From positions 12,679-76,678 of the forward strand of contig QZIX01000013.1 in NCBI GenBank assembly GCA_003599635.1: DNA of 64,000 nucleotides. The letters run 5' to 3'. The position numbers and the translations under genes were made by a program. This DNA is from Candidatus Parcubacteria bacterium (GTDB lineage: Bacteria > Patescibacteriota > Patescibacteriia > Buchananbacterales > SURF-54). The notes under the pieces are model-generated. The model did no database searches, was not told where the DNA came from, and saw only the letters and a program-made list of their open reading frames with translations. The stretch's first letter is position 1. The number at the start of each line of letters is the position of its first letter. This document shows, one piece after another, positions 1-64,000 of the stretch.

Positions 1-1
1 G

Positions 2-178
2 AATGAAGAAATTGTAAAGCTTCTTTTGAAAAGCGGAGGCATAGTTACTGAAGAAGTTTTTGATCTGGCGGTGAGTGAATCTTTAACGGGAATAGTTATA
101 ATCTTGATTGAATATTCCAAAAGAAACGCGGCCTGTCTTGGAAACAAGGCAGGCATTTTTTTGACATTTAAACAATAA
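2..178 (+). CDS. ankyrin-repeat protein, C-terminal fragment (5' end outside window)
   Basis: Frame is open from the window edge to TAA at 176-178. Translation NEEIVKLLLKSGG... looks like an ankyrin helix pair, and the next gene is a clear ankyrin protein. Confidence 0.45.
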   Translation, partial: NEEIVKLLLKSGGIVTEEVFDLAVSESLTGIVIILIEYSKRNAACLGNKAGIFLTFKQ

Positions 179-228
179 TTTTGTTAAGATTTATCTGTTT
201 TAATCCGGTAAAAGCAAAGGAGGGCAAA

Positions 229-627
229 ATGAAAAGAAAGTTATTAATGTTCACCGTGTTGTCAGTTATGATTTCTAGCTTCTGTTATGCAGAGGATCTG
301 TCCGAGAAGCAAAGCGAGTTGTTTAAAGCCGCCATTTTAGGCGACATAAACGAGGTAGAAAGACTGATTACTGCCGGCGCTGACGTCAACGGGCAGAATT
401 CCTTTGGCCATACGCCGTTAATGGCGGCTGCCTTCGCTAACCGTAAAGAAATAGTGGAATTTCTGATAGCCTGCGGAGCAGACGTAACCATTCGCGATAA
501 CAGAGGAGCGAACGCGCTTGTTTATGCGTTATTGAAGTGTAATAAACAAGTGGCCGTTGATCTGGAAACGGCCATGAACAATGCCCAGGTTGAGAAAAAC
601 AAGTTCAGTTATTGGAAAAATATCTGA
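229..627 (+). CDS. secreted ankyrin-repeat protein
   Basis: AGGAGG at 221-226 sits upstream of ATG 229. Signal-peptide-like MKRKLLMFTVLSVMISSFCYA. Ankyrin consensus GADVNGQNSFGHTPLMAAAFANRKEIVEFLIACGADV. Confidence 0.8.
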   Translation: MKRKLLMFTVLSVMISSFCYAEDLSEKQSELFKAAILGDINEVERLITAGADVNGQNSFGHTPLMAAAFANRKEIVEFLIACGADVTIRDNRGANALVYALLKCNKQVAVDLETAMNNAQVEKNKFSYWKNI

Positions 628-638
628 TAACACAGCAA

Positions 639-670
639 CCCTTCCGGTTCCGGCCGGAAGGGATTTTTTA
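639..670 (+). terminator. rho-independent terminator after the ankyrin gene
   Basis: Stem CCCTTCCGG/CCGGAAGGG (639-647 / 654-662) followed by a T6 run. Lies between convergent genes. Confidence 0.75.
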
Positions 671-674
671 TTCG

Positions 675-1040
675 CTATGAAGTGATGTTTTTCAAGTGCC
701 TGATTTCCGGTTTTTTTCTGTTATCGGAAAAATCGACAGTGATTAAGTCAATCTGAAAATTTACGTTTTGCAGATTATTTTGATGTAAAAACGTCCGGGC
801 TGTTCGAATCAGACTTTCAATCTTTTTATAATTTACAGCTTCTTCGCCCGAGCCAAACTGACTGGTGGTCCGTGTTTTGACTTCCACAAAAATAATTCTG
901 TCCAAAAAAGAGGCGACAATATCAAGTTCGCCTCCTTTTATACAATAATTTTCGGCTTTGATTTTATACCCCCTTTTTTGAAGGTATTTTTTGGCTATTG
1001 ATTGCCCCCGATCGCCCAGCATTTTTTTGAAACCGGTCAT
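675..1040 (-). CDS. yraN: YraN family (UPF0102) endonuclease-like protein
   Basis: Pattern G..IAKKYLQKRGYKI...GGELDIV...IIFVEVKTR is typical of YraN. Sits downstream of rnhB, as in many bacteria. Confidence 0.8.
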   Translation of the reverse strand: MTGFKKMLGDRGQSIAKKYLQKRGYKIKAENYCIKGGELDIVASFLDRIIFVEVKTRTTSQFGSGEEAVNYKKIESLIRTARTFLHQNNLQNVNFQIDLITVDFSDNRKKPEIRHLKNITS

Positions 1041-1042
1041 AT

Positions 1043-1450
1043 TTAAGGCAGATACTTGTTGAAATTTTTTTGTCGGCTTAATTTTTGTTTTATTTTCGGC
1101 AGTTCGTAAAACTGGTATTTGAGCGCAAACCCCAGCCAGATTACGAAAACCAAAACGATGATGGCAAAAACGAATCTGGCCGAAAGCACCAGAACATTTT
1201 CATAGGCAAGCCACGAATAAAACAGCCCAAGCCCGCCGACAGTAAGAAACAGGGCGAAAAGTTTGCTAAAACCGTCGGAAATTGCCTTGTCTTTTTTTGT
1301 TTTTTTAGCCATGACTAAAAACAGAAATCCTAAAACGAGAAAAAAAACAAACATTCCGCCCAAAAATTTAAAAGCGGAAAGATTGATGGGTTCAGGTTTT
1401 AACGACAGAAAAGAACTCAAGTCGGTGAATTGCAAAATAAAATTTTTCAT
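1043..1450 (-). CDS. hypothetical membrane protein
   Basis: 135 aa with about 3 hydrophobic helices. 4-nt ATGA overlap with the upstream methyltransferase gene. No family recognised. Confidence 0.6.
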   Translation of the reverse strand: MKNFILQFTDLSSFLSLKPEPINLSAFKFLGGMFVFFLVLGFLFLVMAKKTKKDKAISDGFSKLFALFLTVGGLGLFYSWLAYENVLVLSARFVFAIIVLVFVIWLGFALKYQFYELPKIKQKLSRQKNFNKYLP

Positions 1451-2001
1451 ATTTTTTTAAATATCAGTCCGTAATGATAAAGCCCTGCTGGAAATTCTTT
1501 TTCCATCCTTAAATTCAGCTCATCGGCCATTTTTTTAACCGTGTTTTTGGATATTTTATCTTCCTCTCTCGGGCCTAAAGGCGCCTGTTTATTATTCCAG
1601 TCGCAGACAAGCATTTTGCCCGAAGGTTTTAGCAGCCGATGCGCTTCTCTTAAAATTTCCTGCCGTTGCTTGGTCTGGCACAGCAGATTGATAATTAAGA
1701 CCGCGTCAAGGCTATGTTCGGGTATTTTGGTGGCACCGTAAATTTCAAGATTAGTCCAGACGGTTTTGATGTTTTTAACCCCTTCCAGCCGGGCCCGGGT
1801 GGCCACTTCCTTAAGAACGGACTTTAAAATGTCGACGGCATAAACTGTTCCTGTCTCGCCGACAAGCTTGCCGGTAGGAATGGTAAAAAAACCGGTTACG
1901 CCGCAGCCCAGGTCGGCCACTTTTAGTCCCGGTCTAAACTTTAAGGAATCGAAAATTTTTCGGGCATCAATTAATTGATTTCCCCCGGAAATATAGACCA
2001 T
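1447..2001 (-). CDS. class I SAM-dependent methyltransferase
   Basis: Motif I VADLGCGVTGFF and motif LLKPSGKMLV. Same operon as rnhB. Confidence 0.75.
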   Translation of the reverse strand: MVYISGGNQLIDARKIFDSLKFRPGLKVADLGCGVTGFFTIPTGKLVGETGTVYAVDILKSVLKEVATRARLEGVKNIKTVWTNLEIYGATKIPEHSLDAVLIINLLCQTKQRQEILREAHRLLKPSGKMLVCDWNNKQAPLGPREEDKISKNTVKKMADELNLRMEKEFPAGLYHYGLIFKKI

Positions 2002-2005
2002 GCCA

Positions 2006-2650
2006 TTATTGTATCACAGATTTTTCAGCGTCAAAAGCCATAATCGGCCTGTAACTTTTCCGGTGCAGCTTGCAGAGCCCGTGTTTTTTTATCATTTTTT
2101 TGTGTAATTCTGTGCCGTAACCTTTGTGCAGGTCAAAACGGTATTGCGGATACCGGCGGTGATATTTTTTCATCAGCCGGTCGCGGGTGACTTTGGCGAT
2201 AATCGAAGCGGCGGCGACAGAGAAAATTTTGTTGTCGCCTGAAATGACTGAACGGCAGTGAATTTTTTCATGCTTAAACTTAAAACCGTCAACTAAAAGA
2301 AAATCCGGCCGTATTTTCAAATTAGAAACAGCATCCTTTAGGGAAAATATATTGGCCTTGCCCATGCCGACCTTGTCGATTATTTTTTCCGAAATTACGG
2401 CAACCGAAAAACTGCGGCAATTTTTAATTATCCATTCGTAAGCGCTTTCCCGCTGGCTGGAATTTAGTTTTTTGGAATCTCTTATTCTGACACAGGATTT
2501 TACAGGCTGTTCCAGTCTTATGGGCAGAATAACCGCCGCGGCAACTATCGGCCCGGCCCATGAACCGCGTCCGGCTTCATCAAGACCGGCGATTTTTTTA
2601 TAGCCGTTTGCAGCCAAAAATTTTTCCGTTTTATTATCTGGCAAAAACAT
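2006..2650 (-). CDS. rnhB: ribonuclease HII
   Basis: GLDEAGRGSWAGPIVAAAV and DSKKL motifs. Length 214 aa. Confidence 0.9.
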   Translation of the reverse strand: MFLPDNKTEKFLAANGYKKIAGLDEAGRGSWAGPIVAAAVILPIRLEQPVKSCVRIRDSKKLNSSQRESAYEWIIKNCRSFSVAVISEKIIDKVGMGKANIFSLKDAVSNLKIRPDFLLVDGFKFKHEKIHCRSVISGDNKIFSVAAASIIAKVTRDRLMKKYHRRYPQYRFDLHKGYGTELHKKMIKKHGLCKLHRKSYRPIMAFDAEKSVIQ

Positions 2651-2686
2651 TGTTTTAGTACAATTTTAGATAAAATATTAAAAACC

Positions 2687-2715
2687 TTGACAAAAAGATT
2701 ATCCGGATGTAAACT
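2687..2715 (+). promoter_or_regulatory. sigma70-like promoter (TTGACA-17-TAAACT)
   Basis: TTGACA 2687-2692, 17-nt spacer, TAAACT 2710-2715. Lies 36 nt upstream of ATG 2751. Confidence 0.4.
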
Positions 2716-2750
2716 ATACTACCACGAATTAAAAATTAAAGGCAGAAAAT

Positions 2751-2933
2751 ATGACTCGCCAGGCGATAAAAGCATTAAAATTGGCGATTCAAGCCAACGG
2801 CATGGCGGCGAAAAGCTATAAACTGCTGGCGCAAGAGGAGCGCGACCAAAAGGCAAAGTCTGTTTTAAGAGACATGATTTTAACCGAGGAAATGAATTCA
2901 GTCCTGATAAGGATTCTGAAAAGAAGGGATTGA
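2751..2933 (+). CDS. small helical protein, possibly ferritin/rubrerythrin-like fragment
   Basis: 60 aa. AIKALKLAIQANGMAAKSYKLLAQEE...AKSVLRDMILTEE resembles the first helix pair of ferritin-like proteins. Weak RBS. Confidence 0.35.
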   Translation: MTRQAIKALKLAIQANGMAAKSYKLLAQEERDQKAKSVLRDMILTEEMNSVLIRILKRRD

Positions 2934-3041
2934 CCCAAGCTGTCAAATTGGCTTGAATCGTATAAGGATCCTTTGATTAAGGCAAAGGTAAATTTAAGCT
3001 ACAACTAAAAAACGCCTAAAAAACACAGGGCGATTTTTTTT

Positions 3042-3074
3042 ATAAAAAAGACTGCGAAAGTTTCTTTCGCAGTC
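3042..3074 (-). terminator. rho-independent terminator of the 3102-3533 gene
   Basis: 11-bp stem GACTGCGAAAG/CTTTCGCAGTC (3050-3074), followed on the minus strand by a T run (plus-strand A run 3044-3049). Confidence 0.7.
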
Positions 3075-3101
3075 GTTATTTGATAAACTGGTTTTAGGAC
3101 T

Positions 3102-3533
3102 CTATTCCCCAATGTGGTCAAAATAAGTGTCAATAAGGTGAAGATCTATCTTGATAAAATCTCGCACATCCTCTTGGGTAATCGGCGGAGCATTTTTACG
3201 AATCACGGAAGGAGTTATTTTTCTGCCGCCACCGGATTTCTGTTTTTGTTTAAAATTTAGCCGGACCGATCTTTTCTTTTCTTCTTTTAGAAATTGCTTT
3301 ATGTCTTCCGCCACGATGGCCATAAGTTTGTCTCGCAAATAACGGTTTTTTTTACTTTCATCCGATGAAAGGACAATGTTTTTTTCTAACTGTATAATTC
3401 TGCCGTTATAATGGCCAAGCATCTGACCGCAAGAAGAACATATTGCCAGCAACAAAAAGTTGATTCCAGGCATGATATCCATTTTGACTTTCTCTCCGCA
3501 TCTGATGCAATTAATTGTAAAATGATCACTCAT
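3102..3533 (-). CDS. zinc-ribbon protein of unknown function, paralog A
   Basis: GGGGG lies 5 nt upstream of ATG 3533. CxxC...CxxC (CIRCGEKV...CSSCGQ). C-terminal motif PITQEDVRDFIKIDLHLID shared with the next gene. Confidence 0.7.
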   Translation of the reverse strand: MSDHFTINCIRCGEKVKMDIMPGINFLLLAICSSCGQMLGHYNGRIIQLEKNIVLSSDESKKNRYLRDKLMAIVAEDIKQFLKEEKKRSVRLNFKQKQKSGGGRKITPSVIRKNAPPITQEDVRDFIKIDLHLIDTYFDHIGE

Positions 3534-3612
3534 AATTACCCCCGCTAAAGAACCATAGCCATTTCTGGTCTTAATAGTGAACTTTTTTTTCCTTAAAGTC
3601 AATTTTTTAGAT

Positions 3613-3642
3613 TAAAAAAACGGAAAGGAAAATCCTTTCCGT
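3613..3642 (-). terminator. rho-independent terminator of the 3651-4103 gene
   Basis: Stem ACGGAAAGGA/TCCTTTCCGT (3620-3642), followed on the minus strand by T7. Confidence 0.75.
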
Positions 3643-3650
3643 AATAGTTG

Positions 3651-4103
3651 CTACCGTCTTTTTTTCTTGAAAAATTTTTCAAAATAGTGTTTCTCGTCAA
3701 TGAGTCGGAGATCAATTTTAACGAAATCTTTCACTTCTTCTTGGGAAATTGGTCCGGCGTTGGGATTTACAATCGATGGTTTTTTAGACTTAGGCGGGCA
3801 TATCCTTCGTTTTTGTTTTTTTTCCCTTGCTGGCTGTTTTAAACCTAATTCACTCTCGTCAATAAATACAGAAACCTTTCCTGAGACCATTTCCAGTATG
3901 GTTTCAGTTATATGTTGTTTTTTCTCCTCAGCCGAGCCCAGTTTTATAATTCCCTTGTCCAAAGGCATTATTGTCCCGTCATATAATAATGACATTTCAT
4001 TGCATCGAAGACAGGATGCGATCACGATTGAACCCAGGGGCGGAGCTATAATCTGTTCTGTGGATGGGCAAAACGGGCATCGAAATTCTATAAACGAAAA
4101 CAT
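3651..4103 (-). CDS. zinc-ribbon protein of unknown function, paralog B
   Basis: AAGGAGG lies 6 nt upstream of ATG 4103. CPFC...CLRC. C-terminal PISQEEVKDFVKIDLRLID. Confidence 0.7.
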   Translation of the reverse strand: MFSFIEFRCPFCPSTEQIIAPPLGSIVIASCLRCNEMSLLYDGTIMPLDKGIIKLGSAEEKKQHITETILEMVSGKVSVFIDESELGLKQPAREKKQKRRICPPKSKKPSIVNPNAGPISQEEVKDFVKIDLRLIDEKHYFEKFFKKKRR

Positions 4104-4224
4104 ATCAAACCTCCTTTCAAATAAAAGGAACACGTTTCCCTTCCTTTAAATTGCATTAAATTCCATAATTTGTCAAGCGCAAAAAACCTGACAAGAACTG
4201 CTGCCAAGCAAAATTTTTATCGTA

Positions 4225-4254
4225 TAAAAAAACGGCAGGAAGGTTATCCTGCCG
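4225..4254 (-). terminator. rho-independent terminator (minus strand) of an orphan short transcription unit
   Basis: Stem CGGCAGGA/TCCTGCCG (4233-4254), followed on the minus strand by T7. Confidence 0.7.
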
Positions 4255-4603
4255 CGAGCTGAAGTTGCTGTCTGAATGCCGGGATTTTTTTGTTCAGAGG
4301 CAGGGAAAAAGTCCCGCATCAGACGCAGTTTGGCCGCCTGTTTTTACCAGACAAAATTTGCCGCCGATTATTTGGAATCGGCAGCCGCAATGTGGGCAAT
4401 AAAACGAATTCAGCGGATTGTCTGTGCGTTAGGGCACCAGTCAACATAAAACATGGCAGCTCCTTTTTTGTGGGCAAGCTTCAGATTACTTTATTTTTTT
4501 TAGAGCAACGCTAATTTTTAATAATAATTGCCAGGGATTAAAAAATCATTAAACCGTTTTAAAACAAAAAACAGCCTTGTTCGGCCATTTTTTTGAAGAT
4601 TAA

Positions 4604-5551
4604 TTAATGCATGGGCGATGGTTCCCGTCCTTCCCTTTTGATGATGTATCTGTAAGCGGCCAAAGCGGCCTGGGAACCCTGTCCGGCCGCAATGACAATT
4701 TGTTTTGCCGGAACATCGGTTATGTCACCCGCTGCGTAAATGCCCGGGCAGGAAGTTTCCAGAAATTTGTTTACTACAACTTCGCCTTTGGCGTTTAAAT
4801 CGACTAATCCTTTAAGCCAGTCGGTTTTGGCATGGTAGCCGATTTCAATAAAAATGCCGTCAACTAAAATATTTTTTACCGGCCCGGCATCGGTTTTAAG
4901 GTCAAGACTTTTGACAAAACCGTTGCCTTTGATTTCTTCCACCCGGCTGTCAAGAAAAATAGTCACGTTTTTTGCCTGCTTTAATTTTTTTTGAGTTATT
5001 TCATCGCCCCTAAAACCGTCACTGCGGTGGATGAGATAAACCTGCCGTGAAATCTTAGACAGTAAAAGAGCGGCGTCAAGAGCCGAATTGCCGCCTCCGA
5101 CAACAGCGACGTTTTTTCCGCGATAAAGCGGTGCATCGCAGGTGGCGCAGTAAGATACTCCCTTGCCCGTATATTTTTCTTCGCCCGAAACGCCCAGATT
5201 ACGGTGGGTCAGCCCGAAAGCCAGTATTACTGTTTTGGAAACAAATTCTTCGTCTTTAACCGAAACCCTGAAATTATCATTTGGTTTTTTTATGGCGATA
5301 ACATCTTTGGCCAGATATTGCGTGCCGTATTTTTCCGCCTGTTTGAAAAAGTTTTGTGACAAAGTCAGCCCGTCAATCAAATTGATGCCGGGATAATTTT
5401 CTATTTTAGTCGTCAATGTTGTCTGGCCGCCCAGATTTTTACCCAAAAGCAGTGTATTTAGCGTCCGACGCGAAGCGTAAAGCCCCGCCGCCAATCCTGC
5501 CGGCCCTGCTCCGACAATAATGACATCGTATAAATTTTTATTGTTACCCAT
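4604..5551 (-). CDS. trxB: thioredoxin-disulfide reductase
   Basis: GAGPAGLAAGLYASR FAD motif, redox CATCDAP, second GGGNSALDAA NADPH motif. 315 aa. Confidence 0.9.
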   Translation of the reverse strand: MGNNKNLYDVIIVGAGPAGLAAGLYASRRTLNTLLLGKNLGGQTTLTTKIENYPGINLIDGLTLSQNFFKQAEKYGTQYLAKDVIAIKKPNDNFRVSVKDEEFVSKTVILAFGLTHRNLGVSGEEKYTGKGVSYCATCDAPLYRGKNVAVVGGGNSALDAALLLSKISRQVYLIHRSDGFRGDEITQKKLKQAKNVTIFLDSRVEEIKGNGFVKSLDLKTDAGPVKNILVDGIFIEIGYHAKTDWLKGLVDLNAKGEVVVNKFLETSCPGIYAAGDITDVPAKQIVIAAGQGSQAALAAYRYIIKREGREPSPMH

Positions 5552-5597
5552 ATATAGATTAAAAAAAATTTAGTCGAACTTTACGGACTAAACTTTT

Positions 5598-5921
5598 TTA
5601 TTTTAACAGTTTATCGAGCTTATTTTTTAGTAATTCTATTTCCTGAACGCCGACCATTACATCTGCCGGTTTTCCGTTGGAAAAAATTATCAGGGTGGGA
5701 ATGCTCATTATCTGAAACTGGCTGGCTGTCTGCGAATTTTCTTCGACATTTAATTTTCCTATTTTTACGTTATCGCCGCTGTATTCTTTTGCCAGATCGT
5801 CAATAATCGGTCCTTGCAGTTTGCAGGGTCCGCACCATGAAGCCCAGAAATCAACCAAAACCGGCACGTTCGATTCCAAAACTTCTTTTTTAAAATTCTT
5901 ATCGTTTAACGTTATTTCCAT
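5598..5921 (-). CDS. trxA: thioredoxin
   Basis: VDFWASWCGPCK active site. 107 aa. Confidence 0.92.
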   Translation of the reverse strand: MEITLNDKNFKKEVLESNVPVLVDFWASWCGPCKLQGPIIDDLAKEYSGDNVKIGKLNVEENSQTASQFQIMSIPTLIIFSNGKPADVMVGVQEIELLKNKLDKLLK

Positions 5922-5986
5922 AAAAAATTGTTTTAGTTATTTTTTATACGGATAGTATTTAGTATAAATCATTTTAATAAATTTGT

Positions 5987-6226
5987 CTACCGTTTGCCGA
6001 TTAAATATTTTATGCTTTGCCTCAGGTTTTCTTCTGTTGTCCGGTCAGATTTTTGCGTTCTGAACTGATCTTGTAAAATTAGAGCTTCCAGCGAATTTAA
6101 GGCACCTTTTACGGCTTCGATTTGCTGTATGATATTTAAGCATCTGGAATTTTTTTCGCATAATTTAGAAATCCCAGAAATTTGTCCCTTGATTTTATTA
6201 AGCCTGAAAATAATTTTGTTTTCCAT
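5987..6226 (-). CDS. CsoR/RcnR/FrmR-family (DUF156) transcriptional repressor
   Basis: RLNKIKGQISGISKL...CLNIIQQIEAVKGALNSL matches the family core. The later H-x3-C metal ligands are not evident. First gene of the apparent csoR-like/trxA/trxB operon. Confidence 0.75.
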   Translation of the reverse strand: MENKIIFRLNKIKGQISGISKLCEKNSRCLNIIQQIEAVKGALNSLEALILQDQFRTQKSDRTTEENLRQSIKYLIGKR

Positions 6227-6254
6227 ATATTCGGTTAAATTTTAATATAAACAT

Positions 6255-6295
6255 ATACTACTCTCCAGTATGTTACAAATCAGGTATTATGTCAA
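6255..6295 (-). promoter_or_regulatory. promoter of the csoR-like/trxA/trxB operon with an overlapping inverted repeat
   Basis: Minus strand TTGACA (6295-6290), 17 nt, then CATACT. ATACT-N7-AGTAT inverted repeat at 6255-6271 overlaps the -10/start region. Confidence 0.5.
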
Positions 6296-6296
6296 A

Positions 6297-6317
6297 TGTT
6301 TCACGTGAAACAATTTA
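6297..6317. promoter_or_regulatory. conserved palindromic motif TGTTTCACGTGAAACAATTTA, copy 1
   Basis: 16-bp perfect palindrome TGTTTCACGTGAAACA. An identical 21-mer recurs at 8549-8569. Lies 1 nt upstream of the -35. Confidence 0.5.
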
Positions 6318-6335
6318 AATATAATCAAAGGAAAT

Positions 6336-6713
6336 TTAAAAAAGCGCGCGTGTATCAGTTTGTGCGCGCTGGGTTTCGGATATTTTTCGGATCTGGTCTA
6401 TTTTGATTTTGAACTTATTCGAGGGTTTAACTTTACCGTTTTTTTCTTTTGGATGCCTGATGTAATAACAAATTATCTCGTCTTGATCAGATAGTGTAAA
6501 AAAACGTATTACACTGCCTTTTTTTATTATTACAGGCAAATTTTTTTTTCCGTTGAGTGTTACCAAAGTCGCTTCAATTGCGCAGGGCAATTTTAAATTG
6601 CCGTCTTCACTGCAAATAATTTCAATTCCCATGATGAGTTTAATTTCAGCTAAAGCCGAGTCCGGATGATAAAATATTATTATTAAAATCAAAAGAACCG
6701 TAGATTTTCTCAT
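6336..6713 (-). CDS. small secreted hypothetical protein
   Basis: GAGGAGG lies 8 nt upstream of ATG 6713. Signal-like MRKSTVLLILIIIFYHPDSALA. No family recognised. Confidence 0.55.
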   Translation of the reverse strand: MRKSTVLLILIIIFYHPDSALAEIKLIMGIEIICSEDGNLKLPCAIEATLVTLNGKKNLPVIIKKGSVIRFFTLSDQDEIICYYIRHPKEKNGKVKPSNKFKIKIDQIRKISETQRAQTDTRALF

Positions 6714-6801
6714 TTTAAACACCTCCTCTTTTATTCTGTTTATGATTTTCTTACCACAAAAATTATGCAATGTAAATAGAATATGGAGGAAAATTATAAA
6801 A

Positions 6802-6837
6802 CAAAAAAAAGCTCCGATAATCATTTATGCGGAGCTT
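6802..6837 (-). terminator. rho-independent terminator of the 6874-7326 gene
   Basis: Stem AAGCTCCG/CGGAGCTT (6809-6837), followed on the minus strand by T8. Confidence 0.65.
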
Positions 6838-6873
6838 GTTGATCGTGATTTTGTTTTTCGCGGGCGAAGGCAT

Positions 6874-7326
6874 TTAGGGATTGGCTTGTTCTATGTTTTG
6901 AAGGTATTTTTCTGTCATCGTGGCGAAGTCAGCTTTGCTGACAATGAATTGTGTGCCATCTGGGCACATCGTACCGTGTGTCTGAACTGGCATTTCATAT
7001 GCAACAACCAAATCTTTTCCTTGTATTTCCAGAACGGAAATTATACGGCCTTGGCAAACGACACACGAATCATAAGGAATATTTTCACCTTGGTTAATGA
7101 CATCTACCCAGCCATAATCAGGTAGTATTGCCTTTGAACCAACCTTGATTTCTTTTGCACTTTCTATAATCAAAGCAACTTGTTCATCCGAGTGATATAC
7201 TTCAAACAATTCCGATTCCCTTTCGTTGCGCTCTCGTTCTTTGCAGGTTTCGTACATAAACGTAAATACAAAAAAAATTATTAGGGGTCCCAAAACCATC
7301 CAAATGTCTTTCATCATGTCTTTCAT
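6874..7326 (-). CDS. membrane-anchored hypothetical protein (GTMCPDG motif)
   Basis: AAAGGAG RBS. One N-terminal TM helix. Shares G(T)MCP(D/S)G and overall architecture with 7544-8032. Confidence 0.6.
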   Translation of the reverse strand: MKDMMKDIWMVLGPLIIFFVFTFMYETCKERERNERESELFEVYHSDEQVALIIESAKEIKVGSKAILPDYGWVDVINQGENIPYDSCVVCQGRIISVLEIQGKDLVVAYEMPVQTHGTMCPDGTQFIVSKADFATMTEKYLQNIEQANP

Positions 7327-7396
7327 CGCTTTTGGTCTCCTTTCAATGTTTTTCCTTGCTTAAGGTGCAAAAACTATATTTTTTATACAACATAAA

Positions 7397-7425
7397 AATA
7401 TAGCATAATGTTCATTTGCTGTCAA
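7397..7425 (-). promoter_or_regulatory. sigma70-like promoter (TTGACA-17-TATATT)
   Basis: Minus strand TTGACA 7425-7420, 17 nt, TATATT 7402-7397. Part of a roughly 90-bp module duplicated at 8205-8295. Confidence 0.6.
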
Positions 7426-7543
7426 TATATTTATATATATAGTAAAAGTAGTAAAATTCTAATTCTATCCTTAACAAAAATAAAAAAAGGCGTCGATAAG
7501 ACTTACTTACGGACGCCCGGAATTTGAGATCGGCCTGAGTGGA

Positions 7544-8032
7544 TTATTTATGATATTTTTTATAGTTTGACCCTGGATATTTTTCTAAAAAGTAAAGGAT
7601 TCCAGACGGACACATCGTCCCGCCGGGGTCGTCTGAAGCGGTATACTCATATAGTCTGTTGCCGTTTACGCTACCTCTGAACTGAATAATCCCACTGACA
7701 CCGTAATCTTTACCACCGATCGGCCGCGTACCACAGGCGCATGGGTCTCCGAACTGTAATTCACATCTATTTGATGTATAGTCGCAGTCAATACAGCTAA
7801 CAGGGTTTATGTTGACAATATTGACCCAATACCAGCGGCCGGCATCTGTTGGTTCGCCGTAAAAATTCTGGGCCAGTATTTGCTTTACCAGCGTTTTTTC
7901 ATACACGGCCACATCGCCGTTGATTATATAACGCATAAGTGCCTGGATGTTTGTATGTCTGTGCAGGTATGGATATGCCAACATAAGTATTATTAGCGCA
8001 GCCATAATGATAAAGATAGCTTTTCTTGCCAT
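7544..8032 (-). CDS. membrane-anchored hypothetical protein (GGTMCPSG motif)
   Basis: AAAGGAG RBS. N-terminal TM helix. Cys-rich ectodomain. Weak paralog of 6874-7326. Confidence 0.6.
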   Translation of the reverse strand: MARKAIFIIMAALIILMLAYPYLHRHTNIQALMRYIINGDVAVYEKTLVKQILAQNFYGEPTDAGRWYWVNIVNINPVSCIDCDYTSNRCELQFGDPCACGTRPIGGKDYGVSGIIQFRGSVNGNRLYEYTASDDPGGTMCPSGILYFLEKYPGSNYKKYHK

Positions 8033-8261
8033 TATTCGAGTCTCCTTTCACTGATTTGGCGGTGAATTGCATTTTCCTGACGAAACTTTAGTTATATACT
8101 AAACTTCTTACTTAATTTTTGATGCTTATTATTGGTTTCCTTTATTTTTTCTCGCACACAAGGCAGAACCGAAAAAAGTGATGTAGCAGGTATTAACGTG
8201 GATTGATCTTTTCCTCCTTTCTAGAATGTTTTTGTTGTAAGGTGCAAAAATATATCATTAA

Positions 8262-8290
8262 AAATTAGCATTATTCCTTTTTACTGTCAA
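8262..8290 (-). promoter_or_regulatory. sigma70-like promoter (TTGACA-17-TAATTT), duplicate of the 7397-7425 module
   Basis: Minus strand TTGACA 8290-8285, 17 nt, TAATTT 8267-8262. Followed by the conserved leader TTTTTGCACCTTA...AACATT...AAAGGAGG. Confidence 0.55.
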
Positions 8291-8381
8291 GGTCTAAGAC
8301 ATAAACAAAAAAATTGCCCTAAATAGTTGGCAACATTTGATCTTACAAAATCGAATCCAGCCGCGGGAATATAAATTAAAA

Positions 8382-8455
<74 letters not shown>

Positions 8456-8506
8456 AAATGGTAAATATCTATAAATATTTCATTTTCCTATTGTATTAAC
8501 TGAGTT

Positions 8507-8535
8507 ATTTTAATATTTTGCAAATTAAATGTCAA
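8507..8535 (-). promoter_or_regulatory. promoter upstream of tRNA-Ala(GGC) (TTGACA-17-TAAAAT)
   Basis: Minus strand TTGACA 8535-8530, 17 nt, TAAAAT 8512-8507. About 50 nt upstream of the tRNA 5' end. Confidence 0.5.
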
Positions 8536-8545
8536 TTCAACCTAG

Positions 8546-8569
8546 AATTGTTTCACGTGAAACAATTTA
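8546..8569. promoter_or_regulatory. conserved palindromic motif, copy 2 (AATTGTTTCACGTGAAACAATT)
   Basis: 22-bp perfect palindrome at 8546-8567. The 21-mer 8549-8569 is identical to 6297-6317. Lies 10 nt upstream of the -35. Confidence 0.5.
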
Positions 8570-8707
8570 TAGCGTAATTAAATACTGCTATTAACATTTT
8601 TGGCTAACATCACAACTTTTTAAGTGTCCTACAATATTATGGCTAAACACGATTTTAGTCCATTTAACCCTTTTTGACTGCTTTCCAAAAACAAATCATT
8701 AAATCAA

Positions 8708-8780
8708 TGGAGATAGGGGGAATCGAACCCCCGACCTTCCGCATGCGAAGCGGACGCTCTGCCAACTGAGCTATATCCCC
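8708..8780 (-). tRNA. tRNA-Ala (anticodon CGC)
   Basis: Acceptor GGGGATA/TATCTCC with G3:U70, anticodon loop TT-CGC-AT, T-arm GGTTCGATTCC. No encoded CCA. Confidence 0.9.
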
Positions 8781-8912
8781 AAATAATGATTGTATTAAAC
8801 TGCCTCAAAGCTTAAATTGCTTTAGGTTTTGTATAACTTTATGAAATCTTAATGATTGAATTTTAACATACCAGGTAATTTCTCTTGAGGCCTGTTTTTC
8901 TGCCTTTACCTT

Positions 8913-8984
8913 CGCCCTCACGAGGAATTGAACCTCGATCTAAGGCTTAGGAGTCCTTTGTTCTATCCGTTGAACTATGAGGGC
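8913..8984 (-). tRNA. tRNA-Arg (anticodon CCU)
   Basis: Acceptor GCCCTCA/TGAGGGC, D-arm with GGATAG (A20), anticodon loop CT-CCT-AA (A31-G39 mismatch), T-arm GGTTCAATTCC. Confidence 0.8.
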
Positions 8985-9092
8985 AAAAGTAAAAGCAAAA
9001 ATGTCAGAAAAATCGATATTTTGGGCTATTCTATCAGATATCAGTAATTATCCAAAAATATGAACTTAACAGTTTTTAAACAATTTATACCC

Positions 9093-9121
9093 TTGACAAA
9101 TCACTGATTATTTTATATTAT
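9093..9121 (+). promoter_or_regulatory. sigma70-like promoter (TTGACA-17-TATTAT)
   Basis: TTGACA 9093-9098, TATTAT 9116-9121. ATG 9127 lies 6 nt after the -10, so the transcript may be leaderless. Confidence 0.55.
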
Positions 9122-9126
9122 ATAAT

Positions 9127-10098
9127 ATGATTTTACAATACCCTACATATTTAAGGATAAAAACCAGCCGGTTATTGGCCGAGTTTTTTAAGAATTTTAA
9201 TAAAAAAGGGATGATTCCAGTCAGACAAAAATATGATGCTTCCAAGATAAAATTACCCAGAAAGATTCTTGAAAAGATTAACCAGATTAAAAGCGGAAAC
9301 GGAAAGATTGTTAAGGAAGACAAGATTTATATGGCTGGAGCCGAACCTTTTTTTATCTATGCCTCGACTAAAATCGGGGTTTTATTGTTGCACGGATTTA
9401 CCTCAACACCGGCGCAGTTTTTGGAATTAGGGGATTATCTTGCCGGTAAAGGAATAACGGTTTACGCACCGTTGATAGCCGGCCATGGCACCAGCCCGGA
9501 TGATTTGTCGCAAAGCAGGGCGGAAGAATGGCTTGAATCCTGCCAAAAAGCTTTTGACGAACTGAAAAATAAAGTTGATAAAGTTTTTGTTTTGGGAAAT
9601 TCTTTTGGCGGCAATATTGCTTTTGAACTGTCATTAAAAAATCCGGAAAAAGTTTCCGGCGTGATTTCAATCGGCACGCCGGTATGGGTTAGAAAACATC
9701 ATTTTTTAAAACTGCAGGCTTTTTCTTACGGTTTTTTAAAAAAATACTGGAGAAAGCCGAAAAGATACTATCGTTCGGGTTTTGCGCATATCATTGACGA
9801 AATTACTTATTCAAAGGTTCCGGTCCGCGCTTGCCGGGAATTTTTCAAATTTATTTACAAAAGTTTCAGGTCATTTGATAAGGTTACGGCGCCGACTTTG
9901 ATTATTCAGGCGGAAATAGATCCGGTGGTAAACCCCAAAAGCGCTTTGCATATTCATGAATGCATCAGTTCGCAAAACAAAAAAATATGCTGGATTGACG
10001 GTTCCACATCGCATGCGCTTTCCGACGACAAAGACAGGGGACGGGTGTATAAAAAAATCTACAATTTTGTTCAGGAAGTGGCTAAAAATGAAAATTAG
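9127..10098 (+). CDS. alpha/beta hydrolase (carboxylesterase / monoacylglycerol-lipase-like)
   Basis: VLLLHGFTSTP and the nucleophile elbow GNSFGG. Overall resemblance to Est/YvaK-type esterases. Start uncertain: 9127 if leaderless, or 9331 (MAGAEPFF), which matches where homologs start. Confidence 0.8.
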   Translation: MILQYPTYLRIKTSRLLAEFFKNFNKKGMIPVRQKYDASKIKLPRKILEKINQIKSGNGKIVKEDKIYMAGAEPFFIYASTKIGVLLLHGFTSTPAQFLELGDYLAGKGITVYAPLIAGHGTSPDDLSQSRAEEWLESCQKAFDELKNKVDKVFVLGNSFGGNIAFELSLKNPEKVSGVISIGTPVWVRKHHFLKLQAFSYGFLKKYWRKPKRYYRSGFAHIIDEITYSKVPVRACREFFKFIYKSFRSFDKVTAPTLIIQAEIDPVVNPKSALHIHECISSQNKKICWIDGSTSHALSDDKDRGRVYKKIYNFVQEVAKNEN

Positions 10099-10149
10099 TT
10101 GTTGATATAAAAAGAAAGCCGCTGATAAAATCAGTCGGCTTTTTTGTTT

Positions 10150-10944
10150 TTAAAAATTAAAAATGAGTCGGCAGTTTAAAGATGAATTTACTTCATCTCT
10201 GTCATCGTCGGTTCGGGTAAGAGGAATTAAAACCGTGATTCCGGGCGCCTGCAGTTGAATGTCTTCGGCTATTTTCCAGATTATTCCTCCGGTGTAACGC
10301 AGGAAAACGCCGTCATAGGAGTTATTGGCGCGTTTGAAACCGTCATTCCAGTTAATCATGAAATTATTTTTTAATTCCAAACCGGCCAAAATAGGCAGAT
10401 CGCCGAACGGCTGATTCACAAAATAGCCGATGTTCGGCCTTAAAGCCAGGCAACCGTCAGAAAAATCAGCAGCTGGGGACAGCCATTCTATTACCGCTTG
10501 CGCTTTAAGCGATTGTTTTTCTGAAAGCTTAATCTGTTTGGTTAATTCCAATGTTTGCGCCCAATTATCATCTTTCCAAAATGTTTCGACAGGATAAAGG
10601 TCAAGCAGCGTTGTCGATATTTTGGCCTCTAAACCATATGCTTGTGCCTTTAAACCCGCCGTGATGTCAATTTCTTGGCCGCAATTGTTAGCTTCATCAG
10701 ATAATTCTGCGCTTGACCAGATATTGAAGAAAAAATTTGGGAATTCCAGCCGCAGATTTGTCCATTGCATAGGGCCGTTATGGATTAAACGGTTTGTTCT
10801 CAGCGTCAGATATCGCTCTTCATAGCCGGTTTCAATTGAACCGCTGTAAAATTTTTGCGGTTCCTTTGTTGCAATTTCTTCGGCAAATGCAGCTGACGCT
10901 GAAACTGAAATCATTACCAATATCATCAATTTAATGACTCTCAT
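10150..10944 (-). CDS. secreted beta-barrel-like protein (Gcw_chp/porin-like), C-terminal Phe
   Basis: GGGAGG lies 5 nt upstream of ATG 10944. Signal MRVIKLMILVMISVSASAAFA. Alternating hydrophobic pattern, ends ...RLIFNF. Motifs IWSSAE and QEIDITAGL recall the Gcw_chp family (from memory). Confidence 0.5.
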   Translation of the reverse strand: MRVIKLMILVMISVSASAAFAEEIATKEPQKFYSGSIETGYEERYLTLRTNRLIHNGPMQWTNLRLEFPNFFFNIWSSAELSDEANNCGQEIDITAGLKAQAYGLEAKISTTLLDLYPVETFWKDDNWAQTLELTKQIKLSEKQSLKAQAVIEWLSPAADFSDGCLALRPNIGYFVNQPFGDLPILAGLELKNNFMINWNDGFKRANNSYDGVFLRYTGGIIWKIAEDIQLQAPGITVLIPLTRTDDDRDEVNSSLNCRLIFNF

Positions 10945-11722
10945 CTGATCCTCCCTTTCCAATATTTTCATCGAGAAACGGCTCTTCTGATTTCCTGTCT
11001 GAATATCTCCAATGTTCCTCCGAACTCAGCCCCTTTCCTTTTGTTACTTTACCGGCGACAATAATTTTTGTGCTGCCGGTGCAGATATTGGAACAAATCT
11101 GCCCAAGCGGTACAAACGGTGTGCAATAAGCGTGAGTTCGCTTATCGATAAAACCTTCCCGACAATAAGCCGTAACTGGTCGCAGAAGAAATATGGGTCT
11201 CTCTGATTTAGGGACTGGAATTACCCTTATTAACCGATACTCTACCCAAGCCATGGCCTCAGCAATTCGCGGTGTATTAAGTAATTTCGAATTTTCCAAA
11301 GTGACACCGCTAGCCTTGATTTTGTCATTGCCTTCTTTGTATCTGCCGTCGGAAAGAATATACATCATTTCGGCGCTTTCCTGCGTGGGTGGGAAAAAGT
11401 TTGCCACCGTTTCTCCCGTTTCGATTAAATTACGGTAGGTTTTCCTCGATGGCGAAATTGAAACCAAGTGCACAGGCGGACCTGCTTTTTCAAAAGGCCC
11501 GCTATGATTCGGCGGCCTTTTGCCCTGCAAGGTCAAAGTCGACATCGGCGCTCCGTCGTAATCGACATCAGATCGGTATGTCAGCCCAGGCATTTTGCAA
11601 AAATATTCGCCTTGGCACCGCGTTCCTGTAAGATGAATGGTAGTTAAGACTGCAATCGGCCTTGGGAAAAGATGGAAAGATTTATGCAAGGGGACATCGA
11701 CCAAATTTTTTTCAGAACTCAT
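10931..11722 (-). CDS. flavin reductase-like (FMN-binding split-barrel) domain protein
   Basis: AAAGGAG RBS before ATG 11722. LFPRPIAVLTT and ISPSRKTYRNLIETGETVANF match the flavin reductase domain, with a roughly 55-aa insertion. 14-nt overlap with the downstream gene. Confidence 0.6.
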   Translation of the reverse strand: MSSEKNLVDVPLHKSFHLFPRPIAVLTTIHLTGTRCQGEYFCKMPGLTYRSDVDYDGAPMSTLTLQGKRPPNHSGPFEKAGPPVHLVSISPSRKTYRNLIETGETVANFFPPTQESAEMMYILSDGRYKEGNDKIKASGVTLENSKLLNTPRIAEAMAWVEYRLIRVIPVPKSERPIFLLRPVTAYCREGFIDKRTHAYCTPFVPLGQICSNICTGSTKIIVAGKVTKGKGLSSEEHWRYSDRKSEEPFLDENIGKGGSDESH

Positions 11723-11772
11723 TTTAATTCTCCTTTCAAGTTCATCTACTCGTTTTTCAAAGTGAACGCTTA

Positions 11773-11834
11773 AAATTAACACGGTGATTATATATTGTCA
11801 ATCTGTTGACGAAAACCGACAAATATGATAAAAA
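11773..11834. promoter_or_regulatory. back-to-back divergent promoters
   Basis: Minus strand: TTGACA 11801-11796, 17 nt, TAATTT 11778-11773. Plus strand: TTGACG 11806-11811, 17 nt, TG-n-TAAAAA 11826-11834. The two -35 boxes form GTCAA-TCTG-TTGAC. Confidence 0.45.
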
Positions 11835-11850
11835 TAAAATAAGTTCTATT

Positions 11851-12654
11851 ATGCTTCAAGATATTTTAAAAAATTTAAATGTTCCGGAAACCGCAAGCCG
11901 TATCTACCTGCGTCTGCTTGAGACGGGTATATCGTCGGCCCGGCAGCTTGCTGAAAATTTAAACCTGCCGCGGCCGTCGGTTTATGACAATCTGAAAATT
12001 TTAATTAATCTGGGGCTGGTTACGGAAATTGATCAGGAAAACAAAAAGTTATTTCGTGTCGATGATGTTAAAAACATCTCACATCTGGTGCAGGAACGCA
12101 TATCTGACCTACAAAAGCAGAAGAGCAAGCTAAAGGAGGTTATTCCGAAATTAAAAGCGCAGGCAGATTTTTTGGAACCTAAAATAAAATTTTACAGCGG
12201 TCAGGAAGGAGTGCGCCGCGCAATAAATGACATCTTGTGGTACGAAAATATCAACACTTTATGCATTTGGCCTATTTCGGAAATGATAGATATGCTGGGA
12301 ACGGAATGGCTGGCTGAACATAACAGAAAAAGAATCCGCAAGAAAATATATTTGCAGACGATTTGGCCCCAGGATAAGGCAGTAAAATTCAAACAATATC
12401 CTTTTTTGGGGGTGACCTCAGGTTTTCTAAGAAAAATCAGGCTGGCTCCAGAAGGTATGACCTGGAATATGGGCTACTGGCTTTACGCAGACAAAGTCGC
12501 TTTTATTTCTTCCAGAAAAGAAAGCTTTGGTTTTACGGTTCACAGCCGCGATTTTGCCGAACTGATTAAGTCGCAGTTCGAACTTGTCTGGCCGCTATGT
12601 AAAAAAATTAAAGTTAATTCAAAAGACACGGATGCATTTTTAAAAACAGTCTAA
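11851..12654 (+). CDS. TrmB-family transcriptional regulator
   Basis: N-terminal wHTH ASRIYLRLLETGISSARQLAENLNLPRPSVYDNLKILINLGLV. First ATG of the TTG-initiated ORF. Confidence 0.75.
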   Translation: MLQDILKNLNVPETASRIYLRLLETGISSARQLAENLNLPRPSVYDNLKILINLGLVTEIDQENKKLFRVDDVKNISHLVQERISDLQKQKSKLKEVIPKLKAQADFLEPKIKFYSGQEGVRRAINDILWYENINTLCIWPISEMIDMLGTEWLAEHNRKRIRKKIYLQTIWPQDKAVKFKQYPFLGVTSGFLRKIRLAPEGMTWNMGYWLYADKVAFISSRKESFGFTVHSRDFAELIKSQFELVWPLCKKIKVNSKDTDAFLKTV

Positions 12655-12709
12655 AAATCAGATTTTTATTTGTATTCATCCGTTTTATTTCATATAATTA
12701 CTGCAAAAT

Positions 12710-14446
12710 ATGGCGCAAACGTTAATCGACCAATTTTTGGAAACAGCGGAAAAATTTGCTGCAAAACCGGCCTTAAAATTCAAGCAGGATGGTGTTTGGT
12801 TTACGCTTAATTTCGGAGAAGTAAACGAGAAGGTCAGACAATTTGCCTGCGGCTTAAAGGGACTCGGCTGCCGGCCAAACGACAAAGTGGCGATTCTTTC
12901 GCCGAATTGCCCGCAATGGGTAATTGCCGATCTTGCCTCCATGGCAATAGGCGCTGTCACTGTTCCAGTACATACGACTTTGAGTCCTAAACTTACAGCT
13001 CATATATTGAAAGATTCAGAAAGCAAATTCTTGGTTATCTCAACGAACGAGCAGTTAGAGGAAGTTATGCTGCATATAAATGAATTGTCGCATCTGGAAA
13101 CAATTATTTATTTCAATATTGTACAAATCGGTGAATTAAAAGTTCCGGTAAAAATAATTTCATTTGACGAACTTATAAGTTCGGGTCAAAAAAATATTTC
13201 TGGCTGCGATTTTAAGCCTGCGCAAGAGGATATTGCCAGCATTATTTACACATCCGGCACAACCGGTCTTCCGAAAGGGGTCATGCTTTCTCACAAAAAT
13301 TTTCTTTCTAATGCTAAAGCCGCCTTGGCGCATGTTCCGGTTTTTCAAGACGACCTTTTATTGTCGTTTTTGCCGCTCTCGCATGTGTTGGAAAGAACAG
13401 CGGGGTATTACGCGCCTTTCGTCTGCTGCGGCGCCTGCATCGCTTATGCCCAAAGCGCCAAAACCCTGGTTGATGATCTAAAGGAAGTCAGACCGACAAT
13501 TCTGATTTCTGTTCCCAGAATTTTTGAACGCGTTCACAAAAAAATCTGGGAAAAGGCCATGGCCGGAAGCAAATTGAAGAAAAAACTTTTTTTGACCGCT
13601 TTAAAGCAAAAGAAGGGAACGTTTTTATATAAATTTTTCGACATTTTGGTATTTAAAAAAATCCGCGCCGCATTCGGAGGAAAATTCCGTTTAACCATTT
13701 CCGGCGGCGCCAGCCTCAATGCGCAATTGGCGAAATTTTTTGACAAAGTGGGAATTTTGATAATAGAGGGCTACGGCTTGACCGAAACTTCGCCGGTAAT
13801 TTCCACCAACCTTCCCAATAAGATAAAATTTGGCTCTGTCGGCAAAACTGTGCCCGGCGTAAAAGTAAAAATTGTCGCTGACAAAGAAATTCTTGTGCAG
13901 GGACCGAATGTTATGAAAGGATATTTTAAAAATGACGCGGCCGCCAAAGAAGCTATCGATGAAGCCGGCTGGTTTCATACCGGCGACCTGGGCTTTGTCG
14001 ACGGCGACGGTTACCTTACCATTATCGGCAGGAAAAAAGAAATGATAGTGCTTGCCAACGGCAAAAACGTCTGGCCCGAACCGATTGAAAATATGCTTAA
14101 TGACGACAGATATTTTTTGCAGACCGTAATTTTTGGCAACAGCAGAAATTTCATAATTTGCCTTATTGTCCCGAACTGGGAAGAAGTTTGCGCTTATGCA
14201 AAGATAAACTCAATTGCATCGCATTTGCCGCAGGACTTGATTAATGATGAAAAAATAGTAAAATTATTTAAAGAAAGACTGGATATGATCTGCTGCCATT
14301 TGTCAGACTGGGAAAAACCGAAACGGTTTGTTTTATTGGAACGGGAACTGACTCAGGAAAATGACGAACTGACGCCGACTTTGAAATTAAGGAGAAAAAC
14401 CATCGAAAATAATTTTCAAAAACATATAGCGCAAATCTACCAGTAA
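12710..14446 (+). CDS. AMP-dependent long-chain acyl-CoA synthetase/ligase
   Basis: YTSGTTGLPKGV AMP-binding motif, GYGLTETS, TGDLG. 578 aa. Confidence 0.85.
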   Translation: MAQTLIDQFLETAEKFAAKPALKFKQDGVWFTLNFGEVNEKVRQFACGLKGLGCRPNDKVAILSPNCPQWVIADLASMAIGAVTVPVHTTLSPKLTAHILKDSESKFLVISTNEQLEEVMLHINELSHLETIIYFNIVQIGELKVPVKIISFDELISSGQKNISGCDFKPAQEDIASIIYTSGTTGLPKGVMLSHKNFLSNAKAALAHVPVFQDDLLLSFLPLSHVLERTAGYYAPFVCCGACIAYAQSAKTLVDDLKEVRPTILISVPRIFERVHKKIWEKAMAGSKLKKKLFLTALKQKKGTFLYKFFDILVFKKIRAAFGGKFRLTISGGASLNAQLAKFFDKVGILIIEGYGLTETSPVISTNLPNKIKFGSVGKTVPGVKVKIVADKEILVQGPNVMKGYFKNDAAAKEAIDEAGWFHTGDLGFVDGDGYLTIIGRKKEMIVLANGKNVWPEPIENMLNDDRYFLQTVIFGNSRNFIICLIVPNWEEVCAYAKINSIASHLPQDLINDEKIVKLFKERLDMICCHLSDWEKPKRFVLLERELTQENDELTPTLKLRRKTIENNFQKHIAQIYQ

Positions 14447-14469
14447 GTATGGTAGCAAGGAGAGCAGAA

Positions 14470-14649
14470 ATGAACTGCCAAAATTGCCAAGAACCAGTAA
14501 GTAAGTGTAGATGCAAACCTTGTCCGAAATGCGGAGGAAACAAGAAACTGCTTGTTCATGAAAAAGTAAACGGTATGGAAAAATTAACGGACATAAAACC
14601 GTGTCCTGTTTGCGGAAATGCAGATTCCTCCTTCGTCAAGGTAGCCTGA
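14470..14649 (+). CDS. small Cys-rich zinc-finger protein (DnaJ-type CxxCxG knuckles)
   Basis: AGGAG lies 7 nt upstream of ATG 14470. CQNC, CPKCGG, CPVCGN. 59 aa. Followed by a strong terminator. Confidence 0.5.
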   Translation: MNCQNCQEPVSKCRCKPCPKCGGNKKLLVHEKVNGMEKLTDIKPCPVCGNADSSFVKVA

Positions 14650-14657
14650 GCTATTTC

Positions 14658-14694
14658 ACCTGCGGCCAGAAAACAACGGCTGCAGGTTTTTTAT
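14658..14694 (+). terminator. rho-independent terminator
   Basis: Stem ACCTGCGGCC/GGCTGCAGGT (one mismatch) followed by T6. Confidence 0.8.
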
Positions 14695-14815
14695 TTTAAA
14701 AAATTTGGTACTGATATTGTTTTTGATTAAGCGGCAGATGTAACAAAAAGCAGACAATTTACGTCTAATTATAGTAAGCGGCAGATGCTTTGGCCGCTTT
14801 CTTTGGTCTAAAAAT

Positions 14816-16555
14816 ATGAGATTCAAACAGGAAGCCCAATTAATTTGGAAATATCTAAAGCCGCAGAAAAAAATGGTTTATTTTTTATCTTTGGTTGTTA
14901 TTGTCAACGCCTTGATTAACGCTTTTATTCCTTATCTTTACGGCAAGCTCGTAGACCAGGCAATTGCCGGTACTGGAATTATGGTTTTAGGAGTCGGTCT
15001 TTTATCCTGGTTAGTCCTTTCCCTGGTAGCGGCATTTTTGTCATTGGTGGAAATTAAAAATTCCGATATTTTAAGCGTCAAGGTAAACCGGAATTTTTTG
15101 GAAGAATTTATCGAACATTTTCTCAATCTGCCTCTTTCTTTCCATCGCAACCAAAAAATATTCAAAATAATCGGCCGGGCCGAACGAGCCGGCTCAGGAC
15201 TGGAAAGGATAGTTGAAGATGTCGTTTTTTCCACTCTGCCGGGCTTTCTAACGGTTATCGTGGCGCTGTTAATTCTGACATTTATCAGTCCTTACCTTTC
15301 TTTATTTTTATTTTTCGTTTTACTCGTCTACGGCATGGTTACTATCTGGAAAACAGGACCGATAATCGAAGAAAGCCGCAAACTGCATTGGCTCTATGAC
15401 GAGGCCTACAGCGATTATTATGAAATTTTGGAAAACGTTTCCGTGGTCAAAAGTTTCACTGCCGAAGAACAGTCCCAAAACAAACTGAAAGCCCGGTTTA
15501 GCAACGTAATTTACGGCCGTCTGTCGAATGTTCTTGCCTGGACCAATCTTTCCGGCTGGCAGCAGACAATTTTTTCTTTCGGTTTTGTCAGTTTATTCGG
15601 ATTCGGGCTTTATCTGTTAAAGCAGGAAGTGATTTCAGCCGGCAGCTTGGTTACTTTTGTCGGCTATATCGCTTTGGTTTATAGGCCGTTTGGCGAACTG
15701 GCCAATAATTACCGCAATATCAGACGCAATATGGCGATACTGGAAAAATCCATCAAGCTTTTTGATATTAAAACCGAGAACCAGGAACGGGGAAAAATTC
15801 TGATAAAACTTTCCGAAGTCAGAGGCGAAGTTGAATTCAGAAACGTCAATTTTTCTTATCCCGGCAAAAATCAGCCACAGGTGCTTTTTGACATTAATTT
15901 CAAAATTGAACCGGGAACAGTAGTGGCTTTAGTCGGTGAATCGGGAGTAGGCAAATCTACTTTAGTTGATTTGATTTCGGGATATTATCTGCCCGGGCAG
16001 GGACAGGTTTTAATCGACGGTTTTGACACCAGAGAAATTGACGTTCATTCGCTGCGAAAGCATCTGGCCGTGGTGCCGCAGGAAGTTTTTTTGTTTCATG
16101 AAACGCTTTACTATAATCTGAATTTCGGATCAGGGACTTTTTCCCATCAGGAAATAGAAAATGCGGCCAAAGCGGCCTATGCCGACAGTTTTATTTCTTT
16201 TTTTCCGGAAAATTACAATTCCAAAGTCGGCGAACGCGGCGTTAAACTTTCAGTCGGCCAAAAGCAGAGAATTGCCATTGCCAGGGCCATTTTAAGAAGC
16301 CCGAAGATTTTAATTCTTGACGAAGCCACCTCTTCCCTGGATTCAATCACCGAACATCTGGTGCAAAGCGCCTTAAAGCAGCTGATTTTTGGAAGGACCA
16401 CGTTTATTATCGCCCACCGCCTGTCAACCATCACTCACGCTGATATAATTTTTGTACTTTCAGCAGGCAGAATTCTGGAAAAAGGCCGTCACGAAGAACT
16501 GCTGGAAATACCGGATGGTATCTATAAAAAGCTGTTTGAAGCCCAGAAATTTTGA
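14816..16555 (+). CDS. ABC exporter, fused permease/ATPase (MsbA-like)
   Basis: Six-TM N-terminal half, Walker A GESGVGKST, signature LSVGQKQR, Walker B ILILDEATS. Confidence 0.9.
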   Translation: MRFKQEAQLIWKYLKPQKKMVYFLSLVVIVNALINAFIPYLYGKLVDQAIAGTGIMVLGVGLLSWLVLSLVAAFLSLVEIKNSDILSVKVNRNFLEEFIEHFLNLPLSFHRNQKIFKIIGRAERAGSGLERIVEDVVFSTLPGFLTVIVALLILTFISPYLSLFLFFVLLVYGMVTIWKTGPIIEESRKLHWLYDEAYSDYYEILENVSVVKSFTAEEQSQNKLKARFSNVIYGRLSNVLAWTNLSGWQQTIFSFGFVSLFGFGLYLLKQEVISAGSLVTFVGYIALVYRPFGELANNYRNIRRNMAILEKSIKLFDIKTENQERGKILIKLSEVRGEVEFRNVNFSYPGKNQPQVLFDINFKIEPGTVVALVGESGVGKSTLVDLISGYYLPGQGQVLIDGFDTREIDVHSLRKHLAVVPQEVFLFHETLYYNLNFGSGTFSHQEIENAAKAAYADSFISFFPENYNSKVGERGVKLSVGQKQRIAIARAILRSPKILILDEATSSLDSITEHLVQSALKQLIFGRTTFIIAHRLSTITHADIIFVLSAGRILEKGRHEELLEIPDGIYKKLFEAQKF

Positions 16556-16614
16556 TAACTGCCATACCCTGATTTTTTTGTTTATGATATAATAAATTAC
16601 AGGGGGTGATGAAA

Positions 16615-17103
16615 ATGCGCTGTTTGAAAATCGTATTTTTGATGCTTTTGGGAATTTTTATCCTCAAGCCGGCAGAAGCACAGGAAATTGACATTTTCGT
16701 TTTCCAAACCAAAACCGATGACATGCAATATTCTGAACGGAAAAATGATTTTAACGCACAGCTGCCGGAAAATTTCACTGTTTTGCCGACCATTGCATTA
16801 CTTAAGGAAGCGCCGACACCCGAGGAAGAAGAAAGAACAGCAAAAAAAAGATTAAAAAAACTGGTTTCTGACTCATTGGAACACTTGATGAAAAGAAATG
16901 GTCTGGAAAAAGAGTTAAGAACGCTTAAAAAAATAGAAAGTCCGGTGGATGTGCGTCTGCCGACAGATTCGGGGGTGACAGTTCATTTGTCCGGGAGGTT
17001 TGACATCAAATGGTTTGAACGTGGGAATATCGCCTTCCGTAGCAGCGGAGAAATAAAGGAAGACAGCTACAAAATCTGGACCGGAATGACGATTACATTT
17101 TAA
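16615..17103 (+). CDS. secreted hypothetical protein
   Basis: AGGGGG lies 8 nt upstream of ATG 16615. Signal MRCLKIVFLMLLGIFILKPAEA. TGATATAAT extended -10 at 16584-16592. Confidence 0.6.
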   Translation: MRCLKIVFLMLLGIFILKPAEAQEIDIFVFQTKTDDMQYSERKNDFNAQLPENFTVLPTIALLKEAPTPEEEERTAKKRLKKLVSDSLEHLMKRNGLEKELRTLKKIESPVDVRLPTDSGVTVHLSGRFDIKWFERGNIAFRSSGEIKEDSYKIWTGMTITF

Positions 17104-17105
17104 CG

Positions 17106-17140
17106 ATTAGCCGTAATTTTTACGGCTAATTTTTTATTTT
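17106..17140 (+). terminator. rho-independent terminator
   Basis: 11-bp stem ATTAGCCGTAA/TTACGGCTAAT plus a T run. Confidence 0.85.
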
Positions 17141-17149
17141 AAACAGATG

Positions 17150-17178
17150 TTGATTAAGCGGCTTAAATAAATTATAAT
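17150..17178 (+). promoter_or_regulatory. sigma70-like promoter (TTGATT-17-TATAAT)
   Basis: TTGATT 17150-17155, TATAAT 17173-17178. The -35 region shares the 13-mer TTGATTAAGCGGC with 14723-14735. Confidence 0.6.
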
Positions 17179-17219
17179 TTATATATGCAAGCCGTCTTAA
17201 TTATTAAAGCCGTCGCGAA

Positions 17220-18125
17220 ATGATCAGACAAGCCAGAAAAAAGATATTGATACTTTACTGCGGTAAAGAGCTGAATTATGAAAATTTCTGCGCCTGGATT
17301 AAGGAAATGCCAGAACTTGAAATTATCGCAGAAATCGCCTTTTTATTTCTTAAAAATGATGACGGCTGCGATAAGAATTATTTTTGGGAACAGTTGTCGC
17401 AAGAAATAAGAAAGCAAAAAAAATTCGACGGTTTTGTGGTGATTCACCCTCTTTCAGGCCTGCTTTTCGTTTCTTGCGCTTTGAGTTTTTTATTAAATGA
17501 TTTTAAGCCGCCGGTAATTTTCACAGCCGACTATGACCGTCCAGACGGGGAAAAAAACAAATTCAGCATTAAGGCCAATTTGATAAATTCTGTTCAGGCC
17601 GCCACGATGGATTTTTCCGAAGTGGCGCTGATGTTCGGTAACCGGTTATTGCGGGCCAATCAGGCAGCAAGAAATTATGTTTCTTCTTTAAGTTTGTTTA
17701 TCGGTCCGGAAAAAAGCGTTCTGGGCAAAATCGATTTTAGCATAAGGATTTTGAAAAAAAATTTAAAAAATATCAAAGCCCCGGCCAGGTTTAAAAGCCG
17801 TCTTAATGACAGGATTGAATATGTCAAAGTTCTGCCTTTCTTTAATTTTGATAATTTAAGGAAACTGAAGGAAAAAGACGGACTTTTTTTGGACGGCACG
17901 GGACAGATACTGTCGGCAAAAAACTCTGATTTTCTGAAAAAACTGGATTTGCCGGTTTTGCTTTTTAATTTTCAGGATATTGAAAGCGGCAGAAATCTTA
18001 TTGCAGCGAACTATTTAACAATGGAGGCGGCATTAACAAAATTTATGTTTGTATTGGCCCAGACAAAAAAAATTAGTGAAATAAACCAGCTGATGGCAGC
18101 CAATATTGCCGGAGAATTGCTTTAA
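17220..18125 (+). CDS. type I L-asparaginase (AnsA) homolog with non-canonical catalytic motifs
   Basis: FDGFVVIHPLSGLLFVSCALSFLLNDFKPPVIFTA, ALMFGNRLLRANQAARN and the C-terminal LTMEAALTKFMFVL align with E. coli AnsA as I remember it. TGGT is replaced by CGKE, and HGTDT by HPLSG. Confidence 0.7.
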   Translation: MIRQARKKILILYCGKELNYENFCAWIKEMPELEIIAEIAFLFLKNDDGCDKNYFWEQLSQEIRKQKKFDGFVVIHPLSGLLFVSCALSFLLNDFKPPVIFTADYDRPDGEKNKFSIKANLINSVQAATMDFSEVALMFGNRLLRANQAARNYVSSLSLFIGPEKSVLGKIDFSIRILKKNLKNIKAPARFKSRLNDRIEYVKVLPFFNFDNLRKLKEKDGLFLDGTGQILSAKNSDFLKKLDLPVLLFNFQDIESGRNLIAANYLTMEAALTKFMFVLAQTKKISEINQLMAANIAGELL

Positions 18126-18128
18126 AAT

Positions 18129-18725
18129 ATGAAAATATATTTTGCCGGAGACAAATTCGCCAAAAAATTAAATTGGCGGTACCAAAAAATCATCGATATT
18201 TTAACGGGGGCGGGCAATACGGTAATGACAAATCTGGATTTAAATAATGCTTCGCAATTCGATGAAAACGATGTCGAAAAATTCCAGGCCCGGGGGGAAA
18301 CTCTTCTTGAACAGATGGATTCCCTGTTACTTGAAATAACCAGCCATTTTCCTGAAAGCGGATATTTGTTAGCGCTGGCTCTGGCGCATAAAAAGCCGAC
18401 AATCTTTCTGGCTGAAACAGGAATTGAAATAGATAAAAATATCAAGCAGATTTTAAATGATAAAAATGCTGCCCAGCTTCTGGAAATTAAAAGTTACCGC
18501 CCTAATAAAATTTCCAAAGCCGTGCTGGAATTTCTTGAATTTGCAGAAAAAAAAGCCGGGCGTGAAGTTCCTAGAATCAAATTCACTTTAAGGATTACTC
18601 CGAAAATTGAAAGGTATTTGCACTGGAAGACCTTAAACACTAATTTTTCCAAAGCCGATTTTTTAAGGGAACAGATAGAAAAAATGATAAGTGAAGACGA
18701 GGAGTTTAAAAAATTCAATCCTTAA
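18129..18725 (+). CDS. nucleoside 2-deoxyribosyltransferase-like domain fused to a ribbon-helix-helix-like C-terminus
   Basis: MKIYFAG...PESGYLLALALAHKKPTIFL pattern of NDT-like Rossmann proteins. C-terminal KFTLRITPKIERYLHWKT...ADFLREQIEKMI looks RHH/CopG-like. Confidence 0.45.
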   Translation: MKIYFAGDKFAKKLNWRYQKIIDILTGAGNTVMTNLDLNNASQFDENDVEKFQARGETLLEQMDSLLLEITSHFPESGYLLALALAHKKPTIFLAETGIEIDKNIKQILNDKNAAQLLEIKSYRPNKISKAVLEFLEFAEKKAGREVPRIKFTLRITPKIERYLHWKTLNTNFSKADFLREQIEKMISEDEEFKKFNP

Positions 18726-18745
18726 ATAAAAAATAAACCTTGATA

Positions 18746-19045
18746 ATGTTACTGAAAAAATTAAAAGCCGGGAATATTTTAAATCTTTCTGAAACCGTAA
18801 ACATCAAGTCGGGCTACGTCAGTTTACCTGCCGGACAGGCGGTGGGCAGCCACATTACAGAAAATCGTGAAGAGGTGATACTTATAATAAAAGGGCAGGC
18901 TGAGGTTGTTTGCAACGGTAAAAGAGTATCGGCAAAAAAAGGACACCTCGTTTATATTCCCAAAGAAAGTAAACATAATGTAATAAATTCGGGCCGCACC
19001 CGCCTTGAATATTTGTATCTGGTAAGCATGTTGCAAGCCTCTTGA
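18746..19045 (+). CDS. cupin domain protein
   Basis: GSHITENREEVILIIKGQAEV...GHLVYIPKESKHNVINSG is a typical two-motif cupin. Confidence 0.7.
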   Translation: MLLKKLKAGNILNLSETVNIKSGYVSLPAGQAVGSHITENREEVILIIKGQAEVVCNGKRVSAKKGHLVYIPKESKHNVINSGRTRLEYLYLVSMLQAS

Positions 19046-19101
19046 CATAACTGCTTAAAAGATGTAAAATTACAGGTTAAAAAGAAAGGAGGTGAAAAAT
19101 A

Positions 19102-19410
19102 ATGACTTCTCCGTCAGGATATGAATTATTTTTAGAATGCGGGTTTGTTATTCTGAAATATCCAAACGGAGAAAGAGAAAAGCTCGGCCTTGCTTTTGAT
19201 CGGCAGGGCTGTTCGGATGGTGAAGTCGTAACTTTCTTTCGAAATGGCTGTGTGGTTATGGCCATACTCTTGTCTAAATTCAAAACCTGGTTAATACCTT
19301 CGGAAACGAAGGTAAAATATCCGTTTAGCGAAATTACAAATAGCACCCTTGAAGAAGTTCTACCGGATTTAGAGGTGGTGAACGGGCTTTTTCTGTCTCT
19401 GAACAATTGA
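19102..19410 (+). CDS. hypothetical protein
   Basis: Strong RBS AAAGGAGGTG 8 nt upstream of the ATG. Terminator follows. The antisense ORF 19077-19406 is judged a shadow. Confidence 0.55.
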   Translation: MTSPSGYELFLECGFVILKYPNGEREKLGLAFDRQGCSDGEVVTFFRNGCVVMAILLSKFKTWLIPSETKVKYPFSEITNSTLEEVLPDLEVVNGLFLSLNN

Positions 19411-19416
19411 ATGTTT

Positions 19417-19456
19417 ACCCACCGGTTATTGTAATAATCGGTGGGTTTCTTTGTTT
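19417..19456 (+). terminator. rho-independent terminator
   Basis: Stem ACCCACCG/CGGTGGGT (19417-19446) followed by a T-rich tract. Confidence 0.7.
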
Positions 19457-19461
19457 ATTTT

Positions 19462-19470
19462 TGCTATAAT
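19462..19470 (+). promoter_or_regulatory. extended -10 (TGCTATAAT), 7 nt upstream of ATG 19477
   Basis: TG-n-TATAAT. The A of the ATG lies at -10 end +7, which suggests a leaderless mRNA. Confidence 0.45.
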
Positions 19471-19476
19471 TGGAAT

Positions 19477-20346
19477 ATGAAAAAAAAATTTTTATACTGG
19501 CTGGTCGCAATCTTTTTAATTATCATACCGTTTTATGTCTATTTTTTTTATTCAAAAAACGGAAGGAATATTGATTTAAAGGAATTTGATTTTAATACCG
19601 AAGCCATAATAGAGGCGGGAAAACAGATTCTGCCCGATCCTTTGCTTGGGAATTTATCGGAAGAAGAATCCTTTCTGACTGTTGAAGGCGTGATTGTGTA
19701 TACCAACGACAGCCGTCGGGCAGCCAACCTAAACGGGCTGGCGTCAAATGAAAAGTTAAACGCGGCGGCTAAATTAAAAGCGGCCGATATGTTTTCTTTT
19801 CAATATTTCGCCCACGTTTCGCCGGAAAACAAAGGCGTGGATTTCTGGGCTGATGAGACGGGTTACGAATACATAGTTATCGGCGAAAATCTGGCGATGG
19901 GCAATTTTAAAGACGATAAAGAATTGGTGGAGGCGTGGATGGCAAGCCCGGGTCACAGGGAAAATATTTTAAATGATGATTTTACTGAAATCGGAGTGGC
20001 TGTTCAAAAAGGCAATTTTGAAAATTCGTCAGTCTGGCTGGCAGTACAGATTTTCGGAAAACCGAAAAGCGCCTGTCCGAAAATAGATACCAATCTTAAA
20101 ACGCAAACTGATGAATTGATTATTCAATATCAGAATCTGGAAAAGCAGCTGGCTGACCAGAAGGCACTGCTGGAAAATACAAAACCAAAGGGCAGATCAT
20201 CGGTTTTGGAAACAGAAGCTTATAACAAAAATGTTGAAATTTATAACGGGCTGGTGGAGCAATACAAAAATCTTTCAGAATTAATTGAAAAAAATGTGGC
20301 TGCCTATAACAGCCAGGTTAAAGCTTTTAACAATTGCGCTGACTAA
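19477..20346 (+). CDS. CAP/SCP (YkwD-like) domain protein with N-terminal TM anchor and C-terminal coiled coil
   Basis: AADMFSFQYFAHVSP...WMASPGHRENIL...EIGVAV is typical of the CAP domain. Confidence 0.75.
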   Translation: MKKKFLYWLVAIFLIIIPFYVYFFYSKNGRNIDLKEFDFNTEAIIEAGKQILPDPLLGNLSEEESFLTVEGVIVYTNDSRRAANLNGLASNEKLNAAAKLKAADMFSFQYFAHVSPENKGVDFWADETGYEYIVIGENLAMGNFKDDKELVEAWMASPGHRENILNDDFTEIGVAVQKGNFENSSVWLAVQIFGKPKSACPKIDTNLKTQTDELIIQYQNLEKQLADQKALLENTKPKGRSSVLETEAYNKNVEIYNGLVEQYKNLSELIEKNVAAYNSQVKAFNNCAD

Positions 20347-20475
20347 GTTAATTAGATACTCTTTTCTTTCGCATTAGCAGCCATTAGAGCTGACTTTGTG
20401 AATTTTTTTGCCGACAAAAAATTATGCCGGCAATTTTTTAATTAATCCTTAATTTTTCATTGTTAATTTTTATGT

Positions 20476-20862
20476 ATGTCTGTTCAATTTTATATCGATA
20501 TCGCTTTACTTTTTTTACGGATAGGACTGGGCATTATTTTTATAGTTCACGGGATAAACAAATGGCAGCATTGGAAAAAAAGAAATAATTCCAAAATGGA
20601 CGCGGTATTTAAAGCCCTTGCCATTATTGAGCCTTTGGCCGGATTATCGTTACTTGCGGGTTTTTTAATCCAGCTGGGAGCGGCTGCCATGGCCATAATA
20701 ATGTTGGCTGCCATTTATTTCAAAATTTTTGAATGGAAAAACAAATTTACCGGGGACGGCGGGTGGGAACTTGATTTTTTGATACTTGTAAACTCATTGG
20801 CTGTTATGATTTTGGGCGGCGGCAGGATCAGCTTGAATTATCTGCTTTTTTATGCCCGCTAA
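20476..20862 (+). CDS. DoxX family membrane protein
   Basis: LRIGLGIIFIVHGINKW and four TM helices. Confidence 0.7.
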   Translation: MSVQFYIDIALLFLRIGLGIIFIVHGINKWQHWKKRNNSKMDAVFKALAIIEPLAGLSLLAGFLIQLGAAAMAIIMLAAIYFKIFEWKNKFTGDGGWELDFLILVNSLAVMILGGGRISLNYLLFYAR

Positions 20863-21352
20863 AAACAATTATTTCTGGCATTTTTTTTCCATACTGTCAT
20901 ATTCCGTTTTAGCCCTTTTAACTTTGTATATTCTTTTATTTTCGGATAAGGCCGCAGACAAGGTTCCGGTATTTGATTTTTTTATGATGTCTTTGGCGAC
21001 TTTCCGCCTGACCCATCTTTTTACTTATGACAGCGTTACCGATTTTGTAAGGAATTTTTTTAAAAATTCCGCTTCCGGTTTTGGCCGTTCGCTTTCCGAG
21101 CTTATACATTGCCCGTGGTGTACAGGGGTCTGGACGGCATTGCTTGTCGGTTTTTTATATTATTTGTCTCCGGTTTTCTGGTATTTGCTATTGCTTATCG
21201 CCCTTGCCGGTCTTGGCAGTTTTATTCAGACATTGGCAACGATAATAATAAGATATACACCGGAAAGGAAATCTTATGGCCAAACATTTAAGAAAAAAAT
21301 TCCTCGTAAAATACCCGACCAAACCGATCAGCCGGAACAAAAAACCGTATAA
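20852..21352 (+). CDS. DUF1360 family membrane protein
   Basis: LATFRLTHLFTYDSVTDFVR...CPWCTGVW is characteristic of DUF1360. Confidence 0.65.
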   Translation: MPAKNNYFWHFFSILSYSVLALLTLYILLFSDKAADKVPVFDFFMMSLATFRLTHLFTYDSVTDFVRNFFKNSASGFGRSLSELIHCPWCTGVWTALLVGFLYYLSPVFWYLLLLIALAGLGSFIQTLATIIIRYTPERKSYGQTFKKKIPRKIPDQTDQPEQKTV

Positions 21353-21824
21353 ACCGCGTAAAAAAAATCTTGATGTTGAAAAAATATTTGAGGAAAAGGA
21401 AAAATACAAAAAAATTTACGGCCTTTCTGAACGGGAACTGAAAAGATACGCCAGGCAGGCGATAATAACTACCGAAAAACCCGGCGCCGCTCTTTTGGTA
21501 AAAACGGAAACCCGCCTGGACAATGTCATTTATCGTTTGGGATTTGCCAAAAACAGAAAATTAGCAAGAAATTATATCAGAATGGGTTTGGTTTTAGTAA
21601 ATGAAAACGTGGTTGACGATACAAACTATCACGTCAGCCAGAAAGATGTTATCAGGTCGAATATCCCGATTTCAGATAACAGTCAGAAACAAAAAAGCGG
21701 CTACGGTTCATGGCTTGTGCGAAGCAACGGCATCGGCAATATAATTCACATTCCGTCATATAACGAAGTTAAAAGAAAGGATCTGAATGTTGATTTCATT
21801 ATAGATTATTACGCCGTAACCTAA
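21276..21824 (+). CDS. rpsD: 30S ribosomal protein S4 (divergent N-terminus)
   Basis: KKIYGLSERELKRY, TRLDNVIYRLGFAKNRKLARNYI (S4 domain), C-terminal DFIIDYY. The start overlaps the preceding gene by 77 nt. Confidence 0.75.
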   Translation: MAKHLRKKFLVKYPTKPISRNKKPYKPRKKNLDVEKIFEEKEKYKKIYGLSERELKRYARQAIITTEKPGAALLVKTETRLDNVIYRLGFAKNRKLARNYIRMGLVLVNENVVDDTNYHVSQKDVIRSNIPISDNSQKQKSGYGSWLVRSNGIGNIIHIPSYNEVKRKDLNVDFIIDYYAVT

Positions 21825-22231
21825 ACTGCGTCTGTTTTGTAATTGTAAGCCAAGCGGCCGAGACAATAAGCTCCTATGGAAATTACCAAATCCCGGACAG
21901 CGATATCGTAGGCGCCAAGGACAATCAAATTTAAAGCGACTAAAAAAAGCCATACAGCCACGACGTAAGCTCCGATTTGTGTTTTACGCCAGACCAAAAC
22001 AGCGGCTAAAATTTCTATAATCCCGACAAAAATCATAAATGTCGGGGCTGGTAACGGAAGAAAAGTTCTTATTTGCGGACTCAAATAAATCTGCCACGGA
22101 ACCAAAAAATTGAAAAATTTATCCAGCCCGGCAAGCAGAGGCAGGATAATATAAGTGATTTTTAAAATACCATAAACATCATTTTGCGCTGGCATAAGTA
22201 TTTGATTTATAAAATCCATTGAAACATACAT
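21821..22231 (-). CDS. DoxX-like membrane protein
   Basis: Four TM helices. AGLDKFFNFL...GIIEILAAVLVW...YDIAVRDL pattern. Confidence 0.55.
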   Translation of the reverse strand: MYVSMDFINQILMPAQNDVYGILKITYIILPLLAGLDKFFNFLVPWQIYLSPQIRTFLPLPAPTFMIFVGIIEILAAVLVWRKTQIGAYVVAVWLFLVALNLIVLGAYDIAVRDLVISIGAYCLGRLAYNYKTDAV

Positions 22232-22337
22232 ATATTAAACCGAAATGAAGTCAGCTGTTCAGGGTTTTTTAGAACTTAACTGTTGATTTTTTATTACGGT
22301 TAATATAAAATCAAATTGTTAACAATTAAGGCAAATT

Positions 22338-23057
22338 ATGAAGAAAATTTTTGTTTTAATGCTTTTGGTGGCGCTTTTGCTGCCGCAGGCAATATTAGCT
22401 GACGCCAAAGTGAAACGACCTTTGGAAAAGATAACCTTTATTCATTACAAAAAAGGTTTCATCAAACCCGAATCAGCCAAACCGCGGCCGCCTAAAAGCG
22501 ATAGTTGCTACGGTTTTATTTCCGGCTATGCCAGACTTTTAACAACAGCCGACATTTACATAAATCCGGAAGGATCCGGCCTTGACGATTGGCAGGTCAT
22601 AACCGGTTTTGCTTCTTCGACAGACGCCTGGGATATTAAAACAACAACGGATGTTTTTGGAGTTTTAACCGCAACTACTACTGCCAGTTTTGACGATTAT
22701 GCCGACGGCAGAAATGAAATCGTTTTTGGCGTTTACCCCGACTCCAATGTCATTGCGGTTACCAGGGTCTGGGGTTATTTTTCGGGCAGACCGCAAAGCC
22801 GTTTTATTTCCCAATTTGACATTTTATTCAATACAAACTACAGCTGGGGAGACGTTGCAGCGACAGGCGACACAGAATTAATGGATTTGGAAAATATCGC
22901 CGTCCACGAATTAGGACACGCTCTGGGGTTAAATGACATTTACACCGCCTCCTGCCAGCCGGTTACCATGTACGGTTACGCTTCAGAAGGAGAAGTTAAC
23001 AAAAGAACTCTGGAAGCGCCGGACATTGCCGGACTGCAGACTTTATACGGAATTTAA
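22338..23057 (+). CDS. secreted zinc metalloprotease, matrixin/snapalysin-like
   Basis: Signal peptide. HELGHALGLND (HExxHxxGxxD) and a Met-turn VTMYG. Confidence 0.8.
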   Translation: MKKIFVLMLLVALLLPQAILADAKVKRPLEKITFIHYKKGFIKPESAKPRPPKSDSCYGFISGYARLLTTADIYINPEGSGLDDWQVITGFASSTDAWDIKTTTDVFGVLTATTTASFDDYADGRNEIVFGVYPDSNVIAVTRVWGYFSGRPQSRFISQFDILFNTNYSWGDVAATGDTELMDLENIAVHELGHALGLNDIYTASCQPVTMYGYASEGEVNKRTLEAPDIAGLQTLYGI

Positions 23058-23113
23058 TCAGCCATCACATAAAAAAAGCTTGAGCCATTATCAAGCTTTT
23101 TTTAATATTGCAA

Positions 23114-23179
23114 TGTTATTCCGAATCTTGATTATGGGTCTAATTTTAAAAGAGATTCGGGATTAAGTCCGGAATGACA
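23114..23179. repeat. MITE-like hairpin element, TGTyATTCCGrA family
   Basis: Ends TGTTATTCCGAATC ... GTCCGGAATGACA are inverted. Related to the 35.3-36.1 kb repeats. Confidence 0.55.
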
Positions 23180-23315
23180 ATTTTTTAGCTTTGGATTTTG
23201 AGCTTGACCCATTAGGGTTTTGGCATTTGAAATTTTATTAGAAATTATTAAATGTAAATTGCCAATTGCTATGCAACCTTTTGCAATTACGGCAGTTGTA
23301 GTATATAAAGGAGTT

Positions 23316-23948
23316 ATGGATTTACTGCAGGAAAAAGAACTGGTTAATTCTGCTAAAAGCGGAGATAAGGAAGCTTTTGGCCTGCTTTTTGATGACAATT
23401 ATGGCAAAATCTACGGCTATATTTTAAAAAGAACGGGCAATGTCGCCCTGACAGACGATTTAACATCGGACACTTTTTTTAAGGCATTAACGAATCTGAA
23501 AAAATTCCGCTGGCAGGGAATACCGTTTTCCTCTTGGTTGTATAAAATAGCGACTAATGAAATTAACGGTTTTTTTAAAAAAAACAAAGCCCACCCGCTG
23601 TCATTGAATAAAATTTCAGAAGATAACGGCCGCGAACCGGAAAATTTCCGGACTCCCGAATCGGAAATTATGGAAATGCAGGAAGAAATCGAAAGACATG
23701 ATTTTTATCTGCTGGTGTTAAAGGAAATGAAACAGCTGAAAATTAAATATCAGGAAGTTTTGTCGCTGCGCTTTTTTGAAAAGAAAAAAATCAATGAAAT
23801 TGCGCAGATTCTCGGCAAAAGGGAAGGTACCGTAAAATCTCTTCTGTCCCGGGGGATAGACAAGCTGAAAGTAAAGCTGGAAAAAACTGAAAATTTGCAA
23901 CCTTTTTCCGATTCCGAAGTTATTAAAACAAAGGAAGAAAAAATTTAA
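23316..23948 (+). CDS. ECF-type RNA polymerase sigma factor
   Basis: Region 2 FGLLFDDNYGKIYGYILKR...FSSWLYKIATNE and region 4 EVLSLRFFEKKKINEIAQILGKREGTVKSLLSRG. Confidence 0.85.
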   Translation: MDLLQEKELVNSAKSGDKEAFGLLFDDNYGKIYGYILKRTGNVALTDDLTSDTFFKALTNLKKFRWQGIPFSSWLYKIATNEINGFFKKNKAHPLSLNKISEDNGREPENFRTPESEIMEMQEEIERHDFYLLVLKEMKQLKIKYQEVLSLRFFEKKKINEIAQILGKREGTVKSLLSRGIDKLKVKLEKTENLQPFSDSEVIKTKEEKI

Positions 23949-23957
23949 ACAACTTAT

Positions 23958-25214
23958 ATGGATAGAGAAGAATTAATTAATAAACTTGAAAGTATGACAG
24001 TTCCAGAAACCAAGTCTTCAAGCCACAAATACCGGCTTAAAGCGGGACTGACCAGCGCCTGGGGTTTTAAAACCAACAGCACAAATCCGTCTTCAGGCGG
24101 AAAAAGATGGGCCTGGTCATTTTCGGTTTTGGCATTGATCGCCCTTTTGATTTTTTCCGGCGCCGGTTTCGCCAAGGCAGCTGATTTAAGCAAACCGGGT
24201 GATCCGTTATTTGGCCTGGATAAATTAATGGAGGAAGTACGTTACTATCTGGCTCAAAATCCGGGAACAAAACTGCAAATAAGGATTAATTCGGCCAATG
24301 AAAGAATAGCCGAACTAGATGAATTAACACAGGAACTGGAAACGGAAAGCGAAAATCCTGCCGGCAACAATGGCACGACAACGCCGACAAGCACGCCGAC
24401 AAGCACGCCTACAAGCACGGACTCGGTAATTCCCACAAGTACACCCACTACGACTGATCCGGTAATTAATCCGACAACAAGTCCTACCACCACGCCTCCC
24501 GTATTAAATCCTACCACCACGCCGACGTCAACGCCGACGTCAACGCCAACTACCACGCCTTCTTTGATTGATCCGGATTTACAAGCCGCCATCGAACAGG
24601 CCTTAAAGGAAGTGGAAGGCGCCGTTGCCAAGGTCAATTCCGAAATTGCCAAACTGACGCTGCGATCGGATCCGGGGGAAAGGATTACACCGGAACAGAT
24701 AGACGAATTTATGGATCAGGTTGTTGCCATAACCGCAAACCAGAATATAGCCATTGAAAATTTAAAATTACAAACTAACAAGAAAAAGATAGAATTCCAG
24801 ATAAAATATTTCAATGATAAAAAAGGTTTCGGAAACGATGAAGACGAAGACGATGACAATGATGCGACGACAACTCCCACATCCACTCCGACTACAACAG
24901 AAAGCATTCATAGCAGCGAAATAAAAAAGCAGGAACAAAAAAAATCCGCTGAAAAACAGATGCAAGAAACGGAACAGAAAAAGCAGCAAATAATCGAAGA
25001 TGCCAAAGAAGAAGATATCCTGCTGGACTTAAAACAATTTGAAACTTTGGAAGATCAGGCGCAAAAATTATACGACAAGGGCAATTATAAAGCGGCAGAA
25101 AATGTTTCCAAGCAGGCCGAAAAGAGCCTGGAAGAATCTCAGGCAAAAATGGAAAAGGAAAGGGAGGCAAATGAAAATTCAGCAAAGGAAAAAGACAAAA
25201 AAAATAAGGATTAA
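23958..25214 (+). CDS. membrane protein with DUF5667-like domain and Pro/Thr-rich linkers (putative sigma-factor partner)
   Basis: One TM helix, then DPLFGLDKLMEEVRYYL (DUF5667-like), TPTSTPTSTP repeats, and a Lys/Glu-rich tail. Lies 9 nt downstream of the sigma gene. Confidence 0.6.
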   Translation: MDREELINKLESMTVPETKSSSHKYRLKAGLTSAWGFKTNSTNPSSGGKRWAWSFSVLALIALLIFSGAGFAKAADLSKPGDPLFGLDKLMEEVRYYLAQNPGTKLQIRINSANERIAELDELTQELETESENPAGNNGTTTPTSTPTSTPTSTDSVIPTSTPTTTDPVINPTTSPTTTPPVLNPTTTPTSTPTSTPTTTPSLIDPDLQAAIEQALKEVEGAVAKVNSEIAKLTLRSDPGERITPEQIDEFMDQVVAITANQNIAIENLKLQTNKKKIEFQIKYFNDKKGFGNDEDEDDDNDATTTPTSTPTTTESIHSSEIKKQEQKKSAEKQMQETEQKKQQIIEDAKEEDILLDLKQFETLEDQAQKLYDKGNYKAAENVSKQAEKSLEESQAKMEKEREANENSAKEKDKKNKD

Positions 25215-25236
25215 AATAATTCTTATTAACCTGGCA

Positions 25237-25264
25237 AAAACCGTTCTTAGGGAGCGGTTTTTTG
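25237..25264 (+). terminator. rho-independent terminator
   Basis: Stem AAAACCG/CGGTTTT with T run. Confidence 0.65.
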
Positions 25265-25293
25265 CTTTTACCTATTTATCCACACCTAGTACC

Positions 25294-25322
25294 TTGCATT
25301 ACATAGTAGTTAGTGCTATAAT
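25294..25322 (+). promoter_or_regulatory. sigma70-like promoter (TTGCAT-17-TATAAT) of the PadR gene
   Basis: TTGCAT 25294-25299, TATAAT 25317-25322. ATG 25329 is exactly 7 nt after the -10, which predicts a leaderless mRNA. Confidence 0.65.
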
Positions 25323-25328
25323 AATTTT

Positions 25329-25670
25329 ATGACCGAAAAACAAGCTTATGAAATTCAAAATACCGTTGCTCAGATGAGAAAGGGTTTTTTGGAATATTGC
25401 ATACTATTGATAATTTCCAGGGAAAAAATCTACAGTTCCGATATTTTAAAGAAACTAAAAGAAGCGGATTTGATAGTTGTTGAAGGTACAATCTATCCTT
25501 TGCTTAGCCGGCTGAAGAATTCAGGACTTTTGCAATATTTTTGGGAAGAATCCAAATCCGGACCCCCCAGGAAATACTACACGCTAACAGCGACAGGGAA
25601 AGACGTTTTGAAAAATCTGAACCAAACCTGGACAAAATTATCCAAATCGGTAAATTCGTTAAAAATATAG
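25329..25670 (+). CDS. PadR family transcriptional regulator
   Basis: GFLEYCILLIIS...IYPLLSRLKNSGLL...RKYYTLTATGK. Confidence 0.85.
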   Translation: MTEKQAYEIQNTVAQMRKGFLEYCILLIISREKIYSSDILKKLKEADLIVVEGTIYPLLSRLKNSGLLQYFWEESKSGPPRKYYTLTATGKDVLKNLNQTWTKLSKSVNSLKI

Positions 25671-25720
25671 ACTGTCGGCCGTCGTCAGTTGACAGTAAAC
25701 GTTAACCATAAGCCAAACCT

Positions 25721-27679
25721 ATGAAAAAAGCATTAAATATCACCCTTGCCGGATTAATTTTTAATATCGAAGAAGACGCCTATACCGAACTTAAAAATTA
25801 TCTTGATTCGGTTAAAAATCATTTTGCGTCTGAAACGGACAAAGAAGAAATCATAAATGATATTGAGTCAAGCATTGCCGAAAAATTTCAGGCCAAAATA
25901 AAGCCGACAAAGCAGGCCGTCACTCTAAATGACGTGCTTGAGCTGATTAAAGTAATGGGAACCGTGGCTGATTTTGAAAATGAAGAACAGAAAAAAGAAG
26001 AAGAAATTTCAAAAACCGGAATCAAAAAAACAAAACGGCTATATCGCGATTGCGACAACGCTATTATCGCCGGCGTCTGTTCCGGATTAGCGGCGTATTT
26101 CGGCGTTGATCCGGTAATTTTTCGTCTGATTTTCGGCCTTTCCGTATTTTTTGGCGGCAGCGGTATTTTGGTTTATCTTATATTATGGGTTGCTATTCCC
26201 TGCGCCAAAACTTCTTCCCAAAAACTTGAAATGCACGGTGATCCGGTTACTTTGTCAAAACTTGAACAAAAGGTTAAAGACAAAATAAACGAGGAAAAAA
26301 TATCCGGTACTTTTACGCGGGTTGCCAGAATACCTTTAAGGGTAGGCGAAGGGCTGATCAAGCTGTTAAAAAATATTCTGCCTGCCTTGGGCATATTATT
26401 CGGCATAGTTTTGACAGTCGCCGCTTTGGCTGCGATTTTGGGTTTTACTTTGGCTTTTGCGGTTTTGTTTTCCCGTTCAGGCCTGAATTTTTACGCTGCC
26501 GAATTTTTGGATATTCTTAGTTTGCCGAATGCAAACCTTTTAATTACTGCAACTTATTTTACGGTTTTAATTCCGGTAATTTTTATTTTGTTGCTTGGCA
26601 TCAGGCTGCTTTCAAAAAGGAAAATATTTACAGCAGGTTTAACTTCTCTTCTTTGTGCAATGTGGTTTATAGCTATAATCGTCAGCGTGGTTTTGGCAAT
26701 TGATTTTGCGCCCAAAGTGGAAAATTATTTAAATAATATCAGCTGGAATGAAGCCAGAACATTTTCCGGGTTAAAAGATTTTTCGAAAATTTCCACGGCT
26801 TACCCTGTAAACATCCAGGTCAGCAAGGGTTCCGATTATACGGTAAATTTTGTAGGCAGCAAAGCCCAGTTAAATAGGATAAAAACGGAAGTAAAGGGCA
26901 AGCGGTTGTCAATTGAAATAAAGTGGCCGAACCTTTGTTTTTTGTGCCAGGTAAAGCCAATTAAGGCGTATATTACTATGCCGCAAATCAACGAACTTTC
27001 GCTTTCCGGATCAAGTAAAGCCGAATTGTCAGAAGGATTTGATGCCGAGGAATTTTTATTGGTGCAGTCAGGCGCTTCGCAAAGCATTATAAAAATAAAT
27101 TCCCCAGTCGTTAAAACGGATTTTTCCGGAGCCTCAAGGGCTACATTATCAGGACAAGGCAAAAGCTTGCTAGCAGAAATTTCAGGCGCTTCCAAAATTT
27201 ATGCTGTTGATTTTCCTGTTGATTCGGCTCTCGTCAAGCTCTCCGGGGCAAGCAGGGCGGAAATTTTTGCCAAAGAAAAAATTACTCTTGAAGCCAGCGG
27301 CGCTTCCCGCCTTAATTACAAAGGAGAGCCGCAGATTTTTCCGCAGCTTTCAGGCGGTAGCCGCGTAGAAAAAATAAGCGAAAAAGACCGGGTTATCTCT
27401 AGCAATGAAGTAATTGAAATGGATTGTTTAAAAAATGATGACTGCCCGCAAGCCTGGGATTATGCCGTGCTTTCCAGCTGCCCCTACCAGTCGGTTTGTT
27501 TGGACAATTCCTGCGCCATTGCCTGCCCGGTAGGCGAATACCGGTCTGATATCAGCCAGAGCGCCGGTAATAAAGCCGGCTGCCAAAATGATACTGACTG
27601 CAACTGCGAAAACCGGGTCAATGAATTTATTTCCTGCAAATGTGTAGACAATTTATGCCTGGCGATTGTGAAAAAATAA
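25721..27679 (+). CDS. PspC domain membrane protein with DUF2807/GIN-like beta-helix region and Cys-rich C-terminus
   Basis: LYRDCDNAIIAGVCSGLAAYFGVDPVIFRLIFGL (PspC). Repeated SGAS..A strands. Terminal Cys-rich module. Confidence 0.8.
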   Translation: MKKALNITLAGLIFNIEEDAYTELKNYLDSVKNHFASETDKEEIINDIESSIAEKFQAKIKPTKQAVTLNDVLELIKVMGTVADFENEEQKKEEEISKTGIKKTKRLYRDCDNAIIAGVCSGLAAYFGVDPVIFRLIFGLSVFFGGSGILVYLILWVAIPCAKTSSQKLEMHGDPVTLSKLEQKVKDKINEEKISGTFTRVARIPLRVGEGLIKLLKNILPALGILFGIVLTVAALAAILGFTLAFAVLFSRSGLNFYAAEFLDILSLPNANLLITATYFTVLIPVIFILLLGIRLLSKRKIFTAGLTSLLCAMWFIAIIVSVVLAIDFAPKVENYLNNISWNEARTFSGLKDFSKISTAYPVNIQVSKGSDYTVNFVGSKAQLNRIKTEVKGKRLSIEIKWPNLCFLCQVKPIKAYITMPQINELSLSGSSKAELSEGFDAEEFLLVQSGASQSIIKINSPVVKTDFSGASRATLSGQGKSLLAEISGASKIYAVDFPVDSALVKLSGASRAEIFAKEKITLEASGASRLNYKGEPQIFPQLSGGSRVEKISEKDRVISSNEVIEMDCLKNDDCPQAWDYAVLSSCPYQSVCLDNSCAIACPVGEYRSDISQSAGNKAGCQNDTDCNCENRVNEFISCKCVDNLCLAIVKK

Positions 27680-27680
27680 A

Positions 27681-27707
27681 AGAGGTATGGCTGTTGGCCG
27701 TACCTCT
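27681..27707. terminator. hairpin terminator between convergent genes
   Basis: 11-bp stem AGAGGTATGGC/GCCGTACCTCT (one G-U pair). Weak T tract. Confidence 0.5.
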
Positions 27708-27721
27708 GTTGCGTATTCCTT

Positions 27722-28081
27722 TCAATTTTTTTGCCCGAATGCTGAGCGCAACCTCAGGGGACCTGGTCCCAAATTGCACTGTTCCAGGGCCATGTTTATG
27801 CCTTTACAAACTATGATTGCTGAAAGGAATTTTTTGGAATCGTCTTTTGAAATCCGACCCATAATAGTTTCGTCGTCAGTTTTACTTGGCGCCGTTATTC
27901 CGTAACGGATTTCAAGGTATTCTCCGTCAAAGAAAAAGACAATTTTTATTTTTTCCTCCTCTATACAAAAAGGAAGATGTCCGGCCAGATCGGCTTGCGT
28001 TGATTCTTCAAGGTTACTTAAATCAGTTATGATTGAAATTGTTATTCCAATCATTTTTTTTATCTGCTCTGAAGCATCCAT
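27722..28081 (-). CDS. hypothetical protein
   Basis: GAGGGA lies 7 nt upstream of ATG 28081. No family recognised. Confidence 0.5.
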   Translation of the reverse strand: MDASEQIKKMIGITISIITDLSNLEESTQADLAGHLPFCIEEEKIKIVFFFDGEYLEIRYGITAPSKTDDETIMGRISKDDSKKFLSAIIVCKGINMALEQCNLGPGPLRLRSAFGQKN

Positions 28082-28238
28082 GATATTGTCCCTCACTTTT
28101 ATTTAGGTTCGTTCCGGGTGCATGGTAACGGCAAGTTACAGTTATTTTGTTCATTTGTCAATGCTTGGATTTTATTTTTTTAAATGTTAATATTTATAAT
28201 GAATATTTTAAAAGTTATCAGGGGATTAAAATTATAAC

Positions 28239-28257
28239 TGTCATCCTAAACTTGTTT
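28239..28257 (+). repeat. solo left half of the TGTCATCCTRAACTTGTTT hairpin repeat
   Basis: TGTCATCCTAAACTTGTTT is identical to the first 19 nt of the copy at 36055-36080. The right arm is degenerate. Confidence 0.5.
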
Positions 28258-28304
28258 ATGGAATTTAAGACCCCCTATGAATTTTGATGGCGAATGTTAT
28301 TTTT

Positions 28305-29345
28305 ATGAAGCATAAAAAATCAATAAATATTTTGGCTATCGAGACCAGTTGCGACGAAACATCAGTCGCCGTTGTTAATGCAATAAACGGCAAGTTTACA
28401 ATTTTATCCAACATAGTTTCTTCGCAGATAAAAATCCACCGTAAATACGGCGGCATCGTGCCGGAAGTGGCGGCAAGAAACCACGCTAAAAACATTATTC
28501 CGGTTTTTGAAAAAGCAATAAAAAAAGCCCAAGCCGGTAAAACTAAAATTGATTATATCGCAGTTGCCAATAAGCCGGGGCTTATTACATCGTTGCTGGT
28601 CGGAGTTGAAACGGCCAAAGCCGTAAGTTACGTCTGGCAAAAACCGCTGCTTGCCGTTGATCATGTCAAAGCGCACCTTTACGCGAACTGGTTTTCATCG
28701 GCAGCCGATTATCAAATGTCAGTTGTCAGATTTCCATCCTTAGGACTGATAGTTTCCGGGGGCCATACGCAGCTTATATATATGAAAGATGCCTTTTCTT
28801 TTAAAATTGTGGGCGAAACTTTGGATGACGCGGCCGGTGAAGCGTTTGACAAGGTGGCAAAAATTTTGGGTCTGGGCTACCCTGGCGGTCCCGTGATTTC
28901 ACGAATGGCGGATTTTGGCGATGAAAACAAATTCCAGTTTCCCCTTGGGCTTTTGCATTCCGGAGATTTCAATTTTTCTTTTTCCGGCATTAAAACTTCT
29001 GTTTTATACCTGACAAAGCGGCTTGATAAACGGATAATAGAAAGGCAGCGGGCGGACATCTGCGCCGGATTTCAAAAGGCCGTGGTTGATGTTTTGGTAA
29101 AAAAAACTTATGCCGCCTCAAAAAAATTTAAAACCGAAACCATATTACTCGGCGGGGGTGTAACAGCGAACAGAAAATTAAGGGAAGAGATGCAAAAAAA
29201 GTCATTGGCGGAAAATATTAAAGTTTTAATTCCGCCGGTTGGTTTGTGCACGGATAACGCCGCCATTATTGCCGCTGCCGCTTATTTTAAGGTAAGAAAA
29301 AAACAGTTCAGTCACTGGAGCAAAATTAAGGTTGAATCGAATTAA
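28305..29345 (+). CDS. tsaD: tRNA N6-adenosine threonylcarbamoyltransferase
   Basis: ILAIETSCDETSVAVV, GGHT, and AGEAFDKVAKILGLGYPGGP. Start could also be 28287. Confidence 0.9.
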   Translation: MKHKKSINILAIETSCDETSVAVVNAINGKFTILSNIVSSQIKIHRKYGGIVPEVAARNHAKNIIPVFEKAIKKAQAGKTKIDYIAVANKPGLITSLLVGVETAKAVSYVWQKPLLAVDHVKAHLYANWFSSAADYQMSVVRFPSLGLIVSGGHTQLIYMKDAFSFKIVGETLDDAAGEAFDKVAKILGLGYPGGPVISRMADFGDENKFQFPLGLLHSGDFNFSFSGIKTSVLYLTKRLDKRIIERQRADICAGFQKAVVDVLVKKTYAASKKFKTETILLGGGVTANRKLREEMQKKSLAENIKVLIPPVGLCTDNAAIIAAAAYFKVRKKQFSHWSKIKVESN

Positions 29346-29403
29346 TGAAGCTGATAGCAACTAAACGACTATCAGCAGTAGTCGTTTAAAACATTTTAAA
29401 TCT

Positions 29404-29838
29404 ATGATATACAAAACAACTTCAGCCAGACAAACCCTGGCTTTGGGCAAAAAATTCGCCAAAAAATTAAGGGGAGGAAAAGTTGTCGCTTTTTACGGCG
29501 ACCTGGGAGCCGGTAAAACCACGTTTATAAAGGGCATTGCCGCCGGGTTTGGCATTAAAAAAAATATAACCAGTCCGACATTTGTTCTAATGAAAGTATA
29601 TTCGGTCCGCAGCCGGCAATTGGCAGTCGACAGATTGGTTCATATTGATTGTTACCGGATCAACAGGGCATCGGAAATTATGGCTGTCGGGGCCGATGAA
29701 TATTTTAATGACGAAAAAGCGGTTGTGCTGATTGAATGGGCGGAAAAAATAAAAAAAATCCTGCCGAAAAAAACAATTAAAATAAATTTTTTTTTCGGTG
29801 AGGATATAAACCACAGAAAAATTGAAATAAAAAAATAA
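29404..29838 (+). CDS. tsaE: tRNA t6A biosynthesis ATPase TsaE
   Basis: GDLGAGKTTFIKG, SPTF.L and H.D.YR motifs. Confidence 0.85.
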   Translation: MIYKTTSARQTLALGKKFAKKLRGGKVVAFYGDLGAGKTTFIKGIAAGFGIKKNITSPTFVLMKVYSVRSRQLAVDRLVHIDCYRINRASEIMAVGADEYFNDEKAVVLIEWAEKIKKILPKKTIKINFFFGEDINHRKIEIKK

Positions 29839-29863
29839 GGCTTGATAGTAAGCCTTATTTTTT
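29835..29863. terminator. bidirectional rho-independent terminator
   Basis: Stem ATAAGGCTT/AAGCCTTAT flanked by an A run and T6. Confidence 0.8.
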
Positions 29864-30162
29864 ACACAACTATTTTTGTTCTCTCCAGGCATCGTCTTGG
29901 TTTCTTTTTCTTATGTCGTCAACTTCTGATTGGGTTAAAACGACGCCTTCGTTTTCGCCAACCTCTTCTTGTGGTGGAAAATTTTTTTCTTGTTCTGGCA
30001 TAAATTTAACCGTTTATTTATAATTTATTTGATTTTAACATTAAATATATTTAAAAGCAAATAATATTTTTTTAGGGCTACAATAACTTTTCTTATTTAC
30101 TAATATGGACAAAAAATGATATTGCTGTTAAATTGATTCTGAATTACTAATTTATTTTATAT

Positions 30163-31230
30163 ATGTCCGAAAGAAGAGTAGATTATAACTCTGCAGTCAG
30201 TAACATGTCAAGTCATGAGCAAGGCAAACAGATGAATTTTGCTGAATTAAACTGTTTTGATTATTTTAAAACACATCCTGAACTTCAACATTTGCCGGCT
30301 ATAGAATTTAATGATGCCCTATATCTTAAGCCCAGTGAGGCGCGTAATGATGAAATTCTGGCGAGAAGAAAGGAAAATATGGTTGATTGCTCAGAGGAGC
30401 CGAAAAGAAGTGAACTTTTGGAAATGATGTATGTAGTATTGGCTGATAAGGCCAAATGGTTTGGCGAAGATGTTTCTGCCAGAAGGACAAGCTGGTATGA
30501 TGATTATATTAACGGTGCAGATCTGTATTTTGAATGTGGTGGTCATATATTGGCAGTTGATGTGATAGTCGATGCCGATGCCGAGGCAACGAGAGAAAAA
30601 ACCAGAAGGATAAAAGCGGAAATTAATTCCGGAGAATTTTCAGAATTAAAATATGTAATTTTTCAGGATGGTACAAAACATTGCGTAAAAAATGTACCAA
30701 GAATAATAATCAGAAAAAAGAGGGAGTGGGTTAAAGAAAAAGCGGAAATAATGGGCAGAAATCTGATGATGATTCCGGGCAGTAATGAGGAATTAGTTAC
30801 GGATCCTGATAGGAAAGCAGACAGGGAAAATGCCCAAAATCAACTGGCATCACAGGCAATCAAAGCGTTATCAATATTTTTTGAAACAAATTTGAATTCA
30901 GAAAATACAAAATCTGAAATCCAGCGAAATTTAAAAAGCAATCTTGGAGCTAAATTGAACGGTTTTTTCAAAGACAAAGGAGAATCTTCGGTTTATAAGA
31001 TTTGTGAAAGTTTTCTCCGTAATCCCAAAATGGTAAATCTTAAAAAATATAGTGAAACAAAAAATATTATAGAAGCACTTTTGTTTTGGCTCAAAAAATA
31101 TGAAATAACGTTTGAAAAAGAAAGCTCTCCCGGAAATAACAGGAGAGCCAGCAGAAAGAGTATATTTTCTGATCCGTCTACGGTAAGCCTTTTGGCGGAT
31201 GCCGCGAATCAGATGGGTTTCCACTTTTAG
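30163..31230 (+). CDS. hypothetical protein (355 aa, no recognisable domain)
   Basis: Long ORF with coding-like composition, preceded by a 160-nt AT-rich spacer. No motif recognised. Confidence 0.6.
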   Translation: MSERRVDYNSAVSNMSSHEQGKQMNFAELNCFDYFKTHPELQHLPAIEFNDALYLKPSEARNDEILARRKENMVDCSEEPKRSELLEMMYVVLADKAKWFGEDVSARRTSWYDDYINGADLYFECGGHILAVDVIVDADAEATREKTRRIKAEINSGEFSELKYVIFQDGTKHCVKNVPRIIIRKKREWVKEKAEIMGRNLMMIPGSNEELVTDPDRKADRENAQNQLASQAIKALSIFFETNLNSENTKSEIQRNLKSNLGAKLNGFFKDKGESSVYKICESFLRNPKMVNLKKYSETKNIIEALLFWLKKYEITFEKESSPGNNRRASRKSIFSDPSTVSLLADAANQMGFHF

Positions 31231-31348
31231 GCGAAGGAACTACATCTTCCTTCATTTTTTCTTCAACCATTTTTTCGACGCCTTCTAGCAGCAGATCTGA
31301 TACCGGATCTTTCTCTTCCTTTTTTTCTTTCTTATCTTTGTCAGACAT
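31178..31348 (-). CDS. small highly charged protein (56 aa)
   Basis: Own promoter (minus strand TTGACA 31409-31404, 17 nt, TATCGT) and a GAGGAGG RBS. Overlaps the 3' end of the convergent 355-aa gene by 53 nt. Confidence 0.4.
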   Translation of the reverse strand: MSDKDKKEKKEEKDPVSDLLLEGVEKMVEEKMKEDVVPSPKSGNPSDSRHPPKGLP

Positions 31349-31415
31349 ATATCCTCCTCTCCGACCACAACCGCTAAAGAACGATAGCATAAAATAATCA
31401 CATTGTCAACCATAA

Positions 31416-31446
31416 AATCCAGCCTTTAGGCTGGATTAAATTTTTT
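31416..31446. terminator. bidirectional terminator downstream of pilB
   Basis: 9-bp stem AATCCAGCC/GGCTGGATT with T runs on both strands. Confidence 0.7.
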
Positions 31447-31523
31447 GCATAATAAGTCTACTATTAGTGTTAAGATATTATAACCATAACCTGCTTATAA
31501 AAATTGTTATTGTCAGTCAGCTG

Positions 31524-33254
31524 TTACAACAACCCGGAAATATCTTTTGCCACCCTGAAAACTTCTTCAACCGAAGTTATGCCGTCTATCGCTTTAAGCA
31601 ACCCGTCCTGAACCATTGTAACCATTCCGTTTTTCAGGGCGATTCTTTTTAAATCGTATTCGGAAACCTGGCCCGACAGAATCAGCGGTTCATATTCCGG
31701 CACCATCGACATAACTTCAAAAATTCCTATGCGTCCTTTGTAACCGATACCCTGGCAGGCGGTGCAGCCCCTGCCTTTGTAAAATTTAATTTTGTGCAAT
31801 TCCTTCGGTTTACTGCCGGAATTGTCGGGAATTTTAGACAGAATACTTAACGCTTCTGACAATATTTTATTGTCGAGCTCGGTTTCAACTTTGCATTTGG
31901 CGCAGATGCGACGCACCAGCCGCTGCCCGATGATGGCGTTTAAAGCCGGCGGCAGAAGGAAATTCTTTACTCCCATGGCAATCAGCCGCGGTATGGCGCC
32001 CGAAGAGTCATTGGTATGCAGGGTAGTGGCGACAAGGTGTCCGGTCAGCGCGGCATTAATTGAAATATCGGCGGTTTCCAGATCCCTGACTTCACCGACC
32101 ATAATAATGTCCGGATCCTGCCGCAGCAGCGACCTTAGTCCGGAGGCAAAAGTATAATTTTTTGCCGGATCGACCTGGCTTTGGGAAATTCCCGGGATGC
32201 GGTATTCGACCGGATCTTCCAGGGTAAGTATTTTATTTCCCGGGGTGCTGAGTTTTAGCAAAATGGCGTAAAGCATGGTGGTTTTGCCGGAACCTGTGGG
32301 GCCGGTGGCGATTATCATGCCGTTGGGTTTTTTAATTTCTTCTTCCAGGTCCACAAAGGCCTTGCCACGGAGGCCCAAATCTTCAAAAGCCATGCCCTGC
32401 TTGGATGACATTAAAATTCTCATTACCACGCTTTCGCCGTAAGCCGTGGGCACAGTCGAAACGCGGACATCAATCTGTTCATCGGTCATAAATATGGTAA
32501 AGCGCCCGTCTTGCGGCCGGTCAGTGACGTTGATTTTCAGCCGTGATGTCAGTTTTATTCTGGCGATTATTTTTGTCCAGACGCTTTTTTCTATAGTGGC
32601 GGCGTTATGAAGGAAGCCGTCAATTCGATACCTGACTTTGATTTCCCTTGATTCCGCTTCAATATGGATGTCAGAGGCTTTGACTTTAAGTCCGCCCGCG
32701 ATAATTAACGACAGCATATCCGTCAGGTTGGCCGAGCTTAAGGCGCGGCTTAAATCCTTGAAAGTTTTCAGTTCTTTTTCAAATCTTTCGATTTCTTCTT
32801 TTTTTATTTCCACTCCGGTTATGACTTCTTTATATTTGGGCAGGACCGAATACAACCGGAAAGCCGTGTTGAAACTGTGCTCTGAAATTTTAAAAACCGT
32901 AACCGGTTTGGAGGTTTTTTTAAAAATTTCATTTTTAAGATTTTCCACCGATTCATCGGCAGGGTTTACCGAGCCGAGTTTGATGCCGTTGTCGTCGCGG
33001 AAAAAACAGACGGTTTTCAGTCTGGCCGCTGTTGGTTCCGCAATGGTTATTAAAGTTTCCGGACTGATGGGAAAAGCGTAAAGACTGATATACGGCGTGC
33101 CGAGCAAAGCGGCTTCGTTTCTGGCTTCCTGTTCTTTATCTTTAATCATTATGTCGGAAATCTTCTTTCTGAATTTTTCCTGCACTTCCCGGGTAGCAAG
33201 TTTAGGCAGCCGGGAGCGGTTAATTTTTTGTTTATCTGCTTTCATAATGTTCAC
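31524..33254 (-). CDS. pilB: type IV pilus / type II secretion ATPase (PilB/GspE family)
   Basis: Walker A GPTGSGKTT, Asp box, Walker B DPDIIMVGE, tetracysteine CAKC...CTAC, N-terminal T2SSE_N-like domain. GTG 33254 or ATG 33245 as start. Confidence 0.9.
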   Translation of the reverse strand: MNIMKADKQKINRSRLPKLATREVQEKFRKKISDIMIKDKEQEARNEAALLGTPYISLYAFPISPETLITIAEPTAARLKTVCFFRDDNGIKLGSVNPADESVENLKNEIFKKTSKPVTVFKISEHSFNTAFRLYSVLPKYKEVITGVEIKKEEIERFEKELKTFKDLSRALSSANLTDMLSLIIAGGLKVKASDIHIEAESREIKVRYRIDGFLHNAATIEKSVWTKIIARIKLTSRLKINVTDRPQDGRFTIFMTDEQIDVRVSTVPTAYGESVVMRILMSSKQGMAFEDLGLRGKAFVDLEEEIKKPNGMIIATGPTGSGKTTMLYAILLKLSTPGNKILTLEDPVEYRIPGISQSQVDPAKNYTFASGLRSLLRQDPDIIMVGEVRDLETADISINAALTGHLVATTLHTNDSSGAIPRLIAMGVKNFLLPPALNAIIGQRLVRRICAKCKVETELDNKILSEALSILSKIPDNSGSKPKELHKIKFYKGRGCTACQGIGYKGRIGIFEVMSMVPEYEPLILSGQVSEYDLKRIALKNGMVTMVQDGLLKAIDGITSVEEVFRVAKDISGLL

Positions 33255-33362
33255 TATATATTATAAGATTAAAATGTTTTTTAAACAAGCCGGATTTTTT
33301 GTGTTTGCAGTTCAAACTCATATTTCAAAAGGGAGTTTTCAGGGCGGTAATATGTTTTTTGG

Positions 33363-33403
33363 AATAAAAAAATGGCAGCGAACTTATGTAAACGCTCGCT
33401 GCC
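33363..33403 (-). terminator. terminator-like hairpin A upstream of pilB
   Basis: Stem GGCAGCGA/TCGCTGCC (33374-33403), followed on the minus strand by A-T7-A. Confidence 0.6.
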
Positions 33404-33487
33404 TTTCCACAGGAGGAGGCGGCCCGACGTAGTCCGGTGAAAGAACTATGATAACCGGATTTTATCATGTACTAAAAAAATGTAAAG

Positions 33488-33537
33488 TGGATAAAAAAAT
33501 GGCAGCTGGAGCATAGGCGTTAATTGCTGCTTATCCA
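33488..33537 (-). terminator. terminator-like hairpin B, sequence-related to A
   Basis: Outer stem TGGATAA/TTATCCA and inner stem GCAGC/GCTGC, followed on the minus strand by A-T7-A. Shares ATAAAAAAATGGCAGC with hairpin A. Confidence 0.4.
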
Positions 33538-33585
33538 TAATTAGTACAAGGAGGTATAAACTATAGTAAATATCAATTACTTAAA

Positions 33586-33622
33586 TAAGGCCATGGAATT
33601 ATTTCTATGGCCTTATTTTTTT
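33586..33622. terminator. hairpin terminator overlapping the amidohydrolase stop codon
   Basis: Stem TAAGGCCAT/ATGGCCTTA plus T7 on the plus strand. Confidence 0.65.
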
Positions 33623-34323
33623 AACTTAAAAACCCTTATGGCGTTTCTGAAATAAATGTCATCCTTTAGACTGTCAGCAACCGGCAGTGTTTTAATTAAA
33701 TTTATATGCGCGGCCATATCTGTCATTGGCCAGTCGCTGCCAAAAATAAGGCTGTGCCTATCCCTGGAAATAGTTTTTATCAGTATCTTTTTAATTTTTC
33801 TCAAACCTTTACTCATTTTTAAAACTTCTTCATCCGCTAAACAGGAAGTATCAAAAAAAATGTTCTTGTATCCCTTTGTTATCTTAAAACAATAATCAAG
33901 TTTCGGCCAAAAATAATGCGCGATTATAATTTTTAAATTTTTAAAACTATTAGCTACATTTACTATATGTGCAGGATCATTATACTTTGCGCATTTTTTA
34001 TCCCCTGTATTTATCCCAGTATGGATAATTAAAGGCAGGTTGAATTCTTGGCATAAAGAAAAGATCGGTTGCCATCTTTTATCGGTGGGGTAAATCGGGT
34101 CGTGGCCAGGAAAAATTTTAAAACCATGAGCTTTCTTACTTGCGAATAATTTTCTTATCACCCCTAAGTTATTAGTATTTACTTGTTCCGCCCTTAAAGT
34201 GGCTATGGCTAAAAGTTTTGGCTCTTTTTTAGTCAGTTCAAGTATTGTATCTAATCCTGCACATTGAGGATTTGGTACATTGTCAGGGATGGCAATTGCT
34301 TTGGTGACTTTGTTTTTTTTCAT
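33613..34323 (-). CDS. amidohydrolase-2 (TIM-barrel metal-dependent hydrolase) family protein
   Basis: LPLIIHTG, IIIAHYFWP and LIFGSDWPM are typical of the family. Confidence 0.7.
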   Translation of the reverse strand: MKKNKVTKAIAIPDNVPNPQCAGLDTILELTKKEPKLLAIATLRAEQVNTNNLGVIRKLFASKKAHGFKIFPGHDPIYPTDKRWQPIFSLCQEFNLPLIIHTGINTGDKKCAKYNDPAHIVNVANSFKNLKIIIAHYFWPKLDYCFKITKGYKNIFFDTSCLADEEVLKMSKGLRKIKKILIKTISRDRHSLIFGSDWPMTDMAAHINLIKTLPVADSLKDDIYFRNAIRVFKLKK

Positions 34324-34486
34324 TTCCGAAAGCAGTTGGTTGTGTAATCAGCCTAAAATTTGCCTCCCTTTTTTCCATAGTGGAAATATGTAAATGGCTA
34401 TCTATAATCATTTTTTATAATTTATGCTATAATTTTAGCATTATAATAATAAACAGTCATCCTTTTTTATCCAGAACCATTTCCAA

Positions 34487-34588
34487 GTCATCTTGACCGA
34501 CCGAAAGGAGTGGAAAGATCTGACTTATTGCAACGGTATGAGATTTTTCGGCTACCATAGAAATACTAAACGTTTCGCTCGAAATGAC
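34487..34588. repeat. MITE-like element of a second subfamily (GTCATyTyGA termini)
   Basis: GTCATCTTGACCGACCGAAAGGAGTGGAAAGATCTGAC ... GAGATTTTTCGGCTACC...CGCTCGAAATGAC. The termini are inverted. Confidence 0.5.
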
Positions 34589-34638
34589 AAACTTTTAGAA
34601 TTTAAAATTTGTTTAGTATTTAGTATTTTTTTAAATTT

Positions 34639-35289
34639 ATGTTGTTGATTAAAATCGCCACTGGTTTAACTTTTATTTTCAGCTTGTCTTTGGGGGTTTT
34701 TACTTTGGTAAGAAATCCCAGGTCCAAGATCAATCTGACCTGGTTTTTGGCCTGTATGGCCGTCGCATTATGGAGCGGAGCTTACTTTATTCTAAAATTT
34801 ATTACTGACGAAGAAACCGCAAAAATTTTTTTATACCCTCTTTATATCGGAACTATTTTGATGCCGATATTTTTTTTCCATTTTTCTGTCAAATTTTTAT
34901 TAAAGAATAGCATAACTTTATACTTTGGATACTTAATAGCGCTGATTTTGGTTATTCTTTTTTCTTTAACTAAAGTAATTGTTGATGGCGTGGAGTATAT
35001 AGACTTTTATGGTTTCCACGGCAATATCCAGCCGGCTGTATATGTAATGTATTTGTATTATTTTTCTTTTTTCATTTATGCTTTTATTTTGTTATACCAG
35101 GAATATAAAAGAAATAACGGAATAAAATCAGAACAGGCAAAATACATGTTACTTGCATTGGTGATAGGCGTTGGCGGCGGAGCGACAAATTTTATAACAG
35201 ATGTCTTCGGTTCTCTGCCATACGGGCAGATATTGGTCCCCCTGTATCCGATTTTTATCACTTACGGAATTTTTATTAAGAAGTATTAA
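34639..35289 (+). CDS. stand-alone 7TM protein paralogous to a histidine-kinase sensor domain (copy 1)
   Basis: 216 aa, all membrane. Collinear with 36802-37458 and with the first ~215 aa of the kinase at 38987. Confidence 0.7.
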   Translation: MLLIKIATGLTFIFSLSLGVFTLVRNPRSKINLTWFLACMAVALWSGAYFILKFITDEETAKIFLYPLYIGTILMPIFFFHFSVKFLLKNSITLYFGYLIALILVILFSLTKVIVDGVEYIDFYGFHGNIQPAVYVMYLYYFSFFIYAFILLYQEYKRNNGIKSEQAKYMLLALVIGVGGGATNFITDVFGSLPYGQILVPLYPIFITYGIFIKKY

Positions 35290-35308
35290 AATCAATTTTT
35301 TAGTTTAT

Positions 35309-35334
35309 TGTCATCCTGAACTTGATTCAGGATC
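35309..35334 (+). repeat. hairpin repeat TGTCATCCTGAACTTGATTCAGGATC
   Basis: 8-bp stem ATCCTGAA/TTCAGGAT. Family member; see 35773-36080. Confidence 0.7.
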
Positions 35335-35344
35335 TAGAAAAAAT

Positions 35345-35373
35345 TTGACATAATAATCGCTCTGGAATAAAAT
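35345..35373 (+). promoter_or_regulatory. sigma70-like promoter (TTGACA-17-TAAAAT) upstream of the GIY-YIG gene
   Basis: TTGACA 35345-35350, TAAAAT 35368-35373. The leader contains a TACCCT...AGGGTA hairpin at 35392-35414. Confidence 0.5.
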
Positions 35374-35452
35374 AAGGTTAACAATTTAAGCTACCCTTCG
35401 ACAAGCTCAGGGTAAATCAACACGGCAAATTTTTGCGGTGTTTTTTTGCGTT

Positions 35453-35761
35453 ATGAAATTATATTACGTTTACATCATGTCAAATAAGTACAACAACGTT
35501 CTTTATATCGGCGTGACAAATGATATTTATAGAAGAGTGTTAGAGCACAAGGAAAAATTAATTAAAGGATTTACAGAAAAGTATAATATAGATAAGCTGG
35601 TTTATTATGAAGGGTTCAACAGTATTTATGATGCTTTAAATAGGGAAAAGCAGCTGAAAAATTGGCATAGGCAATGGAAAATGAATTTAATAGCATCAAT
35701 AAATCCAGAATGGAAAGATTTAAGTGATTATCTACAATACTGCCATTTTGAATTTTTTTGA
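35453..35761 (+). CDS. GIY-YIG nuclease family protein (UPF0213-like)
   Basis: YVYIMSNKYNNVLYIGVTNDIYRRVLEHK...REKQLKNW is the classic GIY-YIG core. Confidence 0.85.
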   Translation: MKLYYVYIMSNKYNNVLYIGVTNDIYRRVLEHKEKLIKGFTEKYNIDKLVYYEGFNSIYDALNREKQLKNWHRQWKMNLIASINPEWKDLSDYLQYCHFEFF

Positions 35762-35772
35762 AATCCCCATCA

Positions 35773-36080
35773 TGTCACCCTGAAATTAAGTCTTGTCACC
35801 CTGAACCTTGTGCTGAACTTGTTTCAGTATCGTTTCAGGGTCTTTTTTATTCCTTGGAGATTCCGAAACAAGTTCGGAATGACAATTAGGAAAAACCCAC
35901 CGTCATCCTGAAAGCCATTATGTCACCCTGGATTTATTTCAGGATCTCCCACGGCAAAAACACGCCTCTTTAAAGAGGCGTATTTATTTGTTATAATTTA
36001 TTTATTATTTCATAACTACAGATTCCGAAATGAATTCGGAATGACAATTACAGTTGTCATCCTAAACTTGTTTCAGGATC
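35773..36080. repeat. cluster of hairpin repeats (TGTCAyCCTGAA..TTCAGGrTC and TGTCATTCCGAA..TTCGGAATC variants)
   Basis: Solo half 35773-35784. Nested copy 35794-35842 with an inner hairpin at 35811-35829. Reverse copies 35859-35884 and 36021-36046. Nested copy 35902-35946. Forward copy 36055-36080. Confidence 0.75.
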
Positions 36081-36093
36081 TAAATGCATATCT

Positions 36094-36702
36094 ATGCTAA
36101 AAGTGGACGCGGAGTTTTGGAGGAAATACACCAAAGTTTACGACACATTAAATAATGTAATTTCGTACCAGGAATTGCTTGCCGATGTCTGCAATGAGTT
36201 GCAAATAAAATCCGGCGATAAAATTTTGGAAGCAGGCTGCGGCACCGGGAATTTGGCAATTAAAATGAAAGGCCTAGGCGCCGAAGTAATTGGGTTGGAC
36301 AGTTGTAAAGAAGCGCTGGATGTTTACAAACAAAAAGACAAAGACGCCAAGGCTGTTTTATGGGATTTGTCTAAAACTCCCCTGCCGTTTCCGGATAATT
36401 ATTTTAACAAGATTACCTGCGTTAATGTTTTATACGCCATTGCGGTTGAAAAAAGGGAGAGTATAGTAAAAGAATTTTATCGTATTTTAAAACCTGAAGG
36501 AAAAGTTGTACTAGTAAACGTTGAAAAAAATGGTAGTGTTTGTAAAATTTATTTTCATCATTTAAATCTACTCTTTAGAGAAAAAGGTGCAATAAATATG
36601 GTGGCTAATTTGTTAAAGTTTTTACCTAATGCATTAAGATTATTATATTATAACCTTTTTATTGTAGTAGATAGAATTTTTTTTTTCGTAATGAACAGTT
36701 GA
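36094..36702 (+). CDS. class I SAM-dependent methyltransferase, apparently frameshifted at a T10 run
   Basis: Motif I ILEAGCGTGNLA. Paralog of 37481-38233. The homologous C-terminus continues in another frame to 36788. Confidence 0.7.
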   Translation: MLKVDAEFWRKYTKVYDTLNNVISYQELLADVCNELQIKSGDKILEAGCGTGNLAIKMKGLGAEVIGLDSCKEALDVYKQKDKDAKAVLWDLSKTPLPFPDNYFNKITCVNVLYAIAVEKRESIVKEFYRILKPEGKVVLVNVEKNGSVCKIYFHHLNLLFREKGAINMVANLLKFLPNALRLLYYNLFIVVDRIFFFVMNS

Positions 36703-36801
36703 AGATTTTAGAAAATTACTTTAAAAAAGTATCATCTACAAGCTTAGTTTATGCAAAACAGTGTATTTTAAATTCAGCAGTTAAATGATATAATTTACTA
36801 T

Positions 36802-37458
36802 ATGTGGAATCCATTAATTATTTTTACTACTGCGTTGACATTTATTCTTTCTCTAGCTCTTGGTATATATACCTTATCTATCAATCCACGTGAAAAGATA
36901 AATAAATTATGGTTTCTTAGTAATTTAGCAGTAGCATTATGGACATTTTCTTATATACTTTTATTCCTAACTACTGATGATAAAACCGCTGCTTTCTTAC
37001 AAAACTTTCTCTACACTGGCGCTATATTAATTCCCATTTTTTTATTTCATTTTGTTGTACTTTTTACTTACCAAAAGGGACGATTTATATTACTTTTTGG
37101 ATACCTTTACTCATCTATTTTAATAATCCTGCTTTATACGACAGATTTACTTCTTAAAGGTACTTTCGTAAATAGAGATTTTTTTGATGAAATTAGAGGG
37201 CCATTGTTTCCGTTTTACCTGTTATATTTTTTTCTCTTCATAATTTTATCTGTTATTTTTTTAATAAAGAAGTACTTGAAAGCAGACGGCATTTATAAAA
37301 AGCAAATATTATACATTCTTATCGCTATTTTAATAAGTGCCATTGGTGGATCAACAAATTACATAACAGAAATTTATGATATTTACCCTTATGGGCAAAC
37401 ATTTGTTTTCCTATATCCAATAATAATTACATATGCTTTGTTTTTGAAGAAGTATTAG
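36802..37458 (+). CDS. stand-alone 7TM protein paralogous to a histidine-kinase sensor domain (copy 2)
   Basis: 218 aa. TGATATAAT extended -10 at 36786-36794, 8 nt before the ATG. Collinear with copy 1. Confidence 0.7.
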   Translation: MWNPLIIFTTALTFILSLALGIYTLSINPREKINKLWFLSNLAVALWTFSYILLFLTTDDKTAAFLQNFLYTGAILIPIFLFHFVVLFTYQKGRFILLFGYLYSSILIILLYTTDLLLKGTFVNRDFFDEIRGPLFPFYLLYFFLFIILSVIFLIKKYLKADGIYKKQILYILIAILISAIGGSTNYITEIYDIYPYGQTFVFLYPIIITYALFLKKY

Positions 37459-37480
37459 TAAATGCATAATATTAAATGTA

Positions 37481-38233
37481 ATGACTAATGTAAACTTCTA
37501 TAATAAGATTGATAAGGTTTTTTGGCATATTTATATGTTGGCTTATCCTAAGGTTGTACGTAAATTATTACCAAGGCAACTGTTGTTTAAGGTTATACTA
37601 GATAAACTTGAAGTAAAAGATGGCTATAGATACTTAGACGCAGGATGTGGCTTCGGAGAATTATGCACATTGATCCAAAAGAAGGGCGGTATTGCGGTTG
37701 GTATAGATAGATCAAAGAAAGTATTAGAAGGGGCAACAAAATTAAACCCAGATGTTAAATTTAAAGTTGTGGATCTAAATAAAGAACAAGAGCTGGACTT
37801 TAACTCAACATTTAATGGAATAGTATCTGTGAACACTCTTTACTTGATTGATACATTTAAAGAGGTAAATGGTCGAAAAATACCTATCACTTTATTTTAT
37901 TTCAACGATTGGTTAAAAAAAGGTGGCAGATTAGTAATTGTAATACCACTAGCTAATTATAGTCAGTTAAGAAAATTTGTTGATCACTTTAAATTATCTG
38001 TTAAAAAATCAGGTTATATTTTGACCTTCTTGCAAATGGTTATTTATTTCCCCCTTATCTTAATTGTTGTATTGATGAATATTTACGTAAAGTTTAAAGG
38101 GAGTAAAGGCCATTATTTTTTTTATACTCCCGATGATTTTGAGTTAATGATAAAATCAGTTGGTTTTAAAATAATAAGTAATACACTTTGTTACAGTGAT
38201 CAAAACGTTATGATTGTTGCAGAAAAACTATGA
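37481..38233 (+). CDS. class I SAM-dependent methyltransferase with a C-proximal hydrophobic helix
   Basis: Motif I YLDAGCGFGELC, LKKGGRLVIV. TM-like YILTFLQMVIYFPLILIVVLMNIYV. Confidence 0.75.
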   Translation: MTNVNFYNKIDKVFWHIYMLAYPKVVRKLLPRQLLFKVILDKLEVKDGYRYLDAGCGFGELCTLIQKKGGIAVGIDRSKKVLEGATKLNPDVKFKVVDLNKEQELDFNSTFNGIVSVNTLYLIDTFKEVNGRKIPITLFYFNDWLKKGGRLVIVIPLANYSQLRKFVDHFKLSVKKSGYILTFLQMVIYFPLILIVVLMNIYVKFKGSKGHYFFYTPDDFELMIKSVGFKIISNTLCYSDQNVMIVAEKL

Positions 38234-39000
38234 AGCTTAGCAAAACTACATTTGAATTGATTAAAGAACCCAAAAAGAATTTGAAAAATAAGGAGGTATT
38301 AGCCAAGGAAATAACTGATTTAATAATGCTTTCTTGGGGAAATTATGATATCGAAAAAATTAAAAATGTTTTTTTAAATTTAGAAGAGGTTGTCTTAGGC
38401 TATGTAGGTGATGAATTATGTTTTATCACAGGTGGAGGTATTGATAAAATTAAATATGATAGGCAATCAATATATCTATATAGAATTGGATTGACTGTTG
38501 TTAAAAAAATGACATTAGATGGTGAAAGTTTATGGAAGAAAGGCATAATGAGTAAAGGTTTGTTCATTTTGTTAAAACATCTTTTTCTAAAACATCCGTT
38601 TAGAAATTTTTATGTAGGGATTAGAACTTTGGATCCGGTTGTCTTTAAATTTGCGAGTAAATATTTAAATGCAGTGGTACCAAATTATAAGAAGAACACT
38701 ATACCAACAGAGAAAGAAAAACTAATTGCTAAATATATATCTGGCAAGATTAACCCTGGGTGTCTGTTCGATGAGAATAGATTTGTGGTACATAATGCTT
38801 TTAGTAATCATATAGACCTTGCTATAAATAAAATAAGCGAATTACCGAATTTTAAGGACGAGGAGATAAAAAAATTTTTCCTCGAAAATATTGATTATAA
38901 AAAGGGAGATGCTTTTATAATAATTGGTAAAATCAATGTTATTGTGTTACTGAAGTTTAAAATAAAAAATATTTTTAAAGTATTTTATGGTGGTAAATGA
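38230..39000 (+). CDS. hypothetical protein (256 aa; possibly acyltransferase-like)
   Basis: ATGA overlap with the methyltransferase gene and 14-nt overlap with the kinase gene. No firm motif. The GNAT-like idea is speculation. Confidence 0.55.
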   Translation: MKLSKTTFELIKEPKKNLKNKEVLAKEITDLIMLSWGNYDIEKIKNVFLNLEEVVLGYVGDELCFITGGGIDKIKYDRQSIYLYRIGLTVVKKMTLDGESLWKKGIMSKGLFILLKHLFLKHPFRNFYVGIRTLDPVVFKFASKYLNAVVPNYKKNTIPTEKEKLIAKYISGKINPGCLFDENRFVVHNAFSNHIDLAINKISELPNFKDEEIKKFFLENIDYKKGDAFIIIGKINVIVLLKFKIKNIFKVFYGGK

Positions 39001-41311
39001 TTTACTAATTATAGCCATTATTATTATTAATATAATCTTAGGAATTTTTATATTATTCAATAATAGAAAGAAAAGGGCAAATATTTTTTTTGGTGCAATT
39101 GTTTTTTGTTTTGCAATATGGTCATTTAGTTTCTACATGAGAAATAAGGTTTCTACTCCAGATGATATATTTTTTTGGGTAAAGATATCCAATGGTATTA
39201 TGAGTTTTATACCTATATTGTTCTTTTATTTCAGTTTAACTTTTTCCCATACAAAAATAACTTTAAATAAAATTATAAAATTTTTATTGATTTTATTACC
39301 TTTATTTTTTGTCATAACTGGTATTTTTAATCTTGTGGCTAAAGGCGTTGAAGAAAATAGCGGTCAATTTAGAGCAATACCGGGAAAAATATTTATCACA
39401 TTTTCACTATATTTCGTTTTCTTTTGCATACTCAGTTTTTATAATTTAGTTAGTTCTTACAGAAAATCTGAAGGGATATATAAGTTACAAATAAAATATT
39501 TTTTTGTAGGATCTTTTTTTACTACTTTAATTACGATAGTTGCTAATCTTATTCTACCTGGTTTGGGCATACCAAATTTAAGTAAACTAGGACCTTCTTC
39601 AACTGTAATTATTGTATTATTTACGGCTTATGCTATTACACGTTATCGCTTAATGGATATAAGGTTGGTAGTTGTCCGTTCAATTGCTTTTGCAACATTA
39701 ATCTTATTAATAACAGGTGTGTATGCCGGGCTTTCGATAATAATCGGTTCTATGTTGGAACGGTTTATCGGAACATCATCTCAAATCGTTGTTGGTTTGG
39801 TAGTTGCCTTACTTATTGCCATCGGCTACAGCCCCATCAAACGCGGGATTGAAAACATTACCAATAAATTTCTTTTTAAAAAAACCTACAACCCGGACGA
39901 CTTAATATCGCAGGTAAACGACATTTCAACATCAATCCTGGACCTGAACAACATGCTGGCTTCAATATCCAAAGCATTGACCGATGCTTTGCACGCCGGC
40001 AAGATTTCCTTTGCCCTGCTTAACAAAAAAGGCCGGCTGGAACTGTCATACGAGCGGGGTTTTGGCAAAAAGATTTATGATTTTACCAGAGGAAAGGAAG
40101 CCATCCTGCCGATATATTTTAAGGATTCCAAACAGATTTATGTCATAGAAGAACTGAAAACCGCCTACGAACAGGGAGAATACACGCCGAAAAATATCAA
40201 ATTAATGTACGCTCTTTACGAAATGGATATCGCGCTTGTGGTGCCTCTTTTCACCAAAGAAAAATTAATCGGTCTGATTGTTCTGGGCAATAAAAAATCC
40301 GGCGACCTTTATAACAAGCAGGATCTGCACGTGCTTGACATTATTTCCGGCCAGGCGGCAGTCGGTATTGAAAACGCCATTCTGTACGAGGAGCAAAGGC
40401 AGTTTGGCATCAGGTTGGAAAAAACGGTTGCTGAAAGAACCTCGCAGTTACGGGTTGCCAATGTCAAATTAAAGGAACTGGATTCAGCCAAGTCAGAATT
40501 TATTTCCATCGCCTCGCACCAGCTGCGCACGCCTTTAACCGTAATCAAGGGGTATATTTCCATGATTTTGGAAGGGTCTTTCGGCAAAACTTCCAAAGTG
40601 GTCAAAGATTGCCTGAACAAGGTTTATCTTTCCAACGAGAGGCTTATCGGCCTGGTTGAAGATTTGCTTAACATTTCCAGAATCGAATCCGGAAAGCAGG
40701 AATACAATTTCCAGCCGCTTGATCTGGTTTTCGCCTGTCAGTCAGTTTATGAAGAACTGCAGCAGAAAGCAGCAATGAAAAAAATCAAACTGGATTTTGA
40801 AAAACCCAAAGTCAAAATTGCGCAGGTCGTGGCAGATGCCGACAAGCTTCATGAAGTGATGATGAATTTTACGGACAATGCCATAAAATATACGCCGTCG
40901 GGTTTTGTAAAAATCAAAATTGAACAAAAAGATGATAATATTATTTTTTCTGTCCGCGATTCGGGCATCGGTATGAGCAAAGAGGATATGAGTCATTTGT
41001 TTCAGAAATTTTCCCGCGCCAAGGGTTCTTCCCTTGTCCATACCGAAGGAACCGGTCTCGGCCTTTATGTCGCCAAGATGATAGTGGAATCACACATGGG
41101 CGGGATTTGGGCAAAATCTGAAGGCCGCGGCAAGGGCTCGGTATTTTATTTTTCCATCCCTGTTTTGGGCAAAGGCAGAAGTATCGGCATACTGACCCAG
41201 GAAAGGATAAAGTCGCTTGACGTTAGAGGGGAACAACCCAAAGACAACCCGTTAATTATCAGGACGCCTGAAAAAAGCGTTGATCCGATAAAGGCACAGA
41301 GAAGTATTTGA
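38987..41311 (+). CDS. sensor histidine kinase: 7TM sensor + GAF-like + HisKA + HATPase_c
   Basis: H-box SEFISIASHQLRTPLT, N-box NFTDNAIKYT, G1 DSGIGM, G2 GTGLGL. No response regulator in the window. Confidence 0.85.
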   Translation: MVVNDLLIIAIIIINIILGIFILFNNRKKRANIFFGAIVFCFAIWSFSFYMRNKVSTPDDIFFWVKISNGIMSFIPILFFYFSLTFSHTKITLNKIIKFLLILLPLFFVITGIFNLVAKGVEENSGQFRAIPGKIFITFSLYFVFFCILSFYNLVSSYRKSEGIYKLQIKYFFVGSFFTTLITIVANLILPGLGIPNLSKLGPSSTVIIVLFTAYAITRYRLMDIRLVVVRSIAFATLILLITGVYAGLSIIIGSMLERFIGTSSQIVVGLVVALLIAIGYSPIKRGIENITNKFLFKKTYNPDDLISQVNDISTSILDLNNMLASISKALTDALHAGKISFALLNKKGRLELSYERGFGKKIYDFTRGKEAILPIYFKDSKQIYVIEELKTAYEQGEYTPKNIKLMYALYEMDIALVVPLFTKEKLIGLIVLGNKKSGDLYNKQDLHVLDIISGQAAVGIENAILYEEQRQFGIRLEKTVAERTSQLRVANVKLKELDSAKSEFISIASHQLRTPLTVIKGYISMILEGSFGKTSKVVKDCLNKVYLSNERLIGLVEDLLNISRIESGKQEYNFQPLDLVFACQSVYEELQQKAAMKKIKLDFEKPKVKIAQVVADADKLHEVMMNFTDNAIKYTPSGFVKIKIEQKDDNIIFSVRDSGIGMSKEDMSHLFQKFSRAKGSSLVHTEGTGLGLYVAKMIVESHMGGIWAKSEGRGKGSVFYFSIPVLGKGRSIGILTQERIKSLDVRGEQPKDNPLIIRTPEKSVDPIKAQRSI

Positions 41312-41376
41312 TATAACGTTTTTACAATTGACAAATTCTTGTCTTTTTTTTATTTTATCGTTATTATTATTTCATT

Positions 41377-42954
41377 ATGAAAAATATGTTGAAAAAATTA
41401 TCTGCGGCTGCGGTAATTTTTGTTTTTTTGTCCAATTTTTTCCCCAAAGCGTCCCTGGGGGCAATAAATTTAGTAAAAAGCAGGGAAAGCCAGACGGTTT
41501 ACTATCTGGACGGGCTGGGCTTCAGGCATCCTTTTCCCAATTTTATAACCTACAAGTCATGGTACGGCGATGATTTTTCTAAGATAACGACCGTGTCAAA
41601 AGAATTTCTTGCTACTTTTCCTTTAGCGAAAAATATCACTATTCGTTCCGGCAAATACCTGGTTAAAGTCCAGTCCGATCCCAAAGTTTATGCCGTTGAA
41701 CCGGGCGGACTGCTGCGTCATATCCAAAATGACGAAATAGCCCGGGCACTTTACGGCAGCAGCTGGGAAAAAAAGGTGGTCGATCTGCCCGAAATTTTTT
41801 TTGACAATTATAAAATCGGTTCGCCGATAAAGCATACCTGGGATATACCCGAAGGCGTTGTTTACAAAATTCAGGGAGAATCCAAATATTACTGGAAAGA
41901 AAACGACACCATCAGGCCGTTTGGCTCTGAGCAGGCGATAATTGACAACGGTTACAGTCTTATTGACGTCGTCTCGGCGAGCAATACTTACTATTCAACC
42001 AAAAAACCGGTAACCGGAATCAGCAAAACAGTTTTTGATCCGTTAAAAGAAGCGTATTCTGACGAACGCGACTGCGAAAATAAAAATTTAAAAATCGCTT
42101 TCATTTTTTTAAACAAAGGCAGCTATACATCGGAACAGATTGAAAAAATGGAAGCAATAAAATCCAATCTTTCGTCATATTATTCCTGGGCGACTGACGG
42201 ACTTTCGCATCTTGACGTCAGTTACCCAATTTTCACCCTGGCTGATGACGGGTACTATATTAATGTGAATAATGAAGGCAAGACTATTTTGGTCAAAGAT
42301 GAAATCCTCCGTTCTTTTTATGAACAGTATGAAGATGTTTTCGATTTTGTCGCGATTTTTACCAATTTTGATTTTTTTAAAAAGGAAATCGCGGATTTTT
42401 TACCGGTTTCTAATATTGTTGAAGGCATTGGCAAACCGATTCTGGACACGTCGCAATTTTACGGCAGTTTCGGGAAATTGAAGGGAATAATCAATATGGA
42501 AAATATCGACAAATACGATACTTCGCCGGCATCAAAATTAAATGAGGTGCAAAATGTGCTGGTGCACGAAATATTGCATAACTGGAGCGGGGCTGTCAGG
42601 TTTAAAAACACGGAGGGTAAAATCGATCTGTCTTTGTTGCGGCTGCCTGACAAGGCGCACTGGAGTTATTACGACAGTTTCGTTTCACCGCTTGGCGGAT
42701 CCGGCTGGGCTGACAACGGCGACGGCACATTCACATCGGCAGTTTCTCTTATGGCCGATACTTCAAAAAAGAAATTTTCCGATCTTGACTTGTATTTAAT
42801 GGGCCTGATACCGTCAAGGGAAATTGAGCCGATAAAATACATTGTGCCAAAAATCGCGGATGCTTTGGGTAATACCCTTGAAGCGTCTGAACACGTGGTT
42901 ACCATAAATCAAATAATAGAGGCGGAAGGTTCCTGGCAATGCGGTAATAATTAG
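41377..42954 (+). CDS. secreted protein with HExxH zinc-peptidase motif
   Basis: Signal peptide MKNMLKKLSAAAVIFVFLSNFFPKASLGA. VLVHEILHNW. Family not recognised. Confidence 0.6.
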   Translation: MKNMLKKLSAAAVIFVFLSNFFPKASLGAINLVKSRESQTVYYLDGLGFRHPFPNFITYKSWYGDDFSKITTVSKEFLATFPLAKNITIRSGKYLVKVQSDPKVYAVEPGGLLRHIQNDEIARALYGSSWEKKVVDLPEIFFDNYKIGSPIKHTWDIPEGVVYKIQGESKYYWKENDTIRPFGSEQAIIDNGYSLIDVVSASNTYYSTKKPVTGISKTVFDPLKEAYSDERDCENKNLKIAFIFLNKGSYTSEQIEKMEAIKSNLSSYYSWATDGLSHLDVSYPIFTLADDGYYINVNNEGKTILVKDEILRSFYEQYEDVFDFVAIFTNFDFFKKEIADFLPVSNIVEGIGKPILDTSQFYGSFGKLKGIINMENIDKYDTSPASKLNEVQNVLVHEILHNWSGAVRFKNTEGKIDLSLLRLPDKAHWSYYDSFVSPLGGSGWADNGDGTFTSAVSLMADTSKKKFSDLDLYLMGLIPSREIEPIKYIVPKIADALGNTLEASEHVVTINQIIEAEGSWQCGNN

Positions 42955-43092
42955 TTTTTTAAATAATAAATAATTAAGTTTACAGATTTATTGAAGGTCG
43001 GCAGCCGAGGCAAGCCGGTAACATCTGCACAGCAGTTGATGACGGCTTTTTTTATTTATGTTAAAATTAGAATATAATAATTAAGTATTTTT

Positions 43093-43398
43093 ATGGAAAA
43101 ACAAACTAAAATCAGTTTTATTGCCATGGGGGGAAGCATACTGTTTTTGCTGATTCATCTTTTAATAATTTCTTTCATTGTCATCCCTCCATTTTTTATG
43201 ATTTTGTCTTTGATCTTTATTATCTGCTTTGTGATTTCCATGATTTACAACGCTTACACTTTTATCAATTACAGAAAACCCGAAGATTTCTGGAAACTGG
43301 GGTGGCTGGGCGTTATCGGTTCTTTGGGTATAATCGCCAATTACAGTCTTTTCGGATTATTCGGGCTTTTCGGATTATTCGGGCTTAAAAAAAAGTAG
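43093..43398 (+). CDS. small membrane protein
   Basis: Three TM helices. C-terminal GLFGLFGLFGL is encoded by an 18-bp tandem duplication. Confidence 0.55.
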   Translation: MEKQTKISFIAMGGSILFLLIHLLIISFIVIPPFFMILSLIFIICFVISMIYNAYTFINYRKPEDFWKLGWLGVIGSLGIIANYSLFGLFGLFGLFGLKKK

Positions 43399-43409
43399 TT
43401 TTTTAGTTT

Positions 43410-43903
43410 ATGGTGCTTATTAGGGCTAAACTTTCTGAAAAAGTTACAGCCATTTTGTTGCCGGTATTGTTTTTTTATCTTGTAGTCAATGCAATTTACC
43501 TTTCTGACCGGATCGGTCCTTTTTCACCGGCAGTATTTTTGCAGGAATTGTTATTTTTATAATCCTGGTAAAACAAATTAAATATTCAATTACTATCGAA
43601 AAAAAGCTGTCTAAGGACGGATTGCATGTTAATAATAAACTTATCCCCTGGGCGGCAATAAAAAAAATAATTATTAATGCAGGTTGTAAGTTTCAGCCTT
43701 TCAGGGGGAATATTATAAAAGTACCAAGAAGTACAATAGAAATAGAAACTACGGGAAGTAAAAAATACTATGGTATTTTAGAAAGAGACACGGCGGTCTC
43801 TTTTATCAAAAGTGTTACGGGTTTAAAGCCGGCTGTTGATACTGGCTTAGTAAATAAAAATAATTTAATTTTTGAATTTAATGGAGTCAATAACAAAATA
43901 TAA
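43410..43903 (+). pseudogene. bacterial PH-domain-like (two TM + PH) membrane protein interrupted by a frameshift at a T5 run
   Basis: ATG 43410 opens a frame with TM1 that stops at 43560-43562. The -1 frame, open from 43508, carries TM2 plus ITIEKKLSKDGLHVNNKLIPWAAIKK... One extra T at 43520-43524 would join the two frames. Confidence 0.45.
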
Positions 43904-45635
43904 TAATTTGAGTCTTGCTGAGAAAAAGGCGACAGGAGAAATTACAGAATTTTTAAAATTTGCCATGAGCGGCGAGATAAAAGAAGATGAAATAGAAATA
44001 ATTTATCCGCCGGAAAGCAGGATGGGCGACTATTCGGTCCCCTGTTTTAAATTGAGTTCAGCGCTCAAGATGCCGCCGGCCAAGGTTTCGTCCAACCTGT
44101 CGGCCAGGGTAAAAAACTTTGAATATTTTTCCAAAGTGCAGGCCGCCGGCCCGTATTTAAATTTTTATGTAAATGAAAAATTCATCGCCGAAGTTTTGAA
44201 AGAAATTTCCAGAAGAAAGGCAAAATACGGCCTGGCGAAAAAAGAAAAAGAAAAAATTATGGTTGAATACGCTTCGTTAAACACGCACAAGGAATTTCAC
44301 ATCGGCCATCTTCGCAATGTCTGCCTGGGATCATCAATCGTAAACATTTTAAAATTCCAGGGAAAAAGTGTAATTCCCGCCTACTATATTAATGATTTTG
44401 CCTGGCATGTCGGCCAGACTATATGGGGTTATTTGAAATTCGGCTTCAAGGAAGAGCCCGCGGAGAATAAAGGAAAATTTTTAGGGCAGCTTTACGCCAG
44501 ATCGGCTAAAATGGTTGCCGAAAACGATCAGTACAAAGAAGAGGCAAAGTCAGTTATGAAAAAATTGCAGCAGGGCGACAAAGAAATTACTAAATTATGG
44601 AAAAAGACGCGCCAATGGAGTATTAATGAGTTTGAAGAAATTTTTAAAGAGCTGGGGGCGGAATTTAAGGCCAGGTTTTTCGAAAGCCAGTTTTTCCATA
44701 CGGGAATCGAGATGGTACAAAATTTAAAAATCAGAGGCATACTAAAGGAAAGCCAGGGAGCGGTGATTGCCGATTTGCAAAATTACGATCTTGGTGTTCT
44801 GGTCTTTTTAAGACAGGACGGAACTACATTGTATCCGGTTTCCGACATTCCTTTGGCGTTTTCAAAGTTTAAAAAATATAAAATAGATAAAAGCCTGTAT
44901 ATCGTGGATGTGCGGCAGAGTTTTTATTTCAAGCAGCTGTTTAAAATTCTGGAACTTATCGGTCTTAATAATCCTCTGCAGCACATTGACTATGAATTCG
45001 TGACATTGCCCGAAGGGGCCATGGCATCGCGGCTGGGCCGGGTTGTCTTGATGCAGGATTTAAAGGACGAAGTTTATAAACGGGCGCTTGAAGAAACCAA
45101 AAAGAGGCACAGCGACTGGAAAGAAAAGAAACTGCAGATGACGGCAAAAAAAATTACTTTAGCGGCAATAAAATTCGGAATGTTAAAATCGGGCAAAGAA
45201 AAGGTGATTGTTTTTGACGTTAACCAGTCTCTGGAATTTACCGGTTTTACTGGGCCGTATTTGCAGTATGTAGGGGCGAGGATAAACAGCATCATTAAAA
45301 AATCAAAATTTCAAAATTCAAATATTAAGCAAAATCAAAAACACAAAATCCAAAGAAAAAATTTATTTGACACCCATGAAGAGAAAAGTATTATAAAACT
45401 CCTGGCAGCCTTTCCGCAAGTTATGGAAAGTGCGGCTAAAAATTATGAACCGGCTCTTGTGTCCCAATACCTTTATAATCTCGCCTCGTCATTTTCAACT
45501 TTTTATGAAAAAGTTTCCGTGCTAAAAGCCGAACCGGATTTAAAAAGAGCGCGCTTGTTTTTAATCAGGCAGGTAAGAACGGTTATGGAAAACGGCTTGA
45601 AGGTTTTGGGCATAGAGATGCTTGATGAGATGTAG
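43881..45635 (+). CDS. argS: arginine--tRNA ligase
   Basis: EYASLNTHKEFHIGHLRN (HIGH), with a DALR-type anticodon-binding C-terminus ending ...LGIEMLDEM. Confidence 0.85.
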   Translation: MESITKYNNLSLAEKKATGEITEFLKFAMSGEIKEDEIEIIYPPESRMGDYSVPCFKLSSALKMPPAKVSSNLSARVKNFEYFSKVQAAGPYLNFYVNEKFIAEVLKEISRRKAKYGLAKKEKEKIMVEYASLNTHKEFHIGHLRNVCLGSSIVNILKFQGKSVIPAYYINDFAWHVGQTIWGYLKFGFKEEPAENKGKFLGQLYARSAKMVAENDQYKEEAKSVMKKLQQGDKEITKLWKKTRQWSINEFEEIFKELGAEFKARFFESQFFHTGIEMVQNLKIRGILKESQGAVIADLQNYDLGVLVFLRQDGTTLYPVSDIPLAFSKFKKYKIDKSLYIVDVRQSFYFKQLFKILELIGLNNPLQHIDYEFVTLPEGAMASRLGRVVLMQDLKDEVYKRALEETKKRHSDWKEKKLQMTAKKITLAAIKFGMLKSGKEKVIVFDVNQSLEFTGFTGPYLQYVGARINSIIKKSKFQNSNIKQNQKHKIQRKNLFDTHEEKSIIKLLAAFPQVMESAAKNYEPALVSQYLYNLASSFSTFYEKVSVLKAEPDLKRARLFLIRQVRTVMENGLKVLGIEMLDEM

Positions 45636-45666
45636 ACATTGGTTGGAAGATTGAAAATGAAAAATC

Positions 45667-45695
45667 TTTACAAAATCAAAAATATTTGCTATAAT
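45667..45695 (+). promoter_or_regulatory. sigma70-like promoter (TTTACA-17-TATAAT)
   Basis: TTTACA 45667-45672, TATAAT 45690-45695. Confidence 0.6.
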
Positions 45696-45735
45696 AATAT
45701 CAATAATAATATCCCGAAAATAATTTTTTTATTTT

Positions 45736-45921
45736 ATGAAACCAAAAGTTAATCCCGAAACCTGCATAGGCTGCGGAACCTGTGAATCGCTGTGTCCCAA
45801 TGTTTTCAAAGTCGAAGACGACGGCAAAGCCCATGTCTTGGATGCCAACTATGATGAATATAAAGAATGTATAGATCAATCAATAGAAGCCTGCGCCACA
45901 CAGGCGATAACTAAAGAATAA
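45736..45921 (+). CDS. ferredoxin (single-cluster type)
   Basis: CIGCGTCESLCP plus a distal Cys. 61 aa. Confidence 0.85.
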   Translation: MKPKVNPETCIGCGTCESLCPNVFKVEDDGKAHVLDANYDEYKECIDQSIEACATQAITKE

Positions 45922-45925
45922 ATAT

Positions 45926-46192
45926 ATGGAAGAAGAAAACGATATTCAGATTTTAAAACCAGAATCCGGTTTAGGCGAAGGTGAATTATCCGCCTTGGAT
46001 GAAATGTCAAAGCCAGAAAAGATGAAATATTACAGAAAGTTGTACAGAAATGATCCTGAAGAATATAATAAGCGGCTCTTTGAGATAAGAAACCAAATCG
46101 ATGAATGTGAAGATGAACCCCTTAAAGAAAGATTAAAGGGTGTCAAAGGGTTGATGGAAGATGCCGCCAAAGAAGAATTTCAGGGAAATTGA
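45926..46192 (+). CDS. hypothetical acidic protein
   Basis: 88 aa, 4 nt downstream of the ferredoxin gene. No motif. Confidence 0.5.
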   Translation: MEEENDIQILKPESGLGEGELSALDEMSKPEKMKYYRKLYRNDPEEYNKRLFEIRNQIDECEDEPLKERLKGVKGLMEDAAKEEFQGN

Positions 46193-46197
46193 TTTTA

Positions 46198-46226
46198 TTG
46201 ACTAAAACGGCAAATATTAGTAAAAT
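46198..46226 (+). promoter_or_regulatory. sigma70-like promoter (TTGACT-17-TAAAAT) of ileS
   Basis: TTGACT 46198-46203, TAAAAT 46221-46226. Confidence 0.55.
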
Positions 46227-46261
46227 AATTCTGTTGTAGAAGCAGAATTATTTTTTATTTT

Positions 46262-49222
46262 ATGGAAAAATCAGCCATTGCCAGACAGGAAGAAGAAATT
46301 TTAAAGTTCTGGCAGGACAATAAAATATTTGAAAAAACTTTGGAAAAAGATTCGCCGAAGGGTAATTTTGTATTTTTTGAAGGACCGCCGACAGCCAACG
46401 CCGCTCCCGGAGTTCACCATGTTTTGGCCCGTGCTTTTAAAGATTTGATTCCGCGCTATAAAACCATGCAGGGCTATCGCGTTTTACGAAAAGCCGGCTG
46501 GGATACTCATGGTTTACCTGTAGAATTGCAGGTAGAAAAAAAGTTAGGTCTAAAATCAAAACTGGAAATTGAATCAATCGTTCCCGATGATCCGAAAGAA
46601 AGCATAAAAAAATTCAACACCGAATGCAAAAAAACCGTCTGGCAGTTTAAGGAAGACTGGGAGAAATTAACCAGCAGGATTGCCTACTGGGAGGATATGG
46701 AAAATCCATACATCACTTATGAAAATAATTATATAGAAAGCGTCTGGCAGGTTATAAAAAAGGCCGGGGACAGAGGTTTGCTGTATATTGGGCACAAAGT
46801 CGTGCCGTTTTGCACGCGCTGCGGAACAGCGCTGTCATCCCACGAAGTGGCGCAGGGCTACGATAATATAGAAGAAGATTCTGTCTATATAAAATGCAAA
46901 GTAATTGAGGGAAATAAATTTGTAAAAGCTGGCGATTTCATCTTGACTTGGACGACTACGCCCTGGACATTGCCGGGTAATGTTGCACTGGCTGTCGGAG
47001 AGGATATTGATTATCTAAGAATGGAAATAAGAAGAGATAAAAAAAGTGCGGGTAAATTCTCCAAGGAGGGTATTTATATTTTTGCAAGAGATACCTTGAA
47101 AAATGTCGTATCATCAAATGCGAGAAAAGAAGATCTTGATTCTATATTAAACGGATCAGAAGTCTCGATTTCTGATAATGAAGTTGAAGGCAATTTTGTT
47201 AAGAATACCTACGTTTATAAAATTTTAGCTGTATTAAAGGGTAAGGATTTGACTGGAGCTACTTATCAACCCCTATTTCCCGGATCTGTTGACGGCAAGA
47301 ATTTTGACCAATCCTGGACAATAGTTTCAGCGGATTTTGTGACAACAACTGACGGCACCGGAGTCGTCCATACAGCTGTAATGTACGGTGAAGACGATTA
47401 TACCTTGGGCGATAAAATAGGTTTGCCCAAACAGCATACGGTAGGCCTGGACGGAAAATTCCTGCCGCAAGTCAAAGGTTTGGCAGGGCTTTATGTTAAA
47501 GATGAAAAAACAACAGAATTAATTTACGACCATTTAAAAAAGACGGGAGCCTTTTATAAAACCGAAAAATACCGGCATGATTATCCTTTTTGCTGGCGCT
47601 GCAATACTCCCTTGCTTTATTACGCCAAGGACTCATGGTTTATAAAGATGTCTGAGTTAAAACCTGATCTGTTAAAAAATGCATCTGAAATAAATTGGGT
47701 GCCGGGACATATTAAAGAGGGCAGGTTCGGCGAATGGCTTTCAGGAATAAAGGATTGGGCGATTTCCCGCGAGCGCTACTGGGGAACTCCTTTGCCGATC
47801 TGGCAATGCGAAAAGTGTAAAAAGATAAAGGTTATCGGAAGTTCCAAAGAATTGCCGAAAAAATTAGATGATCTGCACCGGCCGTTTATTGATGAGATTG
47901 TTCTGGATTGCCAATGCGGTGAAAAAATGTCGCGCGTGCCCGAAGTTTTGGATGTTTGGTTTGATTCAGGGTCCATGCCTTTTGCCCAGTATCATTATCC
48001 TTTTGAAAATAAAAATCTGATCGATAATAAAGAACAGTTCCCGGCGGATTATATTTCCGAAGCCATTGATCAGACTCGCGGCTGGTTTTACACGCTTTTG
48101 GCTGTGTCAACGATCATGGATAAAGGTACCAGTTACAAAAACGTAATTTGCCTGGGCCACATTAACGACGCTAAAGGACACAAAATGTCCAAATCAAAGG
48201 GCAATGTCATTAATCCCTGGGATGTAATCGAGAGCTACGGAGCAGATTCTTTGAGGTGGTACCTCTATACGATGAATCAGCCGGGTGAAACTAAAAATTT
48301 TGATATGGCCGGAGTCAAAGAATCAATGCAAAAGGTAATTATGCTTTTAGGGAATGTCATTTCTTTTTATAAGCTGTATGCAAAAGATGAAATTGCGGCG
48401 GTCAAAGCGGAAAGTATTTTGGATAAATGGGTTTTAGCCAAGCTTGATGATCTGGTTTTCTATGTAACCAAGGAACTTGAGTTATATCATATAACAGAAT
48501 CCGGCAGGGCAATCCAGGATTTTATAAACGAGCTTTCAACATGGTATGTAAGGCGCAGCCGCAATAGATTCAAAGACGGTGATAAAAAGGCGGTTGCCGT
48601 TTTGGGTTATGTGTTACTCGAACTGGTAAAATTGATGGCGCCGTTTATGCCTTTTGCCGCCGAGAGGTTTTATAAAGATTTACAAGGCAAAAAAGAGTCG
48701 GTGCATTTGGAAAGCTGGCCGAAGCCTGGCAAGCAGAAAGCGGAGAGCAATAAGTTGTTGGAACAGATGGCGCAAGCGCGCAGAATAGTGGAAGCCGGTC
48801 TGGCGGCGCGCGCCAAAGCAGGAGTCAAAGTCAGGCAGGTTTTGCAAAGCTACTGCACGGACATTGTAAAGAAATTGGAACCGGAACTTGCCGCGATTGT
48901 TTGCGAAGAGCTTAATATTAAAGAACTTAAATTTAACAAAGAACATTTGGACACGGAAATCACTCCGGAGCTGGAACTTGAAGGACAGGCGCGGGAATTT
49001 ATCCGCAATATCAATCTGCTAAGAAAGGAAGCTGGGTTAACCATTAACGATAAAATTGATCTGATTTTTGAAGGAGATATTGATGAACTGTTAGAAAATT
49101 ATGAAGCTGAAATTAAGAAGGCGACATTGACTGAACAAATAAAGAAAGGTAAAATGGAAAAACCGAAAACCGTTAAAATTAATGATGTGGAAGTTCAAAT
49201 TGAAATAAAAAGGATTAATTAA
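46262..49222 (+). CDS. ileS: isoleucine--tRNA ligase
   Basis: PPTANAAPGVHHVLAR (HIGH-like), editing domain, KMSKSKGN, Zn-binding CxxC pairs. Confidence 0.95.
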   Translation: MEKSAIARQEEEILKFWQDNKIFEKTLEKDSPKGNFVFFEGPPTANAAPGVHHVLARAFKDLIPRYKTMQGYRVLRKAGWDTHGLPVELQVEKKLGLKSKLEIESIVPDDPKESIKKFNTECKKTVWQFKEDWEKLTSRIAYWEDMENPYITYENNYIESVWQVIKKAGDRGLLYIGHKVVPFCTRCGTALSSHEVAQGYDNIEEDSVYIKCKVIEGNKFVKAGDFILTWTTTPWTLPGNVALAVGEDIDYLRMEIRRDKKSAGKFSKEGIYIFARDTLKNVVSSNARKEDLDSILNGSEVSISDNEVEGNFVKNTYVYKILAVLKGKDLTGATYQPLFPGSVDGKNFDQSWTIVSADFVTTTDGTGVVHTAVMYGEDDYTLGDKIGLPKQHTVGLDGKFLPQVKGLAGLYVKDEKTTELIYDHLKKTGAFYKTEKYRHDYPFCWRCNTPLLYYAKDSWFIKMSELKPDLLKNASEINWVPGHIKEGRFGEWLSGIKDWAISRERYWGTPLPIWQCEKCKKIKVIGSSKELPKKLDDLHRPFIDEIVLDCQCGEKMSRVPEVLDVWFDSGSMPFAQYHYPFENKNLIDNKEQFPADYISEAIDQTRGWFYTLLAVSTIMDKGTSYKNVICLGHINDAKGHKMSKSKGNVINPWDVIESYGADSLRWYLYTMNQPGETKNFDMAGVKESMQKVIMLLGNVISFYKLYAKDEIAAVKAESILDKWVLAKLDDLVFYVTKELELYHITESGRAIQDFINELSTWYVRRSRNRFKDGDKKAVAVLGYVLLELVKLMAPFMPFAAERFYKDLQGKKESVHLESWPKPGKQKAESNKLLEQMAQARRIVEAGLAARAKAGVKVRQVLQSYCTDIVKKLEPELAAIVCEELNIKELKFNKEHLDTEITPELELEGQAREFIRNINLLRKEAGLTINDKIDLIFEGDIDELLENYEAEIKKATLTEQIKKGKMEKPKTVKINDVEVQIEIKRIN

Positions 49223-49451
49223 CGGTGCTTTTGGCGCCAGAGATAAATGATAAACTGATTACTAAAATATTTACAAAAATTTATGAACAAAAAAAGAAAA
49301 GTGGCGCAAAAAAAGCATCGTAAAAAGTCGGGAAAAAAAATTTCAAGCATCAGGTATAGATAACAATGCATGATTAATAATTACAATTGCAGGATTTAAG
49401 TTTTTAATAAGCACCCGTGGCTTTCATTCTGAGTTGTAAAACAGGGAATAT

Positions 49452-50408
49452 ATGAATATCAAACAAATTTACGAGCTCGCTATAAAAATGGGAATTGAAG
49501 CGGACTTGCGCGGACAAAAGACGGTCAGTAAACTTTTACGACGGGCCAAAGAAAAGTATGAAAAATTAAATAAAGAGCAAAAGGCCGAATTTGATATTGA
49601 AAAGCTAAGCAATCCATTTGCCGATACGCGAATAGTTTTCGGCAATCCGGGCAAAGAAATTAAAAAAATTCTGGTCGGTATTGATATCGGACCCGATGAA
49701 ATACTGCTTGCAGACCGGCTTGGCGGATTTGATATGGTATTGTCGCATCATCCGGTCGGCAAAGCCCTGGCAGATTTGCATGATGTGATGCACTTGCAGG
49801 CGCAGGTTCTTGCCGGATACGGCGTGCCCATAAATATAGCCGAAGGCCTGATGCAGGAAAGAATCAGTGAAGTGGCGCGTGGCATTGCCGCAGCCAATCA
49901 TCAAAGGTCAGTCGATGTCGCGAAATTACTGGGCATTCCTTTGATGTGCGTTCACACTCCGACAGACAATATGGCCGCTGGTTTTCTGCAGGGTGTTTTA
50001 AACAAAGAAAAACCGGAAACAGTCGGCGATATCATAAAAATGTTAAAAGGTATTGAAGAATATTCGACGGCGCAAAAACTGAATGCCGGACCTAAAATCT
50101 GGGTCGGCCATGACGAGGCTTCAGCCGGAAAAATAGTTTTGACCGAAATCACCGGCGGCACGGAGGGGGCCAAAGACATTTACGAAAAAATGGCGCAGGC
50201 GGGAATCGGCACGGTAATCGGGATGCATATGGATGAAGAAAGAAAAAAGAAAGCCCAGGAAGCCCATATCAACGTCGTTATCGCCGGTCATATTTCATCG
50301 GATTCACTGGGTATGAACCAGTTCCTGGATGTTTTGGAAAAGAAAGGCATCCAGATCGTTGCTTGTTCGGGACTGATCAGGGTAAACAGGAACAGGAAAA
50401 GGAAATAA
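49452..50408 (+). CDS. NIF3 family (dinuclear metal centre) protein
   Basis: MVLSHHP, CVHTPTDN and AGHISSD motifs. Confidence 0.75.
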   Translation: MNIKQIYELAIKMGIEADLRGQKTVSKLLRRAKEKYEKLNKEQKAEFDIEKLSNPFADTRIVFGNPGKEIKKILVGIDIGPDEILLADRLGGFDMVLSHHPVGKALADLHDVMHLQAQVLAGYGVPINIAEGLMQERISEVARGIAAANHQRSVDVAKLLGIPLMCVHTPTDNMAAGFLQGVLNKEKPETVGDIIKMLKGIEEYSTAQKLNAGPKIWVGHDEASAGKIVLTEITGGTEGAKDIYEKMAQAGIGTVIGMHMDEERKKKAQEAHINVVIAGHISSDSLGMNQFLDVLEKKGIQIVACSGLIRVNRNRKRK

Positions 50409-50427
50409 TTTCCAAATATAAATTAAA

Positions 50428-50457
50428 AGGCGAGGTTTTCGGCCTCGCTTTTTTTAT
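50428..50457 (+). terminator. rho-independent terminator
   Basis: Stem GCGAGG/CCTCGC plus T8. Confidence 0.8.
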
Positions 50458-50489
50458 TGTTTGAAATTTATTTTGTTTAATATTACCTA

Positions 50490-50513
50490 GGAACCATTCG
50501 TACGAATGGTTCC
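50490..50513. other. 24-bp perfect palindrome GGAACCATTCGTACGAATGGTTCC
   Basis: Perfect 12+12 dyad, 34 nt downstream of the stop of the minus-strand gene 50547-51110. No flanking T run. Confidence 0.6.
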
Positions 50514-50546
50514 ATAACTTCTTTAATTAAAAAAATCACCCGTTCC

Positions 50547-51110
50547 TTAAAAAGGTTCGGGTGAGCAAGCGTTTACCTCGAATTCATTTTGAAGCGACAG
50601 AAGATACGCCTCATACATATCGCTTCGTTCGTCAAGAAGTTGTAAACCGTGCTGAATTTCAACCTGCAAGATTTCCAGTTGTCTTGCCACTTTGAAGCGA
50701 TTTATTGCGGATGCAATTACATTATTTTTTTCAAAGAGTGAAATGGCCTGAATCCTGGCGTTTTTTAACGACCTGCTGGGTTTGAAACAATCGTTAAGAA
50801 GTTTTTTGAGCTGACTTAATTTTTTCAGTATCTGTTTGTCTGAAAATCCGTTTTCATTTGCTTTAAGAAGTAGTTTGATGTTTGCCGCTGCCTCAATCAG
50901 CTCATCCCTCCATTCTCCGCGTCTTTGGGCAATAAATTTTTGCAACAATTTTATGGTATTGTCCTTCCCATCACAGGAAACTGAGCCCATTCTTTCTGAA
51001 AGGCGGATATAATATACGCCTTCCTTATCCCTTGCTATTACCGGCTGACCTTTCCATGTGGCAGCTATTGCCAGTCCCTGTTCTGCAGGATTTTTCCAGT
51101 TTATTTTCAT
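50547..51110 (-). CDS. hypothetical protein (187 aa)
   Basis: G8 tract 5 nt upstream of the ATG acts as the SD. Helical C-terminal half. No family recognised. Confidence 0.6.
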   Translation of the reverse strand: MKINWKNPAEQGLAIAATWKGQPVIARDKEGVYYIRLSERMGSVSCDGKDNTIKLLQKFIAQRRGEWRDELIEAAANIKLLLKANENGFSDKQILKKLSQLKKLLNDCFKPSRSLKNARIQAISLFEKNNVIASAINRFKVARQLEILQVEIQHGLQLLDERSDMYEAYLLSLQNEFEVNACSPEPF

Positions 51111-51299
51111 TTTTTCCCCCCCCTTTTTTGTCCTCCGTTTTCATTTAAAAATAACTACAAATTTATAATTTGTCAAACTTAGTTTTTTTAGTTTCTTAAA
51201 AAATAATTTTACCCTTGACATTTCCAATTTTTTTGGTACATTTCATCATGCAAAAAATGTTCATTAAAGCTGCACCGGCAAAATCAAAGGAGAATTGGA

Positions 51300-52352
51300 A
51301 TGGACGTAAGAGCCTGGCTTGACGGCGCAAATGCTGAATTCAGCAAAAATTTCGTCGCTTTTCATGATGCAAGGGTCTCTTTAAGGAGAGCGCAGATAGT
51401 AGTGATGCACTGTTCAGACGGCAGAATAAACATCAACAATATCTGCCGCATGATACCCGGCATTATAACGCCTGTAGCCGACATCGGCGGCAAGTTTGAC
51501 CTGGGTCAGCGTTCCTTGTCGAAAATCCTCAAAAGGATACGTTCTTATGCAGAGAGTAAGGGTCAAAAAATGATCGGGCTTGTAACTTTTCACTATGACA
51601 GCACCGAGGAAAGGTTTTTAAGGGAAGAAAGAAAATTATGCTGTGCCGGGTGGCAGCATGATACCGAAAGCGCTTTAAAATCAGCTTTCATGATGGCGGA
51701 AAAGATAAGGTATATTTTTGACGTCTACGCTTTGGTTGTGGGAATTGATACCCGAACAGGTTCTTTAAGGTTATTTCGGGAATCACACTCAAATTCGGAT
51801 GTTCTGGATGTCGGTTCGCTGCCTTTAGGCCTTGATGAAAAGGGAATTGAAAAAATACTGAACGCTTTTTATTCCGGATGCAAAACCGCCGATGCCAGTT
51901 TTGCTTTGGCTCCCGTGATTTCAGGCAATCAAAGGCATATTGCCGATGTAAAAACTAACGGAAACGGAAGTCTTTTCCACGACGAACGGGCGGTATTTCT
52001 GAGCTCGACAATAGATCACCTGCCGGATATCGGCCTGAAAATAGCGCCATTCAGTTCAGATTTAGATGGTGCGTTAAATACGGCGGCAAAAATTTTGCGG
52101 CATAACTTGCTTGCCGATGCCAGGCCAAAAGTAGTAGGGTTTCACCCCGGTAAAAAAGTATTTATATTCGCATCTTCGGAATATGTTGAGGGGGACAGGA
52201 TCGAACGGAAATTAGCCGGGGAAGAAGCTATTTACCTCTTAAAAAGAGGTCAGGAAATAATCGAAAAAAGCCAGCCCTCGCTTGCAGGCAGCACAGAAGC
52301 CATTCCATTTGTCACCTGCCTTAACACCAGGAGGATTGAAATTTTATCCTGA
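51300..52352 (+). CDS. hypothetical protein with a beta-carbonic-anhydrase-like N-terminal motif set
   Basis: AAAGGAG RBS. VVMHCSDGRIN resembles the beta-CA CxDxR motif. The later GHxxCG is replaced by FHYDS...CCAGW. Confidence 0.6.
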   Translation: MDVRAWLDGANAEFSKNFVAFHDARVSLRRAQIVVMHCSDGRININNICRMIPGIITPVADIGGKFDLGQRSLSKILKRIRSYAESKGQKMIGLVTFHYDSTEERFLREERKLCCAGWQHDTESALKSAFMMAEKIRYIFDVYALVVGIDTRTGSLRLFRESHSNSDVLDVGSLPLGLDEKGIEKILNAFYSGCKTADASFALAPVISGNQRHIADVKTNGNGSLFHDERAVFLSSTIDHLPDIGLKIAPFSSDLDGALNTAAKILRHNLLADARPKVVGFHPGKKVFIFASSEYVEGDRIERKLAGEEAIYLLKRGQEIIEKSQPSLAGSTEAIPFVTCLNTRRIEILS

Positions 52353-52360
52353 AACTAATG

Positions 52361-52391
52361 CCAGACGCTTTTTCAAGCGCCTGGTTTTTTT
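52361..52391 (+). terminator. rho-independent terminator
   Basis: 10-bp stem CCAGACGCTT/AAGCGCCTGG (one mismatch) plus T7. Confidence 0.8.
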
Positions 52392-52425
52392 GTCAAGAAA
52401 AGTATTTTTTGATAAAATGGTTCTT

Positions 52426-53025
52426 ATGATAGCGTACTTGCGCGGTAAAATAAGGTATATAAAACCGCTTTCCAAAAAGGACAACTATTTTATAATTGAT
52501 GTCGGCGGCATCGGTTATTTGGTATTTTGCCCGGCGCAACTGGCGGATAAATTAAAGATCGGGGAAGAAAAGGAAATTTATACCGCGCAAATTATCAGGG
52601 AAGATTCCCATGAATTATACGGCTTTGAAAAGCAAAGCGAGACGGATTTTTTTAAATTATTGATAGGCGTTTCCGGCATCGGTCCGAAAAAATCTTTGGC
52701 CATATTGGAACAGGCAAGACTGGCGGACATCCTAAAGGCAATTGTTTCGGACAAGCCGGAATTTTTAGTCAAGGTTTCCGGACTTAGCAAAAATGTTGCC
52801 GAAAAAATCGTTATCGGTTTGCAGGAAAAAGTAAAAAATTTGTCAGCAAAAGATTTTGGAAAAATTCAGGACATGCCCGATGATTCCGACAGCATGGAAG
52901 CGCTTCTGGCTTTGGGATTTTCTTTGCCGCAGGCAAAAGAAGCGTTAGCGGAAGTATCGTCGGATATCAGCGATAAGGACAAAAGAATTAAGGCAGCGTT
53001 AAAGATACTGGGAAATAACAGATAG
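52426..53025 (+). CDS. ruvA: Holliday junction branch migration complex subunit RuvA
   Basis: MIAYLRGKI...GIGYLV, HhH LIGVSGIGPKKSLAIL, C-terminal domain III. Confidence 0.85.
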   Translation: MIAYLRGKIRYIKPLSKKDNYFIIDVGGIGYLVFCPAQLADKLKIGEEKEIYTAQIIREDSHELYGFEKQSETDFFKLLIGVSGIGPKKSLAILEQARLADILKAIVSDKPEFLVKVSGLSKNVAEKIVIGLQEKVKNLSAKDFGKIQDMPDDSDSMEALLALGFSLPQAKEALAEVSSDISDKDKRIKAALKILGNNR

Positions 53026-53063
53026 TCAGCTGCCGGAAAACCGGCAGACGATTTTAATAAAAT

Positions 53064-53477
53064 ATGATTGATGAACAAATAACCTACGGTGTTTTGGGCC
53101 CGAAAGCCAAAAAGTATTCGATTTATTTTTTCATTTTCGGTCTGATAGGGGCATTTGGCGTAAGATTGGTTTTAATAATTTCCCACTTCAGCCAGTTCTG
53201 GGGCTCATTGGCCTGGTATGTCGCCATGATATCGTATCTCATTTTCTACCACCATCGCTATTATGTAGAATTCAGCAGAAAAAAAATTATTGAAAAATAC
53301 GATTTGCTGAAGAAATTTAAGAAAGAGCAGCTCTCCGACCTGGAAAAAAATGAACTTCTGATGATTTTAAATTCCGTTTATTTTTCCCGCTCAACTTATA
53401 ATTTTTACATTCTTTATGTCGCCACGGTTGCGGCTTTGATTCTGGAAATTATAATTGATTTTATAAAATATTTTTGA
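53064..53477 (+). CDS. hypothetical membrane protein
   Basis: Three TM helices. ATGA overlap with murE. Confidence 0.55.
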   Translation: MIDEQITYGVLGPKAKKYSIYFFIFGLIGAFGVRLVLIISHFSQFWGSLAWYVAMISYLIFYHHRYYVEFSRKKIIEKYDLLKKFKKEQLSDLEKNELLMILNSVYFSRSTYNFYILYVATVAALILEIIIDFIKYF

Positions 53478-54802
53478 TGCTAAAAATTTTTCTAAAAAAA
53501 TTGATACCGGTGCGATTTCTTTCATTGTATCATAAGCTTCTGGCTCTTTCAGCCGCTTTTTTTTACGGTTTCCCCTCGGAAAAAATGATAGTTGTTGGTA
53601 TTACCGGAACTTCCGGCAAATCAACTGTCTGTGAAATGCTGTCTGCAATTCTGGAAAAAACGGGAGCCAAAGTCGGAGTTTCATCGTCAATTAAATTCAA
53701 ATCGGGTAAGGACGAAAAAATAAATGATTTAAAGATGACGATGCCGGGACGATTCAAATTACAGCGCCTGCTTTTTAATATGGTAAAATCCGGCTGCCAA
53801 TTTGCCCTTATTGAATCAACTTCCGAGGGCATAAAACAGCACCGCCATCTGGGCATTAATTATGATATTTTGATTTTTACCAATTTATATCCGGAACATA
53901 TTGAATCGCACGGCAGTTTCGACAATTATAAAAAAGCCAAGGGTGCGTTGTTTGAAAAATTAAGCGGCGGCAAGGTAAAGACAATAGACGGCCGTCAGGT
54001 TAAAAAAACAATTATTGCCAACATTGATGATCCCTATGCCGAATATTTTCTTTGCTTTCGGGCGCAGGCAAAATACGGCTATTCACACATTAACAATAAA
54101 AAAGATCCGGCAAATTTAATTGTCAAAGCTGAAGATTTGCGTGAAAACATTTCCGGCATAAGTTTTAAAGTCGGCAACGTTGATTTTTCACTGCCGATTT
54201 TAGGCAGGCACAATTTATACAATGCCCTGGCTGCCGTTACCGCGGCTTTGGTTTTAGGCATAAGAATCGAAGACTCAAAAGCAGTTCTGGAAAAAATAAA
54301 ATCAATCCCCGGCCGCCTGGAATTTATTAATGCCGGTCAGCCGTTTAATATCATCATCGACTACGCCTTTTTACCGGAAGCCCTGGAAAAAGTTTACGAT
54401 TCAATTAAGCAAATCAAAAAAAACCGAATTATCCATATTCTGGGCTCGGCAGGAGGCGGCAGAGACGCGTCACGCCGGCCAAAGCTTGGTTTTGTTGCGG
54501 GTGAAAATGCAGATTTTGTCATTGTCACAAACGAGGATCCTTATGATGAGGATCCTCAAGAGATAATTAACCAAGTCGTCAAAGGCGCCATTGGAGCCGG
54601 AAAGGTAATTGATGAAAATCTTTTTAAAATTTTAGACCGACGCGATGCCATAAAAAAAGCGTTGTCTTTGGCAAAAGCGGGAGATCTTATAATTATTACG
54701 GGCAAAGGATCTGAGCAGTCAATTGCATCAGCGGGAGGAAAATTGATTCCCTGGAACGACAAACAGGCTGTTTTGGAAGAACTGGGAAGAAGTAACCATT
54801 AA
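53474..54802 (+). CDS. murE: Mur ligase, MurE-like (short N-terminus)
   Basis: GITGTSGKST P-loop, GGGRDASRRPKLG, GKGSEQ. The position of the DAP-specific DNPR motif reads NEDPY. Confidence 0.8.
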   Translation: MMLKIFLKKLIPVRFLSLYHKLLALSAAFFYGFPSEKMIVVGITGTSGKSTVCEMLSAILEKTGAKVGVSSSIKFKSGKDEKINDLKMTMPGRFKLQRLLFNMVKSGCQFALIESTSEGIKQHRHLGINYDILIFTNLYPEHIESHGSFDNYKKAKGALFEKLSGGKVKTIDGRQVKKTIIANIDDPYAEYFLCFRAQAKYGYSHINNKKDPANLIVKAEDLRENISGISFKVGNVDFSLPILGRHNLYNALAAVTAALVLGIRIEDSKAVLEKIKSIPGRLEFINAGQPFNIIIDYAFLPEALEKVYDSIKQIKKNRIIHILGSAGGGRDASRRPKLGFVAGENADFVIVTNEDPYDEDPQEIINQVVKGAIGAGKVIDENLFKILDRRDAIKKALSLAKAGDLIIITGKGSEQSIASAGGKLIPWNDKQAVLEELGRSNH

Positions 54803-54924
54803 CAATTAACGGCTGGCGATTAACATCGGAGGGTGAACCCAGATGCATATAATTTCCAAAAAAGTAATTGGTATAAACATAAGATTGGTAACTATAAAGT
54901 ATTGCAAGAATGGAAAAAGATAAC

Positions 54925-54956
54925 ATTCTGACATTCTTAAGAAAGTCAGAATTTTG
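54925..54956 (+). terminator. rho-independent terminator
   Basis: Stem ATTCTGAC/GTCAGAAT plus T4. Confidence 0.6.
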
Positions 54957-55067
54957 AAAATTTTGTTGATGTTATTTTCAATTTTTGCCCTAAATTCGTA
55001 TATTTGCGCCTCGCTGTTCCTAAATTAACTAGGCCGAAGCGGGTGATAAATTCGTAATTAGTAATTT

Positions 55068-55340
55068 ATGACAAAAGACTTTTATTGGGAAAGAATTGCC
55101 ATCTGCTCATTTATCGGGGCGGGCGGGGGTATTTCCGTTGCCTTTCTTCTGGGACAGGATTTTAAGGTATTTGTTTTTCTGGGGGTGGCAGTGGGTATCG
55201 CCTTAAGCACGGTTATGGAAGCAGACTTAGTTGCCGAAATTCGGCCGGCAAAAAAAAGTCCCAAAATCACACTGGAAAGGACAATTGCCAAAGAATTCAA
55301 GGAAAAGCTGCCGGATGACATCAGGGGTTTAAAGGAATAG
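55068..55340 (+). CDS. small membrane protein
   Basis: Two TM helices and a charged tail. 90 aa. Confidence 0.5.
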   Translation: MTKDFYWERIAICSFIGAGGGISVAFLLGQDFKVFVFLGVAVGIALSTVMEADLVAEIRPAKKSPKITLERTIAKEFKEKLPDDIRGLKE

Positions 55341-55415
55341 TTAAGGGATAAATTGTTGAAAAACTGTGAATTTTTTGCTTTTTTGAAATTTTAAGGGATT
55401 TTTTTGATTTAAATT

Positions 55416-55446
55416 AAGCTAAACTTCAGTTTTTAGCTTTTTTTCC
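55416..55446 (+). terminator. rho-independent terminator
   Basis: Stem AAGCTAAA/TTTAGCTT plus T7. Confidence 0.7.
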
Positions 55447-55465
55447 GCTTTAGGCAATGAAATAT

Positions 55466-55494
55466 TTGACAAGTTTTTTATTTTTTGATATTAT
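55466..55494 (+). promoter_or_regulatory. strong sigma70-like promoter of rpoBC (TTGACA-17-TGaTATTAT)
   Basis: TTGACA 55466-55471. Extended -10 TGATATTAT 55486-55494. Leader of about 190 nt. Confidence 0.65.
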
Positions 55495-55687
55495 CTTAAA
55501 GTTATTCAAAACGAAAAATAACTCATATTATAAAAGAAAAATTCCCGCTATCGAACCAACGTGCATTAATTTAAAAACAAAAAAGTAGTGGGCTTATTTT
55601 TTTACGAAAAAAACAAATAAATAATAATACCTCGTCCCTAAATTAGCTTAGGGAGGAGCGTGTTTTAGTCTAATTTTCAAATTGATT

Positions 55688-58600
55688 ATGGCTAAAAGAA
55701 AACGTTTTACGAAACTCCATGAGGCGGTGCCGCTTCCCGACCTGATTGAGGCGCAAAAAACTTCATATAAATGGTTTTTGGATCAGGGTTTGAAAGAATT
55801 GTTTGAAGAAGTATCGCCGATAAAAGATTTTATCGGCCGTGATTTGGAATTGTATTTTGAAAAATACACTCTTGACGAGCCGAAGTTTGACGAAGCTACC
55901 AGCCGGGCCAAAAATCTGACTTTTGAAGCGCCGCTGCGGGTAAATGTCCGCCTGAAAAATAAAAGGAGCAATAAAGATATTGAACAGGAAGTCTTCCTTG
56001 GCGATTTTCCTTTAATGACCGACCGGGGTACTTTTATAATTAACGGCATTGAAAGAGTGGTTGTATCACAGTTAATCAGATCAGCCGGCGTATTTTTTAC
56101 ATCAGAAGTGATGGCGGAAAAAAAATATTACGGGGCCAAAGTCATTCCCAACCGCGGATCTTGGCTTGAATTTGAAACCGATCAGAATAATGTCATCTGG
56201 GTAAAAATAGACCGGAAAAGAAAAGTGGCGGCGACATCCTTGCTCCGGGCTTTCGGATACGGCAGCGACGAAGATTTGCAGAAGCTTTTTTCCGACGTTG
56301 ATATCCATCCGAGCATCAGCTATATAAAATCGACTTTGGCAAAGGACCTGGCGCACAATGAGGGGGAAGGTTTAATTGAAGTTTATAAAAGAATCAGGCC
56401 CGGGGATCTGGCAACAGTTGATAATGCCAAGTCATTAATTTTTTCAATGTTTTTCAATTTTGACCGTTATGATTTCGGCCGGGTCGGCAGGTACAAATTG
56501 AATGAACGCTTTAATTTAAAAATTCCCAATACCAAAGAAAACAGGGTTTTAAGAATAGAGGATCTGGTTTCAATAGTGAAGGAAATCATTACTTTAAACA
56601 TTTCGCAAAAAGAAGCAGATGACATTGATCATCTGGGTAACCGCAGGGTCCGGGCAATCGGCGAACTGGTGCAAAATAAATTCAGAATCGGGCTGGCCAG
56701 GATGGAAAGAATTGTCCGTGACCGGATGAGCACGCTTGACATAAATGAACTTACGCCCAACAAACTGATTAATGCCCGTCCGGTAATCGGGGCAGTCAAG
56801 GAATTTTTTATGTCTTCCCAGCTTTCGCAGTTTATGGATCAGACTAATCCCTTGGCCGAACTTGAACATAAGAGACGGCTTTCAGCCATGGGGCCCGGAG
56901 GATTGTCGCGCGAAAGAGCGGGCTTTGATGTGCGTGACGTCCATCAGACTCACTATGGCAGAATTTGTCCCATTGCCACGCCTGAAGGCCCGAACATCGG
57001 ACTGGTCGGTCATTTGGCAAGTTATGCCAAAATTAATGAATACGGATTTATTGAAACGCCTTTTCGAAAAGTTATCCATGATCCGCAAAACAAAGCGTCA
57101 AAAACCGCCGGAGAAATTGCCAGAGAAGATATTTTAGACCCGAAGACAAAAAAAATCATTGTGAAAGCGGGCGGGAATATCGACAAAAAAACTGCCGATG
57201 AACTGGAAAAAATTGCTGAATTAAAAACCATTCCGGTCAGGGCTCACCTTTCAGATGAAGTCTTGTATCTTACCGCTTTTCAGGGTGAAAGAGTAATCAG
57301 CACGGCCGCCACCACACCTGTCGATGAAAACGGATACTTTGTAAAAGAAAAAGCGGAAGTCAGGCGGTACGGCGAACCGGACATCGATTATACTTATAAA
57401 ATCGATTATATGGATGTTGCCCCTCATCAGATTATCAGCATAACCACGGCTTTGATTCCTTTTTTGGAACACGATGATGCGGTCAGGGCTTTAATGGGTT
57501 CCAATATGCAGCGCCAGGCCGTGCCTTGTATAATGCCCCATGCTCCTTTAGTGGGAACAGGAATTGAAGACAAGGCAGCGGCTGATTCGGGACATTTGAT
57601 AATTTCCGAAGTCGAAGGCACGGTAAAATATGTTTCGGCCGATAGAATTGAAATTCTGGGAAAAGACAAAAAAATCAAGCAATATAAATTGAATAAATTT
57701 TTGCGGTCCAATGCCTCGACGGCTATTAATCAAAGGCCGATAGTGAACGTCAACGATAAGGTAGAAGCGGGCGATGTTATGGCAGACGGATCGGCAACTG
57801 AGCAGGGCGAACTGGCGTTGGGTCAGAATATTTTATGCGCATTCATGGCCTGGGAGGGCTATAACTATGAAGATGCCATCATTATTTCCGAAAGGATCGT
57901 TCGTGAAGACTATTACACCTCCATTTATATAGAGGATTTTCAGATTGAAGTCCGGGATACAAAGCTTGGCCCTGAAGTAATTACTTCGGACATACCTAAT
58001 ATCAGCGAGGAAAAATTAAAAGACCTTGATGCCGAAGGAATCGTTCGAATCGGCGCGTCAGTAACTTCGGGAGATATTTTGGTCGGTAAAATTGCGCCGA
58101 AAGGAGAAACCGAACTTTCGGCGGAAGAAAAACTTTTACGGGCGATTTTTGGCGAAAAGGCAAGGGATGTCCGCGACAGTTCGCTTTATCTTGAACATGG
58201 GGAACAGGGTAAAGTCGTGGATATAAAAATATTTTCACGTGAAGCAGGCGATAAATTAGCTTCAGGAGTCATTAAAATGATTCAGGTGTCAATTGCCAAT
58301 TTAAGAAAAGTGCAGGTGGGCGATAAAATGGCCGGCCGCCATGGCAACAAAGGAGTAATTTCCGTAGTCCTGCCGATAGAAGATATGCCGTTTTTGGAAG
58401 ACGGGACTCCGATTGATATCGTACTGAGCCCGCTGGGGGTAGTTTCCCGGATGAACCTGGGCCAGATATTGGAAACGCATCTGGGGCTTGCCGCTTACAA
58501 ATTGGGCTATAAAGTCGCCAGCCCTGTGCTTGACGGTGTACCGGAAACAGTCATCAGGGAAGAGCTGATAAAGGCCGGATATCCCGAAGACGGAAAATTG

Positions 58601-59071
58601 ACTTTGTTTGACGGCCGCAGCGGCGAACCATTTTCTGAAAGATCGACTGTCGGCATGATTTATATGATGAAGTTAAATCACATGGTTGAAGATAAGATAC
58701 ACCAAAGGTCAATCGGTCCTTATTCGTTGATTACCCAGCAGCCGCTGGGGGGCAAGGCCCAGTTCGGCGGACAGCGGTTTGGCGAAATGGAAGTCTGGGC
58801 TCTGGAAGCTTATGGCGCCGCGCACAGCTTGCAGGAAATCCTGACAATCAAATCCGATGATGTACCGGGCAGGTCCAAAGCTTATGAATCAATAATTAAG
58901 GGGGAACCGATTAAAAAGCTTAATGTTCCGGAATCTTTTAACGTATTGTTAAGAGAACTGAATGGGCTGTGTCTTAATGTCGATTTAATTAAATGCGACG
59001 AGGGAAGCAAGATTTTGGAAGAAGTGAAGAACACAGATAAAAAGAAGCCGGTAAAAGAAAAAAATAAATAA
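55688..59071 (+). CDS. rpoB: DNA-directed RNA polymerase subunit beta
   Basis: Unmistakable RpoB motifs (GDKMAGRHGNKG, FGEMEVWALEAYGAA). First ATG of a TTG-extended ORF. Confidence 0.97.
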   Translation: MAKRKRFTKLHEAVPLPDLIEAQKTSYKWFLDQGLKELFEEVSPIKDFIGRDLELYFEKYTLDEPKFDEATSRAKNLTFEAPLRVNVRLKNKRSNKDIEQEVFLGDFPLMTDRGTFIINGIERVVVSQLIRSAGVFFTSEVMAEKKYYGAKVIPNRGSWLEFETDQNNVIWVKIDRKRKVAATSLLRAFGYGSDEDLQKLFSDVDIHPSISYIKSTLAKDLAHNEGEGLIEVYKRIRPGDLATVDNAKSLIFSMFFNFDRYDFGRVGRYKLNERFNLKIPNTKENRVLRIEDLVSIVKEIITLNISQKEADDIDHLGNRRVRAIGELVQNKFRIGLARMERIVRDRMSTLDINELTPNKLINARPVIGAVKEFFMSSQLSQFMDQTNPLAELEHKRRLSAMGPGGLSRERAGFDVRDVHQTHYGRICPIATPEGPNIGLVGHLASYAKINEYGFIETPFRKVIHDPQNKASKTAGEIAREDILDPKTKKIIVKAGGNIDKKTADELEKIAELKTIPVRAHLSDEVLYLTAFQGERVISTAATTPVDENGYFVKEKAEVRRYGEPDIDYTYKIDYMDVAPHQIISITTALIPFLEHDDAVRALMGSNMQRQAVPCIMPHAPLVGTGIEDKAAADSGHLIISEVEGTVKYVSADRIEILGKDKKIKQYKLNKFLRSNASTAINQRPIVNVNDKVEAGDVMADGSATEQGELALGQNILCAFMAWEGYNYEDAIIISERIVREDYYTSIYIEDFQIEVRDTKLGPEVITSDIPNISEEKLKDLDAEGIVRIGASVTSGDILVGKIAPKGETELSAEEKLLRAIFGEKARDVRDSSLYLEHGEQGKVVDIKIFSREAGDKLASGVIKMIQVSIANLRKVQVGDKMAGRHGNKGVISVVLPIEDMPFLEDGTPIDIVLSPLGVVSRMNLGQILETHLGLAAYKLGYKVASPVLDGVPETVIREELIKAGYPEDGKLTLFDGRSGEPFSERSTVGMIYMMKLNHMVEDKIHQRSIGPYSLITQQPLGGKAQFGGQRFGEMEVWALEAYGAAHSLQEILTIKSDDVPGRSKAYESIIKGEPIKKLNVPESFNVLLRELNGLCLNVDLIKCDEGSKILEEVKNTDKKKPVKEKNK

Positions 59072-59095
59072 TCAATTTTTCAAAAATTTTCAAAT

Positions 59096-62000
59096 ATGCA
59101 AGAGCCAACAAAAATAATTGAATTTAACGCTTTACGGCTGACTTTGGCATCACCTGTTAATATTAAGGAATGGTCTTTTGGCGAAGTGTTAAAACCGGAA
59201 ACCGTCAATTACCGCACGCAGAAACCTGAAAAAGACGGGCTTTTTTGCGAAAGAATTTTCGGGCCATCAAAAGACTGGGAATGTTACTGCGGTAAATACA
59301 AAAAAATACGTTACAAAGGCATTATCTGCGACAAATGCGGAGTAGAAGTCACCCGCTCAATTGTCCGGAGAGAAAGGATGGGACATATTAATCTCGCCGT
59401 CCCCTGTTCTCATATCTGGTTTTTGCGGGGTGTGCCTTCAAAAATCGGCCTGATGCTTGACCTGTCGCCGCAGGCTTTGGAAAAAGTGATTTATTTTGCC
59501 AATTTCATCATTACTAATGTCAATGAAGATTTGAAAAAGGACACTTTGGAACAGATAAAGCAGGAATTCAAATCGAAAAAGAAAAGGATTGAATCCGACT
59601 TTCAGCAGCAGGCGGTCGCAGCCAAGAAAAAAATTCTTTCCGACACCAAAGCAAAAAACATATCTCTGCAGGACAGTTTGATTGAACAGGAAAGTAAAAA
59701 ACTTGAAGAAAGGAAAAAAGAAAAAATCAAGGAACTGGAAAAAGTCCTTCAGATAGCGGAAACCGAACTTAAAGATCTGAAGCCGTTGAAAATAATTTCC
59801 GAGCATATCTATCAGGATTTATCAATCAAATACGGCCATCTTTTTGATGCCGGCATCGGCGCCGAAGCCATCAGGCAGCTTCTGGAAGAAATTGATCTGG
59901 AAAAACTTAATTCTGAACTTAAAGAAGTTTTGAAAAACAGCCGGGGGCCTGTCAGAGAGAAGACCCAAAAAAGACTGCGGCTGGTGAATAATTTGAAAAA
60001 AAACAAATTAAGACCGGAGTGGATGATATTGACCATAGTGCCAGTCATCCCGCCGGATTTAAGACCCATGGTTCCCCTTGACGGAGGAAGGTTTGCCACG
60101 TCAGATCTTAATGATTTATACCGAAGAATAATTAACAGAAACAACCGTTTAAAACAGCTTAAAGAATTAAACGCTCCGGAAGTTATCTGCCGGAATGAAA
60201 AACGAATGCTTCAGGAAGCGGTTGATGCCTTAATAGACAATTCCGCCCGCCATGGCAAAACAGTAGTTGCCTCTACCGGACAGAAAAGAATGCTAAAGTC
60301 GCTGGCCGACATTTTAAAGGGCAAGCAGGGAAGATTTCGGCAGAATCTTTTAGGAAAAAGAATCGACTATTCCGGCCGTTCGGTGATAGTCATCGGGCCG
60401 AAATTAAGAATTGATCAATGCGGTATTCCGAAAAAAATGGCATTGGAATTATTCAAGCCGTTTATCATCAGCCAGCTGATCAAATTAGAGCATGTCCATA
60501 ATGTAAGATCAGCCAGCCGGATGATTGAAGCTGGAAAAGAAGAAGTTTGGGATATTTTAGAAGAAGTCGTCAAAGGATCGCATGTCATGTTAAATCGCGC
60601 ACCGACGCTTCATCGCCTGGGTATTCAGGCTTTCAAGCCGGTATTAATCGAAGGCAAAGCCATTCAGATTCATCCTTTGGTTTGCGACGCCTTTAATGCT
60701 GACTTTGACGGCGATCAGATGGCTGTGCACGTGCCTTTAACCGAACAGGCGAAATGGGAGGCGGCAAATATAATGATTTCTTCCCGGAATCTGCTCAAAC
60801 CGGCAACCGGGGATCCGATTACCGTACCGACAAAGGATATGGTCTGGGGGATTTATTATATGACCCAGCCGGATATTTCAAAAGCCAGACCCAAAGCCGT
60901 GTCTAAAAGCGAAGCTTTGTTTGCCGTCCAGCTTAAACAATTGAAACTGCAACGGGAAATTTTAATCAACAAAAAAGAAATAAACAAAACTATAGAACCA
61001 AAAGAAGATAAGGAAGCAGTTTTTGTCAAAACAACGGCCGGCCGACTGATTTTTAACGAAATTCTTCCGCCTGAATTTCCTTATTATAATAAACTAATTG
61101 ACGGCAAAACACTAAGATCGATAGTCGGTCTGCTTTTAGAAAGATTCGGGCAGGAAAAAACCGCCATACTGCTGGATAATATCAAGGGCTTAGGGCTGAA
61201 ATATCTGACTTTATCGGGTTTTTCCTGGGGCATGGACGATATCCCCGATTTGGAAGAAAAGAAAAACATTATTGCGCAGGCAGACAAAGAAGTTTCCGAT
61301 ATTTCGGAACAATATGAGAATGGTCTGTTAACTGACAGCGAACGTCACAGTAAAATAATTGAAATCTGGATGTCGGCCAAAGACAAAATTGTCGAAATTT
61401 CAAAAAATTCGCTTAAAGCCGAGGGCCCTATTTATACAATGGTTGAATCCGGCGCCCGCGGTTCATGGGGGCAGCTGATCCAGATTATGGGTATGAAGGG
61501 GCTGGTAACCAATCCGGCCGGAGAAATCATTGAACTGCCGGTCAAAGGCAACTTTAAGGAAGGTTTTGATGTTTTGGAATATTTCATTTCCACCCACGGT
61601 GCCAGGAAAGGTTTGTCAGATACCGCCTTAAGGACAGCAAATGCCGGTTATTTAACGCGACGCCTTGTTGACGTTGCCCAGGATTTGGTCATTTCCGAAG
61701 AGGATTGCAAGGATAGCGAAGGCAATATTATTACCAAAAAGGAAAGCGATGAAATCGGCAAGCCGTTAGCTGACAGGGTATTGGGAAGGTATGTTATGGA
61801 AGACGTAAAAAAAGGCAATAAAGTAATTATCAAGAAAGGCGAGGTTATAAACAGGGAAACGGCGGAAAAGATAAAAGCCATGGACTTAGCTGAACTGAAA
61901 GTGCGTTCGGTTATTACCTGCAAAACTTACAAGGGTATCTGTAAAAAATGCTATGGTTATGATTTGGCGTATAATAAACCTGTTGAGCTGGGTGTTGCCG

Positions 62001-62968
62001 TGGGAATTATCGCCGCGCAAAGCATCGGTGAACCGGGAACACAACTGACAATGAGAACTTTCCATACGGGAGGTGTAGCCGGTCTTGATATAACTCAAGG
62101 TTTACCGAGAGTGGAGGAAATTTTTGAATGCCGTACTCCCAAAAATAAAGCCACTTTAGCCGAAGTTGACGGTAAAGTCGAAATTGAGTTGCCAAAATCT
62201 GCCGGTAAAAACAAAATTATAAAGATTGCCTATAAAGATATTGAAAAAGACCACTATTTGTTCGCTGACAAAGCGAAACTTGAAGTTAAAGACGGAGATA
62301 AAGTTAAAAAGGCAAGCGTTTTATTTACCGCCCCGGAAGGCGAAAAAGTTGTGGCGAAAAGAGACGGCAAAGTTAAACTGGAAGAAAAGGAGCTGGTAAT
62401 TTATGTCGAGCTGGAAAAGAAAAAAGAGTATTTAATACCGCCTGAATTTAATGTTTTGGTCAGTGCCGGCGATTTGGTGGTTAAAGGCACGATTCTTACG
62501 GACGGCAGTCTGGATCTGCAGCAGCTTTTCAAATTAAGCGGCAAAGAAGCAACTCAGAAATATATTTTAAAGGAAATTCAGAGGATTTATTCTTCGCAGG
62601 GACAAAAATTAAACGACAAGCACATTGAACTTATAACCAGACAGATGTTTTCCCGGTATTTAGTAAAAAGCGCGGGTAGCACTGATCTTTTGCCGGGAGA
62701 AAGAGTGGAAAAATCCGAACTCCTGGAAGCCAATGACAAAGCCAAAAAAACCGGAAATAAGGAAGCTACGGGAGAAGAGTTGTTATTGGGTATTACCAAA
62801 GTTTCTCTTTCAACGTCAAGCTTTTTGTCGGCCGCATCGTTCCAGGAAACGGCCCGCGTGTTAATTAACGCAGCGGTGGCAGGCCGGATCGACAAACTGG
62901 AAGGCTTGAAGGAAAATGTTATTATCGGCCGGCTGATTCCGGCAGGCACGGGTTTTAAAAAAGAATAG
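59096..62968 (+). CDS. rpoC: DNA-directed RNA polymerase subunit beta'
   Basis: Zn finger CYCGKYKK...CDKCG, NADFDGDQMAVH catalytic loop. 24 nt downstream of rpoB. Confidence 0.97.
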   Translation: MQEPTKIIEFNALRLTLASPVNIKEWSFGEVLKPETVNYRTQKPEKDGLFCERIFGPSKDWECYCGKYKKIRYKGIICDKCGVEVTRSIVRRERMGHINLAVPCSHIWFLRGVPSKIGLMLDLSPQALEKVIYFANFIITNVNEDLKKDTLEQIKQEFKSKKKRIESDFQQQAVAAKKKILSDTKAKNISLQDSLIEQESKKLEERKKEKIKELEKVLQIAETELKDLKPLKIISEHIYQDLSIKYGHLFDAGIGAEAIRQLLEEIDLEKLNSELKEVLKNSRGPVREKTQKRLRLVNNLKKNKLRPEWMILTIVPVIPPDLRPMVPLDGGRFATSDLNDLYRRIINRNNRLKQLKELNAPEVICRNEKRMLQEAVDALIDNSARHGKTVVASTGQKRMLKSLADILKGKQGRFRQNLLGKRIDYSGRSVIVIGPKLRIDQCGIPKKMALELFKPFIISQLIKLEHVHNVRSASRMIEAGKEEVWDILEEVVKGSHVMLNRAPTLHRLGIQAFKPVLIEGKAIQIHPLVCDAFNADFDGDQMAVHVPLTEQAKWEAANIMISSRNLLKPATGDPITVPTKDMVWGIYYMTQPDISKARPKAVSKSEALFAVQLKQLKLQREILINKKEINKTIEPKEDKEAVFVKTTAGRLIFNEILPPEFPYYNKLIDGKTLRSIVGLLLERFGQEKTAILLDNIKGLGLKYLTLSGFSWGMDDIPDLEEKKNIIAQADKEVSDISEQYENGLLTDSERHSKIIEIWMSAKDKIVEISKNSLKAEGPIYTMVESGARGSWGQLIQIMGMKGLVTNPAGEIIELPVKGNFKEGFDVLEYFISTHGARKGLSDTALRTANAGYLTRRLVDVAQDLVISEEDCKDSEGNIITKKESDEIGKPLADRVLGRYVMEDVKKGNKVIIKKGEVINRETAEKIKAMDLAELKVRSVITCKTYKGICKKCYGYDLAYNKPVELGVAVGIIAAQSIGEPGTQLTMRTFHTGGVAGLDITQGLPRVEEIFECRTPKNKATLAEVDGKVEIELPKSAGKNKIIKIAYKDIEKDHYLFADKAKLEVKDGDKVKKASVLFTAPEGEKVVAKRDGKVKLEEKELVIYVELEKKKEYLIPPEFNVLVSAGDLVVKGTILTDGSLDLQQLFKLSGKEATQKYILKEIQRIYSSQGQKLNDKHIELITRQMFSRYLVKSAGSTDLLPGERVEKSELLEANDKAKKTGNKEATGEELLLGITKVSLSTSSFLSAASFQETARVLINAAVAGRIDKLEGLKENVIIGRLIPAGTGFKKE

Positions 62969-62983
62969 ATTTTTTCATTACAA

Positions 62984-63011
62984 AAAACGCTTTTTTACGG
63001 AAGCGTTTTTT
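62984..63011. terminator. bidirectional rho-independent terminator
   Basis: 9-bp stem AAAACGCTT/AAGCGTTTT flanked by A and T runs. Lies between convergent genes. Confidence 0.75.
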
Positions 63012-63016
63012 GATAC

Positions 63017-63268
63017 TTAATTTTTCTTTTTCAGAGCTTCGTTTAAAATTTGTAAAGCTTTATCCAGCTTTTCTTGAAAATCCTTTAACGGCGAATTTTG
63101 TAATTTACCCTTTAAGGTTTCCAGTTCGCCAGGATCAGTTATTTTTTCAACCGTTTTTCCCAGGGTGTCGAGGAAATGTTCAGCCGTCTTATCATCGCCA
63201 ATGGTTTGTAAAATTTTGTCGTAATTTTCTGCTCCTATACCGTATTGTATACCTTTCTTTGTTTCCAT
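63017..63268 (-). CDS. small helical hypothetical protein
   Basis: 83 aa. Coding-like, charged and helical. No motif. Confidence 0.5.
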   Translation of the reverse strand: METKKGIQYGIGAENYDKILQTIGDDKTAEHFLDTLGKTVEKITDPGELETLKGKLQNSPLKDFQEKLDKALQILNEALKKKN

Positions 63269-63394
63269 ATTGATTAGAATTATTTATTGTTTATTATAAG
63301 TGTAATATTTAATAAAAGCAATGGTAAGTTATCCGCTACGGTAAGTTGATATTGATTGAAATGGCAGCCCTTATTATGTTAGAATATAATAGTT

Positions 63395-64000
63395 ATGGGG
63401 ATATTCAAGAAAAACCGGCGGTATAAAAGAAACGACGATTACATAATAGGAATGGGAATTTCAAGCGAAACTAAAAAAGCTATCGCAGCTGTAGCTTTTT
63501 TTGCTTTGGCGGGAATTTCCTTTCTGAGTTATTTTGAATTGGCGGGGTCACTCGGTATATTTTTGGACAAATACCTGTCTCTGGCTTTCGGCTCTGTCAG
63601 ATGGTATATTCCGGTAATTTTTGCCGTTTTGGGATTTTTTCTGATGCAAAAAGACGGTCAAAGCACGGCTGGCAGCATTTTAGGATTGCTGCTTTTGGTT
63701 TTAAGTTTTAACGGAACGGTGGAATTAGTCGGCCATTCTTATGATATGATAGAATCCGCCCGGCTCGGCATTGGCGGAGGTTACGTCGGGCTGGCGTTTG
63801 CCTATCCAATAATCAAATTAACCGGTTTTTGGGCGGGGCTGTTGATTTTGTTGGCCTTAGACATTATTTCAATATTAATAATTTTTAACGCCACCCTGCA
63901 TGATTTGTCGCGGCCGATTACCGTTGCCAGGAGCTGGCAGGAAAGATTTTCCGAATATATTTTAAGGATCAGGGTCAGGCGGGCCCAGAAAATAAAGGAA
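63395..64000 (+). CDS. ftsK: DNA translocase FtsK/SpoIIIE, N-terminal membrane part (3' end outside window)
   Basis: Frame is open from ATG 63395 to the window end. Four TM helices with GIGGGYVG are typical of the FtsK N-terminus. TATAAT at 63385-63390. Confidence 0.6.
   Translation, partial: MGIFKKNRRYKRNDDYIIGMGISSETKKAIAAVAFFALAGISFLSYFELAGSLGIFLDKYLSLAFGSVRWYIPVIFAVLGFFLMQKDGQSTAGSILGLLLLVLSFNGTVELVGHSYDMIESARLGIGGGYVGLAFAYPIIKLTGFWAGLLILLALDIISILIIFNATLHDLSRPITVARSWQERFSEYILRIRVRRAQKIKE

Follow-up and report, generated by a model that had tools for sequence, protein, structure and literature searches.

The locus and its genes

The window, a 64-kb stretch of contig QZIX01000013.1 from a metagenome-assembled genome (MAG) of Candidatus Parcubacteria (CPR, Patescibacteria; GCA_003599635.1), contains a locus where a 7TM-GAF-HisKA-HATPase histidine kinase is preceded upstream by small-molecule enzymes and by membrane proteins that consist of a stand-alone 7TM domain. 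Its features, in window positions, are as follows.

34639-35289, + strand: 7TM-A, stand-alone HisKA_7TM membrane protein, 216 aa (PF16927, 49.4 bits; cut-off 28.6)
36094-36788, + strand: MTase-A, class I SAM methyltransferase, left border gene (Pfam Methyltransf_11/25)
36439-36472, no strand: left composition change point (best 36460, MTase-A codon ~122; GC3 support codons 115-126)
36460-39718, + strand: compositionally foreign block, 3259 nt, 27.0% GC
36802-37458, + strand: 7TM-B, stand-alone HisKA_7TM membrane protein in the block, 218 aa (PF16927, 78 bits)
37481-38233, + strand: MTase-B, class I SAM methyltransferase in the block, 250 aa (Pfam Methyltransf_23/31)
38230-39000, + strand: divergent GNAT-fold acyltransferase in the block, 256 aa (profile relatives and predicted structure)
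38987-39718, + strand: 7TM sensor module, the foreign codons 1-244 of the kinase that forms the right border (PF16927)
39629-39667, + strand: conserved motif YAITRYRLMDIRL closing the 7TM domain (kinase residues 215-227; 30-sequence alignment)
39719-41311, + strand: resident kinase core (Pfam; GC3 0.491, window-type codon usage)
41377-42954, + strand: downstream protein, 525 aa (N-terminal hydrophobic leader, HExxH motif)

A preliminary description of this DNA placed a methyltransferase gene at 36094-36702. The enzyme class was correct and the end was not: a frameshift in a T10 run (36677-36686) makes the open reading frame as called stop at 36702, and the corrected product of 231 aa, tail FFFRNEQLKILENYFKK...AVK included, is alignable over 99% of its length to homologues of 231-237 aa. 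MTase-A is orthologous to the kinase-adjoining methyltransferases of loci L005, L006 and L024 and shares 28% identity with MTase-B. The 7TM gene previously noted within the block is indeed present there, but as a stand-alone paralogue rather than a kinase fragment, since 7TM-B groups with stand-alone paralogues and apart from kinase-fused sensors. A promoter-like site precedes it at 36767-36794.

The gene formerly listed as unknown does lie in the block and is identifiable as a GNAT-fold acyltransferase. It overlaps its neighbours on both sides and occupies the position directly upstream of the kinase. Its own sequence matches no Pfam or NCBIfam model, but a profile search returned 91 remote relatives, with an Acetyltransf_1 match in 24 of the 56 scanned, and the top Foldseek PDB matches of its AlphaFold2 model (pLDDT 93.8) are all GNATs. 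A likeness to LuxI or FeeM was undetectable (hhalign probability 0.1%).

In the kinase, the PF16927 match (65.9 bits) spans residues 8-225 and is followed by two more TM helices, a GAF domain (~300-465), HisKA (501-569) and HATPase_c (617-726). No response regulator was found within the 64-kb window. The downstream 525-aa protein has no match in Pfam or NCBIfam, and its homologues occur near the kinase in L001, L005, L006, L008 and L012.

Composition of the AT-rich block

The AT-rich segment of ~3.3 kb first recognized by hand counting was reproduced, at 27.0% GC within the block vs 39.8% for the remaining sequence of the window. Equally long windows elsewhere average 39.9% GC (sd 1.8%, minimum 34.3%), placing the block 7 sd lower. 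Single 60-nt lines within it (36541, 37021, 38401 and 39601) have 21.7, 25.0, 26.7 and 28.3% GC, vs 40.0, 43.3 and 43.3% for lines outside (36361, 39721 and 40021). By maximum likelihood, the left change point falls at 36460 on GC3 and 36462 on all bases, and the right one at 39719 on GC3 (support, kinase codons 237-277) and 39714 on all bases (support, 39620-39727). These positions agree with the steps near 36.45 and 39.71 kb first reported, and both borders lie inside genes, at MTase-A codon ~122 and kinase codon ~244.

To account for protein sequence, the observed GC3 of each segment was expressed as a z value relative to what the codon usage of the window would give for its amino-acid composition. 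GC3 falls from 0.475 to 0.125 across the left change point (2*dlnL 29). Both border genes divide into a depleted block side and a resident side that is not: in MTase-A, codons 1-115 have a GC3 of 0.459 (z +0.8) and codons 116-202 of 0.129 (z -5.1); in the kinase, codons 1-240 have 0.162 (z -7.8) and codons 241-774 have 0.491 (z +3.9). Block segments as a whole range from 0.13 to 0.24 against an expected 0.37-0.41 (z -5 to -7.8), including 7TM-B (0.215, z -6.1) and MTase-B (z -5.5). Codon usage in all five block segments is nearer to that of low-GC relatives than to that of the window (dlnL 19-45 each, sum about 160) and resembles that of a relative with roughly 30-33% GC. The kinase core, the downstream gene (GC3 z +1.6, a native composition) and 7TM-A are closest to the window's own usage. 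7TM-A, 46% identical to 7TM-B and outside the block, is a resident part of the locus. The 3.26-kb segment with the codon usage of low-GC relatives thus comprises the 3' part of MTase-A, 7TM-B, MTase-B, the GNAT gene and the whole 7TM sensor of the kinase. It is not a mobile element: no flanking repeats were found around it, no phage or plasmid match to it, and no integrase.

Orthologues of MTase-A in other genomes lack the N-to-C drop in GC3, and within the block GC3 is low even in the N-half of MTase-B, which is conserved; the level of protein conservation therefore does not explain the step. At the protein level, the N/C identity contrast of MTase-A (22.8) equals the family background (22.2). 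Of the mosaic methyltransferase previously proposed, the composition step stands, and composition alone marks the gene as a mosaic. Unless it reflects a sequencing error, the T10 frameshift may have inactivated the hybrid MTase-A after its formation.

At the right border, the preliminary description put the transition exactly at the junction of sensor and cytoplasmic domains. This proved incorrect, as the junction lies ~20 codons past the conserved motif that closes the 7TM domain, with two TM helices still to come, and is not a boundary between membrane and cytoplasm. The columns of YAITRYRLMDIRL are invariant or nearly so across the 30 aligned sequences. The window's DNA homology to relatives starts at 39482-39629, and stand-alone 7TM proteins end at the position homologous to the motif. 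From these alignments, the motif is likely the homology anchor for the right crossover.

Sensors and cores in related kinases

The kinase core is 69-75% identical to those of P0002-P0005, whose sensors are just 29-39% identical to that of the window. The nearest sensor, closer than that of any core orthologue (30-39%), is instead found in L085/L091 (44%, 187 bits), loci with collinear homologues of MTase-B (41-42%; 41% in the collinear comparison) and of the GNAT (46%, dN/dS 0.18) beside a different, GAF-less kinase whose core is just 40% identical. The genes of the L085/L091 module are under purifying selection (dN/dS 0.09-0.18). At just 41-46% protein identity, these are the closest relatives found for the block genes, and no donor is known. 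Simple neighbour-joining (NJ) trees of sensor (208 columns) and core (248 columns) are incongruent: the sensor tree joins the window to L085 with 93% bootstrap and to L001-4 with 0%, whereas the core tree joins it to L001-4 with 100% and to L085 with 0%.

Related kinases display the same discordance. DNA homology between L002 and L003 begins at kinase codon 213/214, that is, at the motif; L052 and L054 have cores about 100% identical and sensors 25-75% identical; and identity between P0002 and P0004 climbs from 25-35% to 87-100% at residues 200-240. As aligned, the independent pairs L002/L003 and L052/L054 break at the same YAITRYRLMDI motif as the window. Across 69 kinases, sensor and core identity are correlated at r=0.25 only, and loci that share an upstream gene family have higher sensor identity (permutation p about 0.0005). 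Over 68 loci, sensors are AT-rich, are uncoupled from kinase cores and follow the upstream enzyme genes. Co-variation of sensor and enzymes is also expected from physical linkage alone.

The enzymes beside the kinase, which include lipid enzymes, differ among these relatives, and their NCBIfam scores lie under curated cut-offs. Directly upstream of the kinase is a LuxI/FeeM/OlsB-like gene in L005, L006 and L024 (Autoind_synth 44 bits, cut-off 24) a CqsA/serine-palmitoyltransferase-like enzyme of the BioF/Kbl/CqsA family in L082, and an AGPAT-like enzyme with a HAD protein in L058. L001 has a LuxD-like enzyme, L006 additionally a CMAS, and L002 an HDC with an MMPL transporter.

Sensor phylogeny goes with the upstream enzyme cassette rather than with the kinase core, breakpoints recur at the same motif, and the window represents one case of a process that runs through the whole family of such kinases in Patescibacteria.

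Origin of the block and parallels in known systems

We consider it probable that a foreign low-GC cassette recombined in frame into the resident MTase-A and kinase, and that such a swap of sensor plus enzymes recurs in relatives. Replacement by a foreign homologous cassette, as originally suggested, is supported by four independent lines of evidence, namely the sharp steps at synonymous sites inside genes, codon usage, the trees and the recurrent junction. The resident counterpart of the block would have been replaced through homologous recombination, with the left crossover inside the MTase-A gene near codon 122 and the right crossover near codon 244, in or just past the conserved sequence encoding YAITRYRLMDIRL, with which the sensor ends. 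The outcome would be a resident kinase core joined to a foreign sensor, together with the enzymes travelling with that sensor.

Low GC through codon or amino-acid bias of membrane proteins might be expected, since 7TM domains are encoded by two of the block's five segments. This idea retains practically no credence: the soluble methyltransferase and GNAT are depleted equally, and the window's other TM-rich genes are normal in GC3 (34639-35289, z -1.3; 43093-43398, z +0.6; 1043-1450, z +0.3). As the amino-acid-corrected expectation is ~0.40 everywhere and block segments reach just 0.13-0.24, membrane-helix codon bias is refuted. A metagenome assembler could also have inserted, between two stretches of the resident genome, 3.3 kb belonging to a low-GC relative in the same sample. 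The sequence is on record from this one MAG contig alone, a 41-mer taken from the block side of the junction has no exact match in the metagenome contig collection, both border genes have homologues in relatives with which k-mers could be shared, and the T10 frameshift could itself be an assembly or sequencing error. A chimera would nevertheless require two joins, each in frame and each returning to the same genome, and at the right junction the DNA of known relatives is only about 70% identical, so that long exact k-mers are not expected. Independent assemblies of other samples (L002/L003, L052/L054, P0002/P0004) show the same discordance at the domain junction, which indicates that nature does make such joins, and a co-occurring strain similar enough to mislead an assembler would make an ideal partner for recombination as well. 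We regard an assembly chimera as improbable.

Somewhat less remote, though still unlikely, is the view that nothing was imported recently. The sensor and its cassette would then form an old, divergent allele class whose AT-richness is a standing local property, arising for example from AT-biased mutation where divergence suppresses recombination or from biased gene conversion, and the sharp edges would be the points at which conservation returns and, with it, recombination with relatives. Across 55 loci, sensor GC3 lies 0.095 below background (p=1.5e-8) and core GC3 0.04 above it (p 1e-4); relative to their own genomes, sensors and upstream genes are alike AT-rich family-wide (mean -0.095 GC3). 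L006 and L007 likewise have AT-rich upstream regions, and L052 and L054 have a GC3 step from 0.25 to 0.6, like the window. Some of the contrast may thus be a long-standing feature of the locus and not the trace of a single recent import. Against this view, the window's sensor deficit of -0.25 ranks 3rd of the 55 loci, the block's codon usage is specifically like that of low-GC relatives, and the left edge falls mid-methyltransferase in a gene whose orthologues have no step, while the equally conserved N-half of MTase-B is AT-rich. The strong incongruence of sensor and core trees, moreover, means that exchange was needed at some time. Import of a foreign cassette and an old allele class differ mainly in the timing and source of that exchange.

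Among known systems, O-antigen and capsule loci are AT-rich cassettes of variable gene content swapped by homologous recombination in conserved flanks. The kinase family shares the AT-richness of the cassette region, but the cassette here is small (about 3 kb) and without glycosyltransferases, and its flanks are gene halves, one of them ending at a domain boundary of a signalling protein. The CqsA/CqsS and LqsA/LqsS alpha-hydroxyketone systems place a lipid-like autoinducer synthase beside a multi-TM sensor kinase for a hydrophobic ligand (PMC3285556, PMC3376566). Directly upstream of the kinase, relatives of the locus carry a CqsA-family enzyme (L082) or GNATs resembling the N-acyl synthases of LuxI/FeeM type (L005, L006 and L024), whereas the window's own GNAT matches neither LuxI nor FeeM models. 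The sensor of CqsS is a 6-TM domain rather than HisKA_7TM.

The agrBDC specificity groups of Staphylococcus differ in a hypervariable region; in S. aureus, linkage disequilibrium holds within this region and does not extend to agrA or the flanks (PMC8768832). The locus described here is similar in that its variable block starts within an upstream gene, putatively for signal production, and reaches to the sensor half of a multi-TM kinase, the conserved kinase half follows the genome, and the sensor follows the upstream genes and not the core. It differs in having no peptide precursor, AgrB-type peptidase or adjacent response regulator, in linking methyltransferases and acyltransferases to a HisKA_7TM sensor, and in the large GC contrast of an exchange between deeply diverged lineages (41-46% identical proteins). 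The comQXP locus of Bacillus subtilis has the same geometry of a modifying enzyme and the membrane sensor half of a kinase, but ComX is a prenylated peptide, for which no comparable precursor gene was found here, and the Bacillus variation is within-species with an adjacent response regulator, ComA. A signalling role of the locus described here is putative. By analogy, we tentatively propose that each cassette might produce a lipid-like or acylated small molecule recognized in the membrane by the co-transferred 7TM sensor. If so, exchanging the two together would preserve the match of producer to receptor, much as happens at the agrBDC and comQXP pherotype loci.

Composition and borders of the AT-rich block

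The AT-rich block at 36460-39718 begins within one methyltransferase gene and ends within a kinase gene, in a locus surrounded by housekeeping genes (tsaD, tsaE, a T2SSE/PilB-type ATPase, argS, ileS and ruvA).

Genes of the locus (positions in the window)
34639-35289: 7TM-A, a stand-alone HisKA_7TM protein
35438-35761: small GIY-YIG gene with palindromic repeats on both sides
36094-36702: methyltransferase MTase-A, as called
36802-37458: 7TM-B, 46% identical to 7TM-A
37481-38233: methyltransferase MTase-B, 28% identical to MTase-A
38230-39000: 256-aa protein without family matches (Pfam, NCBIfam)
38987-41311: 774-aa kinase with HisKA_7TM, two further TM helices, GAF, HisKA and HATPase_c

The GC values counted by hand in the preliminary description are accurate on recount. 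The block has a GC content of 27.0% versus 39.8% in the remainder of the window, and other windows of 3259 nt average 39.9% (sd 1.8%), none falling below 34.3%. Third-position GC (GC3) is 0.23-0.26 in the three genes fully within the block versus 0.40-0.46 in typical genes. Sliding GC3 reveals a step inside each border gene, at the coordinates originally proposed: the left change point falls at 36460 (support 36439-36472) and the right one at 39719 by GC3 (codons 237-277) or at 39714 on all bases (support 39620-39727).

Expected GC3 was computed from the amino acids of each segment using a codon table of window genes outside the locus, and is 0.37-0.42 everywhere, membrane domains included. 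Relative to this expectation, z is -6.1 for 7TM-B, -5.5 for MTase-B and -5.2 for the 256-aa gene. Within MTase-A, z is +0.8 over codons 1-115 and -5.1 over codons 116-202; within the kinase it is -7.8 over codons 1-240 and +3.9 over codons 241-774. Codon bias of transmembrane helices, which the preliminary description had itself raised as a competing cause of the low GC, is refuted by these amino-acid-corrected values, since expected GC3 is not lowered in membrane domains.

By codon-usage likelihood, the C-terminal part of MTase-A, 7TM-B, MTase-B, the 256-aa gene and the kinase sensor (its N-terminal 7TM module) group with background genes of low-GC relatives (those of loci L001 and L058), with log-likelihood gains over the window's own usage of 19, 27, 32, 37 and 46, respectively. 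The window itself provides the best fit for the kinase core (the rest of the protein), for a 525-aa gene 3' of the kinase and for 7TM-A. Orthologues of MTase-A in loci L005, L006 and L030 display no N-to-C fall in GC3, and in L024 there is just a drop from 0.19 to 0.08. AT-richness extends to the conserved SAM-binding half of MTase-B; uneven conservation therefore does not account for the step in MTase-A. At the protein level, where the homologues compared are distant, the N/C identity contrast of MTase-A equals the family background.

A run of ten T at 36677-36686 frameshifts MTase-A, such that the called ORF stops at 36702 and the +2 frame runs on to 36788. Read through in the other frame, the protein comprises 231 aa and aligns, tail included, to homologues of 231-237 aa over 99% of its length. 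The frameshift could mark a post-swap pseudogene, slipped-strand variation or a sequencing error.

A promoter scan returned 57 promoter-like sites versus 41.0 in shuffles (sd 7.3), about 2 sd above, one of them upstream of 7TM-B; a terminator scan returned no more than chance level.

Compositional outliers 5' of the block
30163-31230: 355-aa ORF, no family match, GC3 z -5.0
31524-33254, minus strand: T2SSE/PilB-type ATPase gene, GC3 0.51, z +4.6, opposite in kind to the block
33613-34323, minus strand: Amidohydro_2 gene, GC3 z -3.8

The 355-aa ORF, the Amidohydro_2 gene and the stretch of intermediate composition at 34.6-36.0 kb suggest that other imports, or older ones, have occurred near the kinase.

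Different relatives for the kinase sensor and core

The kinase (NCBI protein C4569_03055) matches the Pfam HisKA_7TM domain over residues 8-225 with 65.9 bits (cut-off 28.6), HisKA with 61.3 bits and HATPase_c with 97.2 bits; H511 and the N, D and G boxes do not vary across an alignment of 30 sequences. A cognate response regulator is commonly, though not invariably, encoded near such kinases. The 64-kb window, searched in all frames, contains no response-regulator receiver domain, and neither do the closest loci. Relatives that are more distant carry one immediately downstream.

The kinase core is closest to kinases P0002-P0005 of loci L001-L004, with 69-75% identity, whereas their sensors are just 29-39% identical to that of the window; DNA homology to these loci extends from 39482-39629 to the end of the kinase gene. 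The best match to the window sensor (44%, 187 bits) is found instead in loci L085-L091, in a 535-aa kinase that lacks GAF and whose core is only 40% identical. In these loci the kinase follows a methyltransferase (41-42% identical to MTase-B) and a GNAT, and they alone encode homologues (46%) of the 256-aa protein, itself a predicted GNAT. In neighbor-joining trees with 300 bootstrap replicates, the window groups with L085 at 93% for the sensor and 0% for the core, and with L001-L004 at 0% and 100%, respectively. The separate phylogenies and the codon usage of the border-gene halves, both put forward in the preliminary description as checks, bear out its proposal: the trees are incongruent, and the block sides fit low-GC relatives while the kinase core fits the window. 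Replacement of a segment by a foreign homologous cassette, with a sensor swap on a resident kinase, is essentially right given composition, codon usage and incongruent trees.

Related loci, assembled from protein look-ups and a scan of species-representative genomes, extend this pattern to the family. In the closest subfamily the kinase is preceded by one to four stand-alone HisKA_7TM genes and variable enzymes. Across 69 kinases, identity in the sensor is a weak correlate of identity in the core (r=0.25), and with core identity controlled, sensors are more alike in pairs that have an upstream gene family in common (permutation p ~0.0005). Two sensor-tree clades, L007+L011+L012 and L005+L024 (100% each), have upstream genes in common and break up in the core tree. 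The sensor is thus co-inherited with the upstream enzymes.

The junction recurs as well. Around residues 200-240, identity between P0002 and P0004 climbs to 87-100%, from 25-35% before; DNA homology between L002 and L003 (81%) starts at codon 213/214, at the conserved YAITRYRLMDI motif that closes the 7TM domain; and two kinases from Falkowbacteria MAGs (L052 4931-6643 and L054 5836-7545) are ~100% identical from residue ~282, with sensors 25-75% identical and a GC3 of ~0.25 in the sensor and ~0.6 in the core. In these three pairs, independent swaps use the same junction. Relative to genome background GC3, sensors average -0.095 (p=1.5e-8), the upstream 3 kb -0.06 and cores +0.04, the window's sensor deficit ranking third of 55 loci. 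Because this deficit is family-wide, part of the AT-richness is a general property of the exchangeable region.

The stand-alone 7TM proteins terminate at a site homologous to the YAITRYRLMDI motif. An origin as former kinase sensors (a "sensor graveyard") was rejected, as they constitute a separate paralogue group and provide the best match for none of the 69 kinase sensors.

Enzymes encoded by the cassettes

A profile search with the 256-aa protein yields 91 remote relatives, and 24 of the 56 scanned match Acetyltransf_1. An AlphaFold2 model from a 56-sequence alignment reaches a pLDDT of 93.8 (51.8 for an earlier model from three sequences only), and its top 50 Foldseek matches in the PDB are GNATs throughout (probability 1.00, TM 0.41/0.56). 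By fold and remote homology only, the protein is predicted to be a divergent GNAT. It matches neither Autoind_synth (PF00765), FeeM (PF21926) nor Acetyltransf_5, nor any other Pfam or NCBIfam family. Homology to LuxI/FeeM was rejected by an hhalign comparison (probability 0.1%) with the LuxI/FeeM-like proteins found in L005, L006 and L024, which match the models with 44, 41 and 24.4 bits (cut-off 24).

Enzymes of the cassettes (positions within each locus)
L005, L006, L024: MTase-A orthologue and LuxI/FeeM/OlsB-like GNAT, above Pfam thresholds, directly upstream of the kinase
L082 8762-9955: BioF/Kbl/serine-palmitoyltransferase/CqsA-family PLP enzyme, directly upstream of a 7TM kinase
L058 8713-9961: AGPAT-like acyltransferase and HAD-IB hydrolase (HAD phosphatase), directly upstream of the kinase
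L001: LuxD-like domain
L006: CMAS-type methyltransferase
L002: pyruvoyl decarboxylase and MMPL transporter
L004: radical-SAM, Shikimate_DH-family and NAD-synthase-like enzymes
L030: ThiF enzyme
Window: methyltransferase and predicted GNAT

What the cassettes are predicted to share is lipid or acyl-amino-acid chemistry adjoining a membrane-embedded sensor. The module genes of L085/L091 are under purifying selection (dN/dS 0.09-0.18).

Genes 3' of the kinase
41377-42954: 525-aa protein with an N-terminal hydrophobic leader and a HEILH (HExxH) motif, no Pfam or NCBIfam family
43093-43398: 101-aa ORF, very hydrophobic, with a C-terminal repeated GLFGLFGLFGL, native composition and a weak WGxxGxxG-family match (E=0.003)

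Homologues of the 525-aa protein lie near the kinase in five relatives (L001 19189-20892, L005 6401-7981, L006 18619-20211, L008 11418-13106, L012 12204-13790); given this recurrence, it may act together with the kinase or be under its control.

Origin of the block and comparison with known systems

The block is of foreign composition with in-frame borders within two genes, the kinase sensor and core are incongruent, and the junction is recurrent. We infer a double crossover with a donor ordered MTase-A-like gene, 7TM-B, MTase-B, GNAT and kinase, in which the right exchange would have been anchored in the conserved motif region. The earlier resident arrangement may have resembled that of L005/L006, namely 7TM, MTase-A, LuxI/FeeM-like GNAT and kinase. 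A Pfam domain search found no integrase or transposase genes, the block borders carry no flanking direct or inverted repeats (just short AT-rich chance repeats), and the block has no phage or plasmid similarity, which fits homologous replacement rather than mobile-element insertion. The block contains no Rfam elements; the sole Rfam matches in the window form a three-tRNA cluster (8382-8984, minus strand), 28 kb away. No exact copies of the kinase or MTase-A are on record in other assemblies, and an exact 41-mer scan of metagenome contigs gave no match. Further cassettes with a gene of the 256-aa type occur only in the L085-L091 clade, and therefore no donor was found.

The GIY-YIG gene (107 aa), between 7TM-A and MTase-A, lies in a repeat region at 35308-36082 with the palindromic repeats GTCAYCCTGAA...TTCAGGATC and GATTCCGAA...TTCGGAATGACAA; two of the longer repeat motifs tested are absent elsewhere in the 64-kb window. 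GIY-YIG homologues adjoin 7TM arrays in L001 and L005 too, and occur in 3/10 array loci versus 2/75 others (Fisher p=0.011). It is conceivable that this putative nuclease promotes local recombination.

A chimeric assembly could also place foreign DNA here, but would require two in-frame joins, and we regard it as improbable. Somewhat less remote, though still unlikely, is a long-standing AT-rich divergent allele with no recent import: the family-wide AT trend gives it partial support, but the left border lies mid-gene and the window's step is extreme.

As to function, the replacement cassette may tentatively be read, by analogy, as encoding enzymes that make a hydrophobic small molecule sensed by the linked sensor, such that a cassette swap would change the "pherotype". 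Physical linkage alone also yields co-variation of sensor and enzymes, and a role in envelope-lipid modification and sensing is equally compatible with the data. More speculatively, and in our estimate doubtfully, Patescibacteria would possess widespread, undescribed pherotype-like signalling, in which lipid-like or acyl-molecule cassettes and cognate HisKA_7TM sensors move as matched units between lineages. These cassettes may comprise LuxI/FeeM-like, CqsA/SPT-like, GNAT, methyltransferase, CFA-synthase and decarboxylase enzymes and may be grafted to conserved cores at one hotspot, the YAITRYRLMDI motif; stand-alone 7TM arrays would serve as extra receptors or decoys. If true, this system would open a first way, through genomes, into chemical signalling between CPR cells or between symbiont and host. 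The loci also provide a natural map of domain-grafting tolerance in this kinase family, candidate ligand-synthesis genes for the orphan sensor domain PF16927, and a testable hypothesis of chemical signalling or envelope-lipid sensing in almost entirely uncultured organisms. Among the papers retrieved by text searches on HisKA_7TM, Patescibacteria autoinducer synthases and CPR quorum-sensing kinases, none describes such a locus in its title or abstract.

Exchange of the sensor on a conserved core, along with linked enzymes, genetically marks diversifying producer-receptor pairs of the agr and comQXP kind. As in agrBDC and comQXP, the variable block comprises putative producer genes and the sensor half of a kinase whose other half is conserved. 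Those systems encode a signal precursor peptide and a processing enzyme, whereas this block encodes a 7TM protein, a SAM methyltransferase and a predicted GNAT; the short spaces between genes of the locus revealed no peptide-type gene. The locus is best filed, by analogy, under the known hypervariable producer/sensor cassette pattern, with a putative function. Putative small-molecule sensing with pherotype switching would parallel agrBDC (PMC8768832), comQXP (PMC6334282) and CqsA/CqsS (PMC3285556). Here the pattern occurs in CPR bacteria, combines a HisKA_7TM sensor with small-molecule, lipid-type enzymes in place of peptides, and recurs across dozens of lineages at one defined junction.
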